Part shown: positions 1-64,000 of the stretch, in pieces
Layout of the letters: the number at the start of each line of letters is the position of its first letter
Position numbering within the stretch: position 1 is the stretch's first letter
From: an uncultured Actinomycetes bacterium
GTDB lineage: Bacteria > Actinomycetota > Thermoleophilia > Gaiellales > Gaiellaceae
Direction: 5' to 3'
NCBI GenBank assembly: GCA_963766725.1
Contig: CAVYBK010000001.1
Coordinates: 87,822-151,821, forward strand
Length of the DNA stretch: 64,000 nucleotides
The notes under the pieces: model-generated
What the model saw: the letters and a program-made list of their open reading frames with translations, nothing else
Database searches by the model: none
What the model was told of the DNA's origin: nothing
Position numbers and translations under genes: made by a program

Positions 1-426
1 GAGATCGAGGGCTGCTACCTCTACGACGTCGACGACCTCGAGCGGGTCGTCGAGGAGAGCGTGGCGGGCCGGCGCGAGGAGGCCGTGCGCGCCGAAGCGA
101 TCGTCGCCGAGGAGGCCGAGGGTTTCCGCGCCTGGCAGCTCTCGCTCGACGTCGTCCCGGCGATCGCATCTCTCCGGGCGCGCGCCGAGTCGATCCGGAC
201 GAGCGAGCTCGAACGTGCCGAGGGCCGCCTCGGTTCCCTGAGCCCGAGCGAGCGGCGCGCGGTCGAGTCTCTCACCGCGCAGATCGTGAACAAGCTCCTC
301 CACGCGCCCACCGTTCGGATGAAGCAGGCGGCAGCGGCCGCCGACGGTGTCCTCTACGCGGACGCGGTGCGCCACCTCTTCGACCTCGACGACCGTGATT
401 CTTCGGCTCGGCAGCCGGGGGAGTAG
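1..426 (+). CDS. hemA: glutamyl-tRNA reductase, C-terminal part (5' end outside window)
   Basis: Frame 1 is open from nt 1. Translation ...SLTAQIVNKLLHAPTVRMKQAA... matches the HemA C-terminal region. Directly followed by hemC and hemD. Confidence 0.85.
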   Translation, partial: EIEGCYLYDVDDLERVVEESVAGRREEAVRAEAIVAEEAEGFRAWQLSLDVVPAIASLRARAESIRTSELERAEGRLGSLSPSERRAVESLTAQIVNKLLHAPTVRMKQAAAAADGVLYADAVRHLFDLDDRDSSARQPGE

Positions 427-1225
427 GCTCGCGCTGACGCAGGCGGAGATCGCCGCCGACGCGCTCCGCTCCGCCAATCCCGAACTCGATGTCGCGCTCG
501 TCCCGATGACGACCGCGGGAGATCGCGACCGCTCGAAGCCGTTCGGCGAGATCGGCGAGCGCGGGGTCTTCGTGAAGGAGATCGAGGAGGCGCTCCTGGC
601 CGGCCGCATCGACGTTGCCGTCCATTCTGCGAAAGACATGACGTCGACGGACGTGGACGGGCTGGCGGTCGCGGCCTTCCTCGCCCGCGAGGATCCCCGC
701 GATGCACTGTGCGGCGCGGACGGGCTCACGCCCGGGATGCGGATCGGGACGGCGTCGGTGCGTCGCCGCGCGCAGCTTCTCGCGCTCGAGCCGGAGCTCT
801 CGATCGAGCCGCTGCGCGGGAACGTCGACACACGCCTGCGGAAGCGCGGCGAGCGCGGGCTCGACGCGATCGTGCTCGCGGCGGCCGGGCTCGACAGGCT
901 GGGTCTCTCGGACGAGATCGGCCATCGCTTCGACCCGGACGAGCTCGTGCCGGAGGCAGGGCAAGGCGCCGTTGCGCTCCAGGTGCGTGCGGGCGAGGAG
1001 GAGCTCGCCGCGGGTATCGACGACCCGGAGACGCGGCGCCGTGTGACGGCCGAGCGCGCATGCGTTGCACGGATCGGCGCCGGCTGCCTCGCTCCCGTCG
1101 CGGCCCATCACGACGGCGAGGCGCTGACCGCGCTGATCGCGGCCGAGGACGGCGCATGGATCGAGCGCAGGCGCGGCGACGATCCACTTGCTCTCGCTGA
1201 CGAGCTCCTCGCCGCGGTGCCGTGA
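395..1225 (+). CDS. hemC: porphobilinogen deaminase (hydroxymethylbilane synthase)
   Basis: VILRLGSRGSRLALTQAE N-terminus, AVHSAKD motif, GAGCLAPVAA cofactor-Cys region. GTG at 395 preferred over the track start at 347. Confidence 0.9.
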   Translation: MILRLGSRGSRLALTQAEIAADALRSANPELDVALVPMTTAGDRDRSKPFGEIGERGVFVKEIEEALLAGRIDVAVHSAKDMTSTDVDGLAVAAFLAREDPRDALCGADGLTPGMRIGTASVRRRAQLLALEPELSIEPLRGNVDTRLRKRGERGLDAIVLAAAGLDRLGLSDEIGHRFDPDELVPEAGQGAVALQVRAGEEELAAGIDDPETRRRVTAERACVARIGAGCLAPVAAHHDGEALTALIAAEDGAWIERRRGDDPLALADELLAAVP

Positions 1226-1872
1226 GAGTCGCCGTCACGGGCACGGACGAGCGCCTGGTCGAGCGACTGCGCGCGGACGGCTTCGAGGTCGTTGCGGTGC
1301 CGCTGATTCGCATCGAGGAGATCGACGGGCCAGGCATCGAGCCCGAGCGCTACGACTGGATCCTCGTTACCAGCCGGAACGCAGTCGAGCCGCTTCTGCG
1401 GCGACTCCAGGGCTCGCCCGGCCGGATCGCGTCGATCGGCCCGGGGACCGCAGAGGCGCTCAGGGCTCACGGCATCGAGCCGGCCCTCGTCGCCGAGCGC
1501 TCGACCCAGGAGGGGCTCGTCGACGAGCTCCCGAAGCCGCCTGGCCGCGTCCTGCACGCGGCCGCCGAGGACGCCCGCGACGTGCTCGTCCGCGAACTCG
1601 GCGCCGAGCTCGTGCCGCTCTATCGCACCGTCGAGCTGGAGGTCTCGTCGTTCCCCGACGCCGACCTGGTCGTGCTCGCCTCGGCGTCGGCCGCGCGGGC
1701 ACTCGCCGCGCTTCGGAGAGACCTCGCCTGCGTGAGCATCGGGCCGGTCACTTCGGCGGAGGCGCGCGACGCGGGTCTCGAGGTGGTCGTGGAAGCCGAG
1801 AGCCACGACCTCGACGGTCTCGTCGCAGCCGTTAAGCTCGCCGCATCGCACGCCAGTTCATCACCCTCCTGA
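1222..1872 (+). CDS. hemD: uroporphyrinogen-III synthase
   Basis: GTGA overlap with the hemC stop. HemD-like ...WILVTSRNAV... and a second half-domain. Position in the hem cluster. Confidence 0.75.
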   Translation: MRVAVTGTDERLVERLRADGFEVVAVPLIRIEEIDGPGIEPERYDWILVTSRNAVEPLLRRLQGSPGRIASIGPGTAEALRAHGIEPALVAERSTQEGLVDELPKPPGRVLHAAAEDARDVLVRELGAELVPLYRTVELEVSSFPDADLVVLASASAARALAALRRDLACVSIGPVTSAEARDAGLEVVVEAESHDLDGLVAAVKLAASHASSSPS

Positions 1873-1916
1873 CCGACTTCGGCCTCGAGGACGACTTCGC
1901 GGGAACGTGTCGCGGC

Positions 1917-2654
1917 GTGATCAAGCGCATCGCGCCAGACGTCGAGGTGATCGACATCACGCACGGGATCCCGCCCCAGCACGTGCTGCAGGGCGCACTC
2001 GTCCTCGCGAACACGCTTCCCTACATGCCCACAGGGGTGCACGTCGCGATCGTGGATCCAGGTGTCGGCAGCGAGCGGAAGCCGATCGCTCTGCGGGGAG
2101 GCGACGATCGTCTCTACGTCGGGCCCGACAACGGGCTTCTTCTTGTGGCCGCGGACCGGTTCGGCGGCGTCGCAGAGGCGGTCGAGATCGCGGAGGCCGC
2201 CTACATGCTCGAGCGAATCTCCCACACGTTTCACGGGCGCGACATCTTCTCGCCGGCCGCCGCGCACCTGGCGAGCGGCGTCGAGATCGCGAAGCTCGGG
2301 CCCGCGCTCGACCCCGCCGGGCTGCACCGGCTCGAGTTCCCCGAGCCGTCGATCGGCGAAGCGCGGATCCGGGCCACCGTCCTCTACGTCGATCGCTACG
2401 GCAACGTGCAGCTCAACCTCACCGCCGAGCACCTCTCCCGTGTCGGAATCGACCCCGGCACGCGCGTGGAGGTCGAGGTCGGCTTCGAGCGCTACTTCGC
2501 CGTCGCCGCGCGCACCTTCGCAGACGCACGCATGGGCGACATCGTGCTCTACGAGGACGCCTACGCCAACATCGCCCTCGCCATCAACCGCGGGGACGCG
2601 GCGCGGATGTTCGCCGTACGGGTCGGAGACGAGCTGCGCCTCACGCCGGCGTGA
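1917..2654 (+). CDS. SAM hydroxide adenosyltransferase family protein (DUF62); true start probably upstream near 1836-1860
   Basis: Family-typical blocks DITHGIPP, VDPGVGS, HTFHGRDIF, VDRYGN. Homology (FITLLTDFGLEDDF) extends upstream of the first ATG, but no ATG/GTG/TTG follows the in-frame TAA at 1833. Confidence 0.8.
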   Translation: MIKRIAPDVEVIDITHGIPPQHVLQGALVLANTLPYMPTGVHVAIVDPGVGSERKPIALRGGDDRLYVGPDNGLLLVAADRFGGVAEAVEIAEAAYMLERISHTFHGRDIFSPAAAHLASGVEIAKLGPALDPAGLHRLEFPEPSIGEARIRATVLYVDRYGNVQLNLTAEHLSRVGIDPGTRVEVEVGFERYFAVAARTFADARMGDIVLYEDAYANIALAINRGDAARMFAVRVGDELRLTPA

Positions 2655-3319
2655 GACAGCGGCTGGAGGCGGCCGGACGGCGGTTCGCCCGGCTCACCAC
2701 GCAGGTCGTCGTGGCGCGGCCGGTTCTCTGGCGGCTCTTTCGCAGGCCCATGCGCCGGCAGTTCGGCTCGCTGGCGTCGACCTGGGACGGGCGCATCGGG
2801 CCGGAGGGCCTCGTCCCGCTCGGCGCCGCCCTCGACCGGCTCGGCGAGCCTCCGCGCAAGGTGCTCGACCTCGGCACGGGAACGGGGAAGGCGGCGCGCG
2901 TCGTGGCGAAGCGGTTCCCGGACGCCGAGGTGGTCGGCGTCGACCTCGCGCCCGAGATGGTCGAGGAGGCGCAGCGCCTGCTTCCGTCCGAGCTCGCCGG
3001 GCGCGTCTCCTTCCAGGTCGCGGACGGGGCGAGCCTGCCCTTTGCGGACGGGTCGTTCGACCTCGTCGTCCTTCAGAACATGATCCCGTTCTTCGAGGAG
3101 CTCGGCCGGGTCACGGCGCCGGGCGGCCACGCCATCTTCGCGTTCTCGCGCGGGGCGGAGACGCCGATCTGGGTCCCGCCCGACAAGCTCCGCGCCCGCC
3201 TCGGCGAGGTCGGCTTCGAGGACGTCCAGGAGCTCGCAGCGGGAGCGGCGTCGCCGTCCTTGCCGCCCGGGCCGACCCCGTCTAGGATCCTGGGCCAAGC
3301 GACGTCCGCGGCACGGTAG
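2651..3319 (+). CDS. class I SAM-dependent methyltransferase
   Basis: Motif I VLDLGTGTGK, DLAPEMV, FDLVVLQNM. GTG at 2651 overlaps the upstream TGA (GTGA). Confidence 0.85.
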   Translation: MRQRLEAAGRRFARLTTQVVVARPVLWRLFRRPMRRQFGSLASTWDGRIGPEGLVPLGAALDRLGEPPRKVLDLGTGTGKAARVVAKRFPDAEVVGVDLAPEMVEEAQRLLPSELAGRVSFQVADGASLPFADGSFDLVVLQNMIPFFEELGRVTAPGGHAIFAFSRGAETPIWVPPDKLRARLGEVGFEDVQELAAGAASPSLPPGPTPSRILGQATSAAR

Positions 3320-3367
3320 CACCGGCCCGGACGTCGTTTTTCGCGTTCTGCTGACGGCAGGGCCGAG

Positions 3368-3440
3368 TGGCGAGGGCCGGAATCGAACCGGCGACACCAC
3401 GGTTTTCAGCCGTGTGCTCTACCAACTGAGCTACCTCGCC
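3368..3440 (-). tRNA. tRNA-Phe (anticodon GAA)
   Basis: Minus strand reads GGCGAGG TA GCTC AGTTGGTA GAGC A CACGG CTGAAAA CCGTG GTGTC GCCGG TTCGATT CCGGC CCTCGCC A. This is a full cloverleaf of 73 nt; CCA is not encoded. Confidence 0.9.
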
Positions 3441-3529
3441 GCGCGGGGGACAGAGTATCGGACGCCGCCTCGTCCCTTGGCAGGCGCGCGCCCGCGCGGT
3501 CAAGGGCACGCTTCGCGGCACTGGCTGAT

Positions 3530-3535
3530 TAGCTT
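3530..3535 (+). promoter_or_regulatory. putative -10 box (tagctt) for leaderless arginase mRNA
   Basis: TAnnnT hexamer 7 nt upstream of GTG 3543. No Shine-Dalgarno sequence. Confidence 0.4.
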
Positions 3536-3542
3536 CCTCTCC

Positions 3543-4445
3543 GTGCACAAACGAAAGCTCGCAGTCATCGGCGGCGCGCTCGACCTGGGCGCCGGCCGTC
3601 GCGGCGTGGACATGGGGCCCTCCGCGATCCGCTACGCGGGCCTGGACGACCGCCTGACGCGCCTCGGGCTCGAGTGCTCGGACTGGGGCAACGTCGAGAC
3701 GGTGGTCCCGGAAGCGACCGCGTCCGGAGACCCGAGTGCTCGCTTCCTCACCGAGATCAAGAACGCCTGCGAGCGCATTGCCCGTCGTGTGGCGGCGGTG
3801 GCCAAGGAAGGCTCCGTCCCGATCGTCCTCGGCGGCGACCACTCGATCGCGCTCGGGACGCTCGGCGGGCTCGCCGCGACCCACGGGGCCGGCGGAGTGC
3901 TCTGGTTCGACGCGCACGGCGACCTGAACACGCCGGAGACCTCGCCGAGCGGAAACGTCCACGGGATGCCTCTCGCCGCCGCGCTCGGCCTGGCAGACGA
4001 CGCCTTCGGCAGCGATGCGTGGCCGCTCCCGGCCGTGAAGCCGGAGCACGTCTTCCTCATCGGCGTGCGCTCCCTCGACGACGGCGAGCGCGAGCTGGTG
4101 CGCCGGCTCGGAATGTCCGTCTACACCATGACCGACCTGGACCGGCGCGGTGTCGAGCCCGTCGTCCGCGAGGTACTCGAGCGCGTGGCCGATGCGGCAT
4201 TCGTCCACGTCTCCCTCGACATGGACGTGGTCGACCCCGACGTCAGCTCCGGGAGTGGGCACGCCCGGTGCGCGGCGGCTTTCTCCTATCGGGAGGCGCA
4301 CCTCGCCATGGAGCTCGTCGCCGAGTCAGGCGTCCTCGGCTCGATGGACGTCGTCGAGGTGAACCCGATCCTCGACCGCGAGAACGCTACCGCCCAGCTC
4401 GCCGTCGAGCTCGTGGCGAGCGCCCTCGGCGAGACAATTCTCTAA
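3543..4445 (+). CDS. rocF: arginase (ureohydrolase family); substrate-loop motif disrupted by a compensated frameshift
   Basis: GGDHSIALG, DAHGDLNTP, SGNVHGMPLA, SLDMDVVDP, SYREAH. The APGVGTP/VRGGF block at 4245-4283 is only readable in the other two frames. Confidence 0.85.
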   Translation: MHKRKLAVIGGALDLGAGRRGVDMGPSAIRYAGLDDRLTRLGLECSDWGNVETVVPEATASGDPSARFLTEIKNACERIARRVAAVAKEGSVPIVLGGDHSIALGTLGGLAATHGAGGVLWFDAHGDLNTPETSPSGNVHGMPLAAALGLADDAFGSDAWPLPAVKPEHVFLIGVRSLDDGERELVRRLGMSVYTMTDLDRRGVEPVVREVLERVADAAFVHVSLDMDVVDPDVSSGSGHARCAAAFSYREAHLAMELVAESGVLGSMDVVEVNPILDRENATAQLAVELVASALGETIL

Positions 4446-5222
4446 GCCTCGAGGAAGGCGTCGATCGCGGCTGCGGTCTCGTCGAACGCGTCCCAGAGGA
4501 CGCTGTGCCCGCCGGGCACGACCTCGAGCGTGAGCAGGTCGCCGAGCGCGCGCCGGTAAAGCTCGGCCTCGCCCGGCCGTCATGACGACTCGAGAGGGAT
4601 CCGACGACGACGAGGGTCGGGAATGCGCAACGCGCCGAACGGCGGTGGCGGCGTCGCCCATCTGCAGGTAGGCGTCGCCGACGCAGATCGCAGGAGTAGC
4701 GCAGGTGCAGCCGACCCGTCCTCGGCCGGTGAACGCATGCTGGCTCGACCTCCTCCTCGAGAATCTCCCGCGGGCGTGTGGGCGAGCCCGCTGCGGAGCA
4801 TCCGCGCTTCGATCGCCTCGTCCACGGAGGCGTAGGTCTCCTCCTTGCGAGCTTCGCGGCTGAGGTCTGTCGAGTGCGGGCGGCGGGATGAAGACGGCCG
4901 GGTCGAGGAGAACCGCCCGCCGGACGAGCTCGGGCCGCACCGCGGCCACCTCCATCGTCAGCCGGCCGCCGAAGCTGTGTCCGATCCAGTAGGCGGGCCG
5001 GTCGAAGGTCTCGAGCAGGTCGGCGACATGGGTGGCGATGTCCCACGGCTCGTCCCAGGTGGAGTGCCCATGGCCGCGCAGGTCGGCGGCGACCACGTGG
5101 AACCGGTTGGCGAGCCGTTCCTCGGCGAGCTTGCGGAAGCGGAGCCCGTGCCCTGTGACGCCGTGGAGACAGACGACGAGCGCTGCGCTCTCGTCGCCCC
5201 ACTCGTAGGTGTTCAGCTTCAC
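4442..5222 (-). pseudogene. alpha/beta hydrolase, multiply frameshifted as given
   Basis: The N-terminal 110 aa (VCLHGVTGHG, HSFGG nucleophile elbow) are in one frame. Later conserved blocks (YASVDEAIEARM, REILEEEVE, PTLVVVGS, VPGGHSVLWDAFDETAAAIDAFLEA*) are spread over all three frames. The GTG start overlaps the rarA stop (GTGA). Confidence 0.75.
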
Positions 5223-6463
5223 GCGTCTTCCTCGGACTCGTAGTACGTTCGCCCCTTGAGCTCGTCCGGGAGGTAGTCGGCGTCGTAGCCGGACGGGTCG
5301 TTGGGCGGATACACGTAGCCCTGCCCGTGGCCGAGCTTCTTCGCGCCCGGGTAGTGGGCGTCGCGAAGCGCCTTCGGCGGCTGGAGAGCGCCGTGCTCGC
5401 GCACGTCCTGGGAGGCCGCGCCGATCGCCTTGATCACGGCGTTCGACTTCGGCGCCCGCGCGAGATAGATCGTCGCGTGCGCGAGGTTGAGCCGCGCCTC
5501 GGGCAGGCCGACGTGCTCGACCGCGTGCGCCGCCGCGACGGCGACGAGAAGCGCCCGGGAGTCGGCCATGCCGATGTCCTCGGAGGCGTGCACGATCAGG
5601 CGCCGCGCGATGAAGCGCGGGTCCTCGCCGCCTTCGAGCATGGACGCGAGGTAGTAGAGCGCGGCGTCGGGATCGGAGCCGCGGATCGCCTTGATGAACG
5701 CCGACGTGAAGTCGTAGTGGGCATCGCCGCCCTTGTCGTAGACCACACGGCGACGCCGTGCCGCGTCCTCGACGTGCCGTTCCTCGAGCGCGACGCCTTC
5801 GGCGCCGGCGGTCTGGGCGGCGAGCTCGAGGGTGTTGAGCGCGGCGCGGGCGTCACCGCCCGCCCGGCGGGCCACGAGCGCCACGAGGTCGTCCGAGAGC
5901 TCGACGCCGAGGTGCTCGGCTCCCCTGCGGACGATGACCTCCAGGTCCTCGTCCGACAGAGGCTCGAGCTCGTAGATCTGCGAGCGCGAGAGAAGAGCCG
6001 AGTTGACCTCGAAATAGGGGTTCTCCGTCGTCGCGCCGATCAGCGTGATGAGCCCGGACTCGACGGCAGGCAGGAGCGCGTCCTGCTGGGCCTTGTTGAA
6101 GCGGTGGATCTCGTCGAGGAAGAGGATCGTGCGCGTCCCGCTCGTCCCCAGCCGCTCGGTCGCGCGCTGGAGGACGGCGCGTACGTCGGAGACCGAGGCC
6201 GACACGGCCGAGAGCTCCTCGAAGTCCGCGCCTGTCGTCTCGGCGACGATTCGAGCCAGCGTCGTCTTCCCGCTTCCGGGCGGCCCGTAGAAGATCGCCG
6301 ACCCGATGCGGTCCCCGGCGATTGCGAGGGCGAGCGCCGAGCCATGGCCGACCACGTGCTCCTGCCCGACGAAGTCGTCGAGCCTCCGCGGCCGCAGCCG
6401 CGTGGCCAGAGGCGCGAAGTCGTCGAGACGCCCGCGCGCTGCGTCGGAGAAGAGATCGCTCAC
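5219..6463 (-). CDS. rarA: replication-associated recombination protein A (AAA+ ATPase)
   Basis: [11 protein letters not shown] Walker [20 protein letters not shown], MgsA C-terminal domain. GTG 6463 is favoured by a -10-like hexamer; alternative GTG at 6481. Confidence 0.9.
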
Positions 6464-6470
6464 GGTGGGA

Positions 6471-6478
6471 AGTATGCT
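6471..6478. promoter_or_regulatory. shared -10 region of divergent leaderless rarA (catact, minus) and M20 peptidase (tatgct, plus)
   Basis: The start codons at 6463 (minus) and 6485 (plus) are separated by only 21 nt. The hexamers lie 7 and 6 nt from the respective starts. Confidence 0.4.
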
Positions 6479-6484
6479 CACGCG

Positions 6485-7753
6485 ATGGCCACGGCCCCGG
6501 TGCGCGACGAGGCGACCGAGCTCCTGCAGGGGCTTCTGCGCGCCAACACGGTCAACCCGCCGGGGAACGAGACGCTCGCCGCCGAGCTCCTCCGCGCGTA
6601 TCTCGAGGACGCAGGAGTCGAATGCGAGCTCTACGCCAAGGTGCCGGAACGGGCGAACCTCGTCGCGCGGATTCCGGGCCGCGGCGGCCCGACGCTCGCG
6701 CTCATCTCGCACACGGACACGGTGCGCGCCGATCCCGAGGAGTGGACCCTCGACCCGTGGTCGGGCGAGCTTCGTGACGGGGAGATCTGGGGACGGGGAG
6801 CCCTCGACATGAAGAGCCACGTCGCGGCCGCGGCCGTCGCCGTCGCCACGTTGGCCCGGGAAGGCTTCGTGCCCGCCGGCGACCTGATCTTCGTCGCCTC
6901 TGCCGACGAGGAGGTCGGCGAGGACTTCGGTCTCTCGTGGCTCTGCGCCAACCATCCGGACGCGGTGCGCGCCGACTACTGCGTGAACGAGGGCGGTGGC
7001 GACCGGCTGGTGATCAACGGGCGCCCGGCCTACCTGTGCGGGACCGCAGAGAAGATGAGCTCGCCATTCGTCCTCCGCGTGCACGGCCGGAGCGGGCACG
7101 CGTCCATGCCGGGAATCGCGGACAACGCACTCGTGCGCGCTGCGAGGCTCATCCAGCGGCTGGCGGAGTACAAGCCGAAGACCCGGGCTCTGCCCGAGGC
7201 CGATGCCTTCCTCCGGCTCGTGGGGACGAGCGACCCCAACGAGCTCGAGCAGCCGCTCCGCGCGGTCGTCGAGCCGATGCTCTCGCACGCGATCTCGCCG
7301 ACGATCATCGAGGCGTCCAAGCAGACGAACGTCATCCCCGCGCTCTGCACGGTGGTCTGCGACTGCCGTCTGCTGCCGGGCGAGACGCAGGCCGAGGCCG
7401 AGGCCGAGATCCGGGCGGCGCTCGGCGAGGACAACTACGACTTCGTCTGGGTCGAGGGCGTCGGCGGCACGGCATCGCCGCTCGATACTCCACTCTGGCG
7501 TGCGATCGAGAGCTTCGTCGAGGCGGAGGAGCCGGGCGCCGCGCTTGCACCCATCGTCAACGCCGGATTCACGGACAGCCACTTCATGCGCTCGGCCTTC
7601 GGGACGGTCTGTTACGGGTTCTTCCCCATGCGGGCAATGGAGTCCGAGGTCGCGGCGGCGCTGATCCACTCCGCCGACGAGCGCATCCCGGTGGACGACC
7701 TCGAGCTTGGAACCCGCTTCCTCATGCACGTGGCACGTACACTCGGAGAGTGA
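6485..7753 (+). CDS. M20 family metallopeptidase
   Basis: LISHTDTV, GRGALDMK, ADEE metal-ligand blocks, GHAS, ADERI. Confidence 0.85.
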   Translation: MATAPVRDEATELLQGLLRANTVNPPGNETLAAELLRAYLEDAGVECELYAKVPERANLVARIPGRGGPTLALISHTDTVRADPEEWTLDPWSGELRDGEIWGRGALDMKSHVAAAAVAVATLAREGFVPAGDLIFVASADEEVGEDFGLSWLCANHPDAVRADYCVNEGGGDRLVINGRPAYLCGTAEKMSSPFVLRVHGRSGHASMPGIADNALVRAARLIQRLAEYKPKTRALPEADAFLRLVGTSDPNELEQPLRAVVEPMLSHAISPTIIEASKQTNVIPALCTVVCDCRLLPGETQAEAEAEIRAALGEDNYDFVWVEGVGGTASPLDTPLWRAIESFVEAEEPGAALAPIVNAGFTDSHFMRSAFGTVCYGFFPMRAMESEVAAALIHSADERIPVDDLELGTRFLMHVARTLGE

Positions 7754-8565
7754 GCAGGGACAAGGTTCGGCTCGGGGGGATGGCTCTCGCCAACGGGGTT
7801 CTGGTGCACGGGCCCCGCTACTGGGCCTGCGCCGTCCGCCTCGAGGACGGTGGCGTGGAGGTGGCCTCCGGGCTCAAGCCGCTGCGCGCGTCCGAGATCG
7901 AGAACCGCCTGATCCGAGGCCCCGCGCGGATGGCGGAGATCTTCGCGCTCCTGCCCGAGATCCGGCGTCGCCTTCCCGCGGCGCAGCTTCCGTTCCAGCG
8001 CCCCGCGGTGGTGGCGGCCATGGTCGGGAGTGCGGCTGCGGTGCGCCTCGTCCGCGGCAGCAGGCTCTCCATGGCTGCGCAGGAAATCCTCGCGGCCGCC
8101 CTGGCCGTCGGCCCGGCCGCAGTTGCGATGCGCGGCTCGAACCTCGCCTCCTACCACGGAGCAGAGCACATCTCCATCGGGACGTACGAGCACGGCGAGA
8201 AACGCGCGAAGGAGCACGAGCGCTGCGGCTCGCACCTACTCGGACCGCTCCTCCTCACCTCTGCGGTCGGAAACGCGCTCACCGCGCGGGCGCCGTCGTC
8301 TCTGCGTCCCGCTGCTCGCGTGGCGGCGGGCGTCGGCGCGCTCGCGGCCTCGGTGGAGCTCTTCTCCTGGATGGTGCAGAACGAGAAGAACCCGCTCGCC
8401 CGCGCACTCGCGATGCCGGGCCACGAGCTCCAGCACCGCTTCGTCACGGCCGAGCCCACGCCCGAGCAGCTCGAGGTCGCGAACCTCGCTCTAGACGAAT
8501 GCGTCCGCCTAGAATCTGCTGCAAATGGCGACAACGGAGCAGCGGAGGAAGCGCCTCCCACCTGA
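7750..8565 (+). CDS. DUF1385 domain-containing membrane-associated protein
   Basis: LGGMALANGVLVHGP...YHGAEH...CGS pattern typical of DUF1385. GTGA overlap with the upstream stop. Confidence 0.7.
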   Translation: MSRDKVRLGGMALANGVLVHGPRYWACAVRLEDGGVEVASGLKPLRASEIENRLIRGPARMAEIFALLPEIRRRLPAAQLPFQRPAVVAAMVGSAAAVRLVRGSRLSMAAQEILAAALAVGPAAVAMRGSNLASYHGAEHISIGTYEHGEKRAKEHERCGSHLLGPLLLTSAVGNALTARAPSSLRPAARVAAGVGALAASVELFSWMVQNEKNPLARALAMPGHELQHRFVTAEPTPEQLEVANLALDECVRLESAANGDNGAAEEAPPT

Positions 8566-9619
8566 GATCTTCGACCTCCCCGTCGAGAAGATGCGGGAGG
8601 GCTGGTACACAGACGCCTACTTCAACCACGCCCGCGACACGCTGCTCGCGGACGGCCGGCATCCGCGCGTGGTCATGCAGGTCTTCCAGAAGAACGAGGC
8701 CGTGCTCGGCGGAATGGACGAGGCGCTCGCCGTCCTCAAGCTCTGCTCGCACGACTGGGAGGCGCTCACCGTCCACGCCCTGTACGACGGCGACGAGGTC
8801 GCGCCCCGCGAGACGGTGATGACGATCGAGGGCGACTTCACGCTCTTCGCCCACCTCGAGACCGTTTACCTCGGAGTTCTGGCGCGCCGCACGCTCGTCT
8901 CCACGAACACGCGCCGCGTGATCGAGGCGGCGAGCAGGAAGCCGATCATCTTCATGCCCGCCCGCCACGATCATCACAGCATCCAGACCGGTGACGGATA
9001 CGCGGCCCACGTGGCGGGCGCGGCCATCGACTTCCCCATCGGAATGACCACGGACGCCCAGGCGTCCTGGTGGGGCGGACGGGGCGTCGGCACCGTGCCG
9101 CACGCGCTCATCTCGGCCTACGGCGGCAACACCGTGCTCGCGGCGACGAAGTTCGCCGAATGGGCCGCTCGCGAGTCGCCCGACATCAACGTCACCGTCC
9201 TCGTCGACTTCGAGAACAACTCCGTCGAGACGGCGCTCGAGGTCGCCCGCGCGCTCGGCGACCGGCTCTGGGGAGTGCGGCTCGACACCTCGGAGACCCT
9301 CGTCGACCAATCCCTCTGGGAGGAGATGGGCGACTTCAGGCCGACCGGGGTGAACGAGCGCCTCGTGTGGAAGGTCCGAAACGCGCTCGACGAGGCCGGG
9401 TTCGAGCGGATCAAGATCGTCGCCTCGGGCGGCTTCGACGCGGAGAAGATCCGGTTCTTCGAGGAGCGCGGGGTGCCCGTCGACTCGTACGGAGTCGGCT
9501 CGGCTCTCATCCGCGGTCAGAACGACTTCACCGGCGACGTCGTCCTCACGGACGGCCTCCCGTCCGCGAAGGTCGGGCGTCGCTACAGGCCGAACGAGCG
9601 TCTCGAAATCGTGGTTTAA
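8525..9619 (+). CDS. nicotinate phosphoribosyltransferase-like protein (type II PRTase family)
   Basis: TDAYFNH N-terminus, ARHD, GTVPHALI, RLDTS, ASGGF blocks. Confidence 0.8.
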   Translation: MATTEQRRKRLPPEIFDLPVEKMREGWYTDAYFNHARDTLLADGRHPRVVMQVFQKNEAVLGGMDEALAVLKLCSHDWEALTVHALYDGDEVAPRETVMTIEGDFTLFAHLETVYLGVLARRTLVSTNTRRVIEAASRKPIIFMPARHDHHSIQTGDGYAAHVAGAAIDFPIGMTTDAQASWWGGRGVGTVPHALISAYGGNTVLAATKFAEWAARESPDINVTVLVDFENNSVETALEVARALGDRLWGVRLDTSETLVDQSLWEEMGDFRPTGVNERLVWKVRNALDEAGFERIKIVASGGFDAEKIRFFEERGVPVDSYGVGSALIRGQNDFTGDVVLTDGLPSAKVGRRYRPNERLEIVV

Positions 9620-9639
9620 GGTTTTGCACCCTCACGCCG

Positions 9640-11172
9640 ATGACCGTCGGGGTGGAGCTGATCGTGGACTTTCTGAGTTACCTCAAGGACCAGCTGTTCA
9701 CCTGGCTGCCCTTGATCTTCCTCGGGCTGCTCGTCTACTTCTTCTGGCGGATGCTCGCGTTCATGCCGCGGGTGAAGCCGACGGAGGTCGAGCCGGACTC
9801 GAAGTCGGCCGTGGGCTGGGAAGACATCGCGGGCGTCGACGAGGCCGCCGCCGAGCTCCAGGAGGTCGTCGATTTCCTCCAGAACCCGAAGCGCTTCTCC
9901 GTCCTCGGCGCGCGCGTCCCGAAGGGGATCCTCATCTACGGGCCTCCCGGGACCGGCAAGACGCTGCTCGCCAAGGCTGTCGCCCATGCCTCGGGCGCGA
10001 CCTTCTACTCGCAGAGCGCCTCCGCCTTCGTCGAGATGTTCGCCGGCCTCGGCGCCGCCCGAATCCGCAAGCTCTTCGACAAGGCGCGCAAGAACGCGCC
10101 GGCGATCGTCTTCATCGACGAGCTCGACGCGGTCGGGATGCGCCGCTCTGGCACGAGCTTCAACCGCGAGCACGACCAGACCCTGAACCAGCTCCTCGTC
10201 GAGCTGGACGGCTTCCGCGGCCCTGACGGCGTCGTCATCATCGGCGCGTCCAACCGCCTCGAGGATCTCGACCCTGCGCTCCTTCGCCCCGGCCGGTTCG
10301 ACCGGCAGGTGCTCGTCGCTCCGCCCGATCTTGCCGGCCGCGAGGCGATCCTCAAGGTGCACACCCGTGGAAAGCCGATGGCGCCTGACATCGACCTCGA
10401 GGTGATCGCGCGCCAGACCGCGGGCCTCACCGGCGCCGACCTCGCCAACATCTGCAACGAGGCAGCCATCTTCGCGGGCCGCGCGGAGCTCGGTCACATC
10501 CGCCAGCTCGACTTCGAGAACGCCATGGAGCGAGTGGTCGCCGGCCTGCAGCAGCGCCGCGTCGTCACCGAGAAGGAGAAGCGCATCCTCGCCTACCACG
10601 AGGGCGGGCACGCGCTCATGTCCCACCTCGTCGGCAGCCCTCAGCCCGTCCAGAAGGTCACGATCGTCTCGCGCGGGCGTGCCCTCGGGTACACGCTGAA
10701 CACGCCGCAGGAGGACCGCTACCTCCACACGAAGGAGGAGCTCCTCGACCTGATGAAGGTGCTGCTCTCGGGCCGCGCCGCCGAGCAGATCGTCTTCGGC
10801 GCCGTCACGAACGGGGCCGCCAACGACCTCGAGCGCGTCACCGATCTCGCCCGCGAGATGATCTTCGAGTTCGGAATGGGCGACGAAGTGTCCTCACGGA
10901 CGATGCGCGCGGACAACTACGCGCTCTCCGAGCACACGAAGCGCGTGCGCGACGAGGAGCAGGCTCGCCTCTGCGACCACGCCTTCGAAGAGGCCGTCCG
11001 TCTGCTCACGAAGCATCGCCGTTCCCTGGACGTCCTGGCCGCGGCGCTGCTCGAGAAGGAGACGCTCATGCGTCCCGAGCTCGAGGCGTTGCTGGTCGAC
11101 GTGCGGCCGGAGTCGGACGCGTCCGAGCGCGTCGGCACCCCGCAGGTCATCTCCCAGGCCGAGTCCAACTAA
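9640..11172 (+). CDS. ftsH: ATP-dependent zinc metalloprotease FtsH, short form with a single N-terminal TM helix
   Basis: GPPGTGKTLLAKAVA, IVFIDELDA, SRH region PALLRPGRFDR, HEGGHAL zinc motif. Confidence 0.9.
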   Translation: MTVGVELIVDFLSYLKDQLFTWLPLIFLGLLVYFFWRMLAFMPRVKPTEVEPDSKSAVGWEDIAGVDEAAAELQEVVDFLQNPKRFSVLGARVPKGILIYGPPGTGKTLLAKAVAHASGATFYSQSASAFVEMFAGLGAARIRKLFDKARKNAPAIVFIDELDAVGMRRSGTSFNREHDQTLNQLLVELDGFRGPDGVVIIGASNRLEDLDPALLRPGRFDRQVLVAPPDLAGREAILKVHTRGKPMAPDIDLEVIARQTAGLTGADLANICNEAAIFAGRAELGHIRQLDFENAMERVVAGLQQRRVVTEKEKRILAYHEGGHALMSHLVGSPQPVQKVTIVSRGRALGYTLNTPQEDRYLHTKEELLDLMKVLLSGRAAEQIVFGAVTNGAANDLERVTDLAREMIFEFGMGDEVSSRTMRADNYALSEHTKRVRDEEQARLCDHAFEEAVRLLTKHRRSLDVLAAALLEKETLMRPELEALLVDVRPESDASERVGTPQVISQAESN

Positions 11173-11185
11173 GCACCCCGGCGGA

Positions 11186-11191
11186 TAGGAT
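11186..11191 (+). promoter_or_regulatory. putative -10 box (taggat) for leaderless epimerase mRNA
   Basis: TAnnnT hexamer 6 nt upstream of GTG 11198. Confidence 0.4.
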
Positions 11192-11197
11192 CGGGGC

Positions 11198-11599
11198 GTG
11201 GACGTCCGTTCCGTCCATCACGTCGCGTTCGCCGTCTCCGACCTCGACGAGGCCGTCGGCACGTACCAGCGTCTCTTCGGCGCGGAGGTCGAGCTGCGCG
11301 GGCGCATGGAGGACCAGGGCGTCGAGGCCGCGTATCTGCGCGTGGGGTCCGGCCGGGTCGAGCTCATGAGCGCGCTTGCGGAGGACACGCCCGTCGGGCG
11401 CTTCCTCGCCAAGCGCGGCCCGGGGATGCACCACGTCGCCTACGAGGTCCCCGACGTCGCTGCGGCTGTCGGCGAGCTCGCCGCGGCCGGCGCCGACGTG
11501 ATCGACCCGGAGCCCCGCACCGGGCTCGACGGCCACGCTGTCTCGTTCGTTCATCCGGACTCCGTGCACGGAGTGCTCGTGGAGGTGATTGGTGGCTGA
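11198..11599 (+). CDS. mce: methylmalonyl-CoA epimerase (VOC/glyoxalase fold)
   Basis: HHVAFAV...LG...GPGMHHVAY.V.D...FVHP....GVLVE pattern. Confidence 0.8.
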   Translation: MDVRSVHHVAFAVSDLDEAVGTYQRLFGAEVELRGRMEDQGVEAAYLRVGSGRVELMSALAEDTPVGRFLAKRGPGMHHVAYEVPDVAAAVGELAAAGADVIDPEPRTGLDGHAVSFVHPDSVHGVLVEVIGG

Positions 11600-11822
11600 G
11601 AACGACCAGATCCGGCTCGAGATCGCCTTCGAAGGCGGTCAGATCATCGGCGGAACCGTGACTCCCGCCGTCTCGAAGGCGTTCCACGAGGCGATGGCCG
11701 GCAACGGTCCCGTCTTCGAGCTCGAGGCGCTCGAGGGCAACTTCCTGGTCGCGCTCGGGAAGGTCGTCTACGTCAAGCGCAGCGCGCGCGAGACGCAGAT
11801 CGGCTTCGGCTCGACGTCGTAG
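11589..11822 (+). CDS. small conserved hypothetical protein (DUF3107-like pattern)
   Basis: 77-aa ORF overlapping the mce stop by 11 nt. The C-terminal ...VVYVKRS...IGFG resembles actinobacterial DUF3107. The family call is weak. Confidence 0.45.
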   Translation: MVAENDQIRLEIAFEGGQIIGGTVTPAVSKAFHEAMAGNGPVFELEALEGNFLVALGKVVYVKRSARETQIGFGSTS

Positions 11823-11823
11823 C

Positions 11824-12374
11824 TTGCCGCCCGAGACCGACGACGTCCGCGCGCTCGTCGAGCGCGCGAAGCAGGGTGACCGCGAGGCCTTCGAGGAGCT
11901 CTACCTCCTCCACTTCGACCGGATCTACAGCTACCTCCAGCTCAGCGTCGGCAACAAGCACGATGCGGAGGACCTCACGAACCAGACCTTCGTGAAGATG
12001 ATCGAGTCGATCGACCGCTTCGAGTGGCGCAAGGTCCCGATCTCGGCCTGGCTCTTTCGCATCGCCCACAACCTCGCCATGGACCACTTCCGCTCGCGAA
12101 GGCGCTGGCAGCCCGAGGAGGAGCCTCCCGAGCCGCCCGGGAGCGAGGAGCGCTCGGCGGAGGACGAGGCCTTTCGCGCAATCGGACAGCAGAGCATGTT
12201 CGAGCTGATCGAGAGTCTCTCCGAGGACCAGCAGCAGGTGCTCACGCTCAAGTTCGCCTTCGACTTCTCGAACGCGGAGGTCGGCACGATCCTCGGCAAG
12301 AGCGAGGGCGCCGTGAAGTCGCTCCAGCACCGTGCGCTCGGTTCACTGCAGCGCCAACTGGCCGAAGCAGGCTG

Positions 12375-12375
<1 letters not shown>
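11824..12375 (+). CDS. RNA polymerase ECF-type sigma-70 factor
   Basis: Region 2 (FEELYLLHFDRIYSYL, DAEDLTNQTF, WLFRIAHN) and region 4 (LSEDQQQVLTLKF...EVGTILGKSEGAVKSLQHRA). TTG start. Confidence 0.9.
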
Positions 12376-13992
<1,617 letters not shown>

Positions 13993-14012
13993 CGCGCCAT
14001 TATCGCCTGAGC

Positions 14013-14843
14013 TCAGGCCTCCGGATCCACCGATCGCGTAGCGGCGACGGCGTCGAGCTGGTTCGCGTGGTAGAGGACGGCCGCTTCTGCGGTCCTCGCG
14101 GCCCGGGCGTCGTGGTGTGAGCCGACGGCGTGCAGAATCTCGGCGAGAACGGCCCGGTCGAGCCCTTCGGCGCGCTCCTCGATCAGGCGCAGGCCGAGGT
14201 GGACGTGGCCGAGGAGCTTGCCCTCGGGGGTCGGGAGGAAGAGCGGGCCGCGGTCGAGCTCTCGCACGCGCCCGGCATCGTGAAGGAGCGCCGCGGCGAG
14301 AAGGAGATCCGAGCGCAGGCGAGGGTGGAGCTGCGCGGAATCGCGGCTCAGGGTCGCCACTGCCACCGTGTGCTCGAGGAGGCCGCCCGAATAGGAGTGG
14401 TGCGAATCGGGCGTTGCCGGCAGCGTGCGCAGCCGCTCGCGAAAGACCGCATCGCCCACGAAGCGGTCGACGACAGCGCGCAGGCCGGGATGCGAGATCT
14501 CCGCGGCGAGGAACTCGAAGAAGCCGTCGAGCTCCTCGACGTCGCGCCGCGCCTCGGGGACGAGCGTCGCGGGATCGGCCTCCGCGGGCTCGAGCGAGCG
14601 CACCTCGAGCTGAAGCCGGTCGCGAAACCGCTCCACCCGCCCGAGCACACGAACCGCGTCTCCTTCCCGGAAGCGCTTGTCGAGAAGATCGACGTCGTTC
14701 CAGACGCGCGCGTCGATCCGTCCGCTCGAGTCCACGAGCTCGAGCGCGAGATACGGGTTCCCGCCCCGCGTTCTCAGGCGCTGCTTGCGCGCGACGGCAA
14801 AGAGGCCGTCGACCACGCGATCCTCGGCGAGCTCGGCGATCAC
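14013..14843 (-). CDS. OB-fold plus HD-domain nuclease (YhaM-like 3'-5' exoribonuclease family)
   Basis: N-terminal OB-fold-like LALELVDSSGRIDARVW, then HD-domain blocks GGLLEHT and LLHDAG...GH. Confidence 0.7.
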   Translation of the reverse strand: MIAELAEDRVVDGLFAVARKQRLRTRGGNPYLALELVDSSGRIDARVWNDVDLLDKRFREGDAVRVLGRVERFRDRLQLEVRSLEPAEADPATLVPEARRDVEELDGFFEFLAAEISHPGLRAVVDRFVGDAVFRERLRTLPATPDSHHSYSGGLLEHTVAVATLSRDSAQLHPRLRSDLLLAAALLHDAGRVRELDRGPLFLPTPEGKLLGHVHLGLRLIEERAEGLDRAVLAEILHAVGSHHDARAARTAEAAVLYHANQLDAVAATRSVDPEA

Positions 14844-14849
14844 GAGGCG

Positions 14850-14855
14850 ATTCTA
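14850..14855 (-). promoter_or_regulatory. putative -10 box (tagaat on minus strand) for leaderless YhaM-like gene
   Basis: 6 nt upstream of GTG 14843. Confidence 0.45.
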
Positions 14856-14872
14856 GGTCCGCGGACGGATGG

Positions 14873-14878
14873 TAACGT
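14873..14878 (+). promoter_or_regulatory. putative -10 box (taacgt) for leaderless DUF1015 gene
   Basis: 8 nt upstream of GTG 14887. Confidence 0.35.
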
Positions 14879-14886
14879 GCCGCGTC

Positions 14887-16003
14887 GTGCCGCATTTGAA
14901 GCCGTTTCGGGCGCTTCGCTACGACCCTGGAACGGTGGGGCCGCTGGATGCGGTCGTCTCGCCTCCCCACGACGTCGTCACGCCCGACCGGCGCGAAGCT
15001 CTCGTCACGGCGAGCCCGTACAACGCGGTGCGCCTCCTCAATCCGGAGTCTCCCGCAGAGGCCGCCAGGTTGATCGGCGCCTGGCAGGACGAGGGCGTGC
15101 TCGTCCGCGAGACGGAGCCGGCGGTCTGGATTCTCGAGGAGACGTTCCCGGGCCTGGACGGGGGAACGCGGACGCGACGCGGCCTGGTCGCGCGTGTCGA
15201 GCTCTTGCCCTACTCCAACGGCCAGGTCCTTCCCCACGAGCGCACCTTCGAGCGACAGAAGGACGCGCGCCTGGAGCTTCTGCGCGCCGTGCGAATGAAG
15301 CTCTCGCCCGTCTTTCTCGTCCACGAGGGCGCCTCGCCGGCGATTCCCGAGCGCGCGCCGGACATGGAGGCGACGCTCGACGGAGTGACGAGCCGTGTCT
15401 GGCGGATAGCGGGCGACGATGCGATCGCGGAGGCGCTCGGCCGCGTCGACGGGCGCCTGCTCATCGCCGACGGCCACCATCGCTACGAGACGGCGCTCGC
15501 CTACCACGAGGAGCAGGGAACGGAGGAGTCCGGTTACGTCCTTTCGACCCTCGTGAGTCGCGACGACGACGGGCTGGAGATCCTGCCCACGCACCGGCTC
15601 GTCTCCGGCGAGCCGCCCGAGCTCGACAGCTCCTTTCGGCTCACCGACATCGAGCCGAGCGCAGAAGCCGGCACCGCGGCGCTGGCGGGACTCGACCGCG
15701 ACCATCCCGCGTTCGTCCTCCTTCGCCGAGACTCGGCCCAGCTGGCGGAGAGCGACGGTGCCGAGCTCGACACCGCGGTGATCGACCGCCTGCCGCTCGA
15801 GGACGTTCGCTACACGCCGAGCGCGGTCGCGGCTGAGGAAGCGGTGCGTGGCGGCCGCGCGGATGCCGCATTCCTCGTGCGTGCGCCGACGCTCGACCAG
15901 GTCACTGCCGTCGCCCGTGCGCGGCGAGCTGCTGCCGGAGAAGACGACCTACTTCTTCCCAAAGCTGACGAGCGGCCTCGTCTTCTCGCCCTTCGACGAA
16001 TGA
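14887..16003 (+). pseudogene. DUF1015 family protein, one apparent 1-nt insertion near 15922 (as given it reads through into the next gene)
   Basis: KPFRALRYDP, LPHERT, ADGHHRYETA. The canonical end GELLPEKTTYFFPKLTSGLVFSPFDE* is in the +1 frame, and its TGA overlaps the downstream ATG. Confidence 0.8.
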
Positions 16004-16812
16004 CCGACTGGCTGGCCTTCGCCCGGCAGATCACCGCCGACCTGGACGTCGTCCTCGCCGAGCACCCCACGAGGCTCGAGCGGGAGCCCGTGGTCGGCGC
16101 GGGCGAAGGAGGGGACGAGACGACCGCCATCGACGCCGCTGCCGAGCGCGCCGTCGTCGCGCGCCTGGAGGAGCTCGCCGCGACCGGCGTCGAGTTCACG
16201 CTCGTCTCCGAGGAGCTGGGCGAGCGGTCGTTCGGCGCGGAGACGCCGCGGCTCGTCCTCGACCCGATCGACGGAAGCATGAACGCGAAGCGAGGCGTTC
16301 CGTTCTTCTCCGTCTCGCTCGCCGTGGCCGAGGGCCCGACGATGGCCGACGTCCTCTTCGGCTACGTCTTCGACTTCGGCGCACGCGAAGAGTGGACGGC
16401 GCATCGCGGCGAGGGAGCCTTCCTCAACGGCGCGCCGCTCGCTGGCCCCGGGCCGAAGGAGGACGTGGAGATCCTGTCCTTCGAGGCGACCCTGACCGAC
16501 TCGATCGCCGAGCAGATCGGGGACATGGTCGGGTTCGCCCCGCGGACGCGGGTGATGGGATCGCTTGCTCTCACCCTCTGCCACCTGGCGGCCGGGCGGG
16601 TCGACGCCGTGTGCTCGCTGAAGCCGGCCCGAAGCGTGGACATCGCCGCGGCCCAGCTCCTCGTCCTCGAGCGTGGGCTGGCCATCGACCTGCCGGACCG
16701 GCCGCCCTATGCAGAGGCGCCGCTCGACGTCAGCCCGCATTCGCGGGTGGTCGCGGCCGCAACTCCGGAGCTCTGCGCAGAGCTCTACCGCAGGCTCAGC
16801 GCAGGTCGCTGA
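16000..16812 (+). CDS. inositol monophosphatase / FBPase family protein
   Basis: EEL...LDPIDGSMN metal-binding motif, GSLAL, and a WD-like region. The ATG sits inside the ATGA overlap with the DUF1015 stop. Confidence 0.85.
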   Translation: MTDWLAFARQITADLDVVLAEHPTRLEREPVVGAGEGGDETTAIDAAAERAVVARLEELAATGVEFTLVSEELGERSFGAETPRLVLDPIDGSMNAKRGVPFFSVSLAVAEGPTMADVLFGYVFDFGAREEWTAHRGEGAFLNGAPLAGPGPKEDVEILSFEATLTDSIAEQIGDMVGFAPRTRVMGSLALTLCHLAAGRVDAVCSLKPARSVDIAAAQLLVLERGLAIDLPDRPPYAEAPLDVSPHSRVVAAATPELCAELYRRLSAGR

Positions 16813-17395
16813 GCCGGTCGAGCAGGTTCTGCCGAACGACGGGCCATTCCTCGTCCGTCACCGAGTACCAGGCCGAGTCGCGCAGGGCGCCGTCACGGAC
16901 GAGCATGTGCTTGCGGAAGATGCCCTCGAACCGGGCCGGCAGCGCCTCGAGCGCCGCACGCGAGCGCTCGTTCAGCGCGTCCGTCTTGAACTCGACGCGC
17001 ATGCAGCCGAGCTCGTCGAACGCATGCCCCATGAGGAGAAGCTTGGCCTCGACGTTCGCGCCTGTCCCCCAGGCCGCGCTCGAGAGCCACGTCCAGCCGA
17101 TCTCGAGCCCGCGGTGCTCGGGACGGAGAGCGAGGTAGCGTGTGCTCCCCAGCGGATCTCCGCTCCTTGCGTCCACCACCGCGAAGGCCTGATCGAGCCC
17201 GACGGCGGTCCTCTCCCGCGCCTCCGCGAACCACTCGGCGAACGTCTCGCGCGACTCGATCGCGTTCACGGGCATCCACCGCCAGATCTGCGGGTCGGAA
17301 GCCGCCTGCCAGAGACCGTCCTCGTGCTCGGGTGCGAGCGGCTCGACGACGACGATCTCGCCCTCGAGTCGCGGCGCGATCCGCTCCCAGCTCAC
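16796..17395 (-). CDS. GNAT family N-acetyltransferase (RimJ/RimL-like)
   Basis: LEIGWTWL...G.G...EAKLL....F...G..RVEFKTD.LNERSR.A.E pattern. Confidence 0.8.
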   Translation of the reverse strand: MSWERIAPRLEGEIVVVEPLAPEHEDGLWQAASDPQIWRWMPVNAIESRETFAEWFAEARERTAVGLDQAFAVVDARSGDPLGSTRYLALRPEHRGLEIGWTWLSSAAWGTGANVEAKLLLMGHAFDELGCMRVEFKTDALNERSRAALEALPARFEGIFRKHMLVRDGALRDSAWYSVTDEEWPVVRQNLLDRLSDLR

Positions 17396-18417
17396 GCGGG
17401 GACGATGAAGACCGGCGTGCCGACGGAGACGTGCGCGAAGACCGTCTCCGCGTCGGGGATGCGCATGCGGATGCAGCCGTGCGAGGCCGAGTAGCCGATC
17501 GACGCGGCATCAGGGGTGCCGTGGATCCCGACGCCGGGCGCGGAAAGGCCCATCCAACGCGTGCCGAGGGGATTGCCGGGCCCGGGCGGCACCGGGGTGA
17601 GGCCGGCTGCCCAGGGCGAATCGGGCGGATACCACCACGGGTTCTCTTGCTTCGTGACGATCGCGAACTGGCCAAGGGGTGTGGGGTAGATCGCCTGTCC
17701 GGTGGCGACTCCGAAGGTCCCCCAGCGATGCTTTCCGTCCCAGACGACGAGGCGGTTTGAGCTTCGCTCGATCACGATCACGGACTTGAAGCTCGACGCG
17801 GTGACCGCCGGCTTCGTGTGCTTGAACGGGATGCGGACCGGCGTGCGGTCCCCGGCGGTGAGCGCGGTGTCGAGCTCGGAGAAGAGAGCGCGCTGCCGGA
17901 CCGAGAGGCCCTTTTCGTCCGCTTTGACGACCGGCCGAAGCTTGACCAGGACGACCTTCGCATCGCGCGCCTCGCGCGCATAGCGCCTGTTCAACGAGGC
18001 GATATAGCGCTGCAGCCGGGCGTGGTCGACGTCGACGGCCAGCTCGACGTTCTCACCGGGCTTCGCGCGGAGGGCGCCGGCGACGGCATCGGCGACGAGG
18101 GCGTGCGCACCGAGCTTCCCGGGCGCGACGAGCCTGATGCGGCTGTCGGTCGTGAGCACGAGGCGCTCGGCGAACGCGTCCTCCGTCGCGGAGGCCGCCT
18201 GGTGGGCGGTGTAGCCGCCGACCGGGACTCCGGCGATCGTGACGCCGTCGGCGATCACGCGCTCGCCGCTCCCCTTCGTGTTTCGCCCCAACGGGTCCCC
18301 CGCGCGGGCGACCGCGACCGCGGCGACGAGCCCGACGAGCACGAGGACGAGCGGCGCGCCGGCTCTCAGCCAGGGGCGGCGCGTGCGGTATTTCCGGTAG
18401 CCCATGTTTTCGGTCAT
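17392..18417 (-). CDS. L,D-transpeptidase (YkuD domain) with N-terminal TM anchor
   Basis: C-terminal catalytic block GIHGTP....IGYSASHGCIRM. Confidence 0.85.
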   Translation of the reverse strand: MTENMGYRKYRTRRPWLRAGAPLVLVLVGLVAAVAVARAGDPLGRNTKGSGERVIADGVTIAGVPVGGYTAHQAASATEDAFAERLVLTTDSRIRLVAPGKLGAHALVADAVAGALRAKPGENVELAVDVDHARLQRYIASLNRRYAREARDAKVVLVKLRPVVKADEKGLSVRQRALFSELDTALTAGDRTPVRIPFKHTKPAVTASSFKSVIVIERSSNRLVVWDGKHRWGTFGVATGQAIYPTPLGQFAIVTKQENPWWYPPDSPWAAGLTPVPPGPGNPLGTRWMGLSAPGVGIHGTPDAASIGYSASHGCIRMRIPDAETVFAHVSVGTPVFIVPA

Positions 18418-18418
18418 A

Positions 18419-19345
18419 TCACGAAGACGGCGTCAGAACGACCGGGATCCGGACCTCGTGCGGGGGCGTTCCGGTTCCCGCCGCGTCGTCGTCGTGAACG
18501 ATGATTAGACCACGCGTTGCCGACGTGACCTCATACGGGACCCGGACGAAAAAGGTTCCACGGCAGCCGGTCCCGCACGTGGCGGTCGTGAAAGCGCTGC
18601 CGACGACCTTGCCGCTCGCGTCGACGACCTCCACCTGCACGTTCGCCTCGAACACGTTCGCGGTGCCCTGGACGACCACCGGGTTGTGGACGCGCACACC
18701 GATCTGCGGGTCGACGACGAGGATTGCGGGCAGGAGATCTCTGTAGTCCTTGCGGGTCACCGGCTCGTCCACGACCACGCCCTCGCCGCCCAGCACGTCG
18801 ACCCGCTGGCCGTCGAGCTCGAAGAGGACGCCCTTGACCGTCGGGAACTGGGTCAGCGTGTAGACGACCTGTGCGATCCGCATGTTCATCGACGCGGAGC
18901 CGCCGCCGGACTCGAACTCGGACGTGAGGTCGACCGTCGCGACCCCGTCCTCGATGGTCAGGCCGAGCAGCTGGGAGCCCGCCGGGATCTGGGAGCCCAC
19001 CGCGGCCGCCTGCTCGCGCGAGCTCGGGCCGGAGAGGAGAGATTCCATGGCCGCGGTGGCGATCCGCGGAGTGGAGGGCTCTTCACGCCTCACCACGAAG
19101 AGCGACTCGCCCCGGGTGAACCAGACCTCGTAGGTGACGACGGTCAGCGTGCCGCTCGAGGTCGAGGATCCGCCTTCGCTGACGACGCTCGTCGTCCCGG
19201 CGGAGGTTCCCGCAACCTCTCCGCCCGGTGCCGCGGTCGGGACCGGGCCTGCGGACTCGGCGCCACGGCCGACGCCGCAGCTCGCGGCGACGATGCCGAG
19301 GAGGGCTGCGACGATGACTGCGAGTGCTCCGATCACGACCTTCAT
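18419..19345 (-). CDS. lipoprotein with GerMN and Gmad2-like domains (small LpqB-like)
   Basis: Lipobox VAASC after a signal peptide, a GerMN-like middle region and an Ig-like C-terminus. AAGGAG Shine-Dalgarno sequence upstream. Confidence 0.7.
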   Translation of the reverse strand: MKVVIGALAVIVAALLGIVAASCGVGRGAESAGPVPTAAPGGEVAGTSAGTTSVVSEGGSSTSSGTLTVVTYEVWFTRGESLFVVRREEPSTPRIATAAMESLLSGPSSREQAAAVGSQIPAGSQLLGLTIEDGVATVDLTSEFESGGGSASMNMRIAQVVYTLTQFPTVKGVLFELDGQRVDVLGGEGVVVDEPVTRKDYRDLLPAILVVDPQIGVRVHNPVVVQGTANVFEANVQVEVVDASGKVVGSAFTTATCGTGCRGTFFVRVPYEVTSATRGLIIVHDDDAAGTGTPPHEVRIPVVLTPSS

Positions 19346-19417
19346 GGCGTCTCCTTGGTGGGTACGCCCTGGATCGTCGACGTCCTGCGCAACCGGCCGC
19401 TTGCCGCCGGGTAACGA

Positions 19418-20157
19418 TCAGGTCACGGGGATTCGCAGTGCAGCGCGCCCGCAGACCGGATCGGGGTTCAGACAGTGGTCGTTTCCGTCCCCGCCATCGT
19501 TCGTGTTCGCCCCAGTTCCGCCGTTGAGGTCGTCCGCACCGGGCCCGCCGAAGATCGTGTCGCCTCCGCCCCGGCCGACGCCGGTGTCGTTTCCCTTGCC
19601 GAGCTTGAGGACATTGTCGTCTTCGTTGCCCTTGATCACGTCGCCGAACTTCGAGCCGACGACGTCCAGGACGGCGTAGAGGAGGTCGGTACCGAAGCCG
19701 TTGGCCTGTCCGCTTTCGAGGTCGATGTTCATCGGCCCGGGGCGTTCTCGTAGTGGACCCACTCGTGGCCTCCGGTGCCGCCTCCGCTGACGACGTCGTT
19801 TCCGGCCCCCGGCCAGAAGGAGTCGACCGAAGGGCCGCCGTAGAGCCAGTCGTCGCCGGCGCCCCCCTTGAGCACGTTGCGCCCGCTGCCCCCGTCGAGC
19901 TTGTCGACGCCGGCGCCCGCGACGAGCTTGTCGTCCCCGCCGTTGCCGCAGATCCGGTCGTCGCCTCCGAGGCTCGAGATCGTGTCGTTCCCGCCCAGCC
20001 CGAGAATGACGTCGCGGCCGCTCGTTCCGCGAATGTGGTCGTTGTGCTTCGTGCCGACGACTGTCGCGGGGAGGCCCTGGCAGCTGGCCGCCGCAGCGGC
20101 GCCGGCATTTGCGAGCAGCGCGCCTCCGACCAGCGCGGCGACGAGCAAGGTACGCAT
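19418..20157 (-). pseudogene. secreted calcium-binding protein with hemolysin-type GGxGxD repeats, frameshifted near 19740
   Basis: Signal peptide MRTLLVAALVGG. Repeats GGNDTI, GGDDRI, GGDDKL, GAGDDWL, GAGNDVV. The ORF stops at ...ENAPGR*, but the sequence continues as PMNIDLESG...GGGDTIFGGPGADDLNGG in another frame. Confidence 0.7.
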
Positions 20158-20204
20158 GCTCGCAGCGTAGGCCCGCCGACCGGATGCGCTATCCACCGAA
20201 CGGG

Positions 20205-21590
20205 TCACGCGGGGAGGCGCAGCGTGAACCGCGTGCCGCGCCCGACCTCGCTCCAGACCTCGATGTCTCCGCCGAGCAGGCGCGCGTTCTCGATCGCGAT
20301 CGCGAGCCCGAGCCCGCTTCCCGGGCCGGCGCGCGCGGTGTCCGCCTTGTAGAAGCGGTCGAAGACGTGCGGCAGCCGGTCGGGCGGGATGCCGGCCCCC
20401 CGGTCGCTCACCTCGAGGAACGCGCCGACTCCGTCGCGCCCGACGCTCGCAGTGACCTCGCGGCCTCCGTGCTCGAGCGCATTGCCGATCAGGTTCGACG
20501 CGATCCGCTCGAGGCGGCGATGGTCCGACTGCAGGACGACCTCGTCTCCTTCGACTCGCACCCGGTCCTCCCAGGCGCGCGAGCGCACGGCGGAGCGGAC
20601 GAGCGAGGCCAGGTCGACCCGCTCGTCTCGCACCTTCGCCTCGCCCGCATCGAGACGCGAGATCTCCATCAGATCCTCGACGAGGTCCCGGAGCCGGGCG
20701 ACGTCGTTCACCAGGAGCTCGGCAGGGCGACGCGCCTCTGGAGGCATGCGGTCGAGCTGCTCGGCCAGGAGCGACGCTTCGGCGACGAGGGCCGTGAGGG
20801 GGGTGCGGAGCTCGTGGGAGACGTCGGAGGTGAAGCGCCGCTCCCGCGCCTGAGCCTCCGAGAGGGCGCGGATCTTCCCCTCGAGCGCCTCCGCCATCTC
20901 GTTGAAGGATGCGGCCCAGACGCCGAACTCGTCCCCGGACTCGACCGGAAGACGGGTCTCGAGCAAGCCTTCGGCCAGAGAGTGCGCCGCCTGGCTCGCT
21001 CTCCCGACGGGCGCGAGGATCCGCCTCGCCAGGAGCGCGCCGACGAGCGCGCCGAGGAGCGCGACGACTCCCAACGCGGCGAGGAGGACGTTGCGGAGCT
21101 GGGCGAGCTCGTCCCAGAGCCGCTCCTCCGAGTAGAAGTAGTAGAGCTCGGTGTCGGCCTTCTTCACCTGGCCGCCGACGACGAGGTAGGGCGTTCCGCC
21201 GACGTCGACACGCTCGTAGCCGAGCTTGCCCGACGCCACGAGCTCGCGCAGGGCCGGCGGCACCTCCTGGATGCTCAGCGACACGGTCGAGGAGAAGCGG
21301 CGCGGCCCGGCGGTCCCCACGGTCTCGAAGCCGCCGCGGCGCTCGTACGCGGCGAGCAGCTGGCCGATCTCCTGCGTGCTCGGGTTCGGCGTGAGCGTCT
21401 CGTTGGCGAGGACGAGGTTGAAGCGGCTCTGCTCGACCGACCGGTCGACCGAATCGGAGAGGCGCGCCTCCCGGACGATGGCGTACGAGGCGACCGTGAG
21501 CGCCGCAGCCGACAGGCCCGCGACGAGCAGGAAGGCGATCGTGAGGCGCCGTCGCAGTGATCCCGGCCGGATCGCGGGTCGGTCGGGCAA
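20205..21590 (-). CDS. sensor histidine kinase (MtrB-like: two TM helices, HAMP, HisKA, HATPase)
   Basis: H-box FTSDVSHELRTPLT, N-box NLIGNALEH, G-boxes DRGAGI and GSGLGLAI. Confidence 0.9.
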   Translation of the reverse strand: MPDRPAIRPGSLRRRLTIAFLLVAGLSAAALTVASYAIVREARLSDSVDRSVEQSRFNLVLANETLTPNPSTQEIGQLLAAYERRGGFETVGTAGPRRFSSTVSLSIQEVPPALRELVASGKLGYERVDVGGTPYLVVGGQVKKADTELYYFYSEERLWDELAQLRNVLLAALGVVALLGALVGALLARRILAPVGRASQAAHSLAEGLLETRLPVESGDEFGVWAASFNEMAEALEGKIRALSEAQARERRFTSDVSHELRTPLTALVAEASLLAEQLDRMPPEARRPAELLVNDVARLRDLVEDLMEISRLDAGEAKVRDERVDLASLVRSAVRSRAWEDRVRVEGDEVVLQSDHRRLERIASNLIGNALEHGGREVTASVGRDGVGAFLEVSDRGAGIPPDRLPHVFDRFYKADTARAGPGSGLGLAIAIENARLLGGDIEVWSEVGRGTRFTLRLPA

Positions 21591-21593
21591 CGC

Positions 21594-22274
21594 CTACTCC
21601 GCGTCGAAGCGGTAGCCGACTCCCCGCACGGTCTTCACGTGCTTCGGCTCCTTCGGATCGTCCTCGACCTTGGCGCGGAGGCGCTGGACGGCCACGTCCA
21701 CGAGGCGCGAGTCGCCGAGGTATTCGTAGTTCCAGACCCGTTCGAGGAGAAGCTCGCGCGTGAAGACCTGCCCGGGCCGCCGCGCGATCTCGAGCAGGAG
21801 CTTGAACTCGGTCACGGTCAGGTTGACCTCCTCGCCGTTCTTCCGCGCGACGAAGGCGGCCGGGTCGATCTCCAGGTCTCCGCGCGTGAGGACGGGATCC
21901 TCCGGGACCGCCGACGCGCGCCGGAGGGCCGCCCTGGCCCGTGCGACCAGCTCGGGGAGCTCGAACGGCTTCGTCACGTAGTCGTCGGCTCCCAGCTCGA
22001 GCCCGACGACGACGTCCACGGTGTCGCTCTTCGCCGAGAGCATGATGATCGGCACCCGGCTCTCGGCCCTGATCTGCCGGCAGACCTCGTACCCGTCGAG
22101 CTCGGGGAGCATGATGTCGAGGACGACGAGGTCGAAGCGCTGGTTCCGGAACTGGATGAGGCCGTCCCTGCCGTCCCCGGATGTCGTCACCCGGAAGCCC
22201 GCCTGCGAAAGCCCCAGGCCCGCCACCTCGCGGATCGACGGATCGTCCTCGACGAGCAGTACGCGTTCGTCCAT
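21594..22274 (-). CDS. OmpR-family response regulator (MtrA-like)
   Basis: Receiver domain DLVVLDIMLP, KPF, and a winged-helix LT.TEF.LL...VRGVGYRF. Confidence 0.95.
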   Translation of the reverse strand: MDERVLLVEDDPSIREVAGLGLSQAGFRVTTSGDGRDGLIQFRNQRFDLVVLDIMLPELDGYEVCRQIRAESRVPIIMLSAKSDTVDVVVGLELGADDYVTKPFELPELVARARAALRRASAVPEDPVLTRGDLEIDPAAFVARKNGEEVNLTVTEFKLLLEIARRPGQVFTRELLLERVWNYEYLGDSRLVDVAVQRLRAKVEDDPKEPKHVKTVRGVGYRFDAE

Positions 22275-22324
22275 GCTTTCATCCTGACGGACGGAAGGGT
22301 CGGATTCCTGATCGAGAGGCTTGG

Positions 22325-22330
22325 TAGCCT
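22325..22330 (+). promoter_or_regulatory. putative -10 box (tagcct) for leaderless mrp mRNA
   Basis: 7 nt upstream of GTG 22338. Confidence 0.4.
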
Positions 22331-22337
22331 TGATTCC

Positions 22338-23438
22338 GTGGGGGTTTCGCGCGAAGAAGTACTGAAGGCGCTCGAGGGCGTCATCGACCCGGAGCTCGGC
22401 CGTTCGGTCGTCGAGCTCGACATGGTGCGCGACATCGAGATCGACGGTGGGCGCGTCGACGTCACCATTGCGTTGACCGTCCCCGGCTGTCCGCTTCGGG
22501 CCAGTTTCGAGGAGCAGGTGCAGACCGCACTCGCGCCGGTCGCGGGTGTCGAGTCGATCGGCCTCGGCTTCGACGTCATGTCCCCGGAGGAGAAGACCGC
22601 GCTGACGGATCGCCTGCGCGGCGGCGTCACCGAGCGCACGCCCGGGATCTCGGTCGGTGCATCCACGCGGGTGATCGCGGTGGCGAGCGGCAAGGGAGGC
22701 GTGGGCAAGTCGTCCCTGACCGCGAATCTGGCAACGGCGTTTGCGGGGCTCGGGCACAAGACCGGCGTTCTCGACGCCGACGTCTACGGGTACTCGATTC
22801 CGACGATGCTCGGGATCAGCCAGCGTCCGGTGGCGGTGGACAAGATGATCGTCCCGCCGGTGAAGGGCGACCTGAAGGTCATGTCCATCGGCTTCTTCCT
22901 CGACGAGAACACGCCGATCATGTGGCGCGGGCCAATGCTGCACCGGGCGCTCGAGCAGTTTCTTACGGACGTCCACTGGGGCGACCTCGACACGCTCGTG
23001 GTCGACATGCCGCCCGGGACGGGGGACGTGGCCATCTCGCTCGGGCAGCTTCTGCCGCGCGCCGAGGCGGTCGTCGTCACCACTCCGCACCGCGCGGCGC
23101 AGCAGGTCGCCGTGCGCGCCGCGCAGATGGCGCGGAAGACGAACATGCGCCTCCTCGGCGTCGTCGAGAACATGTCCTATCTCGCCGGGTCGGGCGACGA
23201 GCTCTTCGGCTCCGGCGGCGGAGAGGCGCTCTCCCGCGAGGTCGAGGCGCCCCTGCTCGGCAGGATCCCGTTCGACCCGCGCCTCGGCGCCCGGTCGGAC
23301 GAGGGGGAGGCGATCGTCGAGACCGATCCGGAGACGGAGGTCTCGCAGGCGATCGTCGCCCTCGCCCAGGCGATCGCGTCCACCAAGCGCGAGCAGGGAG
23401 TAGGCATCCTGAAGCCCCTTCCGCTCGTCTCGGCCTGA
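22338..23438 (+). CDS. apbC: Fe-S cluster carrier ATPase Mrp/ApbC with N-terminal DUF59 domain
   Basis: DPELG DUF59 block, deviant Walker A SGKGGVGKS, DMPPGTGD, VENMS. Confidence 0.9.
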   Translation: MGVSREEVLKALEGVIDPELGRSVVELDMVRDIEIDGGRVDVTIALTVPGCPLRASFEEQVQTALAPVAGVESIGLGFDVMSPEEKTALTDRLRGGVTERTPGISVGASTRVIAVASGKGGVGKSSLTANLATAFAGLGHKTGVLDADVYGYSIPTMLGISQRPVAVDKMIVPPVKGDLKVMSIGFFLDENTPIMWRGPMLHRALEQFLTDVHWGDLDTLVVDMPPGTGDVAISLGQLLPRAEAVVVTTPHRAAQQVAVRAAQMARKTNMRLLGVVENMSYLAGSGDELFGSGGGEALSREVEAPLLGRIPFDPRLGARSDEGEAIVETDPETEVSQAIVALAQAIASTKREQGVGILKPLPLVSA

Positions 23439-24163
23439 ACGCGTACGACCGCCTGCGCGGGCTCGGCTTCTCGGAAGCCGACGCACGGACGCTCGCGGAC
23501 CACTTCGAGGAGGCCGACCGCCGCAACCGCCCGGGGCACGGGACCTCGCGCCTCGACTGGCTCGCCGAGCTGCCCGACCTCGATCCAACCGCCGCGCCGC
23601 AGCGCGCCGTCGTCGAGCACGGCTACGAGCGCTGGGAGGGAAACGGCGCACTCGGCTATCTCGTTCTGGCGCGGATCGTCGAGTCGCAGCTCTTCGACCC
23701 GCCTGCCCGCGCACGCCTCATCGTCGCCTCGAAATGCTTTCCGACGGGCTACCTCGGCTACTGGGTGGGGAAGCTCGCGGCGAAGGGGCTCGTCGCGGCG
23801 CTGACGGCCACCTCGCCGCCGCGGCTCGCTCACCCGGAAGGGGGCGAGCCACTGGCCGGCACGAACCCCCTCGCCATTGCCGTGCCGAGCTCCGACGGGC
23901 GCCCCCTGGTCGCGGACGTGTCCATGGGGAAGGTGACCTACGGCGACGTCCTCGTGGGCGCGGCTCCGCCCGAGGAGCTCGTCCCCTTCGGCGACGAGCA
24001 GGCACACAAGGCCTTCGCTCTCGCCGTCGGGCTGCACATGCTCGTCTCGTCCCTCGCCGGGGAGGAGCACGGCGCGGTCATGCTCGTCGCGCGGCCCGAG
24101 CACGACCCCGTGCCCGGCCTGCGGGCCCGCGCCGGAGGCGTCAGACTTCCGGGCGATGGCTAG
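23435..24163 (+). CDS. Ldh2 (malate/L-lactate dehydrogenase 2) family protein, short; start codon unresolved (CTG at 23435?)
   Basis: GHGTSRL, GTNPLAIAVP, DVSMGKV, HKAFALAVGL blocks. No ATG/GTG/TTG lies between the upstream frame limit and these motifs. Confidence 0.55.
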   Translation: MNAYDRLRGLGFSEADARTLADHFEEADRRNRPGHGTSRLDWLAELPDLDPTAAPQRAVVEHGYERWEGNGALGYLVLARIVESQLFDPPARARLIVASKCFPTGYLGYWVGKLAAKGLVAALTATSPPRLAHPEGGEPLAGTNPLAIAVPSSDGRPLVADVSMGKVTYGDVLVGAAPPEELVPFGDEQAHKAFALAVGLHMLVSSLAGEEHGAVMLVARPEHDPVPGLRARAGGVRLPGDG

Positions 24164-24647
24164 CGAGCTCGGGCCGGTCCTCGAGGCGCTCTACAAGGGC
24201 GAGCGCGATCGTGCCGGAGAGCTCGCCGCCGAGGCCGGGTCGCTGAACGTCTTCGAGGCCGCCGCGTTGGGCGACGCCGAGCGGCTCGAAGAGCTGCTTC
24301 GCGAGGACTCGCGGCTCGCGAAGGTGCCGAGTCCTGACGGGTTCACCGCCCTCCACTACGCGGCGTTCTTCGGTTCGCCCGACGCCGTGCGCGCCCTGGT
24401 CGCTGCAGGCGCCGACCTCGAGGCCCGGTCGACGAACCAGGAGTTCGCGCCCGAGGCGACGCCGCTCCACAGCGCCGTGGCCGCCGGGCGGATGGACAAC
24501 GCGGAGGCCCTGCTCGAGGCGGGCGCCGACCCGAACGCACGCCAGCACGGCGGCTTCACGCCGCTGATGGAGGCCGAGCAGCGCGGTGACCTCGACCTGG
24601 CCGAGCTCCTCATTCAGCACGGCGCTTACGCCGGCGGCGGCGCCTAG
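24156..24647 (+). CDS. ankyrin-repeat protein
   Basis: GFTALHYAAFFG..DAVRALVAAGADL and TPLH.AV..G....E.LLEAGADPN repeats. Overlaps the upstream gene by 8 nt. Confidence 0.8.
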   Translation: MASELGPVLEALYKGERDRAGELAAEAGSLNVFEAAALGDAERLEELLREDSRLAKVPSPDGFTALHYAAFFGSPDAVRALVAAGADLEARSTNQEFAPEATPLHSAVAAGRMDNAEALLEAGADPNARQHGGFTPLMEAEQRGDLDLAELLIQHGAYAGGGA

Positions 24648-25487
24648 GGGAGCTTGCGTAGCTCGCGCGAGGACGACGGGGTCGATGCGGTCGATCCCCT
24701 TCACGCGTTCTTCGAGGTTCTCCGTGCCCGCCCAGTCGAGGAAGGCGCGCTCGAGGTCCTCGCCTCCGTAGCCGAGCGCGTCGAGCCGCTCTCGGAGCTC
24801 GAGTGCGATCTGCTCGTCCACGTCGAGCCACTCCTCGTCGGGTGTCTCGCCGAAGAGGAGGTCGTGCATGGCGTAGATCCGGCGAAGCTCCTCGATCGGC
24901 GTGGGGTGATCGTCGACGCGCAGATCGGCAACCGCGTCCGTCGTGCCCATGTAGCCGCCGTCCTTGCGGACGACGAGGAGCGCGGCCGACTGCTGCCCCC
25001 GGCGGTCGCCTCCCGCTGCCTGCGCTGCCGTGAGCGCGTCGAGGAGGCGTTCGGCGAGCGGCTTGCCGGCCGTTGTCTCGAACGTTCGCCCGAGGGCGGT
25101 GACCGTCTCCTCCGAGACGAGGATGTTGCCCTGGGCCGCGTAGCCCTCGCCGGTGATCCCCCCTGCCCAGTCGAGGCAGCTCTGCCCCGTGTAGGTCGCC
25201 GCGCGACCCTGGGCGTCGACGACGCCGAGCTGCCGGTCGGCGCGGCCTTCGTCGGCCTCGGTCAGGCGCTGGACGACCTCCTCGGCGGAAAGCCCCTGGC
25301 GCAGGAGCGCCAGCCCGTCGGGCCCGTAGCGCATGTTCGCAAGCGCCTGGGTGGCAACCGCGCCGACGTGGGGCTCCGCCGCGGGGACGCCGGCGCCCAC
25401 GGCGAGGAACTTCGACTGCACCGCCACTCCCCACTCGGCCGCCTCGAGGTCGCAGGCGACGATCGAGTAGGTGGAGGGTTTAGCCAT
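24644..25487 (-). pseudogene. DUF1028 (Ntn-hydrolase-like) protein with C-terminal PG-binding-like domain, apparent 1-nt insertion near 24667
   Basis: STYSIVACD N-terminus typical of DUF1028. After ...IDPVVL the frame as given runs on antisense through the ankyrin gene. Skipping one nt gives RELRKLP*, with the stop at 24644-24646. Confidence 0.7.
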
Positions 25488-25761
25488 ATTTGAGTTGGCG
25501 GAAGTCGAGCTCGCGCAGCTCGCGCTGCTCCGGCGGGACGAGCACGCAGGCGACCTCCGGGCGTTCGAGCGCCGCGCGTACCGCCTCGGCCGTCGCGGCG
25601 CGGACGACCACCGGGACTCCCTTTGCGTGTGCCTCCTCGAGGCGGCCCACGTCATCCACCCCGTCGACGACGAGCGCGTCGTCGAGCGGGATGTCGTCCT
25701 CGCCCTCGACCGCGATTTCCGGGACGCGCCGCCCCGTTGCGCCGAACCAGCGCTCCCTCAC
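25480..25761 (-). CDS. hypothetical 93-aa acidic protein
   Basis: GTG overlaps the MBL-hydrolase stop (GTGA), and its stop overlaps the DUF1028 start by 8 nt. No motif recognised. Confidence 0.45.
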   Translation of the reverse strand: MRERWFGATGRRVPEIAVEGEDDIPLDDALVVDGVDDVGRLEEAHAKGVPVVVRAATAEAVRAALERPEVACVLVPPEQRELRELDFRQLKYG

Positions 25762-26453
25762 AGCTCGTACGTCGCCCCGGGCGCGATGTCGACGATCTCG
25801 CAGTTGGTCGTCAGCGCCTCGCGGCAGGCCTCGGGGGTTCCGGTCAGGAGCGGGAAGGTCCCGTAGTGGCACGGGACGCAGCGGCCGACGCCGAGGAGCT
25901 CGAGCGCCACGGCGGCCTCCTTCGGCCCCATCGTGTAGTGGTCGCCGATCGGCAGCACAGCGAGGTCGGGCTCGTAGATCCGGCCGATGAGCTGCATGTC
26001 GCCGAAGACGCACGTGTCGCCGGCGAAGTAGATCTTCTTGCCGTCCTCCAGCTCGAGGATGAGGCCCGCAGGCTCTCCGAGGTACTGGAGATCGTTCGAG
26101 CTCGAGGAGTGGAAGGCGTGCGTGAGGGTGATCTTCACGCCCTCCTTCTCGATCGTGCCGCCCTTGTTTCCGCCCTCGGACGCGTCGTCCGGAAGGCCTT
26201 GCCCGGTGAGCCAGTCGCGTAGCTCGATCATCGCGACGACCGGGCACCCGAAGCGCTTGGCAAGCTCGACGGTCGAGCCGACGTGGTCCGAGTGGCCGTG
26301 CGTGAGTGCGATCAGGTCGACGCGCTCGGGCTCCTTCTCGGACTCGGGGCACTTCGGGTTTTCGAGCCAGGGGTCGATGTAGACGCGCTTGCCTCCGGGC
26401 GTGTCGAGCCTGAAGGTCGCGTGACCGAGCCAGGTCAGTGAGCCGTTTGCCAT
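25758..26453 (-). CDS. metal-dependent hydrolase, MBL fold (UPF0173 family)
   Basis: LTHGHSDH motif, GDT, and a C-terminal CHYGTF. GGAGGAGGA Shine-Dalgarno sequence upstream. Confidence 0.85.
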   Translation of the reverse strand: MANGSLTWLGHATFRLDTPGGKRVYIDPWLENPKCPESEKEPERVDLIALTHGHSDHVGSTVELAKRFGCPVVAMIELRDWLTGQGLPDDASEGGNKGGTIEKEGVKITLTHAFHSSSSNDLQYLGEPAGLILELEDGKKIYFAGDTCVFGDMQLIGRIYEPDLAVLPIGDHYTMGPKEAAVALELLGVGRCVPCHYGTFPLLTGTPEACREALTTNCEIVDIAPGATYEL

Positions 26454-26522
26454 CTTCCTCCTCCGGGTCGCTGGGTCGAGCGTAACGAAGGACTTCTTGC
26501 CGCGGGCGCGAACCCGGAAAAC

Positions 26523-26957
26523 ATGTGGGAGTCCCGTACGGGCGCCTCGGCCATGGCGGTGGAGCTCGCCGCCGTCCTCATCCTCGCCACCGCCGTCTCC
26601 GACGCGTTCGGGTTCGCCTCGATCTCCTTCTACCTGCTCGTTCTCGGGGTCCCGATCACGGCCGCGGCCGGCCTCGTCTGCTTCGCGCGGGTCGTGGACG
26701 CGGTGAACGGCGGGCGCATGGACGCGCTCGGCCGGCTGCAGGCGACGCTCTCAGCTCTCCTCGTCGCCGGAATCGTCATCGGCGCCGCCGTGCGCGAGCC
26801 CTTCATCGCGGCGGGCACGGTTCCGCCGGAGGCGAGCGGCGTGCTCGCGCTCTGCTTCGCGCTCCTCGTCCTGCAGGCGCTGATCGCGCTCGTCCCGTCT
26901 AGGCCAGGCCGCGAAGAACGAAGGCCCGCACGGCCTCACTCTTCCCTTTCACGCTGA
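26523..26957 (+). CDS. hypothetical integral membrane protein (about 4 TM helices); start may be ATG 26553
   Basis: The hydrophobic segments are consistent. The 3' end overlaps the convergent cyclase gene by 59 nt. Confidence 0.5.
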   Translation: MWESRTGASAMAVELAAVLILATAVSDAFGFASISFYLLVLGVPITAAAGLVCFARVVDAVNGGRMDALGRLQATLSALLVAGIVIGAAVREPFIAAGTVPPEASGVLALCFALLVLQALIALVPSRPGREERRPARPHSSLSR

Positions 26958-28248
26958 GCGGCTCGAGCTCCTCGACGTCGGCTCGGCTCGCGAGACCCGC
27001 GTAGGTCGTCTCCGACACGACCACCTCGCCCGCTCGGGCCTGGCCTTCGAGGCGCGAGGCGAGGTTGACGGTGTCGCCCGTGGCCGTGTAGCCGCGCTTC
27101 CCCGGGGCATCGATGACGCCGAGGACGGCGTCGCCCGAGTTCACGCCGGCCCGGAAGCGGGGCCAGCCCGGGTGCGCGTCCGCGATCCGGGTCATCTCGC
27201 GCTGGAACTCGAGGCCTGTGCGTCCTGCACGAAGCTCGTGCTCGGGCCCGCGGAAGACGACCATGAGCGCGTCGCCGATGGTGTTGTAGAGCTCGCCACC
27301 GTGTGCCTGGAGAACTGCGGCCGCGGTCGGAAAGTACGTGTCCAGCATTGCCTTGATCTCGGGCTCCGGAGTCCGCTCCGAGAACGCGGTGTAGCCCTGC
27401 ATGTCGGCGAAGAGGACGCTGACCTCCTCCAGGTGGCCGCGCGTCTGCTCCTCGTAGATGTCGCTGAAGATCTCCGCCGAGGAGCCTTCGAGCCGCCATT
27501 CGCGCCGCGCGGCGAGGCCGACCACCCCGAACGCGACGAGCATGAGGAGGTGCCATTCCCACCACGTGGTCTCCCAGTTGCGTGCAAAGGCGACCGCGAA
27601 CATGGCCTCCGAGAGCAGGACGAGCGCGACGAGGATCGCGAGCGGGAGCGGACGCCTTCGCTCGCGGTAGAGCTTCCAGTAGCGCCAGACGCCGAAGCCG
27701 TAGGCGAGAAGCCCGACCACGGCGAGCGCGGCGAGCGGCCCGCGGGTGTCCTCGGGGGTGACGGGGTCGTCGAGCGGCGGCAGGGTCGAGAGCGACACGG
27801 CCGCCCAGGCAGCCATGTGCAGGATGAGCAGCCCGTAGATGACTCCGCGGTAGCGGACGAGGAACGCAGAGGTCTCGGGGTGGAAACGGACTGCCGAGGC
27901 GGCCGCGAAGAGCCCCGCTTCGAGGAGGCCGATCGCCGAGGCGATCTGGAAGCCGGCGTTCTTCCCGGCGAGCAGGACTCCCGGCGTGGCGAGCGCGTGC
28001 AGGACGAGGTAGCCGGAGGTGGCGAGAAACGCAAGCCCGATCAGGAGCACGCGGGCGTCGGCGCGCCGCGCGGCCGCCTCGGCGAGCAGGAAGCCGAGCG
28101 CGAAGGAGAGGGCGCCGACCAGCACGACGAGCCAGAAGTGCGCCGGATGGTTCTCCCAGATGAGGTCGTAGCTCGGCTCGGCGAGCAGGACGAGCAGGCC
28201 CACGAGCGGGATGACGCAGAGCGCGCCCCAGCCCGCGAGCCGCCTCAC
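26899..28248 (-). CDS. class III adenylate/guanylate cyclase with multi-TM N-terminal domain
   Basis: VLFADMQGYT, IGDALMVVF, GVNSG....GVIG, YTATGDTVNLASRLE. Confidence 0.9.
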   Translation of the reverse strand: MRRLAGWGALCVIPLVGLLVLLAEPSYDLIWENHPAHFWLVVLVGALSFALGFLLAEAAARRADARVLLIGLAFLATSGYLVLHALATPGVLLAGKNAGFQIASAIGLLEAGLFAAASAVRFHPETSAFLVRYRGVIYGLLILHMAAWAAVSLSTLPPLDDPVTPEDTRGPLAALAVVGLLAYGFGVWRYWKLYRERRRPLPLAILVALVLLSEAMFAVAFARNWETTWWEWHLLMLVAFGVVGLAARREWRLEGSSAEIFSDIYEEQTRGHLEEVSVLFADMQGYTAFSERTPEPEIKAMLDTYFPTAAAVLQAHGGELYNTIGDALMVVFRGPEHELRAGRTGLEFQREMTRIADAHPGWPRFRAGVNSGDAVLGVIDAPGKRGYTATGDTVNLASRLEGQARAGEVVVSETTYAGLASRADVEELEPLSVKGKSEAVRAFVLRGLA

Positions 28249-29705
28249 AAAAGGCTCTCCAGCGCGGCTCGGTACTCGGTCCCGCCGAAGTCGTTCAGGG
28301 CATGCGGCGCCAAGTGGCGCTCGTCGATCTCCTCACGCGCGCGCACGTACGAGACCGGGTAGATCTCGCCCTCCGCGTTCATCTCGATCGTGATCGCGAT
28401 CGATCCGTGCTCGCAGTGGTCGAGGAAGTGTGCGAGGGGGACGATGCCCGTGCTCCCGTCCGGATAGACGGCCCGCGCGAGATATCCCTTCTGCGTCCAG
28501 ATCTCGGGCCCACCGCGGAGCTCGGAGAGCAGGAACGGGACGATGTCGTCGCGGCCGAGCTGTTGCCACTCCTGCTTGTGCCCGAGGCGCTTGGCGATCT
28601 CCTGGGCGAGCAGGCGGGCGTTGTAGCGAAATCCGCTCACGGTGCCCGAGGCGCTGCCGATGCCGTTCTTCCGCAGGCCGGCGGCGCCCTGCGTCGTGTT
28701 CCCGGCGAAGTAGACGCCTGCGAGCGTCGTGCTCTCCCAGTACGGCGTCAGTGCGGGGATCCGGCCGTCAGCGACGGTGCCGAGGCCGAGCTCCCGCAGG
28801 TCCTGGAGCGGCGTGCGGAAGCCGGTCGCCGCGATGGCCGCGTCCGCCTCGATGGTGATCGGCCCGGGACGAGTCGTGCCGGTCGCGTGGAGCCTGTAGC
28901 CGCCGCTCTCCGTCCGCTCGATCCGCTCGACGGCGGCGTCGAGCGCGAACGTGCCGCCGCCCCAGGCCGCGTCCTCGAGCGGCTCGAAGTAGCGCACGCG
29001 GACGGTTGCGTTGGCGAGGACGGCGGTCTGCACCGGCCGCGGCGAGACGAGGAAGATCTGGCGCGCCCACGGCTCCAGGCCGTCGGCGATCTCGAAGCCG
29101 GAGTTGCGCTTGCCGATGACGAGGACGCTCTTGCCCTCGAACTCGCGCGCGGCGGGGGTCTCCGCGTAGTGCGGGACCTCCTCGATTCCGGGGATGGGCG
29201 ACTTCCACGGGTCGGTGACGCCGAGGGCGAAGACGACTGCCCGGCAGCGGTACTCGCCGTCCGATGTGACGAGCACGTAGCCGCCTTCCTCCTTGCGCGT
29301 GGACTCCCACCGGCAGCCGTACCGAGCCTGGACGCCGCCCCGCTCCGCGAACGCAGCGAGCCCGCGCTCCATCTCCGAGCACGACGGAGTCATGTAGGTG
29401 CGGTCCATCTCGGCCGCGACGGTCGCCCGCAGCTCGGGCTCGTCGGCGATCAGGCTGTTGTGGTCGTACCACTCGTACTCGCGGGCGGTGCGCTCGTACG
29501 GCGCGTCCGGCTTGGTCCAGGAGAGCAGACGCTGGTAGATCGGCCACTTGCGGAACATGCCGCCGGGCGAGTCGTCCTGCGAGATGACGGCGTGCTCGAC
29601 GCCGAGCCGCGAGAGTGCGTAGGCCGTCTGCAGGCCACCCGGCCCGCTGCCGACGACGACGACCGGATACTCGCCGGGCGGGTGGGCTCCCTCTAGGACC
29701 GCCAA
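28245..29705 (-). CDS. NAD(P)/FAD-binding flavin-monooxygenase-like oxidoreductase
   Basis: VVVVGSGPGG dinucleotide fold, a second VLVIGKRNSG fold, and YFAGN. TTG start at 29705 overlaps the upstream gene by 13 nt. Confidence 0.7.
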   Translation of the reverse strand: MAVLEGAHPPGEYPVVVVGSGPGGLQTAYALSRLGVEHAVISQDDSPGGMFRKWPIYQRLLSWTKPDAPYERTAREYEWYDHNSLIADEPELRATVAAEMDRTYMTPSCSEMERGLAAFAERGGVQARYGCRWESTRKEEGGYVLVTSDGEYRCRAVVFALGVTDPWKSPIPGIEEVPHYAETPAAREFEGKSVLVIGKRNSGFEIADGLEPWARQIFLVSPRPVQTAVLANATVRVRYFEPLEDAAWGGGTFALDAAVERIERTESGGYRLHATGTTRPGPITIEADAAIAATGFRTPLQDLRELGLGTVADGRIPALTPYWESTTLAGVYFAGNTTQGAAGLRKNGIGSASGTVSGFRYNARLLAQEIAKRLGHKQEWQQLGRDDIVPFLLSELRGGPEIWTQKGYLARAVYPDGSTGIVPLAHFLDHCEHGSIAITIEMNAEGEIYPVSYVRAREEIDERHLAPHALNDFGGTEYRAALESLL

Positions 29706-30115
29706 GCGAGGACTTCCTGCAACCGTCGCGCCTCCGTGACGAGCATCCGCAGCATGACCTTCGGATAGCTGAGCAGGAAGGCTTCGAGCCGCGGGCCCGG
29801 GATCTCGAGCACTCGCACCGGTGTCTCCGCGGTGACATCCGCGGTCAGCGGCTCGTCGAGCAGCGTCGAGATCTCGCCGAAGAAGTCGCCCTGCCGGAGG
29901 CGGTTCAGCTCCTCGCCGCCGAGCGTGACCGAGGCTTCGCCGTCGAGGATGACGTAGAAGCCCGACCCGCTCATGCCGCGCCTGAGGATGCGCTCGCCGG
30001 CCCCGAAGCTCCGCTCGCTGTCCGGGTCGGCGATCGCTTCGAGCTGGGCGCGGTCCAGGTCGGCGAAGAGGTTGAAGCGCCGGAGGGTCTCGACCAGGTC
30101 TTCGCCGTTGGTCAT
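29693..30115 (-). CDS. stand-alone cyclic-nucleotide-binding domain protein
   Basis: LF..L......I..............GE.I.R.G....GFYVIL.G...V......L..GDFFGE.S pattern. Confidence 0.85.
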   Translation of the reverse strand: MTNGEDLVETLRRFNLFADLDRAQLEAIADPDSERSFGAGERILRRGMSGSGFYVILDGEASVTLGGEELNRLRQGDFFGEISTLLDEPLTADVTAETPVRVLEIPGPRLEAFLLSYPKVMLRMLVTEARRLQEVLAWRS

Positions 30116-30127
30116 TCTGGGGCGACT

Positions 30128-31450
30128 TTACAAGTCGAGCTCGCGTGCGGCGAAATAGACGACCTCCGAGAAGGTCGGGAAGGGTTGGATCGTGTCCCGC
30201 AGCGTGGCGACGGGGACCTCTGCGCGGATCGCGAGCGTGATCTGCCCCATCCATTCGCCGGCCTCGGGCCCGACCGCCACGGCGCCGACGACCACCTTCC
30301 GCTCCGGGTCGGCGAAGAGCTTGAGGAAGCCTGGCCGCTTCGGATCCTGGAACGTCGACGTGCGCGAAATCTTGTCGACCCCCCACTTGCCGACGACCGC
30401 GCCCTCGCCGCTCGTGTCACCGACGCTCGCGACCTGCGGGTCGGTGAAGACCGCGGCGGGAATGGCGTTGTAGTTGGCGACGAGGTCGCGCCCGGCGATG
30501 TTCGCCGCCGCGACACGACCCTGGTACTTCCCGACGTGCGTGAACTGGGCGATGCCGGTCACGTCTCCGGCCGCCCAGACGTGCTCGGCCGCGCGCAGCC
30601 GCTCGTCCACCTTGATTCCCGCCTTGCCGATCTCGACGTCGAGGTTCTCGAGCCCGAAGCCGTCGACGTTGGGCTTTCGGCCCGTGGCGATCATCAGGTG
30701 CGTCGACTCCAGCGGCTCGTGGTCCTCGATCTCGAGCCGGTAGCCGCCCGGCCCGCCTTCCACCTTCTTCGCCCGCGCGTTCAGGCAGAGCTCGATGCCT
30801 TCGTCCTGGAAGAGCTTGCCGAGGAGGTCACCCGCCTCCCGGTCGCTTCGCGGCAGGATGTACTCGCCGCTCTGGACGATGGTGACGCGCGCTCCGAGAC
30901 GGGCGTAGAACTGCGCGAGCTCGCAGCCCACGGCACCGCCGCCAACGACGACGAGACTCTCGGGAACCTCGCTGGCGCTCGTGCCTTCGCGGCTCAGCCA
31001 GGGCTCCACGGAGTCGAGGCCCTCGATCGGCGGCAGCGTCGGCCGGGATCCCGTGGAGACCATCAGCTCGTCGTACGCGAGCTCGCTCCCGTCCACGTCG
31101 ATCTTGCCCGCCTCCCTGACGACACCCTTGCCGCGCACGAGCTCGGCGTCGAGGTCCTCGACCCACTTCACCTGGCTCGAGTCGTCCGGCCCCGCGTTCT
31201 TGTCGCGCCACCAGAAGATCTGCTCGGGGTCGAGCGTCGCCTCGACTCCATGGGCGCTCTTCGCGCGGAACGCGATCTCGACGGGGCGCAGCAGCGTCTT
31301 CGAGGGGATGCACGCCCAGTAGGAGCACTCGCCGCCGACGAGCTCGTCCTCGACGAGCGTGATGCGCACCTCCTTGTCGAGACGGCGCAGCGCGGCGATG
31401 AACGCCTCGCCGCTGACTCCTGCACCGAGGACGACGACGTGCTTCGGCAT
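30128..31450 (-). CDS. class I pyridine-nucleotide disulfide oxidoreductase, Lpd-like, catalytic His replaced
   Basis: VLGAGVSGE FAD fold, redox CxxxxC GGECSYWACIPSK, VVVGGGAVGCE NAD fold, AAGDV. The C-terminal FPTFSE replaces HPT(L/F)SE. The ATG overlaps the nuoN TGA. Confidence 0.8.
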   Translation of the reverse strand: MPKHVVVLGAGVSGEAFIAALRRLDKEVRITLVEDELVGGECSYWACIPSKTLLRPVEIAFRAKSAHGVEATLDPEQIFWWRDKNAGPDDSSQVKWVEDLDAELVRGKGVVREAGKIDVDGSELAYDELMVSTGSRPTLPPIEGLDSVEPWLSREGTSASEVPESLVVVGGGAVGCELAQFYARLGARVTIVQSGEYILPRSDREAGDLLGKLFQDEGIELCLNARAKKVEGGPGGYRLEIEDHEPLESTHLMIATGRKPNVDGFGLENLDVEIGKAGIKVDERLRAAEHVWAAGDVTGIAQFTHVGKYQGRVAAANIAGRDLVANYNAIPAAVFTDPQVASVGDTSGEGAVVGKWGVDKISRTSTFQDPKRPGFLKLFADPERKVVVGAVAVGPEAGEWMGQITLAIRAEVPVATLRDTIQPFPTFSEVVYFAARELDL

Positions 31451-32925
31451 CAGTGCGGGAAGGACAGGACGGAGACGGCGTCGGTCGCGATGTCCAGGAG
31501 CGGCTGGGCGGCTACGAAGCTTCCGATCGTGACGACGACGGCCAGGAGGACGGAGGTTCCGAGCGCCAGCTCGCGCGGGGGCGAGCCGCCGGCCGACGCG
31601 ACCCCGACTGCGGCGGGCTGGAAGTACATCGCCCGGACGACGCCGAGGTAGTAGTAGATGGAGACGACCGTTGCGATCGCGCCGACGACTGCGAGCCAGG
31701 CCCACCCACGGTCGACCGCCGCCGAGAAGGCGTAGAACTTCCCGATGAAGAGGCCTGCGGGTGGCAGTCCGATGAAGCCGAACATGAAGAGCGTCATCGC
31801 CGCTCCCATACCCGGGCGCTCCCAACCCATCCCGGCCATGCCGTCGAGGGTGACCGGGCGGGCCAGCTCGCGCTCCCTTGCCGCGACGATCGCGAAGGCG
31901 CCGATGCTCATCGCCGCGTAGGAGATCAGGTAGTACATGAGCGCGCGACCGCCCAGAGGGCTGGCGACGGCGATCGGCATGAGCAGGAAGCCCGCGTGCG
32001 AGATGCTGGAGTACGCGAGCATCCGCTTGACGTCGGTCTGGACCAGAGCGCCGAGGTTCCCCCAGGCGAGCGAGATGCAGACGATCACCGCGAGCGAGAT
32101 CGTCCAGAGGTTCTCCTCCGAGGGGAACGCGGTCACGAGCAGGCGCATGGTCAGGACGAGGGCGGCGATCTTCGTCGCCGCGGACATGAACGCGGTCACG
32201 GGCGTGGGCGCGCCCTGGTAGACGTCGGGCGTCCACATGTGGAACGGCGCCGCCGAGGCCTTGAACCCGAGTCCGACGATGATCATGGCGAGCCCGGTGA
32301 CGAGAAAGAGCTGGTCGGCGTCGCCCGAGGCGGCGGCGATGTCCGCGAAGCCGATCGCGCCGGTGGCCCCGTAGACGAACGCGCTTCCGAAGAGGAGGAT
32401 CGCCGAGCCGAAGCTCCCGACGATGAGGTACTTGAGGCCGGCCTCGAGTGACGCAGGCTCCTCGATCGCGATCGCGCAGAGGATGTAGAGCGAGATCGAG
32501 AACCACTCGAGCCCGAGGAACATCGTCATCAGGTTGTTGGCGGCGACGAAGAAGCACATCCCGGCCGCCGCGGCCAGAAGGAGGGTGTAGTACTCGCCCA
32601 TCCGCTCGCGAAGGACGTACGCGTAGGAGACGCCGACCGCGAGAAGGCCCGAGCCGGCGATGAGCACCTGCGCGAGCTCGGCGAGGCGGTCGCGGTTGAT
32701 GGCATCCGCGACGATGGCCGTGGCGGTCTCGTCCATCTGAAAGAGCGCGATGGCGGCTGCGCCCGCGCCGACGAAGGACAGGATCGAGACGAACGCGCAG
32801 AAATGCCTGCGCCAGCCGTGCGGCAGGAAGAGCGGGACGAGGAGGCAGACCGCCGCGCCGCCGAGAAGGATCAGCTCCGGCGAGAGCGCGGCCCAGTCGA
32901 TGGACGGCGTCGGGAACTTCGTCAC
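31450..32925 (-). CDS. nuoN: NADH-quinone oxidoreductase subunit N
   Basis: Polytopic antiporter-like subunit, last in the nuo gene order. Confidence 0.9.
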   Translation of the reverse strand: MTKFPTPSIDWAALSPELILLGGAAVCLLVPLFLPHGWRRHFCAFVSILSFVGAGAAAIALFQMDETATAIVADAINRDRLAELAQVLIAGSGLLAVGVSYAYVLRERMGEYYTLLLAAAAGMCFFVAANNLMTMFLGLEWFSISLYILCAIAIEEPASLEAGLKYLIVGSFGSAILLFGSAFVYGATGAIGFADIAAASGDADQLFLVTGLAMIIVGLGFKASAAPFHMWTPDVYQGAPTPVTAFMSAATKIAALVLTMRLLVTAFPSEENLWTISLAVIVCISLAWGNLGALVQTDVKRMLAYSSISHAGFLLMPIAVASPLGGRALMYYLISYAAMSIGAFAIVAARERELARPVTLDGMAGMGWERPGMGAAMTLFMFGFIGLPPAGLFIGKFYAFSAAVDRGWAWLAVVGAIATVVSIYYYLGVVRAMYFQPAAVGVASAGGSPPRELALGTSVLLAVVVTIGSFVAAQPLLDIATDAVSVLSFPH

Positions 32926-34373
32926 GGCGCCGCCTCGAACCGGGAGCCGAGAGAGTCAGCCGGCCTCCCGCCGAAGGAGTGGTCGGTGATCGCCGCCGGC
33001 CAGAACGAGAGCGCAAGCAGGACGGTGACCAGCGGGACGATCACGCTGATCTCGGCCGGGCGAAGGTCGAGCGCCGCGTCGGTGACCGCGGGGCCCGGAT
33101 CCCGGTGGAGGACCGCGGAGATCAGACGGAGCATGTACATGGCCGCGAGCACGATCGCGACTGCGCCCGCGACGGCCCAGCCCCAGCCGCGCGTGAAGAT
33201 CCCGTTCAGGATCAGGAACTCGCCCGCGAACACGCTCGACCCGGGCACTGCGAGGGCGATCACTCCCGCCGTGATGAGCGTCGTCGCGAGGATGGGGCGG
33301 CCACGAGCCATCCCGCCGAGCCGGCTGAGATCGCCGGTGGCCGCTCGCCGCTCGACCGCCCCCGCGAGCAGGAAGAGGACCGCGGAGACGAGCCCGTGCG
33401 TGACCATCTGCAGGAGCGCGCCCGAGAGGCCGGAGTCGTTGACCGCAAAGAGGCCGATGACGATCAGGTTCACCTGTGCGAGGCTCGAGTAGGCGATCAC
33501 GCCCCGAATGTCGGGCGCGCGGAAGGCAAGGAGCGACCCGTAGACGAGCCCGATCGTCGCGAGCACGAGGATGACCGTCCGCCAGTCCGCCACCACGCTG
33601 GGGAAGAAGACGAGCCCGATGCGCAGGAAGCCGTACGTCGCCGCCTTCGAGATGACGCCGGAGAGGATCGCCGAGACCTCCGCCGGCGACTCGCGGTAGG
33701 TGTCCGGCAGCCAGCCGTGGAAGGGCCAGATCGGCGCCTTGACGGCGAACGCGGCGGCGAAGCCGAGGAAGATCCACGTGCTCGAGCTCTCGCCGATCTC
33801 CCTCATGTCGAAGGTGCCGGCCGAGAGCCCGAGCGCGATCACCGACACGAGCATGAGCAGTGAGCCCGCGAGGGTGTAGATGACGAACTTGATCGTCGCG
33901 CCGACGCGGCCGGGCCCGCCCCAGACTCCGATGAGGATGTAGAGCGGGATCATCATCGCTTCCCAGAAGACGTAGAAGAGGAGGAGGTCCTGGGCCGCAA
34001 AGACCCCGACCGTCGCCCCTTCGAGGAAGAGCAAGAGGCCGAGGTAGACGCCCAGGCGCTCTCGTCCCGACCAGAAGCCGTAGGCGACAGCCGCCGTCGT
34101 GACGACGACCGTCAGGCCGACGAGCCAGAGCGAGAAGTCGAAGAGGCCGACCGTGTACGAGACGCCGAGGTCGGAGAACCAGGAGTGCGAAGCCTCGTCC
34201 TGCAGGCCCGGGTTCCCGTAGTCGAAGTTGAGCGCCCGGTTCACCCAGACGATCAGCTCGGCGAGCGCGACGAGGAGAGCTGCGCCTCCTGCCGCCCGCG
34301 GCGTCGGCCAGGGGACGATCCAGACGAAGAGCGCGCCTGCGATCGGAAGGAAGATGAGGATGGAAGTGAGCAC
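32922..34373 (-). CDS. nuoM: NADH-quinone oxidoreductase subunit M
   Basis: Antiporter-like subunit, WLPD.Y..SP motif, gene order. Confidence 0.9.
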   Translation of the reverse strand: MLTSILIFLPIAGALFVWIVPWPTPRAAGGAALLVALAELIVWVNRALNFDYGNPGLQDEASHSWFSDLGVSYTVGLFDFSLWLVGLTVVVTTAAVAYGFWSGRERLGVYLGLLLFLEGATVGVFAAQDLLLFYVFWEAMMIPLYILIGVWGGPGRVGATIKFVIYTLAGSLLMLVSVIALGLSAGTFDMREIGESSSTWIFLGFAAAFAVKAPIWPFHGWLPDTYRESPAEVSAILSGVISKAATYGFLRIGLVFFPSVVADWRTVILVLATIGLVYGSLLAFRAPDIRGVIAYSSLAQVNLIVIGLFAVNDSGLSGALLQMVTHGLVSAVLFLLAGAVERRAATGDLSRLGGMARGRPILATTLITAGVIALAVPGSSVFAGEFLILNGIFTRGWGWAVAGAVAIVLAAMYMLRLISAVLHRDPGPAVTDAALDLRPAEISVIVPLVTVLLALSFWPAAITDHSFGGRPADSLGSRFEAAP

Positions 34374-34375
34374 GG

Positions 34376-36274
34376 CTACGTCACGAGGATGAAGACGATG
34401 GCGAGGACGGCGAGGCCGGCGGCGAGCGCGAAGGCGTACTCGCGGACGTAGCCGGTCTGCAGGGAGGAGAGGCGCCGTGAAGCCGCGCGAACGCCCGAAC
34501 CGAGCTCACCGAGCGAGGCGAGGAAAAGCGGCTGCTCGACGTACTGCGTGAGGAAGATCGCCTTGCGGGAGGCGGGCTCGTAGAACGCGAGGTCGTAGGC
34601 CTCGTCGAAGTAGAACTTGTGCTCGAGTGTCCGGGCTGCCCAGGGCAGGCGTTTGCGCGTTCGCTCGGGCACGTCGCTCGGCCGCCCGTACCAGCGCCAG
34701 GCGAGGCAGATGCCCGCGACCGCGAGGGCAAGGGACGCGAGCACCGAGAAGAGGAGCGTCGTGCCCGTGGCCTCGGCCGCCGACTCGGCGACGGGGTCGA
34801 TCCACTCGTTGACGAGATCCCAGCCCCACGGCACCTGGAGCCAGCCGCCGAAGAACGAGAGGACGGCGAGGATCGCCATAGGCCACGCCATCGCCAGCCC
34901 GCCCTCGAAGCGCTTCAGGTGCAGGTGCTCGCGGGCGAAGGGAGTCATCTCGCCCCAGAAGACGATGAAGAGGAGGCGGAAGGTGTAGAGCGCGGTGAGG
35001 AACGCGCCGATCGCGCCTGCCGTCCAGAGGATCCAGCCCAGCGTGCCGGCGTTCGCGGCGGCGCCGAGGATCGAGTCCTTGGAGAAGAAGCCGGAGAAGG
35101 GCGGGATCGCCGCGAGCGAGAGCGCGCCGACGACGAAGACGCGGTAGGTGAACGGCATCGCGCGCCCGAGGCCGCCCATGCGCCGGATGTCCTGCTCGTC
35201 GGAGAGCGCGTGGATGACGATGCCGGCCGCCATGAAGAGGAGCGCCTTGAAGAAGGCGTGCGTCATCAGGTGGAAGAGGCCGGAGCCGTACGCGCCGAGC
35301 CCGACGGCGACGAACATGTAGCCGATCTGGCTCATCGTCGAGTACGCGATGACGCGCTTGATGTCCGTCTGTACGAGGGCGATGAGCCCGGCGAGGAGGA
35401 TTGTGACCCCGCCGAGGATCCCCGCGAGGTCCTGGATGTCGGGCGCGAGCTCGAAGAGGACGTTCGTGCGCGCGATCAGATAGACACCGGCGGTCACCAT
35501 CGTCGCCGCGTGGATGAGGGCGGAGACGGGTGTCGGGCCCTCCATCGCATCGGGGAGCCAGGTGTGGAGCGGCACCTGCGCGGACTTGGCGACCGCACCG
35601 CCGAGCAGCCCGAGCGCGATCAGGACGGCCGCGGTGCTCCCGTGCTCCACGACGTCCGACCTGAAGACCGCGTCGAACTCCACCGAGCCCGTGCGCTGGA
35701 TGAGCAGGAAGATCGCGAGCACGAAGGTGGCGTCGCCGAACGCGTTCATGATGAACGCCTTCTTGCCCGCCGCCACGGCGGTCGCGCGCTGGTGCCAGAA
35801 GTTGATCAGGAGGTAGGAGCTGAGGCCGACCATGCCCCAGCCCGCCAGCAGGAGCACGAGGTTTCCGGCCTCGACGAGGAGGAGCATCGAGAAGACGAAA
35901 AGCGCCTTGTAGGCGTGGTAGCGCCGCTCCTCGGCGTCACCGTTCATGTAGCCGACGGCGTAGGCGAGGATGAGGAAGCCGACGCCGCTGACGACCAGCA
36001 TCATGAAGACCGAGAGCGGGTCGACCTGGATCTCCGCGCCGATCTTGAGGTCGCCGGCCGAGAGCCAGGTCCAGAGCGTCGAGGAGTGCGTCCGCTCCTC
36101 CGGATTCTCGCCGAGCAGGACGGCGAAGACGACCACGGAGCAGGCGAAGGAGACGAGCGCCGACCCGGCCGCGAGGAAGCCGGCGACCGAGCGCGTGATG
36201 CCCGTCCCCGCGAGGGCGATCGCGACGACCGCGGCCGCCGGGGCGAAGAGCGCGATCCAGGCGGCGGCGATCAT
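34376..36274 (-). CDS. nuoL: NADH-quinone oxidoreductase subunit L
   Basis: 632 aa, KSAQ.PLH.WLPDAMEGPTPVSALIHAATMV, C-terminal extension. Confidence 0.95.
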   Translation of the reverse strand: MIAAAWIALFAPAAAVVAIALAGTGITRSVAGFLAAGSALVSFACSVVVFAVLLGENPEERTHSSTLWTWLSAGDLKIGAEIQVDPLSVFMMLVVSGVGFLILAYAVGYMNGDAEERRYHAYKALFVFSMLLLVEAGNLVLLLAGWGMVGLSSYLLINFWHQRATAVAAGKKAFIMNAFGDATFVLAIFLLIQRTGSVEFDAVFRSDVVEHGSTAAVLIALGLLGGAVAKSAQVPLHTWLPDAMEGPTPVSALIHAATMVTAGVYLIARTNVLFELAPDIQDLAGILGGVTILLAGLIALVQTDIKRVIAYSTMSQIGYMFVAVGLGAYGSGLFHLMTHAFFKALLFMAAGIVIHALSDEQDIRRMGGLGRAMPFTYRVFVVGALSLAAIPPFSGFFSKDSILGAAANAGTLGWILWTAGAIGAFLTALYTFRLLFIVFWGEMTPFAREHLHLKRFEGGLAMAWPMAILAVLSFFGGWLQVPWGWDLVNEWIDPVAESAAEATGTTLLFSVLASLALAVAGICLAWRWYGRPSDVPERTRKRLPWAARTLEHKFYFDEAYDLAFYEPASRKAIFLTQYVEQPLFLASLGELGSGVRAASRRLSSLQTGYVREYAFALAAGLAVLAIVFILVT

Positions 36275-36579
36275 CCGCGCAACGTGGTGAGCTTGTCGAC
36301 GTCGAGCTCGACGTGCCGCCGCGAGACCGCGACGATGAGGCCGAGCCCGACGACCGCCTCCGCCGCGGCGACGACCATCACGGTCAGCGCGAAGATCTGG
36401 CCGGTGCCGGTCCCGGTCTGGCGCGCGAAGGCGATCAGGGCGAGATTCCCCGCGTTCAGCATGATCTCGAGCGCGAGGAGGACGATCAGCGGGCTGCGGC
36501 GGATGAGCACGCCGAAGGCGCCGGTGGCGAAGAGGATCACCGAGAGGATCAGGTAGGCAGCGACGCCGGGCCCGGGCAC
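36271..36579 (-). CDS. nuoK: NADH-quinone oxidoreductase subunit K
   Basis: 102 aa, 3 TM helices, LALEIMLNA..L motif. Confidence 0.95.
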   Translation of the reverse strand: MPGPGVAAYLILSVILFATGAFGVLIRRSPLIVLLALEIMLNAGNLALIAFARQTGTGTGQIFALTVMVVAAAEAVVGLGLIVAVSRRHVELDVDKLTTLRG

Positions 36580-37110
36580 TTAGGAGCGGCTTTCTCTGGG
36601 GACGGCGCTGCCGAGGATGACTCCGCCGACGGCTGCGACGAGGAGCACGATGGAGGTCACCTCGAACGCGAGCAGGTGGTCGCCGAGGAAGAGCCGGCCG
36701 ATCTCCGCCGGCGTGCCGAAGCTGTCTTCGATCTGGGCGGGAGACGAGAGCTGGTCGCCCGCCTTCAGGGCGATGACGACCACGATCTCCACCGCGATCG
36801 CCGCCGCGGCCACGATCGCGGCGAGGGACTGTGGGCTTGGCTTGCCCGCCCAGGGCGCATCCGCCCTTCCGCCGAGGTAGGCGATGACGAAGAGGAACAT
36901 CACGACGACGGCGCCGGCGTAGACGAGCACTTGCGCGGCGGCGACGAACTCGGCGGCGAGGAGCAGGTAGAGCACCGCGAGCGAGGCGAGGTTCCCGATC
37001 AGCGCGAGGGCGCTGTAGAAGGGATTCTGGAAGAGGACGACCGCGATTCCCGAGCTGAGCAGCGCGAGCGCCGCCAGCACCCAGACGACCCAGACGATGA
37101 ATTCTTCCAT
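36580..37110 (-). CDS. nuoJ: NADH-quinone oxidoreductase subunit J
   Basis: NP.YSAL.L......A..Y..L.AEF.AA.Q..VY.GA. ATG at 37110. Confidence 0.9.
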   Translation of the reverse strand: MEEFIVWVVWVLAALALLSSGIAVVLFQNPFYSALALIGNLASLAVLYLLLAAEFVAAAQVLVYAGAVVVMFLFVIAYLGGRADAPWAGKPSPQSLAAIVAAAAIAVEIVVVIALKAGDQLSSPAQIEDSFGTPAEIGRLFLGDHLLAFEVTSIVLLVAAVGGVILGSAVPRESRS

Positions 37111-37169
37111 CAGTGTCCCTTCCAGTGATGCTGCCCCGAGAAGCAGGCGTGTATTGCTGGATGGGGCAC
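37110..37169 (-). repeat. palindromic intergenic element, copy 1 (57 nt plus stop), filling the nuoI-nuoJ junction
   Basis: Shares CCAGTGATGCTGCCCCG and AGGCGTGTATTGCTGGATGGGGCA (plus-strand spelling) with 43922-44011. 13-nt terminal inverted repeats, 11/13. Confidence 0.85.
37110..37169 (-). CDS. candidate 19-codon micro-[22 protein letters not shown] (translation unproven)
   Basis: The GTG shares its G with the nuoI TAG, and the TGA shares its A with the nuoJ ATG. A paralogous ORF lies at 43922-44011. Confidence 0.35.
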   Translation of the reverse strand: MPHPAIHACFSGQHHWKGH

Positions 37170-37666
37170 TAAGAGTCCGACCTCCAGACAGGGATCGGCG
37201 TGTCGTAGAGCTCGCGGTCGGCAACGGGCACGCGCTTGACCGGCGGGGCGAGCAGCATGTCCTTCGTGTAGATGAGGTCGTCGCGCGAGTACTCGGAGAG
37301 CTCGTACTCGGCCTCGAGCGTGATCGCGTCGAACGGGCACGCGAGCTCGCAGTAGCCGCAGAAGATGCAGCGCGAGAGGTTGATCTCGTAGATGCGCGCG
37401 TAGCGCTCGCCCGGCGAGACGCGGTTGTCCGCGGTGTTCTCGTCGGCGACGACCCGGATGCAATCGGCCGGGCAGGCCGCCGCGCAGAGCGAGCAGCCCA
37501 CGCACTTCTCGAGCCCGTTCTCGTGGCGCCAGAGGCGGTGCCGTCCGCGGAAGCGCGGGTACACCGGGCGCTTGTACTCCGGGTACTGCTGCGTGATCGG
37601 CTTCTTGAAGATCTGCCGGAACGTGACTGCGAATCCCTTGAGGCTGTCGAAGGGCTGCGGGCTCAT
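37169..37666 (-). CDS. nuoI: NADH-quinone oxidoreductase subunit I
   Basis: Two 4Fe-4S motifs, [12 protein letters not shown] and [12 protein letters not shown]. Confidence 0.95.
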
Positions 37667-38658
37667 ACCAGCGCCACCAAGATGGCCGTTACAAGCGCGT
37701 TCAGGGTCGCGACGGGCAGGAGGACCTTCCAGCCGAAGCGCATGAGCTGGTCGTAGCGCAGGCGCGGCAGCGTCGCGCGCAGCCAGATGAAGGCGAAGAG
37801 GAAGGCGCCGAGCTTGAGCAGGAACCAGATCGGCCCGGGCAGCCACGGCCCGCCCCACCCGCCGAAGAAGAGCGTCACGGCGAGACCGGAGAGCGTGATC
37901 ATGTTGATGTACTCAGCCGTCGAGTAGAGGCCGAAGCGCATGCCGCTGTACTCGGTGTGGTAGCCGGCAACGAGCTCCTGCTCGGCTTCGGGGAGGTCGA
38001 AGGGCGGCCGGTTCGTCTCGGCGATTCCGGCGACGAAGAAGACGAGGAGCCCGACGAACTGCGGCGCTGCGAACCAGATCGTCGCCTGCTGCTTCTCGGC
38101 GATGTCGACGAGCGAGAGCGACTGGCCCATGATCACGACGCCGAGCACCGAGAGGGCGAGCGAAACCTCGTAGGAGACGAGCTGCGCTGCGGTGCGCATC
38201 GAGCCGAGGAGCGAGTACTTCGACTCGCTCGCCCAGCCGCCGACGAGGAAGGCGTAGATGCCGATCGCGCCGAGGGCGAAGATCAGCAGGAGGCCGATGG
38301 ACACGTTCGCGATCCAGCCGGTGACGTCGTAGTCGCCCACATGCCAGACGCCGCCGAAGGGGATGACGCTGAACGCGGCGAGCGCGGTGAAACAGGCAAC
38401 GGCGGGTGCGGCGATGTAGAGGAGGTCGATCGCGTTCGCGGGGAAAAAGCTCTCCTTGCGCAGCAGCTTCACGAGATCCGCGATGGGCTGTAGGAGCCCG
38501 AAGGGGCCTGCCCGGTTCGGCCCGTAGCGCTGCTGCATGCGGCCGAGCAGCTTGCGCTCGAGCCAGGTCGAGTAGGCAAACGCGGCCATGACGAGGTTGA
38601 TGACCACGAGCGCCTTGATGACGTCGATCCACCACGGCTGGTTCAGGCTCTGGTCCAT
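37663..38658 (-). CDS. nuoH: NADH-quinone oxidoreductase subunit H
   Basis: ERK..G.MQ.R.GPN, E.E.ELV.GY..EYSG motifs. Confidence 0.95.
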
Positions 38659-40824
38659 CAGCCCGCCTTCACCTCGACGCGGTCGTGCAGGCCCTCCGCG
38701 TGCTCGGACGGAATGCGGACGACCCCTTTGCGCAGGCGGCGGCTCACCCGGGCCCGGAGGGAGCGGCTCGTGCCGTTCGAGGAGACCGTCACCGTCGAGC
38801 CTGCGGCGATCCCGCGGGCCGACGCGTCTTCGTAGGAGAGCTCGACCTCGTCGGCCGGGCGCTGGAACTGGAGCTGCTGGACGCGCTCGACCGCCGGCCC
38901 GCTGAACAGGGACCGGTAGCGCACGAGCGCGAGGCCCTGCCCACGTTTCGGGGCGGCTGCTTTAGGCGCCGCCACGGCTGCGTCCGGTTCCTCCACCTCC
39001 GGCAGCGCGGCGTGGTCGTCGGGCAGCATCGTGGGCCAGGGGTCGACCTCGACGCCGAAGCGGCGGGCGAGCCCGGCGAAGAAGGCCAGCTCGTCCTCGG
39101 CGGGAGGCGCGACCGCGCGCCGCTGGCGCTGCGGCCGGCCCTCGAGGTTCACGGTGGTCCCATCGCGCTCGAGGTAGCTCGTGCCCGGGAGGACCAGATG
39201 CGACCAGAGCGTTCCCTCCGACTCGAACATCGCCGTCGTGATCACGAACCTCGCGCGCTCCGCGAGGTCGCGGACGTCCGGGTTTCCGGCGGCCTCGTCG
39301 CCGGAGACGATGAGCGCGCCGATCTCGTCTTCGGGGACGGTTCCGGGGTCGCCCCAGGCGGCCGCGACGCCACGTCCGTTCGGCGTGCGCGGGATGAGGT
39401 AGACGGACGCCTTGTCGCCGAGGCTCTCCGCCAGGGCGAGCGCGTGCGCTCCGCCCGTGGGATCGTCCTCCGACCAGACGATCGCGACGCGCCCTGCCTC
39501 GTCGAGGCTGCGCTTCGCGTCGCGGAGCTCCTCGACAGGGCTTTCGGCCTGCAGCTGGGCGGCCGCCCAGGCGGCGCTTCCGGGCTGAAGTGCGGCGGAG
39601 CCCGCCGGGTTCAGGGTGATGACCTCGGCGCCCGCGCGGCGGGCTGCGCGGAGCCAGAGGTCGAGAACCGGGGCTCGCTCGACGACCGGCTCGTCCCCGA
39701 AGACGAGGCAGACATCCGCATCGCGAATCGCCGAGATCGGCGCGCGGAAGCGGTCGAGGGCGGGATGGAAAGTGTCCGGGAGCAGTGCGCTGCCTCCTCC
39801 GAGCCCTTCCTTCGACGAGCCGCGCGATCGCGGTCGCGGTCTCCACGGTCTCGCCTCCCGAGAAGGCGACGACCACCGGGCCGCCGGCCTCCTGCAGGCC
39901 GCGCTCGGCCTCGTCCAGAGCCTGCTCCCACGAGACCGGCTCGAAGCCCCGTCGGCGCACCCGGCGCCGCGGGACCGAGATCCGGTCGTCGGCCCTCAAG
40001 TGTCCGTAGGCGAAGCGGCCCTTGTCGCACAGCCACCCTTCGTCCACCTCGGCGTGGTTTCTGGAGAGGATCCGCGCCACCTTGCCCTCGCGCGTCGTCG
40101 CCCAGGTGTTGCACCCGACCGGGCAGAGGCCGCAGACCGTGGGGACGTTCTGGATCTCCCAGGGGCGGGCGCGGAACCGGTAGGTCGTCGAGGTGAGCGC
40201 GCCGACCGGGCAGAGCTCGAGGACGTTGCCGGAGAAGTGCGCCCGATAGGGCTCGTCTTCGAAGGTGGCGATGACGGAGCCCGCGCCGCGGTTGATCGCC
40301 ACGAGCTGCCCGTCCTCGGCGACGGTCTCGGAGAAGCGGGTGCAGCGGTAGCAGAGGATGCAGCGCTCGCGGTCGAGCGCAATCAGCGGCGAGACCGGGA
40401 TCGGCTTGTCGAAGGTCCGCTTTTCGAAGCGCATGCGGGTCGCGCCCGGCCCCCAGCGGAACGTGAGGTCCTGGAGCGGGCACTCGCCGCCCTTGTCGCA
40501 GTCCGGGCAGTCGAGCGGGTGGTTCAGGAGGATGAACTCGAGGACGGCGTTCTGGCCCTCCGCGGCCTTCGCGCTCGTCTGCGCGGTCGAGAGGACGAGG
40601 CCGTCCTGGGCGGTCATCGTGCAGGCTGCCTGGAGCTTCGGCATGCCCTCGACTTCGCAGAGGCACATGCGGCAGGCGCCGACCGGCGCGCCGAGCCTCG
40701 GCTCGTAGCAGAAGACCGGTATCTCGATCCCGGCCTCGAGCGCGGTCTCGATCATCCCCTGGCCCTTGGGGACCTGAATCTCGCGGCCGTCGACGGTGAC
40801 CGTGACGAGCTCGGGGCTGCTCAC
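38658..40824 (-). pseudogene. nuoG: NADH-quinone oxidoreductase subunit G, one apparent 1-nt insertion near 39810
   Basis: 2Fe-2S and 4Fe-4S cysteine motifs in the N-terminal frame (CYEPRLGAPVGACRMCLCEV, HPLDCPDCDKGGECPLQ, CILCYRCTRF). After ...AIARLVE the homology continues in another frame (EGLGGGSALLPDTF... to ...DRVEVKAG*). Length is 2167 nt, i.e. 3n+1. Confidence 0.85.
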
Positions 40825-42188
40825 GCCGGCACCTCGATCTCCGCGCGGATGCGCGCGTGGTGCTGGTCGACCGGCGCCATGACGTGGTCGAGCGTGGAGT
40901 CGCCGTGGAACGGGCACCCGCCCTCGTCGATGTGGCGCTGGTACTCGTCGCGGAACTTGGCGACGTAGCTCGCCACCGGCATCGCGGCCGCGTCGCCGAG
41001 CGGGCACAGGCAGTTGCCGAGGATCCGGTCGCAGACGTTCAGGAGGAGATCGAGCTCTCCCTGGGAAGCCTCGCCGTCCTCGATCTTCCGGAGGATCGAG
41101 ACCATCCAGCGCGTCCCCTCGCGGCAGGGCGTGCACTTCCCGCACGACTCGTGCATGTAGAACTGGGCGACCCGCAGGCCGAGCTGCACCATGCAGCAGC
41201 GCTCGTCCATCACGATGACCGCGCCGGAGCCGAGCATCGTCCCCCGCGCCGCCATGGAGTCGAAGTCGAGCGCCGTATCGACTTCGTCGGCGGTGAGAAC
41301 CGGCACCGACGAGCCGCCCGGGATGATCGCCTTGAGCTCGTGCCCGTCCGGGATCCCGCCGCCGATGTCGTAGATCAGCTCGCGCAGGCTCGTGCCCAGC
41401 TCGACCTCGTAGTTGCCGCCGTTGATCACGTTCCCGGAGAGCGAGAAGAGACGCGTGCCGCGGGAGTTCTCGACACCGAGCTTCGCGTAGTTCTCCCCGC
41501 CGAGCTCGAGGATCTTCGGGACGGTCGCGAGCGTCTCGACGTTGTTGATGAGCGTCGGCGAGGCGTAGACGCCGGAGATGGCCGGGAAGGGCGGCTTCGA
41601 GCGCGGCTGCCCGCGCTTGCCCTCGAGCGACTCGAGAAGGCCGGTCTCCTCGCCGCAGATGTACGCACCGGCCCCGCGGTGGACGACAACCGTGAGGTTC
41701 CAGCCCGAGCCGAGGACGTTCGCTCCTACGAGACCCGCCCTGCGGGCCTCCTCGAGCGCGTCGCGCAGAATCTCGAACTCCGCGAGGTACTCCCCGCGAA
41801 TGTAGATGAAGGCCGTGTTCGCCCCGATCACGCGCGAGGCGATCACGCAGCCCTCGATGAACATGTGCGGGAGCCGGGCGAGGATCTCGCGGTCCTTGAA
41901 GGTGCCGGGCTCCGACTCGTCGGCGTTCGCGACGAGGTAGATCGGCTTCGTCGTCTGGTCCGGCTTGGGCAGGAAGCTCGCCTTGCGACCCATGGGAAAG
42001 CCCGCCCCGCCGCGGCCGCGCACGTCCGCCGCGAGCAGCTCGTCGAGGACGGCCTGGGGCTCCATCTTCATGGCTTTCTTGAGCGACTCGTAGCCGCCGA
42101 CCTTCTCGTACTCGGCGAGGCGCGTGAGATCGCGCCCCTCCGCGTCCGCGAGGAGAAGCTTCTTCAGCGCCTTCTCACTCGGAGCCAT
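40821..42188 (-). CDS. nuoF: NADH-quinone oxidoreductase subunit F
   Basis: GRGGAGFP, FMN/NADH site, ESCG.C.PCREG 4Fe-4S motif. Confidence 0.95.
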   Translation of the reverse strand: MAPSEKALKKLLLADAEGRDLTRLAEYEKVGGYESLKKAMKMEPQAVLDELLAADVRGRGGAGFPMGRKASFLPKPDQTTKPIYLVANADESEPGTFKDREILARLPHMFIEGCVIASRVIGANTAFIYIRGEYLAEFEILRDALEEARRAGLVGANVLGSGWNLTVVVHRGAGAYICGEETGLLESLEGKRGQPRSKPPFPAISGVYASPTLINNVETLATVPKILELGGENYAKLGVENSRGTRLFSLSGNVINGGNYEVELGTSLRELIYDIGGGIPDGHELKAIIPGGSSVPVLTADEVDTALDFDSMAARGTMLGSGAVIVMDERCCMVQLGLRVAQFYMHESCGKCTPCREGTRWMVSILRKIEDGEASQGELDLLLNVCDRILGNCLCPLGDAAAMPVASYVAKFRDEYQRHIDEGGCPFHGDSTLDHVMAPVDQHHARIRAEIEVPA

Positions 42189-42651
42189 TGCGGAGCTCCT
42201 CGACGATGGCGGGGACGTCCTCGGGCTTCACCGGCTCGCGATAGCGGTGGTCTACGGAGACCACGGTGCCCCAGCCGCAGCCGCCCGCGCACTCGATCGT
42301 GCGGAGCGTGAACTCGCCGTCCTCGGTCGTCTCGCCGGCGTGGACGCCGAGCTCTCCCTCGAACGCCTCGAGCACCTGCTGCGCACCGACGAGCGCGCAC
42401 GAGATATTCGTGCAGACCTCGATCATGTGCCGGCCGACGGGCTCGAGGTGGAACATGTCGTAGAAGCTCGCGACCGCCTTGCAGTAGGCGGGCGTCAGGT
42501 CGAGCGCCTCTGCCACCTCGCGGAATGCGTCCGGCGGGAGCCAGCCGTATCGCTCCTGCGCGAGCCTGAGCGCGGGCATGACGGCCGAGAGCCGCTCGGG
42601 GTAGCGCGCGGCGATCGTCTGGATCTCGTCGTAGAGGGCCTCGGGCGCCAT
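42175..42651 (-). CDS. nuoE: NADH-quinone oxidoreductase subunit E
   Basis: 2Fe-2S ligands C.N.SC...G and ECAGGCGW. Confidence 0.9.
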   Translation of the reverse strand: MAPEALYDEIQTIAARYPERLSAVMPALRLAQERYGWLPPDAFREVAEALDLTPAYCKAVASFYDMFHLEPVGRHMIEVCTNISCALVGAQQVLEAFEGELGVHAGETTEDGEFTLRTIECAGGCGWGTVVSVDHRYREPVKPEDVPAIVEELRNGSE

Positions 42652-43922
42652 TAGCGGTCGCAGTCGCCCATGACCGTGTCGAGGGAGCCGAGGATTGCGA
42701 TGAGATCGGCCACGAGCGAGCCCGCGACGGTCGTAGCCGTCGCCTCGAGGGCGACGAAGGAGGGGGCGCGGAACTTCACGCGCCAGGGCTTCGATCCGCC
42801 GTCGGAGACGACGTAGCACCCGAGCTCGCCGCGTGCGGACTCGACGGCCACGTACACCTCGCCCGCGGGCACGCGGTAGCCCTCGGTCACGAGCTTGAAG
42901 TGGTGGATGAGGCTCTCCATGGACGTATGCAGCTCGTGGCGAGGAGGCAGGACGATCTTGCGGTCGTCCACGGTCCACGGTCCCTCGGGCATGCCGTCGA
43001 GGCATTGCTGGACGATGCGCGTCGACTCGCGCATCTCGTCCATGCGCACCTTGTAGCGGTCGTAGACGTCTCCGTTGGAATAGACCGGCACGTGGAAGTC
43101 GACCTGGTCGTAGGCGAGGTAGGGCTGCGCCTTGCGCAGGTCCCAGTCGACTCCCGATGCGCGCAGGACCGGGCCGGACTGGCCGAGCGCAATCGCGTCC
43201 TCCGCGGAGAGCAGGCCGATGCCCTTCGTCCGCTCGAGCCAGATCGCCTGCCGGTCGAGGAGCGCCTCGTACTCGTCGACGCGGCCCGGGAAGATGTCCG
43301 CGAACTTGCGGCACTCCGTGAAGAAGCCGGGCGGGATGTCCTCGGCGAGCCCGCCGGCCTGGAAGTAGCGCGTGTGCATGCGGACGCCGGTGACGAGCTC
43401 GAAGAGGTCGAGCACGGCGTCGCGCTCGCGGAAGCAGTACCAGAGGAGCGAGATCGCCCCGAGCTCGAGCGCGCCCGTGCCGAGCCAGATGAGGTGCGAG
43501 TGGATGCGCGAGAGCTCGGAGAGGAGCGTGCGCATCCAGGTCGCCTTCGGCGGCGGCTCGACCCCGAGGAGCTTCTCGATCGCGAGGACGAAGGCGAGCT
43601 CGTTGATCTGGAACGAGAGGTAGTCGATCCGCTCCGGGTACGTGATCGCCTTCCACCAGGTCTTCTGCTCCATGTTCTTCTCGAAGCCCGTGTGGAGGTA
43701 GCCGATGACGGCCTCGACGCCCTCGACCCGTTCGCCGTTCAGCTCCACGATGAGGCGGAGGACGCCGTGTGTGGAGGGATGGTTCGGCCCGAAGTTGACC
43801 TCGAGGATGTCGCCTTCCTCGCGAAGAGCCGGGTCGACCTGCAGGACCGACGGGATCGGGCTCGGGATCCTGGTGCCGGTGTAGATCGGCGCCTTCCCGC
43901 GCGCAGCCGTAGTCGTCGCCAT
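42651..43922 (-). CDS. nuoD: NADH-quinone oxidoreductase subunit D
   Basis: NFGP.HPS.HGVLR, ERIDYLS, and a C-terminal RAPSF......GS.DTVMG.CDR. ATG at 43922 (the track starts one codon earlier at a TTG). Confidence 0.95.
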   Translation of the reverse strand: MATTTAARGKAPIYTGTRIPSPIPSVLQVDPALREEGDILEVNFGPNHPSTHGVLRLIVELNGERVEGVEAVIGYLHTGFEKNMEQKTWWKAITYPERIDYLSFQINELAFVLAIEKLLGVEPPPKATWMRTLLSELSRIHSHLIWLGTGALELGAISLLWYCFRERDAVLDLFELVTGVRMHTRYFQAGGLAEDIPPGFFTECRKFADIFPGRVDEYEALLDRQAIWLERTKGIGLLSAEDAIALGQSGPVLRASGVDWDLRKAQPYLAYDQVDFHVPVYSNGDVYDRYKVRMDEMRESTRIVQQCLDGMPEGPWTVDDRKIVLPPRHELHTSMESLIHHFKLVTEGYRVPAGEVYVAVESARGELGCYVVSDGGSKPWRVKFRAPSFVALEATATTVAGSLVADLIAILGSLDTVMGDCDR

Positions 43923-44011
43923 CAATGCCCCGTCCAGTGATGCTGCCCCGCTTCTCGGTTGCGCAGTGTGATCGCGAGCGAGAAGTAGGCGTGTATTGCT
44001 GGATGGGGCAT
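43922..44011 (-). repeat. palindromic intergenic element, copy 2 (87 nt plus stop), filling the nuoC-nuoD junction
   Basis: Same element as 37110-37169 with a 30-nt internal insertion forming a nested CTTCTCG/CGAGAAG stem. Terminal inverted repeats ATGCCCCATCCAG / CTGGACGGGGCAT, 12/13. Confidence 0.85.
43922..44011 (-). CDS. candidate 29-codon micro-[32 protein letters not shown] (translation unproven)
   Basis: The ATG shares its A with the nuoC TAA, and the TGA shares its A with the nuoD ATG. The frame is conserved with copy 1 despite the 30-nt indel. Confidence 0.35.
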   Translation of the reverse strand: MPHPAIHAYFSLAITLRNREAGQHHWTGH

Positions 44012-44565
44012 TACTCGGCTCCCGAGAATCGCACCGGCTCGCCGCCGATCGGGTAGTCCTTGCGGAGGGGGTGCCCCTGCCAGTCGTCGTCCATGAGGAT
44101 CCGCTTCAGGTTCGGGTGGCCCTCGAACTCGATCCCCATGAGGTCGTACGCCTCGCGCTCGTGCCAGTCGGCGGTCGGCCAGACGGAGACCACGCTCGGA
44201 ACCGACTCTCCTTCGTCGCACCAGACCTGGAGCCGGACGCGCGGCGCCCCGCGGGCGCCGGAGACGACTGCGACGAGGTGATACGAGACCGAGAAGCGCT
44301 TCGCTTTCGGCTCGGGCTTCTTCGCGAGGCCCCAGGAGCCGGGCCGGTTGATGTCGCGCCCGCCGCGATGTCCCCAGTAGCCGGCCACGGTGCGCTCGTT
44401 CCAGCCGAGGTAGTCGGCAGCAGCGATGTCGGCGAGGAAGTTGAAGCCGCACTCGTCGCGCAGGTACTCAGATGCCTCGCGAAGCTGCGCCGTCTCGACG
44501 ACCACGGTCGTCTCGCCGCGTTCCTCGGTCACCGCTGCGAACCCCGGGACGTCGGCGAAGTTCAC
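44011..44565 (-). CDS. nuoC: NADH-quinone oxidoreductase subunit C
   Basis: [16 protein letters not shown]...R.L motif. GTG overlaps the nuoB TGA. Confidence 0.9.
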
Positions 44566-45149
44566 GATGCGACTCCGCGGATCTCGTACGCGGGCGGGAC
44601 GCCGGCGAGGATCTTCTCCTGCAGCCGGACGATGCCCTCGAGGAGCGCCTCGGGCCGGGGCGGGCAGCCCGGCACATGCACATCGACTGGCACGACCTTG
44701 TCCACGCCCTGGAGGACGGCGTAGTTCGAGAACATCCCGCCGGAGCTCGCGCAGGCGCCCATGGCGATCACCCACTTCGGCTCGAGCATCTGGTCGTAGA
44801 TCTGCCGGAGGGGTGCGGCCATCTTGTGGGAGACGCGCCCCGAGACGATCATCAGGTCGGCCTGGCGTGGCGAGGAGCGGAACACCTCTGCGCCGAAGCG
44901 CGCGACGTCGTAGCGCGCGCCGACGATCGCGATCATCTCCATCGCGCAGCAGGCGAGCCCGAACGTGTCCGGCCAGATCGAGTGCCCCTGCGCCCAGGCG
45001 ACCGCCTTCCCCACGGTCGTGAGCCCGATCTTGGACTCGAGGTCGCCGAGCTCCTGCTCGAAGACGCCGGGCCCCTTCTTGCGCATGAGGGTGCGCTCCG
45101 AATGGAGCCCGTAGTCGGCGAGGCGCTTCTTCCGTCCTACGTCCGCCAA
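44562..45149 (-). CDS. nuoB: NADH-quinone oxidoreductase subunit B
   Basis: GLACCA.EM, SPRQAD, GACA..GG, PGCPP N2-cluster motifs. Confidence 0.95.
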
Positions 45150-45514
45150 TCCAGCGCCCCCTTCTTCCAGACGTAGACGTAGGCGACCGCCAGGATCGCG
45201 ATGAAGAAGCCGAACTCGGCGAGCGCGAAGCTCCCGAGTGCGTCCAGCCAGAGCGCGACCGGGTAGAGGAAGACGATCTCGATGTCGAAGACGATGAAGA
45301 GCATCGCCGTCAGGTAGAAGCTGATCGTGAAGCGCTGCCGCTTCGGCGGGCCGACCGAGACGCCCGACTCGAAGGGGATCGTCTGCTGGCGGGCCTTTGT
45401 CTTCGGACGGGTCGCGAGGATGAACGAAGCCGCGATCAGCGAGGCCGGGATCGCCAAGGCGAAGAAGCCGTAGACGAGGAACGGGAACCAGTCGTCCAGG
45501 ACGGCCAGCGGCAC
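45137..45514 (-). CDS. nuoA: NADH-quinone oxidoreductase subunit A
   Basis: 125 aa, 3 TM helices, YLTAMLF..FD.E..FLYP motif. GTG start. Confidence 0.9.
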
Positions 45515-45520
45515 GCCCGC

Positions 45521-45526
45521 ATACTA
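45521..45526 (-). promoter_or_regulatory. putative -10 box (tagtat on minus strand) for a leaderless nuo operon transcript
   Basis: 6 nt upstream of the nuoA GTG 45514. No Shine-Dalgarno sequence within normal distance. Confidence 0.4.
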
Positions 45527-45635
45527 ACCGTCCTCAGGTCCGTGAGACTTGTCACGAACTCCGCGTTCTTTCCAGCGTTTTTCGGCGGCTTCCGTGTCAC
45601 AAGGTCGGGGGGTGTTTGACCGGTTAGGCCGTTGG

Positions 45636-45641
45636 TACACT
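45636..45641 (+). promoter_or_regulatory. putative -10 box (tacact) for leaderless erpA mRNA
   Basis: 7 nt upstream of ATG 45649. Confidence 0.4.
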
Positions 45642-45648
45642 GAGATCG

Positions 45649-46047
45649 ATGGTCACCGTCACCGAGTCTGCGGCCACCAAGATCCGCGCCCTCATGGCCG
45701 AAGAGCCCGAGGGCGACGTCTCCGTTCTCCGGATCGCCATTCAGGGCGGCGGGTGCTCGGGCTTTCAGTACGCCCTCGGCTTCGACCGCGGGCCCCAGGA
45801 CGGTGACAACGAGATCGAGATGAACGGCGTCCGCGTCGTCATCGACCCCTTCAGCGCTCCGTATCTCGCCGGTGCCGAGATCGACTATGTGGACGCGCTC
45901 ATGGGCGCCGGCTTCGCGATCAACAACCCGAACGTCGAAGCCGCGTGTGGATGCGGCTCGTCCTTCCAGGCGAAGGAAGGCGCGGCTGAGGGCGAGGCCG
46001 TGCAGGCGCATGCGGGCGGCGGTTGCGGCTCCGGCTGCTCGCACTAG
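45649..46047 (+). CDS. erpA: iron-sulfur cluster insertion protein (HesB/IscA/ErpA family) with Cys-rich C-terminal tail
   Basis: GGGCSGFQY and C-terminal CGCGSSF family motifs, followed by a 25-aa extension ending GGGCGSGCSH. Confidence 0.85.
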   Translation: MVTVTESAATKIRALMAEEPEGDVSVLRIAIQGGGCSGFQYALGFDRGPQDGDNEIEMNGVRVVIDPFSAPYLAGAEIDYVDALMGAGFAINNPNVEAACGCGSSFQAKEGAAEGEAVQAHAGGGCGSGCSH

Positions 46048-46080
46048 CGTTTCCTGACCCGGGGTAGCATCGAGCCAGGC

Positions 46081-47088
46081 GTGAGCGAAGCCGTCTGCGA
46101 TATCACCGTGATCGGCGCGGGCCCGGTGGGCCTCGCTGCCGCCTACTACGCGGGCCACCGCGATGCCACGGTCCGCATCGTCGAGAGCCTGGGCCAGCTC
46201 GGCGGCCAGGTGGCCGCGGTCTATCCGGAGAAGCACGTCTACGACGTCGCGGGCCATCCGAAGATCAAGGGCCAGGATCTCGTCGAGCTCTGCGTCGAGC
46301 AGGGGCTCCAGTTCGGGGCCGACGTCCACCTCGACGAAGAGGTCGCCGACCTGGAGAGACTTTCCCAGAACGGCGAGGAGCTGCTCGCGTTGACGACCAA
46401 GTCCGGTAAGCAGTTCCTCTCTCGGGCGCTGATCGTCACGGCCGGCCACGGCGCCTTCGAGCCGAGGAAGCTCGAGCTCGAAGGGATCGACGACTGGGAG
46501 GGGCGCGGGCTCCACTACTTCGTCACGCGCAAGGACGTCTTCAAGGGCAAGAACTGCGTGATCGTCGGCGGCGGGGACTCCGCCCTCGACTGGACGCTCG
46601 GCTTGCAGGACACCGCGGATCTGCCGATCACGCTCATCCACCGCCGCGAGCGCTTCCGCGCGCTCGAGACCTCGGTGAACGAGGCGCGTAGGCTCGAGGG
46701 CGAGGGCAGCGTCCGCATCTGCGCTCCCGCCGAAGTGCGCGAGATCCACGGTGACGGCTCCATCCAGGCGGTGACGGTCGAGGACACCGGGACCGGCGAG
46801 ACCACCCGTCTCGACTGCGAAGCTCTCATCCTCCTCCTCGGCTTCCACTCCCACCTCGGGTCGATCGCCGACTGGGGCCTCGATCTGCACGGGAAGCGCC
46901 AGATCCTGGTCGATCCGATGAGCATGGACACGTCGATCCCGGGCGTCTACGCGGCCGGAGACGTGGCGGGCTACGAGGGCAAGATCACGCTGATCACGAT
47001 CGGCTTCGGCGAGGCTGCGATCGCGGCCAACAACGCCATCGCCCGCATCCGCGGCGAAAAGGTTCAGCCGAAGTACTCGACCGACTGA
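46081..47088 (+). CDS. ferredoxin-NADP(+) reductase, thioredoxin-reductase-like type
   Basis: VIGAGPVG, GGQ......K..YDV.G, GGGDSALDW, AAGDVA.Y.GK..LI..GF.EA. Confidence 0.85.
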   Translation: MSEAVCDITVIGAGPVGLAAAYYAGHRDATVRIVESLGQLGGQVAAVYPEKHVYDVAGHPKIKGQDLVELCVEQGLQFGADVHLDEEVADLERLSQNGEELLALTTKSGKQFLSRALIVTAGHGAFEPRKLELEGIDDWEGRGLHYFVTRKDVFKGKNCVIVGGGDSALDWTLGLQDTADLPITLIHRRERFRALETSVNEARRLEGEGSVRICAPAEVREIHGDGSIQAVTVEDTGTGETTRLDCEALILLLGFHSHLGSIADWGLDLHGKRQILVDPMSMDTSIPGVYAAGDVAGYEGKITLITIGFGEAAIAANNAIARIRGEKVQPKYSTD

Positions 47089-47094
47089 ACGGGA

Positions 47095-47111
47095 CTCCCC
47101 GGAAGGGGGAG
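47095..47111 (+). terminator. possible terminator hairpin after the reductase gene (CTCCCC-loop-GGGGAG), no U-tract
   Basis: 6-bp GC stem 7 nt after the stop codon. Weak evidence. Confidence 0.25.
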
Positions 47112-47144
47112 AACCAGCGGGCCGCGACAGCCGAAGAAAGCTGT

Positions 47145-47348
47145 GTGAGCGAGAAGCACGCTGTCGAGTGCCTCCATTGCGGCACGTTCCGAACCGTCGA
47201 GCGCGAGCGCACCCAGCGTCTCGATCCCGGCGAGTGCGCCAGGTGCGGCTACCTGGGCTGGGCCCTGGTCGCCGACCTCTCAGAGCCTGTACGAAAAGGC
47301 CTCCGGGAGCGCTCTTTCGAGCGCCGCAGGCTGCGCGTCGTCACGTAG
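47145..47348 (+). CDS. hypothetical small zinc-ribbon-like protein (CxxC...CxxC)
   Basis: 67-aa ORF with CLHCG and CARCG pairs. Coding status uncertain. Confidence 0.4.
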   Translation: MSEKHAVECLHCGTFRTVERERTQRLDPGECARCGYLGWALVADLSEPVRKGLRERSFERRRLRVVT

Positions 47349-47363
47349 ATACACTCGCCGGAA

Positions 47364-48699
47364 ATGCGCAGCATCTCCGGCGAAGAAGAGCTCTGGGGCA
47401 CGGAAACCCGCAAGGCTGTCGAAAACTTCCCCGTCTCCGGCGAGCCCATCCCGGCCTCGGTGGCGCGCTGGCTCGGCCGCATCAAAGCCGCAGCGGCGCG
47501 CGTGAATGCCGACCTCGGCCTCCTCGACAGGGAGAAGGCCGACAGGATCGCAGCCGCCGGCGACCGCATCGCGAGCGGCGAGTTCGACGACCAGTTCCCG
47601 ATCGACGTCTTCCAGACCGGGTCGGGCACGTCGTCGAACATGAACGCGAACGAAGTCATCGCCGCGCTCGCCGGGGAGGACGTGCACGCGAACGACGACG
47701 TGAACATGGGCCAGTCCTCGAACGACGTCTTCCCCTCTGCCGTGCATCTCGCCGCGCTCGACGAGCTCGTGAACGGGCTCCTGCCGGCGCTGGGCCAGCT
47801 GGCCGAGGCGCTCGACGGCCAAGGCCAAGGAGTTCGACGATGTCGTCAAGTCGGGCCGGACACACCTGATGGACGCTGTGCCCGTCACACTCGGGCAGGA
47901 GTTCGGCGGCTACGCCGCCCAGGTCCGCCAGGGGAGCGCGCGGGTCGAGGCGGCCCTCGGCCGCGTCGGCCAGATCCCGCTCGGCGGCACCGCGACCGGG
48001 ACCGGCCTGAACACGCATCCCGAGTTCGCGGAGCGCGTGCGGGCGATCCTCGGCGAGCAGACCGGCCTCGGGATCTCCGCCCCGGCCGACCCCTTCGAGG
48101 CGCAGGCCGCCCGCGATGCCCTCGTCGAGGTCTCGGGCGCTCTCAAGACCGTCGCGGTCTCCCTCACCAAGATTGCGAACGACATCCGGCTCATGGGCTC
48201 GGGCCCGCGCGCCGGCCTTGCCGAGATCGCGCTGCCCGAGCTTCAGAAGGGCAGCTCGATCATGCCGGGGAAGGTGAACCCGGTCATCCCCGAAGTCGTG
48301 ACGCAGGTCTCGGCGCAGGTGATCGGGAACGACGCCGCCATCACTGTCGGGGGAATGCAGGGGCACTTCGAGCTGAACGTCTTCGTCCCGCTCCTCGCCC
48401 GCAACCTGCTCCAGTCGATCCGCCTTCTGACGAGCGCATCACGGCTCTTCGCGGAGAAGTGCGTCGAAGGCATCGAGGCGAACCGGGAGACGTGCGAGCG
48501 CTACGCCGAGCTCACTCTTTCCGCTGCAACCGCGCTCAATCCGTACGTCGGCTACGACAAGGCGAGCGAGATCGTCAAGGAGGCGGCGGCGTCCGGCCGC
48601 TCGCTGCGTGACGTAGCCCGGGACGCCGGTGTCGACGAAGACGTGCTACTCAAAGCGCTGGATTACCGCGCCATGGCCAAGCCGCAGGACTCCGGCTAG
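47364..48699 (+). pseudogene. fumC: class II fumarate hydratase, one apparent 1-nt insertion near 47819
   Basis: FQTGSGTSSNMNANEV, GQSSNDVFP, then in the next frame KAKEFDDVVKSGRTHLMDAVP and the GSSIMPGKVNP signature. Length is 1336 nt, i.e. 3n+1. Confidence 0.9.
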
Positions 48700-48800
48700 A
48701 CCGGACGGCTTGACAAGAGGCGGGGAAAATGGATTGATGCCCGCCGGAAACTTTCGGTTTTCGTCCGGACTCAGGGAAACAGGGAAAGGGGAGCCCGCAC

Positions 48801-51800
48801 ATGCACCACCGTCAGTCTCTTGGACGTGCTGCGCTTGCAGCCGTCCTCTTGTCGTTGCTCCTGGTCGTCGCCGCGGCGGCGCCCGGCGCCGGCGGCAGTC
48901 TCCGAAAATCTTCGCGCCCGCAGGCGGTCAAGTCGAAGTCCGACTCCGCCCGCGCAAAGCTCGACAAGGGGCTGCCGCGCCCTCGTCGAGAAGGGCGCCA
49001 CGAAGCGCGTCTTCGTCTACGCAACGGCGAAGAGCGACGCCGCGGCCGACTGCCGCCGCGCTCATGCGCAACGGCCGGTACGCGAATGCGGGCGACATCT
49101 CGCTGGTAGTCGGCTCGCTCCGCGTCGCCGCAGGCGACGAAGCTCGCCGGACTGCCGGGGGTCATCTCGGTGAAGCTGGTCCAGCTGAAGCAGACAGCTT
49201 CTCCGCTCGGGATCCCCGAGCCGAACCTGAACCAGGCACCTTCGAAGTCCTCGCTAGCAGTCGTCCATGAACGACCTGCGGCAGCAAGGAAGTGCCCTAC
49301 TCGGCCGCGCCCGCTCCGCGGGGCGGCAACTTCGACCAGCCTGAAGCAGCTCGGCGTCCTCGACGCGAAGACGCACAAGTTCGCCGACGCCTGGAACCAG
49401 GGCTTCGCCGGCGAAGGCACGACCGTCAGCATCCTCGACGGCGGCACGGACTGGGCGCATCCCGATCTTCTGAACACGTGGCAGACGTGGTCGGGCGCGA
49501 CGGACAGCGATCGTCACCGACGACGGCTGGAACGGGTGGCCGAAGGCCTTCGACCCGTACGACACGCTGGTCTGGCTCCTCGCCCCGGACTTCGTCGACC
49601 AGGGGCTCACCTGGTACACGCCGACGACGGCGAAGAGCTCGTTCACCCAGAACTCTCAGGACAAGAAGGCGAATCTTCTGCGCGTCAGCTTCGCGACGCG
49701 CGTCGGCCCGTCGCGCAACTTCAGCGCGCCGGACGCGACGGCCTCGCACTCCTACACGTTCCCGAAGGCCTGGACGAAGTCCGGGACCGTCCGCATGGCG
49801 AGCCATCCGGACGACCATCTGCTCCAGCTCTTCGGCGAGCGCCCTGCGATTCTCGTCACCGACCCGAACACGGCGGGCGTCTACGACACGGTCTACGTCG
49901 ACCTCGACGACGACTACCAGTTCGGCGACGAGAAGCCGGTCACGAAGGCATCGCCGGCGTCGTACCGCGACATGAACGGGGACGGCTACAACGACCTCTC
50001 GGGTGGCCTTCTCTACTTCATCTCGGACGGCGAGACGGCTCTGCCGGGCGGCATCATGCGCTTCACGGACGGCTCGCAGGAGTTCCGTGACGCGTTCACG
50101 TTCGGCCCGGGCGAGATGCTCGCCTGGACCGGCGACTACGACCCCGGCGATCGAGGGGCACGGGACGCTCACCGCGTCCAACGTCCTCGGCCAGGGCGTC
50201 GTCAACGGCCTCGCGCCGTGCTTCGCCGACCTCGCCGGCCGGCCGGGCGCACAGCCCTGCTCGGGCGGCGGAACGTATCCTGGCGCCGTCATCGGCGGCG
50301 CGCCGAAGGCGAAGGGTGCTCCGTTCGGAGACATCTACTTCTCCTTCGAGTTCTCCACGCAGTTCGGCTACCTGCTCGCCACGAGGCACGGGATCGACGT
50401 GACGTCGAACTCCTACGGCTCCTCCGGCGGCCGACAACGACGGCTACGACGCGGCGAGCCAGGAAGCCGACCTCATCTACAACGGCACGCGCACGACCCC
50501 GGTCTTCTCGACGGGCAACGGCGCGCCCGGCTTCGGCACGGCCACCGCGCCGCAGCCTCTGGCCGGCATCGCGGTCGGCGCCTCCACGCAGTTCGGCGGC
50601 ACCGGCTGGGACTCGATCAAGAACGAGAGCCAGATCACTGACAACGACGTCATGGTCTGGTCGAACCGCGGGCCGCAGGCCACCGGTGGCAACGGCGTCG
50701 ACGTCGTCGCCGACGGTGCCTTCTCGCCCGGCGACCTGACCCTGAACTCGGCCCTCGACGGCCGCATCGCCTGGGAGACGTGGGGCGGTACGAGCCGCTC
50801 GACCCCGGTGACGGTCGCCGCGACTGCGCTCGTCTACCAGGCGTGGCGTCAGTCGCACGGCGGTACGATCCCGGCCGAACTTCTTCACGACCGCGAAGCG
50901 GCATCGTGAAGTCGTCCGCCCAGGATCTCGGCTACGAGAGCTGGATCCAGGGCAGCGGTTCAGTGGATGCGGGCCGGGCCGTCCGGGTCGCCTCCGGGAC
51001 CGACGCGTTCGTCGCCCCGGACAACTGGCGCCCCGGCAACTACCGCGGGACCGAGTACCCGGTCTTCACCCGGACGCTCTCCCCCGGGCAGAGCGACTCG
51101 CAGGCGTTCACGGTCAACGGGCCGGGGACGTGGACGGTCTCCGACCGCTACATGAAGCGGACGGCGTCCCAGTCCATGTCGTTTACGAGCTCCAACCTGA
51201 ACAAGGAGTCCACGTACAACTTCAACGCGCCGGATTACCTCGTCGACCTCACGTCGCTGGTGCAGTCGCACCCGGACGCCGACCTGATGGTCGTGAGGGC
51301 GAACTATCCGCGCAACGAGTTCGATCCCAACGGGGACTACACGGCCGACCAGGCCTGGCGTCTCCTCACCTACAACTGGACCGACGTCAGAACGGCGACG
51401 GCAACCTCTGGACGGATGCCGACGGCGACGGCGTCGTCGACCACACCGTGCTCTCGAAGAGCTCGAAGATCGACGGCGATCTCGACCTGAACTTCGCCGG
51501 GTCCGAGATGGACAAGGGCGAGTACATCCGCTTCATGTACCACCGGGCAGGCTCGAACACGCTTCAGTCGTTCGTCCGCGACCCGGCGGCACGCACGGCG
51601 GACGGCATCTTCCTCGGCCTGCAGCACAGCGAAAGGACGAAGGCGATTCCGGTCACGCACTTCAAGATCCGGATCGACTTCTACGACAACGTCGACTGGC
51701 CGTGGGTGACCACGACCCCGGTCGCGGGCGGTGCGTTCACGGCGACGATGAACGTCCCGGCCGACGCTCCGTACGGCATGTACGACGGCGCGGTCGTCCT

Positions 51801-52973
51801 GAACGGCGGCGGCGAGAACATCGTCGTGCCCGGTCTCGGTCACCGTCGGCGCGACCGCCACGCAGGACGCGGACGGCAAGCTCACAGGCCAGCTCCACTT
51901 CGGTGGCGCGGACACGGCGGCGAGCCAGTCCGACCTGCTCTACAACAACGGCTCCTTCTTCGGAGCCAACGACTGGACGTGGCGAGAGGAGTCGGGCGAC
52001 TGGCGCTTCTACTACGTCGACGTCCCCGACGAGCCGGCTGAGGGCTCGCGTCTTCCTCAGCGACACGACGTGGGACGACGCTGCGCCGTACACCGACCTC
52101 GACACGCTCGTGTTCGGTCCCTCGGCCAACTCGTACCAGCTGCTCGGCGGATCGGCTCCGTTCGGCGGGCCGTACATCCTCGACACGGTGGGCGCGAGCG
52201 CACGGGCCTATCTGGGCTCGGGCACGTGGGCGTTCAACACCGCCACGGGCGGCGCCGAGGACGTCGTGACGGCACCGGTGCAGGAAGGCCTGCACGCGGT
52301 CGTCCAGCACGGCGTCAGCTACGACGGCGGCAAGTTCGACGTTCCGTTCGAGACGACGCTCGGCTCTGCCGTCGTCAACCCGACGGAGGTCGAGCAGACC
52401 GTCTCCGGCGACAGCGGCTCGTTCGACGTCACGTTCGAGTCGACGGTCGACCTCTCCGGCCTCGACGCCGAGGGCTTCGGCCTCAGCCAGCCGGTGACCA
52501 GCACCGAGACGGCTCACCAGGACGACCCGAACGACCCGGCGACGGCGAGCGTGAAGAAGACGTTCACGATCGCGCACGCGTCGCGGGCCACGTTCGAGGT
52601 GCACCTGCCGAGCAACGACATCGACCTCTACGTCCTCAAGGACGGCCAGGTGATCGGCTCCTCGACCAGCGCGACCGGCGACGAGTCCGTGACCCTGATC
52701 CGGCCCGCCGACGGCACGTACGAGGTGTGGGTGCACGGGTTCTCCGTGGCAGGCACCCCGACCTTCCCGCTCACGTTCGACGCGGTGCAGGGTTCGGATC
52801 TGTCGGTGAGCGGAGTCCCGTCCGGAGCGGTTCCCGCCGGCACGCCGGTGACGCTCCACGTGGACTTCGCCAAGTCCATGACCTCCGGTCAGGACTACTT
52901 CGGCGAGCTCCTGCTCGGGCCGGACAGCGCTCCGACTGCGCTGCACGTCCCGATCACGATCCACCGCAACTAG
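48801..52973 (+). pseudogene. large secreted S8 (subtilisin-family, pyrolysin/TPPII-like) peptidase with PPC-type C-terminal domain, about 14 frame changes as given
   Basis: Signal peptide at 48801. Catalytic Asp (SILDGGTD, about 49430), His (GHGTLTAS, about 50160) and Ser (GGTSRSTP, about 50790). Conserved sequence is only recoverable by hopping between all three frames. The last 930 nt are intact. Confidence 0.8.
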
Positions 52974-52996
52974 CAAGCACGACAAGCGAGTGACGA

Positions 52997-53026
52997 GAAG
53001 GCCGCCTCCGGGCGGCCTTCTCTTTT
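52997..53026 (+). terminator. intrinsic terminator after the S8 peptidase gene
   Basis: GAAGGCCGCC-tccg-GGCGGCCTTC perfect 10-bp stem followed by TCTTTT. Confidence 0.65.
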
Positions 53027-53065
53027 GGGGAGGAGAGTCGCGGAAGCGGCAGAAAACGTGCTGGC

Positions 53066-53413
53066 GTGACGACTGTTACGAGACCGCTCGTGCTCGCGGC
53101 GGTGGTTCTGGCCGCGTTTGTCTTCCTCTATCCGCAGGTGCGCGACCGCCTGCCCGAAACGCTGCGCTACGAGCGCTCATCGGCCGCGCAGAGCTCGTCG
53201 CAGCTTTCGCCGTCCGAGTTCGACCAGATCGACTCCTATTTCACGCCGGACCGCCTCGGCAGCTTCGCCGGCGAGCCTGCGACGAAGACCAACGCGTCGG
53301 TCGAGGGCGTCGCCCTCGAGTGCTGGTACTACGGCGTCGCCGGAGCGCGCGGCGCGTACCAGATCTGCTTCGAGAACGGGAAGCTCAGCACCAAGGCCCG
53401 CTTCGGTCAGTAG
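53066..53413 (+). CDS. hypothetical membrane-anchored or secreted protein
   Basis: 115-aa ORF with an N-terminal hydrophobic helix. No motif recognised. Confidence 0.45.
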   Translation: MTTVTRPLVLAAVVLAAFVFLYPQVRDRLPETLRYERSSAAQSSSQLSPSEFDQIDSYFTPDRLGSFAGEPATKTNASVEGVALECWYYGVAGARGAYQICFENGKLSTKARFGQ

Positions 53414-54327
53414 GCGACGGCGCCGCGGCCCGTCTCGGCCGCATGGCGCTGCTCGTCCGCCCGGTAGGACGAGCGCACGAGAGGGCCTGAGAAGACCGAG
53501 CCGAACCCGAGCTCTTCGCCCTGCTCGCGAAACCAGCGGAACTCGTCCGGGTGCACCCAGCGGTCGATCTGCGTGTGCTTCGAGGACGGCTGTAGGTACT
53601 GGCCGATCGTGACGACGTCGACGCCGTGCTCGCGCAGGTCGCGCATTGTCTCGACGACCTCGTCGTTCGTCTCGCCGAGGCCGACGATGATCCCCGACTT
53701 GGTCAGCACGGGGTAGTCGGCGAGCTCCTTCGCCCGGGCGAGAAGCCAGAGCGCCTTGTCGTAGGAGGCCTTCGCGCCGCGCATGCGCCGGTGGAGCCGT
53801 CGCACGGTCTCGATGTTGTGGTTGAAGACCTCGGGCCGGGCGGCGAGCACCGTGCGCAGCGCCTCCTCCTCGACTCCGAGGAAGTCGGGCGTGAGCACCT
53901 CGACGGAAGCCTCCGGCACCTTGTTCTTGAGCGCGCGGATCGTCGCCGCATAGTGGCCGGCGCCGCGATCCGGTACGTCGTCCCGGTCGACGGAGGTGAC
54001 GACGACGTGCTTCAGCCCCATCTGCGCGGCGGTCTGGGCGAGGCGCAAGGGCTCGAGCGGATCCGGCGGATGCTCCGGCTTCCCCGAGTTGACGTAGCAG
54101 TAGCGACAGGCGCGCGTGCACGTGTCGCCGAGGATCTGGAAGGTCGCCGTCCCGCGTCCCCAGCACTCGGAGATGTTCGGGCAGCGGGCTTCCTCGCAGA
54201 TCGTGTGCAGGCTCTGCCCGTGAATGAGGTCTCGCACCTCGAAGTAGCGCGAGTCTGCGCTCGGCGCGCGCACCTTCATCCACTCGGGGCGGCGCGGCCT
54301 CTGTGCGACGGGCAGGGAACGCTCCAT
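53407..54327 (-). CDS. lipA: lipoyl synthase
   Basis: CEEARCPN auxiliary cluster, radical-SAM CTRACRYC, TSVDRDD. Confidence 0.95.
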   Translation of the reverse strand: MERSLPVAQRPRRPEWMKVRAPSADSRYFEVRDLIHGQSLHTICEEARCPNISECWGRGTATFQILGDTCTRACRYCYVNSGKPEHPPDPLEPLRLAQTAAQMGLKHVVVTSVDRDDVPDRGAGHYAATIRALKNKVPEASVEVLTPDFLGVEEEALRTVLAARPEVFNHNIETVRRLHRRMRGAKASYDKALWLLARAKELADYPVLTKSGIIVGLGETNDEVVETMRDLREHGVDVVTIGQYLQPSSKHTQIDRWVHPDEFRWFREQGEELGFGSVFSGPLVRSSYRADEQRHAAETGRGAVAY

Positions 54328-54333
54328 CTCTCT

Positions 54334-54340
54334 TAGTCTA
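54334..54340. promoter_or_regulatory. shared palindromic -10 region (TAGTCTA) of divergent leaderless lipA and cupin genes
   Basis: tagtct lies 7 nt upstream of ATG 54347 (plus). tagact lies 7 nt upstream of ATG 54327 (minus). The intergenic spacer is only 19 nt. Confidence 0.45.
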
Positions 54341-54346
54341 TGGACG

Positions 54347-54883
54347 ATGGTGCCCGAAGCCCCGCTCGAGGACACCGGCGAAGGGGTCGTCCCCGCCGGT
54401 GAGGGCTGGTTCGTCCTGAACACGAAGGACGCGCGCTGGCGCGACGATGGCCCGCTCGGGAAGCTCACGTTCTTCGAGGGCACCGGAGAGTTCTGGGAGA
54501 TCGGCTTCAACGTGGGCGTCCTCGAGCCCGGGCATCCCATGGCGATGTACCACTACGAGACCGACCAGGAGGATTTCCTCGTCCTGTCCGGCGAGGCGCT
54601 CCTCATCGTCGAAGGCGAGGAGCGCCCGCTCCGTGCCTGGGACTTCGTCCACTGCCCGCCCGGGACGGATCACATCATCGTCGGCGCCGGGACCGGGCCC
54701 TGTGTCGTCGTCTCCACCGGCTCGAGGGTCAACGCGGAGGGAGACTGGGGCGGCTACACCGTCGACGAGACCGCACTCCGGCACGGGGCGGGCGTCGAGA
54801 CCGCGACCAAGGATCCCAAGGAGGCGTATGCGCCCTTCCCGGAGCGGCGCTTCACGCGTTATCAGGAGGGTTGGCTGCCGTGA
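54347..54883 (+). CDS. cupin domain protein
   Basis: GFNVGVLEPG....YH.E..QEDFLVLSGE..L.VEGEE..L..WDF.HCP.GT.H beta-barrel pattern. Confidence 0.7.
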   Translation: MVPEAPLEDTGEGVVPAGEGWFVLNTKDARWRDDGPLGKLTFFEGTGEFWEIGFNVGVLEPGHPMAMYHYETDQEDFLVLSGEALLIVEGEERPLRAWDFVHCPPGTDHIIVGAGTGPCVVVSTGSRVNAEGDWGGYTVDETALRHGAGVETATKDPKEAYAPFPERRFTRYQEGWLP

Positions 54884-55424
54884 CCGGGGTTCCCGAGGCG
54901 CCGCTCGACCGCACGGAGAACGGGCTGCAGGCGGCCGGAGACGGCTGGTTCGTCGTCAATGCCCGCGATGCCGTCTGGGGCGAGTCGGAGACGATGGGCG
55001 TCTTCACGCGCCTCGGTGAGAGCAAGGCTGCTCGTTTTCCGCAGCTCGGCTTCAACATCGGCGTCCTCTGGCCCGGCCAGCCGGCCTGCATGTATCACCG
55101 TGAGCCGAACCAGGAGGGCTTCCTCGTCCTCTCCGGCGAGTGCATCCTCCTCGTCGAGGGTCGAGCAGCGGCAGATGAAGCAGTGGGACTACTTCCACTG
55201 CCCGGCGGACACCGACCATCTTCTGATCGCGAGCGGAGACGAGCCCTGCGTCGCCGTCGCGGTCGGGTCGCGGGCGAGTCGGGATGTCGTCTATCCGGTG
55301 TCCGAGCTCGCCCGGAAGTACGGGGGTTCGGTCGAGAAGTGAAACCGCGGATCCAGAAGAGGCCTACGAGGGCCTCACCGTCGAGGACACGGCCTACAAG
55401 GACGGCTGGCTCCCGGATCTCTAG
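54880..55424 (+). pseudogene. cupin domain protein, tandem paralog, two apparent 1-nt insertions (about 55160 and 55340)
   Basis: Collinear with the upstream cupin only when read across three frames (GFNIGVLWPG...LLVEG | EQRQMKQWDYFHCPADTDH...SVEK | ETADPEEAYEG...DGWLPDL*). Confidence 0.6.
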
Positions 55425-56131
55425 CGCGTCGAAAGCGTGGCGTGGACGGGCTGGGCCCAGAGGCCCGCGCCGTCTTCCGCCGGTAGCTCCGACAGCTCGA
55501 GATCGAAGACCTCCGCGAGGGCAGCCGCCGCGTGCGGCCGCACCTCGTCCACGGTCACCTCGCGCCCGAGCTCGCGGGCGAGCGTTGTGAAGGCCGCGTC
55601 CTCGAGCCCGCACGCGGTGATCCAGTCCGTGAAGGGAGCGGGGTCGAGGTCGACGTTCAGCGCGTAGCCGTGCGTGGTCACCCAGCGCGAGATGTGGACG
55701 CCGATCGAGCAGAGCTTCCGCGGCGGGCGCTCGAGCCACACGCCGGTGAGGCCCTCGATCCTCGTCGCTTCGACGTCGAAGGCTGCGGCGGTGCGGATGA
55801 CCGACTCCTCCAGGTCGCGGCAGTAACGCTTGACGTCGCGCCCGTGGCGGTTGAGGTCGAGGATCGGGTAGCAGACGAGCTGGCCGGGCCCGTGGAAGGT
55901 CGACTTGCCGCCGCGATCGGTCTCGACGACCTCCACCGCGGCGCCCTCGGGCACGTGCAGCTCCTCCTCGTCCGTGCGCCGGCCGAGCGTGACGACAGGC
56001 GGGTGCTCGAGCATGATCACCGTGTCCGGGACCGCGTCCTGCGAGACGGCCGCGGCGATGGAGCGCTGGAGATCCCAGGCCTCCCGGTAGGGCGTCAGGC
56101 CGAGGTTCAGCAGGTAGCCCGGCCGGGACAC
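55421..56131 (-). CDS. lipB: lipoyl(octanoyl) transferase
   Basis: LEHPPV.TLGR, RGG..T.HGPGQLV.YP, K...IGV catalytic Lys/Cys region. Confidence 0.9.
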   Translation of the reverse strand: MSRPGYLLNLGLTPYREAWDLQRSIAAAVSQDAVPDTVIMLEHPPVVTLGRRTDEEELHVPEGAAVEVVETDRGGKSTFHGPGQLVCYPILDLNRHGRDVKRYCRDLEESVIRTAAAFDVEATRIEGLTGVWLERPPRKLCSIGVHISRWVTTHGYALNVDLDPAPFTDWITACGLEDAAFTTLARELGREVTVDEVRPHAAAALAEVFDLELSELPAEDGAGLWAQPVHATLSTR

Positions 56132-56132
56132 G

Positions 56133-57561
56133 CTATTCCGTTGATTCGTCCCAGGACTGCAGGCGCTCGCGGAGGTCGCGCAGGAAGCGGCCGGCGAGGG
56201 CTCCGTCCACCAGGCGATGGTCGTACGTGAGCGTGAGGTTCATCATCGAGCGGATCGCGATCGCGTCCTGGCCGTCCTCGTCCTGGACCACCCAGGGCCG
56301 CTTGACGACCGCGTAGGTCCCGAGGATCGCCGCCTGGGGCTGGCTGATCACGGGGGTGCCGTGGAAGGTGCCGTAGCCGCCGGGATTGGTGATCGTGAAG
56401 GTGCCGCCCTGGACGTCGTCCGGAAGGAGCTGCTTCGACCGCGCGCGCTCGGCCATGTCGGCGATCGCCTTCGCCATCCCGAGCAGGTTCAGAGTCTCCG
56501 CGTTGCGGACGACCGGGACGATGAGGCCCTTTCCGTCCGTGAGCTCTACCGCAAATCCGAGGTTGACGTAGTTCCGGGTGACGATCGAGTCGCCGCGGAG
56601 CTCGCCGTTGATCCACGGGTAGTCCTTCAGCGTGTCGACGACGGCGCGCGCGACGAAAGCGAGGAAGGTCGGATTGACGCCGTACGAGCCCGCCCAATCC
56701 TTCTTCAGCTTCTGCCTGAGCGCAGCGATCTTCGTCATGTCGACTTCGATGGAGCTCGTCACGTGTGCGGAGGTGTCGAGGGAGCGGCGCATGTGCTCGG
56801 CGATGCCCTTGCGCATCGCGCTCATCGGCTCGACGGTCTCGCCCTCCTGGGCCTGTGCGGCGGGAGCCGCCTGCGGAGCCGCGGCGGGCGCAGGTGCCGA
56901 TGGCGCCTCCTCGAGCCGGGGCTTCGGCCGGCGCTGGAGCCTGCCCGGCCTGGCCGGACTCGATGTAGCCGAGGATGTCCTTCTTCGTAACGCGGCCGCC
57001 ACGGCCGGTGCCCTCGACGCTCCCGACGTCGACGTTGTGCTCGGCCGCGATCCGCGCGACTACCGGGGAGACGAACTTCGCCTCTCGACGGCCGTTGTCG
57101 TCCTCAGCCGTTGGCGCCGCGGGTGCCGCGGGGGCAGCTGCCGGCGGTTCCGGCGCGGCTTCGTGCTCGGGCTCGGGCTCGGGGGCGGGCGCCTCCACGG
57201 CCTTCGCGGCCGCCGGGCCCTCGCCCTCGGCGCCGGAAGCCGCCTCGGCTTCCTGAGCGGCCTCCTGGGTCGGCGGCTCCGGCGGAGCCTCGGCCTCGAC
57301 CTCGGCGCCCTCGGGGGCGATGACCGCGATCTTCGTCCCGACAGCGACCGTCTCTCCCTCCTGGGCGAGGATCTGCTGGAGGACTCCGTTCGCCGGGCTC
57401 GGCACCTCCGTGTCGACCTTGTCCGTCGAGATCTCGAGCAGCGACTCGTCCGCGGCGATCGCCTCGCCCTCGGACTTGAGCCACTTCGTGATCGTGCCCT
57501 CCGAGACGGAGACGCCCATCTGGGGCATGACGACGTCGACTGCGGTTCCGGTGGTTGCCAT
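56133..57561 (-). pseudogene. 2-oxoacid dehydrogenase E2 (dihydrolipoamide acyltransferase), one apparent 1-nt insertion in the Ala/Pro linker near 56910
   Basis: N-terminal lipoyl domain (EISTDKVDTEVPSP), a PSBD (VSPVVARIAAEHNVD), then in another frame the catalytic domain ending LTYDHRLVDGA. Length is 1429 nt, i.e. 3n+1. Confidence 0.85.
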
Positions 57562-57572
57562 CAGTGAGCCAC

Positions 57573-58547
57573 CTAGTACTCCGCGAGCTCCTTCAAGCCT
57601 GCCACCACGTCTTCGACCTGCGGGATGAAAGCCTTCTCGAGCGGTGGCGAGAACGGAACCGGGGTGTCGGGCGCGGCGATGCGGCGCACAGGCGCGTCGA
57701 GGTTCTCGAAGGCCTCCTCGGCGATCGTCGCTGCGATCTCGGCGCCGAAGCCGCCGGTGAGCGTGTCCTCGTGGAGGACGAGCGCCTTCGACGTCTTCGC
57801 GACGGAGCGCAGCACGGCTTCCTTGTCCCACGGGGCCAGCGTGCGGAGGTCGAGGATCTCGACCGAGACGCCGTCGCCCTCGAGCTTCTGCGCGGCCTCG
57901 TCGGCGGTGTAGACCATCGCGCCCCACGTGATCAGCGAGATGTCGTCGCCCTCGCGGTGCGTCCGTGCCTCGCCGAAGGGAACCGTGTAGCGCTCGTCCG
58001 GCACCTCGTCCTTGATGCGCCGGTAGAGGTGCTTGTGCTCGAAGTAGAGAACCGGGTTCGGATCGTGGATCGCCTCGATGAGGAGCCCCTTCGCGTCCGC
58101 CGGCGTGGCCGGGCAGACGACCTTGAGCCCGGGGATGTGCGCGAAGCTCGACTCGGGATTCTGCGAGTGGAAGGGCCCGCCCGAGAAGCCGCCGCCGGAG
58201 GGGAGCCGGACCGTGATCGGCACCGGGGTTCCCGCACGGTAGCGCTGCTTCGCCGCGACGGTGACCAGGTGGTCCCAGGCACACGAGATGAAGTCCGCGA
58301 ACTGCATCTCGGCGACCGGGCGCATGCCCATGATCGCGGCGCCGGTGCAGCCGCCGACGATCGCCGTCTCGGAGAGCGGCGCGTCGATGACGCGCCAGGG
58401 GCCGAACTCCTCCTGGAAGCCCTGCGTCACCTTGAAGGCCCCGCCGTAGACGCCGACGTCCTCGCCGATGATGAAGACGCGCTTGTCGCGCTGCATCTCG
58501 GAGCGAAGCCCGTCGGAGATTGCCTGCAGATACGTCTTTACGGCCAC
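57573..58547 (-). CDS. 2-oxoacid dehydrogenase E1 component, beta subunit
   Basis: IGEDVG.YGGAFKVT, DAPLSE, transketolase-like C-terminal domain. GTG 58547 chosen. Confidence 0.9.
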   Translation of the reverse strand: MAVKTYLQAISDGLRSEMQRDKRVFIIGEDVGVYGGAFKVTQGFQEEFGPWRVIDAPLSETAIVGGCTGAAIMGMRPVAEMQFADFISCAWDHLVTVAAKQRYRAGTPVPITVRLPSGGGFSGGPFHSQNPESSFAHIPGLKVVCPATPADAKGLLIEAIHDPNPVLYFEHKHLYRRIKDEVPDERYTVPFGEARTHREGDDISLITWGAMVYTADEAAQKLEGDGVSVEILDLRTLAPWDKEAVLRSVAKTSKALVLHEDTLTGGFGAEIAATIAEEAFENLDAPVRRIAAPDTPVPFSPPLEKAFIPQVEDVVAGLKELAEY

Positions 58548-58551
58548 GGCG

Positions 58552-59598
58552 CTATTTGTGGTGGGGAGTCTCGAGGTCTTCCGGAGTGGCGTAGACGCCG
58601 TCGAGGAGCGTGTCGAGGTCCGGCATCGGGCTTTCGTCGGCACGTTGCACCGCGTCGTTCAGGATCTTCTTGACGTACCCGCGGATCTCGTCCTCCTCCT
58701 CGTCCGTGAAGTCGGCGTTCTCGCGGAGCCAGGTGCGGTAGCGCTCGAGCGGGTCGCGCTTCGCCCACTCCTCGAACATCTCCTTCGGGACGTAGGAGGC
58801 GTCGTCGTGGACGGCATGCCCTTCCATCCGAAGCGTGAGGCACTCGATCAGGGTCGGGCCGCCGCCTTCGCGCGCCTTCTCGATCGCCGCCTTGGCCTCG
58901 CGGTAGACGGCGAGAACGTCGGTGCCGTCGACGACGACTCCGTCGAAGCCGTACGCCTTGGCGCGGTCGGCGAGGTGCTCGCAGGCGTACTCGAGATGGG
59001 TCGGCGTCGAGTAGGCCCACTGGTTGTTGTCGCAGATGAACACGACCGGGAGGCGGCGGACGCCGGCGAAGTTCATCCCCTCGTGGGTGTCGCCGCGCGC
59101 GGAGGCGCCTTCGCCGAACCAGGTGAGCGCGACGCGCTTCTCCTCGCGGATGCGGAAGGCGAGCGCGCAGCCGACTGCGACCGGCAGCATCGCGGGCAGG
59201 TGGCTGACCATGGCGATCAGCCCGAGGCGGTCGTCGGCCATGTGGACGTTCCCGTCCTTGCCCTTGGTCGGCCCGTCGGCGCGGCCCATGAACTGGGCGA
59301 AGATCCGCCATGGCTCGACTCCGCGGACGATGTGCACGCCCATGTCGCGGTGCAGCGGCGTGCCCACATCCTCCGGGCCCATGGCGGTCGCGATGCCGAC
59401 CGACGCGGCTTCGTTTCCGCGGCCGGTATAGAAGCTTCCGGGGATCTTCCCCTGCTTGTAGAGGATGTGGCCGCGCTCCTCGATCCCGCGGGTCAGGAGC
59501 ATGTGACGGTAGATCCCGAGCAGGTCCTCGCGGTCGAGGCCCGCCTCCTTGATCTCCGTCAAAGAGCTGACTGGCTCTGCTTCCCTGGCAACGGCCAT
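58552..59598 (-). CDS. 2-oxoacid dehydrogenase E1 component, alpha subunit (TPP-binding)
   Basis: TPP motif GEGA...G...E..N.A......V.F.C.NN. Confidence 0.9.
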   Translation of the reverse strand: MAVAREAEPVSSLTEIKEAGLDREDLLGIYRHMLLTRGIEERGHILYKQGKIPGSFYTGRGNEAASVGIATAMGPEDVGTPLHRDMGVHIVRGVEPWRIFAQFMGRADGPTKGKDGNVHMADDRLGLIAMVSHLPAMLPVAVGCALAFRIREEKRVALTWFGEGASARGDTHEGMNFAGVRRLPVVFICDNNQWAYSTPTHLEYACEHLADRAKAYGFDGVVVDGTDVLAVYREAKAAIEKAREGGGPTLIECLTLRMEGHAVHDDASYVPKEMFEEWAKRDPLERYRTWLRENADFTDEEEDEIRGYVKKILNDAVQRADESPMPDLDTLLDGVYATPEDLETPHHK

Positions 59599-59624
59599 GC
59601 CGGATCGAACTGTAGCCGTTCCCT

Positions 59625-59630
59625 TAGTCT
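59625..59630 (+). promoter_or_regulatory. putative -10 box (tagtct) for leaderless zinc-ribbon gene
   Basis: 6 nt upstream of GTG 59637. Confidence 0.35.
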
Positions 59631-59636
59631 GAAAGC

Positions 59637-59915
59637 GTGGGCAAGGCCTCCGACTGGCTTCGGGAAGAGCGGCGCAAGACCCTCGGCGACTGGGTCTCGT
59701 TCTGCCTCGCCTGCGGGCACGCGCAACGCTACTTCGAGGAGCTCGAGGCGGAGTTGCCCGCGTCGTGCCCGGCGTGCGGCGGCGAGATGCGGGCGCGTTG
59801 CCCCGAGTGCGGCGCACGGTTCTCGTCCGCCTTTGCGGTCGAGTGCGAGGCGTGCGGAGGCGCCCTGCGCCCGCCCGAGGCGTTCGGCGGGCCGATTCGC
59901 AAGCCGGGCCGCTAG
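59637..59915 (+). CDS. hypothetical double zinc-ribbon protein (four CxxC pairs)
   Basis: CLACG, CPACG, CPECG and CEACG in 92 aa. Confidence 0.5.
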   Translation: MGKASDWLREERRKTLGDWVSFCLACGHAQRYFEELEAELPASCPACGGEMRARCPECGARFSSAFAVECEACGGALRPPEAFGGPIRKPGR

Positions 59916-60283
59916 GTCCCTGAGATCTCGGAGAAGCGGATGAGCGTGACGACGTCCTCTTCGGTCACGTCACGGTTGTAGAGGTGCCCGAGGAAGCTCG
60001 CCATGTCCTCCGGGCGGCGGATCTCCGGGTTGTCGTGCTCGATCTCCCGCGGTGAGAGCTCCATCAGCCGCTTCACCTCGACCTTGTCGATGACGGCGTC
60101 GAAGATCTTCTCGCGCGGCCCGTAGCGCTGGCCGACGAGGATCTGCACGACCATGCCCTTCCTGTACTTGCCGGACTTGTCGCCCAGGCGGATCGTTGCG
60201 GTCTTCCGCCTGCTCCGCAGCTGGTCGGCGACGATCGACGAGTAGAAGTTGAGGGCGTACATGGCGCTGGGATCGAGCGGCAC
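59912..60283 (-). CDS. ASCH (PUA-like) domain protein
   Basis: Size and the pattern ...KTATIRLGD......G..V.I.......... are consistent with the ASCH fold. Moderate confidence. Confidence 0.6.
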   Translation of the reverse strand: MPLDPSAMYALNFYSSIVADQLRSRRKTATIRLGDKSGKYRKGMVVQILVGQRYGPREKIFDAVIDKVEVKRLMELSPREIEHDNPEIRRPEDMASFLGHLYNRDVTEEDVVTLIRFSEISGT

Positions 60284-60295
60284 GAGGCCGCCGCA

Positions 60296-60733
60296 TCATA
60301 CGGCCCGTTCGTCGATTAGTTGAAGAGCCTTCGCGGCCATCTCGCGCTCGCCCTTGTACGTGAGGAGGCGCGGAGCCTCCTCGAGCGGGAGCCAGCGCGT
60401 CTCCGCGACCTCGTGGCGGAACTCGTCCGTGATGTCGCCGAGCCGTCCCGCGGAGTAGCGGACGAGGTAGAAGCTGACGATCTTGAAGACGCGCTCGCCC
60501 TCCCAGACGTAGACGTAGCGGACGTCGCCGAGCTTCTCGACGAGACGGCCGCGGACCCCCGTTTCCTCCGTCACCTCGCGGAGTGCGGTGTCGGCCGGCG
60601 GCTCGCCGTCCCCGACGAGGCCTTTCGGCAGAGCCCAGACCTTCTCGCGCCCGCCGGGCCGGATCGCGGCCAGGTGCCAGGCGCCGCGGATGCGGCGGAC
60701 GACCACGCCGCCTGCGGAGAACTCTCGCCGCAC
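60296..60733 (-). CDS. NUDIX hydrolase
   Basis: Nudix box LPKGLVGDGEPPADTALREVTEETG. Confidence 0.85.
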   Translation of the reverse strand: MRREFSAGGVVVRRIRGAWHLAAIRPGGREKVWALPKGLVGDGEPPADTALREVTEETGVRGRLVEKLGDVRYVYVWEGERVFKIVSFYLVRYSAGRLGDITDEFRHEVAETRWLPLEEAPRLLTYKGEREMAAKALQLIDERAV

Positions 60734-60739
60734 GAGGTG

Positions 60740-60749
60740 AAGCTAGCAT
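60740..60749. promoter_or_regulatory. shared -10 region (aaGCTAGCat) of divergent leaderless NUDIX and MFS genes
   Basis: tagcat lies 7 nt upstream of GTG 60757 (plus). tagctt lies 6 nt upstream of GTG 60733 (minus). The spacer is 23 nt. Confidence 0.45.
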
Positions 60750-60756
60750 CGGCCAC

Positions 60757-61908
60757 GTGCGCCGCCTGCTCCTGCTCGTCTGCGTGGTCATCTTCGTCGA
60801 GACGATGCTGTACTCGGCGCTCGTCCCGCTTCTTCCGCACTACAGGGACGAGTTCGGGCTCTCGAAGTCGGCCGCCGGTCTCCTTGTCGCGGCCTACGCG
60901 GCGGGAGCCCTGGCCGCTGCGTTGCCCGGCGGAATCGCGGCCGCCCGTTACGGTCCTCGGCGCGCCATGCTCATCGGCATCGCGCTCATGGGCATCGCGA
61001 GCCTCGCCTTCGGCTTCGCCGGCGACGCCTGGACGCTCGGAATCTCGCGCTTCGCACAGGGCGTGGGCGGCTCGCTCGCCTGGGCCGGCGCGCTCACGTG
61101 GCTCATCGCCGCCTCGCCCGTCACCCGGCGAGGGGAGATGCTGGGGACGGCGGTCGGCTCTGCGATCTTCGGAGCCCTGTTCGGGCCCGCGATCGGCGCG
61201 TTCGCCGACCGCGTCGGGCCGCGCGAGGTGTTCGTCGGGCTGGCCGGCCTGACCGTCGTGCTCGCTGCGTGGACGCTGCGGACGCCGGGCGCCGCCGCCG
61301 AGCCGCCGCGTCCCGGGGCGATCAGGCGCGCGCTTCGGAACGTCGAGATCCGCCAGGCGCTCTGGCTCATGAGCGTCCCGGCGCTCGTCTTCGGGATCGT
61401 CGGCGTCCTCATCCCTCTCAAGCTCGACCAGGCCGGCTGGAGCGCGACGGCGATCGCGATCGCCTGGGTCGTCTCGGCGGCGATCGAAATGGTGATCGCG
61501 CCGCTCATCGGCCGAGTCTCGGACCGCCGCGGCCGACTCCTCCCACTCCGCATCGCGCTGATGGGTGCGATCGCCGTGCTCGTCGGCTTTGCCTTCGCCA
61601 ACCGGCCCGCCGTGATCGTCCCCATCCTCATCGTCTCGGGGATCACGTTCGGCGGCTTCTGGGCGCCGGCGATGGCCCTCCTCTCCGATGCGGCCGATCG
61701 CATCGGCCTCGCGCAGGGGCTCGCGTTCGGGCTCATGAACATGGCGTGGGGCGCGGGGAACGCCCTCGGGCCTGCGATCGGCGGGGCGATCGCCGACGCC
61801 GCCGGGGACGCCGTCCCCTTCCTGATCATGGCGGTCTTCTGCGCGGCCACCCTCGCGAGTCTCGGCGTCGCTGGCACTCGGCGCATTCGAGTGCCGGAAA
61901 GTCCTTGA
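60757..61908 (+). CDS. MFS transporter
   Basis: 12 predicted TM helices. Loop 2-3 motif A-like GGIAAARYGPRR. Confidence 0.85.
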   Translation: MRRLLLLVCVVIFVETMLYSALVPLLPHYRDEFGLSKSAAGLLVAAYAAGALAAALPGGIAAARYGPRRAMLIGIALMGIASLAFGFAGDAWTLGISRFAQGVGGSLAWAGALTWLIAASPVTRRGEMLGTAVGSAIFGALFGPAIGAFADRVGPREVFVGLAGLTVVLAAWTLRTPGAAAEPPRPGAIRRALRNVEIRQALWLMSVPALVFGIVGVLIPLKLDQAGWSATAIAIAWVVSAAIEMVIAPLIGRVSDRRGRLLPLRIALMGAIAVLVGFAFANRPAVIVPILIVSGITFGGFWAPAMALLSDAADRIGLAQGLAFGLMNMAWGAGNALGPAIGGAIADAAGDAVPFLIMAVFCAATLASLGVAGTRRIRVPESP

Positions 61909-61930
61909 TCCACTCCTCCGAGATGCGCTA

Positions 61931-61957
61931 GCATGGCTTCTGGCACTCCGCACCGGA
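61931..61957 (+). promoter_or_regulatory. CIRCE operator (HrcA binding site) upstream of groES
   Basis: CTGGCACTC-N9-GAGTGCCAA versus consensus TTAGCACTC-N9-GAGTGCTAA. Perfect 8-bp inverted repeat 52 nt upstream of the groES ATG. Confidence 0.75.
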
Positions 61958-62008
61958 GAGTGCCAAGTTCTTACAGTCAGACAGCTGCAACGCAAGGAGG
62001 AACGCTGA

Positions 62009-62347
62009 ATGGACCTGCAGCCATTGGGTGATCGGCTGATCGTCGAGGCCCTCGAGGAGGAAGAGACCACCTCGAGCGGGATCGTCCTGCCGGACACCGC
62101 GAAAGAGAAGCCCCAGCGCGGCCGTGTGCTCGCTGTCGGCCCCGGCTCTCGGGACGAGGGCGGCAACTACGTCGCGATGGACGTCGTCGAGGGCGACGAG
62201 GTCATCTACTCGAAGTACGGCGGCACCGAGATTCGGCTCGGCAGTGACGACTATCTGATCCTGCGCGAGTCCGACATCCTCGCCAAGGTCGTCACGACCG
62301 GCAAGAAGGGCTCGAAGAAGAAGGAGATGGCAGGCGCAGCCGCTTAA
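62009..62347 (+). CDS. groES: co-chaperonin GroES with Lys-rich C-terminal extension
   Basis: PLGDR.IV......[21 protein letters not shown]. Confidence 0.95.
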
Positions 62348-62381
62348 GGCCCCTGCCGGAAAACCAACGGAGGAAAGCTGA

Positions 62382-64000
<1,619 letters not shown>

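Follow-up and report, generated by a model that had tools for sequence, protein, structure and literature searches.

Shortened MITE copies that probably relay ribosomes between genes of a Gaiellaceae nuo operon

Two filled junctions in a nuo operon

What fills two junctions of an otherwise tightly packed nuo operon, and what becomes of translation there? In the window (the whole 64-kb stretch of DNA analysed here, with all features below on its minus strand), the remaining readable nuo junctions are tight, being either GTGA, ATGA or TAATG overlaps or gaps of 0–2 nt, as a preliminary description of this DNA had also noted; the 303 nt that seem to separate nuoG from nuoH are explained by a frameshift of 1 nt in nuoG, at 39815 of the window. 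At the nuoI/nuoJ and nuoC/nuoD junctions (all four protein identities confirmed with NCBIfam), a small ORF lies between the two genes and overlaps both. We consider it probable that these fillers are shortened copies of a TA-inserting MITE (a miniature inverted-repeat transposable element), whose built-in start, open frame and stop relay ribosomes from one gene to the next; the ORFs are accordingly termed relay ORFs here.

Read directly from the window, the nuoI stop TAG (37171-37169) shares its G with the GTG (37169-37167) of relay ORF 1 (37110..37169), an open frame whose length is a multiple of three: GTG-initiated, of 19 codons, and closed by a TGA (37112-37110). The A of this TGA, at 37110, doubles as the A of the nuoJ ATG (37110-37108), and the overlap with both neighbours claimed for this micro-ORF thus holds base for base. 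The element copy itself (57 nt, GTG...CAC) spans 37113..37169, and its terminal 13-mers, GTGCCCCATCCAG and CTGGAAGGGACAC, are complementary at the 11 of 13 positions that had been reported. The nuoI stop (37169..37171) consists of the flanking TA, one copy of the target site, and the first G of the element, giving the overlap TAGTG with the relay GTG. At the other end (37108..37112) the relay TGA lies over the nuoJ ATG as TGATG, the 3' TA of the duplication now being TG; the same TGATG is found in 21 sense-context copies of the family.

The second copy, also claimed earlier, is likewise present. It is 87 nt long (43925..44011), with derived A...T termini (ATG...CAT), and a direct read places the nuoC stop TAA (44013-44011) over the relay ATG (44011-44009) as TAATG (44013-44009). 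Relay ORF 2 (43922..44011) runs from this ATG through 29 codons to a TGA (43924-43922), which overlaps the nuoD ATG (43922-43920), again as TGATG (43920..43924). A 24-mer and a 17-mer common to the two copies occur nowhere else in the 64-kb window, for which shuffles expect 0.00 and 0.20.

A dispersed hairpin family in Gaiellaceae

A degenerate pattern matching either arm of the element found at least 119 stretches in a species-representative genome collection. Nearly all hosts among the matches listed are soil MAGs assigned to Gaiellaceae, Gaiella or Thermoleophilia, or to unclassified Actinomycetota, and a single MAG has as many as 7 loci. Delimiting copies in the matches listed gave 108, the window's two among them, in 98 independent site clusters; these copy numbers are lower bounds. 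Some 10 scan matches outside Actinomycetota involved a single arm only and were set aside as chance. Exactly 162 nt (54 codons) is the length of 86 of the 108 copies, and this canonical element is a single nested hairpin, GTGCCCCATCCAGCAATAC...GCATTACTGGAAGGGGCAC, with termini GTGCCCC.TCCAG... that pair with ...CTGGA.GGGGCAC and are near-invariant in the 86. Only one tandem pair occurs among the 108 copies.

Both window copies are internal-deletion derivatives of the 162-nt element, with 105 nt gone at nuoI/nuoJ (junction CTTCTCG|GGGCAG) and 75 nt gone from the centre at nuoC/nuoD. The preliminary description had taken the nuoC/nuoD copy for the nuoI/nuoJ copy with a 30-nt insertion; it is instead the product of a smaller deletion.

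The family has the properties of a MITE: small size (below ~400 bp), no transposase gene, terminal inverted repeats, TA duplication, many dispersed copies at unrelated sites, and orthologous sites that hold a copy in some genomes and lack one in others. The element's only ORF, whose relay-frame peptide stretch is PHPAIHAGFWPAITR, is without a Pfam domain. On sequence grounds, both window fillers are decayed MITE copies, and the family is specific to Gaiellaceae/Thermoleophilia. A blastn search of a plasmid collection with a full copy gave no match. In Rfam, neither window copy matched a family at gathering or permissive thresholds, and a full-length copy drew only generic hairpin matches, at no more than 39.8 bits against a threshold of 168.

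The 57-nt form of the nuoI/nuoJ junction recurs at the nuoJ/K junction of locus L067 and at loci L085 and L121. The identical 105-nt deletion is thus found at four sites, and the orthologue of the L085 copy in L058 is of full length, which weakens the idea of a mobile 57-nt subfamily. A metagenome scan for the deletion junction gave three matches, two of them from the window's own species and site and one from a new site. Since the deletion recurs, once in an orthologue of a full-length copy, it may be driven by structure, and the multiple-of-three length of the 57-nt form may then not have been selected.

Target site and mobility

The element is flanked by TAG on the 5' side in 80 of the 108 copies and by CTA on the 3' side in 63. 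TA is present on both sides of 49 copies, of which only 24 have CTAG on both sides: the outer 5' base at the 49 sites is C (31), T (12) or G (6), and the outer 3' base G (35), A (9), T (3) or C (2), beside an inner G and an inner C that are invariant. This pattern rules out a 4-bp CTAG duplication of the IS5-like kind; the outer bases vary independently of each other, which makes TA the duplicated sequence and CTAG the preferred target. IS630-family elements insert into TA, and IS630 favours CTAG (PMC2170065, which cites Tenzen & Ohtsubo 1991, by title, on IS630 target behaviour). From the target site we infer mobilisation by an IS630/Tc1-mariner-type transposase. No parent insertion sequence with matching termini was found in ~0.85 Mb of loci, in which the search for IS-sized terminus pairs and orphan arms gave only combinations of MITE ends and chance matches.

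The nuoI/J, J/K, K/L, L/M and H/I junctions each have a copy in certain genomes and none in others, and the empty orthologous sites read TAGTG or TGATG (as TAGTGG or TGATGG). Together with the existence of the family and its TA flanks, these filled and empty sites bear out the earlier suggestion that a MITE/REP-like hairpin has inserted at both junctions.

CTAG is ~7-fold depleted in these loci of 69.4% GC, with 335 occurrences observed and ~2283 expected, and in genomes of ~69% GC the TA/CTAG target sites would survive mainly at stop codons. Roughly 30% of unoccupied CTAG sites lie on stop codons and 72% of element copies abut one, shares that fit targeting of TA followed by loss of intragenic insertions.

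Hairpin strength and strand asymmetry

Covariation across subfamilies supports the hairpin: pairing extends to 91.9% of cells, compensatory changes are present in 32 of the 63 pairs, none of 500 shuffles did as well, and slid controls reached 34–42% paired. The two strands are unequal. The better-folding strand is, in each of the 108 copies, the one opposite the relay ORF, with means for the 162-nt copies of –116.6 kcal/mol on that strand vs. –93.8 kcal/mol on the mRNA/sense strand; on the usual mRNA strand 85.5% of cells are paired, vs. 91.9% on the other. Stop codons (copies × stops, three frames) number 4/30/22 on the sense strand and 60/92/120 on the antisense strand, so the strand usually found in mRNA fits the description of a weaker-folding, stop-poor strand. 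Its hairpin is still very stable, at about –94 kcal/mol for full copies.

A structure of this kind might be kept mainly as an RNA element of the polycistronic nuo mRNA, a processing site or a barrier to 3'-exonucleases that sets the stabilities of message segments, with the ORF secondary. REP and Correia elements have been shown to act as such elements of mRNA processing and stability. The strong covariation would agree with this, as would the persistence of the nuoC/nuoD copy across lineages and the folding of both window copies, which we ran as had been proposed and which came out better than shuffles on the mRNA strand (z = –2.8 and –4.0) as well as on the opposite strand (z = –5.3 and –8.1). 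We count on the same side that Correia elements are RNase-cleaved within transcripts (PMC10969869). Yet it is on the usual mRNA strand that the structure is weaker, in 108 of 108 copies and by a mean of ~23 kcal/mol for those of 162 nt; the window copies have lost most of the hairpin while keeping the frame and both overlaps; and no terminator-like or promoter-like signal was found at either of them. We regard an RNA element as quite improbable as the main explanation; it is in any case compatible with ribosome relay and no replacement for it, and the hairpin may have a further role in mRNA processing or stability alongside the relay.

The asymmetry could also mean that the functional strand is the plus strand, antisense to nuo, acting as a structured antisense RNA or as a single-stranded DNA hairpin (a transposition intermediate or a regulator). 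That strand is the more stable one in every copy and has 495 cells with G.U pairs, vs. 152 on the sense strand. But 291 of the 495 go back to four G.T positions of the founder, leaving 204 vs. 152, and there is neither a promoter-like site nor an Rfam match to recommend this explanation; selection for a weaker, stop-poor mRNA strand would produce the asymmetry equally well. That the antisense strand is the functional one seems very improbable to us, though it may have some role.

The relay peptide

The preliminary description also offered a genuine accessory peptide of complex I, or a metal-binding peptide, rich in His and Cys. What speaks for it is visible in the window: the frame is in register and coupled at both ends, and relay ORF 1 has 5 His in 19 residues. 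The His codons, though, are the CAT/CAC of the terminal repeats, and the same ORF occurs at ~100 unrelated loci. GC contents at the three codon positions of the relay frame are flat (0.69/0.65/0.68; host genes have 0.69/0.49/0.88), frame 1 does not surpass frames 2 and 3 in its synonymous fraction (0.27), and column entropy is equal at the three codon positions, i.e., there is no codon periodicity. In relatives, copies sit at different nuo junctions and encode very different relay peptides of 19 to 75 aa. A search with the 54-aa relay peptide found 3 matches in 5.8 billion proteins, all short (46–83 aa) and unannotated, and no transposase fusion. The relay peptide is not conserved as a protein, and we rejected the micropeptide candidate, leaving it next to no probability.

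Start, frame and stop across the family

If the copies relay ribosomes, the following would happen. Upon insertion the duplicated TA and the element's first G would rebuild the TAG of the upstream gene, and the element's GTG would overlap the rebuilt stop as TAGTG, a form of termination-reinitiation junction that is normal in these genomes. Free of stops, the frame of 54 codons would be read through, and the 3' TA with the base that follows would rebuild a stop at the original position, usually over the downstream start (TAGTG/TAATG/TGATG). In the window, a ribosome ending nuoI or nuoC would restart on the relay ORF, melting the hairpin as it translates, would stop at the relay TGA and would then restart on the ATG of nuoJ or nuoD, with the relay peptide a by-product.

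Much of this architecture is automatic for any founder that is a multiple of three long, has GTG...CAC termini and lands on CTAG. That length and those termini could themselves have come about by luck, to which we would give a rather low prior probability. Because so much may be founder-inherited, we looked for signs of continuing selection.

Orientation is the first of these. On stop codons, with gene context called by a GC3 heuristic and not by a trained gene finder, 60 copies are sense and 18 antisense (P = 2e–6; 56 vs. 16 with orthologues collapsed), whereas insertion at a palindromic target should give a 1:1 ratio. Over all contexts 74 copies are sense and 25 antisense, and since the latter make up 25 of the 99 classifiable copies, relay translation in frame 1 is not obligatory. 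Of the 60 sense copies with a gene ahead of them, 44 have an upstream stop made up of TA and the G contributed by the element; of the 18 antisense copies, 16 show this arrangement in mirror image.

The preliminary description held that many unrelated sites, in either orientation and with no preserved frame, would mark a plain repeat. The scatter and the two orientations are indeed what we observe, and they make this a mobile repeat and not a nuo feature; the loss of frame is not observed, orientation is biased 3:1, and frame and stop are kept. Length is a multiple of three in 100 of the 108 copies, and each of the insertion variants (177, 204, 225, 231 and 270 nt) is both a multiple of three and open. 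Frames 1, 2 and 3 are open in 103, 77 and 81 of the 108 copies. Unique stop events in frame 1 number 2, vs. 6.0 expected from mutational opportunity (P = 0.03). There are exceptions: a frame-1 stop is present in three sense tandem copies, and sense-context copies of 50, 80, 89 and 163 nt occur.

The sharpest sign of continuing selection is given by the relay stop. Were the relay ORF untranslated, constraint would be expected on the downstream start only and not on the relay stop. A 3' stop-start overlap is present in 40 of the 74 sense-context copies, and where a junction has an overlapping start the relay-frame stop is kept in 40 of 43. The 3' dinucleotide in sense context is still TA in 38 copies, TG in 22 (21 of which read TGATG) and something else in 9; at three control flanks TG was found in only 2 of 24, 2 of 69 and 2 of 24. 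Where the 3' TA has mutated with the overlapping start retained, the stop was kept in 21 cases and lost in 3. TG and CA are equally likely transition products, yet they occur 22:2 (P = 3.6e–5), or 21:1 when counted over independent sites (P = 1e–5).

These data have to be weighed against the plainest alternative, namely, that the copies are remnants of a selfish MITE, that ORF, frame and stops are incidental to high GC, a 162-nt founder and a CTAG target, that ribosomes make no use of the ORF, and that each downstream gene has its own initiation, to which the purine-rich 3' arm may contribute. In most copies all three sense frames are in fact open, the stop at offset 0 is an automatic outcome of TA + G where the target is CTAG, both orientations and lengths other than multiples of three exist, and the same 105-nt deletion recurs in situ. 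The 3' arm, GGAAGGGGCAC, has moreover a calculated pairing energy of about –8.4 kcal/mol with the anti-Shine-Dalgarno sequence, whatever the context. (For the same reason we dropped the Shine-Dalgarno match as an instance of local selection: the arm is equally Shine-Dalgarno-like in all contexts, which makes this a property of the family.) What selfish remnants do not explain is that TGATG arises 21 times, in sense context only, with other dinucleotides rare; nor do they account for an orientation ratio of 60:18 on a target that is palindromic, for frame-1 stops being fewer than mutational opportunity would give, or for the finding at nuo junctions, described below, that all eight copies have every relay feature. 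We consider this alternative unlikely.

Preservation of translational coupling by a relay ORF, one of the roles first proposed, appears from the family-wide orientation, frame and stop data to be the best-supported reading, and we infer that the relay ORF is probably translated, to the benefit of the downstream gene. A stronger version would have the element as a translation-transparent transposon, in which the termini TA|GTG...CAC|TA, the multiple-of-three length, the stop-poor sense strand and the weakened sense hairpin are adaptations for colonising stop codons and overlapping junctions in essential operons, with a throw-away ORF that is translated and needed downstream. This we put forward tentatively, as a possibility that falls somewhat short of probable.

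Copies in nuo operons of relatives

Eight nuo copies are known from five genomes, at six junctions: C/D (twice), H/I, I/J, J/K, K/L (twice) and L/M. Every one of them is in sense orientation, has a length divisible by three and an open frame, and overlaps a neighbouring gene at either end. The family as a whole is not confined to nuo.

The nuoC/nuoD copy of the window is orthologous to a 225-nt copy at the same junction in locus L055. These two have in common the unique derived termini ATG...CAT in place of GTG...CAC, which by sequence improve the start codon and restore the closing base pair. NuoD of the window genome and that of L055 are only 77% identical; the insertion is therefore old, and it was kept translatable while its interior went from 225 to 87 nt.

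Relation to known repeats

The claim that nothing like these junctions had been described was too strong. The MIRUs of mycobacterial operons contain ORFs that at either end overlap a flanking gene (PMC3184786, citing Supply 1997), and as far as that account goes they are the closest precedent. Like the present element, MIRUs are described there as short dispersed repeats between genes of polycistronic operons, with small ORFs that overlap flanking stop and start codons, run in the same direction and are co-transcribed, and for both, insertion is suggested when filled sites are compared with empty ones. In the same account MIRUs are units of 40–100 bp, often in tandem arrays, from Mycobacterium, with tetranucleotide direct repeats, whereas the Gaiellaceae element is a 162-nt, single-copy nested hairpin with TA flanks. 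It works like a MIRU and is not a member of that family, being set apart by unit length, arrangement and host.

Correia elements of Neisseria, MITEs derived from IS630/Tc1-mariner elements, resemble it in being small, without a transposase gene, bounded by terminal inverted repeats and TA, present in many copies per genome and able to form a long hairpin in transcripts. Their known features are promoters, IHF sites and RNase III cleavage; a start-to-stop relay ORF laid out in the termini, as in the element described here, is not known from them.

Three other kinds of repeat are similar in part. Rickettsia palindromic elements (RPEs) are mobile palindromes that likewise keep a frame open, so that translation tolerates the insertion (PMC10969869), but they sit within coding sequences, and their translation product is a segment of the host protein; our element lies on stop codons (72% of copies abut one) as a separate ORF, and with its duplication measures 162 + 2 = 164 nt, not a multiple of three. 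Chunjie, a MITE from Geobacter uraniireducens, shares a very stable hairpin (about –98 to –130 kcal/mol) and differs in its 9-bp direct repeats, A+T richness and 21-bp terminal repeats; the treatment of it in PMC3184786 describes neither stop-codon targeting nor a relay frame. REP/BIME sequences, associated with RAYT transposases, are also dispersed extragenic palindromes in operons that can affect mRNA stability. REPs are given as 20–40 nt long, with GTAG or CGTC heads and no target duplication, in the description in PMC3733652, and the present element has 162 nt and TA flanks. We thus assign the element to the MITE class, and not to MIRUs, RPEs or REPs. No description of this particular family was found in the literature.

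Should the relay reading be true, the family would show clearly, in nature, how a mobile element can carry translational-coupling signals in its own ends, would explain how a very stable hairpin persists in essential, tightly coupled operons, and would offer a simple natural setting in which to study how termination-reinitiation copes with strong RNA structure. As a repeat family it stands unannotated in hundreds of soil Gaiellaceae MAGs, ignored by gene callers, and its ORFs are a warning against annotating such frames as micropeptides. Its insertion sites could serve as markers for strain or lineage typing, as MIRUs do in mycobacteria.

A possible footprint at nuoJ/nuoK

One further nuo junction of the window may once have held a copy. 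The nuoJ stop TAA is followed directly by GTGCCC at the start of nuoK (36574..36582), and at this same junction locus L067 has a 57-nt copy (TAAGTGCGCCATCC...). A 59-nt deletion from a canonical copy would yield exactly the sequence found in the window, TAAGTGCCCGGGCCC, and we tentatively suggest that this junction may be the footprint of a lost element copy.

Possible recurrent deletion and gene conversion among element copies

A full 162-nt copy of the element (L058:4283-4444) and a 57-nt short form (L085:5982-6038) are orthologous to each other, and the identical 105-nt deletion, at the base of an internal stem (between CTTCTCG and GGGCAG), was found in L085, in the window copy at nuoI/nuoJ (37113-37169), at nuoJ/nuoK in L067 and in L121. 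This orthologous pairing of full and short copies, together with the same deletion elsewhere, suggests either that structure drives the deletion repeatedly or that gene conversion has occurred, rather than that the short form itself transposes. Copies at one nuo junction in different genomes were compared in two pairs, namely, the window copy at nuoC/nuoD (43925-44011) with L055:3964-4188, and L099:1722-1883 with L112:2482-2643. Same-junction copies were closer to the other copies of their own genome than to each other, differing in subfamily core, which points to either within-genome gene conversion among copies or repeated independent insertion at one hot spot.

The nuoJ/nuoK junction of the window (36574-36582, minus strand) reads TAA GTG CCC GGG CCC, which is exactly the sequence that would remain if a canonical copy lost 59 nt; such a deletion would turn the GTG CCC of the element into nuoK codons 1-2. 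The close relative L067 carries a 57-nt copy in this same junction, TAAGTGCGCCATCC...CACTGATGGACGGGCCC. The window junction may be a footprint of the element, in which the start of the relay ORF (the element's frame 1) would have been exapted as the nuoK start.

Element variants and related palindromes

In one subfamily, made up of the 225-nt copies (L005, L055, L072, L074 and L088), the 3' half of the element holds an insertion of 63 nt (…GAGACGGCCGCGCCGGCGAAGCCGGC…) that separates the central stem from the 3' arm; the frame stays open in all five delimited copies. Two full copies stand in direct tandem at L001:6682-7007 with the middle TA common to both (…CAC TAG TGG…), an arrangement that would link two relay ORFs in a chain. 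The ~95-nt palindrome at L006:2014-2106 is a separate element related to this one, with similar termini (GTGCCCCTCCCAGCGATGGTCA...), and may represent a sister MITE family sharing the same transposase. On the minus strand of L045 (~3100-3300), a truncated copy joins a different small palindrome (GGACGGAGCACTGATGCTCCGTCC), which may be another repeat in a nested insertion.

The nuoG reading frame

In L120, a contig from a metagenome that belongs to the same species, one ORF of 844 codons spans nuoG. Relative to L120, the window has an extra T at position 39815 on the minus strand (CGATCGCGCGGCTCG[T]CGAAGGAAGG), where the true nuoG frame changes as judged by GC3. Because of this frame switch, the last ~280 codons of the '727-aa' ORF (38962..41145, minus strand) are spurious, and the gap of 303 nt that seems to separate nuoG from nuoH is artefactual; the real nuoG end in the window is a TGATG overlapping the nuoH start at 38658. 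The extra T reflects either an error in the assembly or a genuine frameshift allele.

Across the whole window, the sole Rfam match at gathering threshold was a tRNA gene (3368-3440, minus strand; 75.2 bits).

Follow-up and report, generated by a model that had tools for sequence, protein, structure and literature searches.

A palindromic mobile repeat of Gaiellaceae with an end-to-end reading frame and its probable role as a translational-coupling relay

The closest described counterparts of the repeat analysed here are the MIRUs of mycobacteria (Supply et al. 1997), which, as two papers summarise, carry small ORFs overlapping the flanking stop and start codons and were proposed to keep translational coupling with little effect on expression (PMC12548453, PMC3184786). 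Compared with MIRUs as outlined there, our element is likewise a short, mobile, intergenic repeat in actinobacterial operons, with a small ORF that overlaps the flanking stop and start codons, in our case at 22 loci. However, the two papers describe MIRUs as repeats of Mycobacterium, 40-100 bp in length and often arranged as tandem direct repeats, with imperfect inverted repeats and with tetranucleotide direct repeats at filled sites (PMC12548453, PMC3184786). In contrast, the Gaiellaceae element forms one near-perfect palindrome of 162 nt between TA/CTAG flanks, never seen in tandem in the window or at the loci that we gathered, and is set apart from MIRUs by this description. The Correia elements (NEMIS) of Neisseria are TA-duplicating MITEs of the IS630/Tc1-mariner type that are co-transcribed with their neighbours and whose RNA folds into a long hairpin. 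They share with our element a length of about 100-160 bp, terminal inverted repeats and a TA at either end. The taxa are unrelated, however, and whereas the Gaiellaceae element has an end-to-end ORF, we know of no report of such an ORF bridging neighbouring genes in Correia elements. REP and BIME sequences are imperfect palindromes of 20-40 nt, linked to RAYT transposases and without an end-to-end ORF. Like our element, they form GC-rich hairpins at gene 3' ends or within operons and are targets of IS110-family insertions, for which our locus L094 may be compared, but the Gaiellaceae element differs from them in its 162-nt length, nested helices and TA flanks. At about 150 bp, the Rickettsia palindromic elements (RPEs) are also palindromic and mobile, and they are found as in-frame fusions inside genes (PMC10969869). 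Their length and an open frame that allows persistence in translated sequence are points of likeness (PMC10969869), but the Gaiellaceae element lies between genes as a separate ORF with its own start and stop, fused to neither neighbour. Finally, engineered bicistronic-design couplers have as their point of likeness a short leader ORF that terminates on the target start, delivers ribosomes and so removes the effect of inhibitory structure (PMC12548453); these couplers differ from our element in being synthetic, not mobile and not palindromic. Our literature search returned nothing specific on a Gaiellales repeat or on a MITE with translational coupling.

In the window, by which we mean the whole stretch of 64,000 nucleotides analysed, the element occurs twice, with both copies on the minus strand, 6.8 kb apart and at junctions between nuo genes of the same strand. 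Copy 2 (43925..44011; 87 nt, ATGCCCC...GGGGCAT) aligns to both ends of the family and is the 162-nt palindromic element shortened by an internal deletion. It separates nuoC (Complex1_30kDa; 44011..44775, a span taken from the ORF listing, with the true start probably further downstream) from nuoD (Complex1_49kDa; 42651..43922). An earlier reading of this DNA, made from the sequence alone, gave the minus strand of 43922..44011 as ATG CCC CAT ... GGG CAT TGA, which is exact to the base and forms an end-to-end ORF of 29 codons plus TGA. The TAATG and TGATG overlaps noted in the same reading hold as well: the A at 44011 is common to the ATG of the element and the TAA of nuoC (44011..44013), and the A at 43922 is common to the TGA and the ATG of nuoD (43920..43922), which stands at the foot of the element hairpin. 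Copy 1 (37113..37169; 57 nt, GTGCCCC...GGGACAC) lies between nuoI (4Fe-4S ferredoxin type; 37169..37858) and nuoJ (Oxidored_q3; 36580..37110), and its end-to-end ORF (37110..37169, 19 codons plus TGA) begins with a GTG whose G is shared with the TAG stop of nuoI (37169..37171) and ends with a TGA overlapping the ATG of nuoJ (37108..37110). Our analysis confirms that these are copies of a repeated inverted-repeat element, its 20-nt core occurring twice in the window and never in 100 shuffles. The terminal repeats of copy 2 match at 12 of 13 positions, and CTTCTCG (43979..43985), the 5' arm of the inner stem, which is helix 3 of the family structure, pairs in the predicted fold with the 3' arm CGAGAAG (43951..43957). 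Outside a 30-nt block of copy 2 (43949..43978, minus strand), 57 positions can be compared between the copies, and the differences fall at 5 of them, the same five that had been listed before. Searches of the window with nhmmer and blastn found no additional copies, and consensus scans found no promoter-like or terminator-like site at either copy.

The earlier description of this block as a 10-codon insertion in copy 2 is rejected. Alignment with the full-length copies identifies the 30 nt as parental sequence that copy 2 has retained from the 162-nt parent and copy 1 lacks, a piece of the left arm (CGCGATCAC...) together with the CGAGAAG arm of the inner stem. The series of sites at nuoI/J points the same way: the junction is empty in L036 (TCG TAG TG GGC) and L118 (TCG TAG GTG) and is filled by 162 nt in L109, by 87 nt in L073, where NuoI is 99.6% identical, and by 57 nt in the window. 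Because the relatives at nuoI/J are empty or carry the 162-nt or 87-nt forms, these comparisons indicate that copy 1 lost 30 nt from the 87-nt form and that copy 2 gained nothing. Four related nuo operons, reached through NuoI homologues, had no copy and served as empty sites, several of their contigs being long-read sequences with frameshifted genes. Both deleted forms recur elsewhere, the 87-nt form in L060, L102, L104 and L073 (with a related deletion in L089), and the 57-nt form in L060, in L097 and at nuoJ/K in L021; altogether, five nuo junctions (C/D, H/I, I/J, J/K and L/M) are occupied across Gaiellaceae. Length differences between copies should be read as deletions from the 162-nt parent.

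This parent reads GTGCCCCATCCAGCAATACACGCC...GGGCAGCAT[CT]ACTGGA[AC]GGGGCAC and measures 162 nt, exactly 54 codons. Its ends read GTGCCCCATCC..., and the terminal inverted repeats of the family are GTGCCCCATCCAG / CTGGA[AC]GGGGCAC. We gathered about 46 distinct, dispersed insertion loci from Gaiellaceae and uncultured Actinomycetes MAGs and from soil metagenomes, a small count in which the independence of loci was judged from their flanks. The copies range from 42 to 225 nt with a mode of 162 nt, and all are single palindromic units; the 162-nt length is retained across three apical subfamilies and also in L012b, at only about 60% identity. The 54-codon frame is the sole ORF in the element, and there is no transposase gene. 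Small size without a transposase gene, terminal inverted repeats, and dispersed copies present or absent at the same site are features of MITEs, and we regard the family as a MITE-like, non-autonomous and almost fully palindromic mobile repeat of Gaiellaceae (Thermoleophilia, Actinomycetota). No autonomous transposase partner, and in particular no IS630-like one with matching ends, was found among the loci gathered by scans that queried the element core. The only insertion sequence seen is the IS110-family element of L094, which is inserted inside a copy and is not a parent. Scanned against Rfam with a threshold of E<=1, neither the window copies nor the full-length copies of L036, L021 and L109 gave a relevant match.

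The flanks suggest how the element enters a gene junction. TA stands on the left at 39 of the 46 loci, preceded by C at 27 of the 46, and on the right at 32 of 46, with TG at another 9. In the usual layout, C-TA / G...C / TA-G with slashes at the element ends, TA and the first G of the element form the TAG stop of the upstream gene, and this rebuilt TAG overlaps the GTG start. The target of insertion may be the TA within a (C)TAG stop codon, with TA duplicated in an IS630/Tc1-mariner-like manner; IS630 prefers CTAG. The flank counts, with one empty/filled junction only, fit either TA duplication in (C)TAG or TA as part of the element, and because of the TG right flanks at 9 loci the duplication model needs later changes of TAA or TAG to TGA. 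From its first GTG or ATG the element frame stays open until a stop codon that directly follows the last CAC. An upstream gene ends at the TA+G of the left end, and the next gene is read in a different frame from the one in which the element ORF ends. We call a junction coupled when the start of the next gene overlaps the stop of the element ORF or abuts it. Gene contexts, assigned by an ORF-plus-GC3 heuristic and not taken from curated annotation, give 22 such loci; there the left overlap is TAGTG or TAATG, and the right one is TGATG, TAGTG or TAATG.

The hairpin is maintained by compensatory changes. In the family structure, 24 of the 39 consensus pairs have changed on both sides, and 93.8% of the paired cells are able to pair against 36-42% with the partners slid, values reached by none of 500 shuffles. 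Helix 1 is 97.9% paired over 35 copies, and in the inner stem the pair of columns 33/132 has switched from G-C to C-G in 11 of the 35. Full-length elements fold at -85 to -97 kcal/mol, and copy 2 still folds at -47.3 kcal/mol (z = -4.6).

From these and the following comparisons we consider it rather probable that the element serves as a MIRU-like translational-coupling relay in a new palindromic family, with its translation read from comparative patterns. A ribosome ending on the upstream gene would re-initiate at the overlapping GTG and, in translating through the element, would unzip a hairpin in which the downstream start codon and the SD-like GGAAGGGG of the right arm may otherwise stay buried. 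It would then terminate on the stop overlapping the next start and re-initiate there, so that coupling in operons such as nuo would survive the insertion. The peptide would be a by-product and selection would act on the start codon, the frame and its openness, which may be why each deletion tolerated in the nuo operon, from 162 to 87 nt and from 87 to 57 nt, removes a multiple of three. Points against the relay are that a ribosome would have to initiate where a -90 kcal/mol hairpin has its foot, which is demanding, and that efficient translation is not evident from an ORF with a flat GC profile that keeps the rare codon ATA.

It could be argued instead that the repeat is purely structural or selfish, a palindromic MITE or REP-like hairpin with an incidental ORF, in which 162 happens to be a multiple of three, few stops are to be expected at 70% GC, and the deletions in multiples of three and the intact starts reflect sampling luck or shared ancestry. 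Stops are indeed rare whichever sense frame of the consensus is read, and since a GC content of 70% makes them scarce in any frame, openness by itself says little and has low power as a coding test. GC by codon position is flat in the element (0.69/0.62/0.67) and not in the flanking genes (0.68/0.47/0.92), the interior of the peptide is unconserved, and the recurrence of the 87-nt and 57-nt forms at several loci leaves fewer independent deletion events than copies. What makes this explanation unlikely in our judgement is that integrity depends on context. The start codon, a length divisible by three and an open frame are all intact in 22 of 22 coupled copies but in only 13 of 21 elsewhere, where 8 are broken (Fisher p=0.0014), which bears out, over about 46 loci, the earlier view that the frame and the stop/start overlaps are hard to ascribe to chance. 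Positions 2-3 of the start codon are altered in 0 of 22 coupled copies against 4 of 21 others. As to whether length changes are always multiples of three, a question raised by the sequence-only reading, they are so at coupled junctions (87, 57, 78, 42 and 225 nt; 5 of 5, p=0.004) and not elsewhere (161 nt three times, 163/165, 47 and 48 nt; 2 of 7), and although frameshift errors are evident in the long-read assemblies behind some loci, the copies used here whose lengths are not divisible by three are from JGI metagenome contigs (Ga... accessions). The same reading had taken copies with such lengths or with internal stops, but with stems preserved, as the mark of an RNA element only; they do exist (161, 163 and 47 nt, and one with an internal stop), all of them outside coupled junctions. 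Nor are the coupled copies younger, since they are as diverged as the others (10-30 differences from the consensus against 6-21). The antisense frame of the same copies, a better control than the absence of stops alone, contains stops in 15 of 33 full-length copies against 1 of 33 for the sense frame, with stop-prone sites similar in number, and between co-directional genes 28 copies are in sense orientation against 4 in antisense (p=2e-5).

A cis-acting regulatory RNA hairpin in the operon mRNA, such as an RNase III site, an mRNA stabiliser or an expression-ratio device of the kinds proposed for Correia and REP elements, could coexist with the relay and would make the ORF a side effect. The great stability and covariation of the hairpin agree with it, as do the ratio of G-U pairs to A-C mismatches of about 2:1 on the sense strand together with the strong sense-orientation bias, and the position of the downstream start at the stem foot. 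However, as an RNA-only function it leaves unexplained the lengths in multiples of three, the kept GTG or ATG starts and the stops that overlap the next start at coupled junctions alone; most of the hairpin is gone from the short window copies, which nevertheless keep the frame (copy 1, at 57 nt, folds at -25.7 kcal/mol with z = -2.3), and Rfam offers no match, so we rate this explanation as improbable. Still much less credible is a functional small protein of 19-54 aa conserved for its sequence. The conserved N- and C-terminal residues (VPHPAIHA..., ...GQHHWKGH) that might suggest one coincide with the terminal inverted repeats, whereas the interior varies freely with the stem covariation and is wholly different between subfamilies, and copies of 14, 16, 19, 26, 29, 54 and 75 codons are tolerated alike. 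Codon bias is absent, Pfam has no match for the 54-aa and 29-aa peptides, and a protein database search with the peptide gave just 8 matches, all named hypothetical proteins. With interior changes that follow the stem and flat codon-position GC, we see no sign of the selection on the peptide for which the sequence-only reading had left room. An assembly artefact or chance similarity is rejected as scarcely conceivable, the same two copies being present in independent metagenome contigs (L060, L102, L104, L097 and L073) and the family in many MAGs.

The family lends context-dependent comparative support to an idea put forward in 1997 for mycobacterial MIRUs on few examples. The element colonises the tightest spots of essential operons and, if the translational-coupling relay is correct, does not break them because it mimics the stop/start overlap that it interrupts. 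It would then be a directly testable coupler of natural origin, with translation passing through a very strong hairpin. In annotation, such frames would be better labelled as repeat-borne relay ORFs than as hypothetical proteins. A wider proposal, to which we give an even chance, is that a stop-codon-seeking palindromic mobile element evolved translational transparency: its ends would rebuild TAG and supply GTG, its 54-codon frame would unzip a hairpin of roughly -90 kcal/mol, the SD-like GGAAGGGG would be offered and ribosomes passed downstream, in principle in either orientation, with purifying selection confined to places where the coupling of operon genes matters. The element would then be the first statistically supported MITE maintained as a translational-coupling relay. 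That the element supplies a start in either orientation, as had been pointed out from copy 2, is seen in the antisense copies L078, L015 and L032, in which the antisense frame is open.

On the minus strand of the window, positions 43922 to 44011 read exactly as the sequence-only reading had quoted them, an ATG-to-TGA frame of 29 codons. The A of its ATG also belongs to the TAA stop of the NuoC ORF (Complex1_30kDa) upstream, and the A of its TGA to the ATG start of the NuoD ORF (Complex1_49kDa) downstream. The details given for this 87-nt copy at 43925..44011(-) (copy 2) and the 57-nt copy at 37113..37169(-), between a NuoI-type 4Fe-4S protein and NuoJ (copy 1), are also correct, with five differences in the 57 common nucleotides, terminal inverted repeats matching at 12 of 13 positions and an inner stem of 7 bp. 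Shuffled sequence never reproduced the core common to both, which the window has twice; no further copy was found in the 64,000 nt, and no promoter-like or terminator-like sites were found at these two copies. In two exact-word scans, one of a single genome per species and the other of JGI metagenomes, both queried with an 18-nt piece of the left arm, all true matches came from soil-type metagenome contigs or from MAGs of Gaiellaceae, uncultured Actinomycetes or Actinomycetota. Nearly all are longer than the window copies, at 162 nt, and read GTGCCCCATCCAGCAATACACGCC...GGGCAGCAT[CT]ACTGGA[AC]GGGGCAC.

This longer form reverses the view of copy 2 as carrying a 10-codon insertion. By alignment, the 30 nt present in copy 2 and absent from copy 1 (CTCGCGATCACACTGCGC...CGAGAAGCG) are parental and consist of two stem arms, the left one of helix 4 and the right one of helix 3. 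At the nuoI/nuoJ junction, two loci lack the element (L036, TCG TAG TG GGC; L118, TCG TAG GTG), L109 carries a 162-nt copy beside a NuoI 87% identical to that of the window, L073 carries an 87-nt copy beside a NuoI 99.6% identical, and the window, L060 and L097 carry the 57-nt copy; therefore copy 1 lost 30 nt and copy 2 gained none. Nor are the window copies assembly artefacts, which the sequence-only reading had allowed for, because L060 carries both at the same spacing. The 87-nt form recurs at nuoC/nuoD, nuoI/nuoJ and L089, and the 57-nt form at nuoI/nuoJ and nuoJ/nuoK (L021); either these forms moved as units or each arose more than once. Across Gaiellaceae genomes the element occupies five different nuo junctions, C/D, H/I, I/J, J/K and L/M, with nuo-operon copies at L036:3166-3331, L021:2564-2729 and 295-351, L109:2245-2410 and the two window sites. 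No copies were found in four related nuo operons reached through NuoI homologues (L115-L118), where nuoC/nuoD shows the usual tight junctions (ATGA; TAA, six nucleotides, ATG; GCCGAG TAG CG ATG GCG). Some long-read contigs in the sample contain frameshift errors, and in L115-L117 (ENA ERZ250395xx/ERZ250396xx contigs) several NuoI homologues listed at 199-284 aa are frameshift fusions or fragments rather than true extensions, so that arguments from gene length in these assemblies need caution.

The entire element folds into a single nested hairpin (-85 to -97 kcal/mol), and the start of the next gene lies at the foot of the stem. The RNAalifold consensus for 35 different copies of 162 nt has 39 pairs, of which 24 have changed on both sides; 93.8% of cells pair in the consensus structure vs 36-42% with the partners slid, and the observed covariation was reached in none of 500 shuffles. 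The apical hairpins are unrelated among subfamilies although total length is equal (CCAAGGC...GCCTTGG; CCGGTAAT...ATTACCGG; CCAATAGC...GCTATTGG), and no Rfam match was found for the element. Starting from the first GTG, or from an ATG at three loci, the frame is open across all 54 codons and stops at a TAG, TGA or TAA immediately after the last CAC; at two loci it is one codon longer and ends in a GTGA or ATGA overlap. Its peptide interior is unconserved and varies with the stem changes. Codon positions 1/2/3 have a GC content of 0.69/0.62/0.67, unlike the 0.68/0.47/0.92 of flanking genes, no Pfam family was found for the peptide, and gene callers recorded the protein only 8 times in 5.8 billion clusters. 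Together these features show that it is not an ordinary gene, and the peptide coding once considered possible is not borne out.

The frame is kept at junctions classed as coupled. Loci were classed from their surroundings only, by a heuristic that takes the ORFs of both strands and uses their length and GC3. A junction was called coupled when the stop ending the element ORF is overlapped by the downstream start or lies directly against it (21 sense loci and one antisense, L078); the other loci lie between convergent genes or have the next start 4-26 nt off. An intact ORF, with a GTG or ATG start, a length divisible by three and no internal stop, was found in 22/22 coupled loci vs 13/21 others (Fisher, p=0.0014), counts that are modest and for which independence of loci was judged from flanks; the earlier suspicion of purposeful frame preservation is thus supported. 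All eight broken copies lie outside coupled junctions: L012a/L081 (GCG start; 165 and 163 nt), L050 (in-frame TGA), L067, L069 and L082 (161 nt through three different 1-nt deletions), L084 (CTG start), L091 (47 nt) and L101 (GTA start). With the recurring 87-nt and 57-nt forms each counted once, length changes were multiples of three in 5/5 events at coupled junctions (87, 57, 78, 42 and 225 nt; binomial, p=0.004) vs 2/7 elsewhere (161 three times, 165/163, 47 and 48 nt), so the expectation that indels are always 3n holds at coupled junctions and fails elsewhere. Start-codon positions 2-3 were changed in 0/22 coupled vs 4/21 other loci (p=0.048). Coupled copies are no younger, differing from their subfamily consensus at 10-30 positions vs 6-21. 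Nor do the two strands differ much in the single mutations able to create a stop (11-18 sense, 16-21 antisense), yet stops interrupt the end-to-end antisense frame in 15/33 full-length copies, at four different sites, and the sense frame in one of 33, which lies between convergent genes. Between co-directional genes the strand-neutral search found 28 sense and 4 antisense loci (p=2e-5).

The element has the architecture of a stop, a start, an open frame and a stop overlapping a start, its integrity depends on context, and the downstream start lies at the hairpin foot. We propose that a ribosome leaving the upstream gene would terminate at TA-G, re-initiate on the overlapping GTG and read through the element, melting the hairpin. 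Melting would expose the right arm, in which GGAAGGGG, a possible Shine-Dalgarno sequence, lies 5 nt before the next start; there the ribosome would terminate at the overlapping stop and re-initiate. If a copy were not translated, the next start would stay hidden in the stem, which may be why frame-breaking changes are absent only where the next gene needs coupling. Mycobacterial MIRUs insert at start codons, and their ORF becomes coupled to the gene, likely minimising the effect on expression (PMC12548453); these ORFs have been noted, as has the way they overlap neighbouring genes (PMC3184786). The element appears to follow a similar coupling logic. However, it is a single palindromic unit, whereas a MIRU is a tandem direct repeat. 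It resembles TA-duplicating MITEs such as the Correia elements in look and differs from them in its bridging ORF, and it sits between genes, unlike RPEs, which lie inside them (PMC10969869). Literature searches on Gaiellales repeats and on MITEs with translational coupling found no published description of the family.

Of the 46 distinct loci, 39 have TA and 27 CTA on the left; on the right, 32 have TA, 9 TG and 25 TAG. TA with the element's first G forms the stop codon of the co-directional upstream gene, whose GC3 is about 0.9. Comparison of empty TAGTG with filled TA[GTG...CAC]TAGTG would fit a TA duplication inside (C)TAG, a habit of IS630/Tc1-mariner elements; no transposase that could be the partner turned up among the loci. 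The nine TG right flanks would then require later changes of TAG or TAA to TGA, or else ends defined otherwise; at nuoI/nuoJ the right end reads CAC TAGTG GAG GAT in L109 vs CAC TGATG GAA GAA in the window. In L066, L067, L072, L082 and L110 convergent genes both stop at the end TAGs (TA plus G on each strand), where either the target was a common CTAG or the element now provides both stop codons. In L094:837-2263(-) about 1.26 kb of inserted sequence interrupts one copy and carries a gene for a DEDD/IS110-family transposase (PF01548, E=1.4e-19), whose C-terminus is apparently frameshifted. Palindromic repeats are known targets of the IS110 family, and the element may be one of them.

The window's nuoJ/nuoK junction, 36575-36590(-), reads TCC TAA GTGCCCGGGCCCGGC, and its nuoK start GTGCCC equals the element's first six bases; in L021 the junction holds a 57-nt copy, followed by ATGGACGGGCCCGGC. 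The window junction may be the leftover of a near-complete deletion, or a coincidence. In the right half of its hairpin the 225-nt copy, L076:4279-4507, has 63 extra nucleotides (21 codons), and it still ends TAAATG before the next gene. Related divergent elements lie at L002:6168-6275 and L012:2669-2834. L012b, about 60% identical, keeps a length of exactly 162 nt and an open frame, with CAC TGATG at its end; L002b has the common core (CGCGATCACGC...GGTGCTCGC) and different ends (GCGACCTTCGG.../...CCAAGGTCAC TAG), which hints at a wider superfamily whose core would be better conserved than its terminal repeats.
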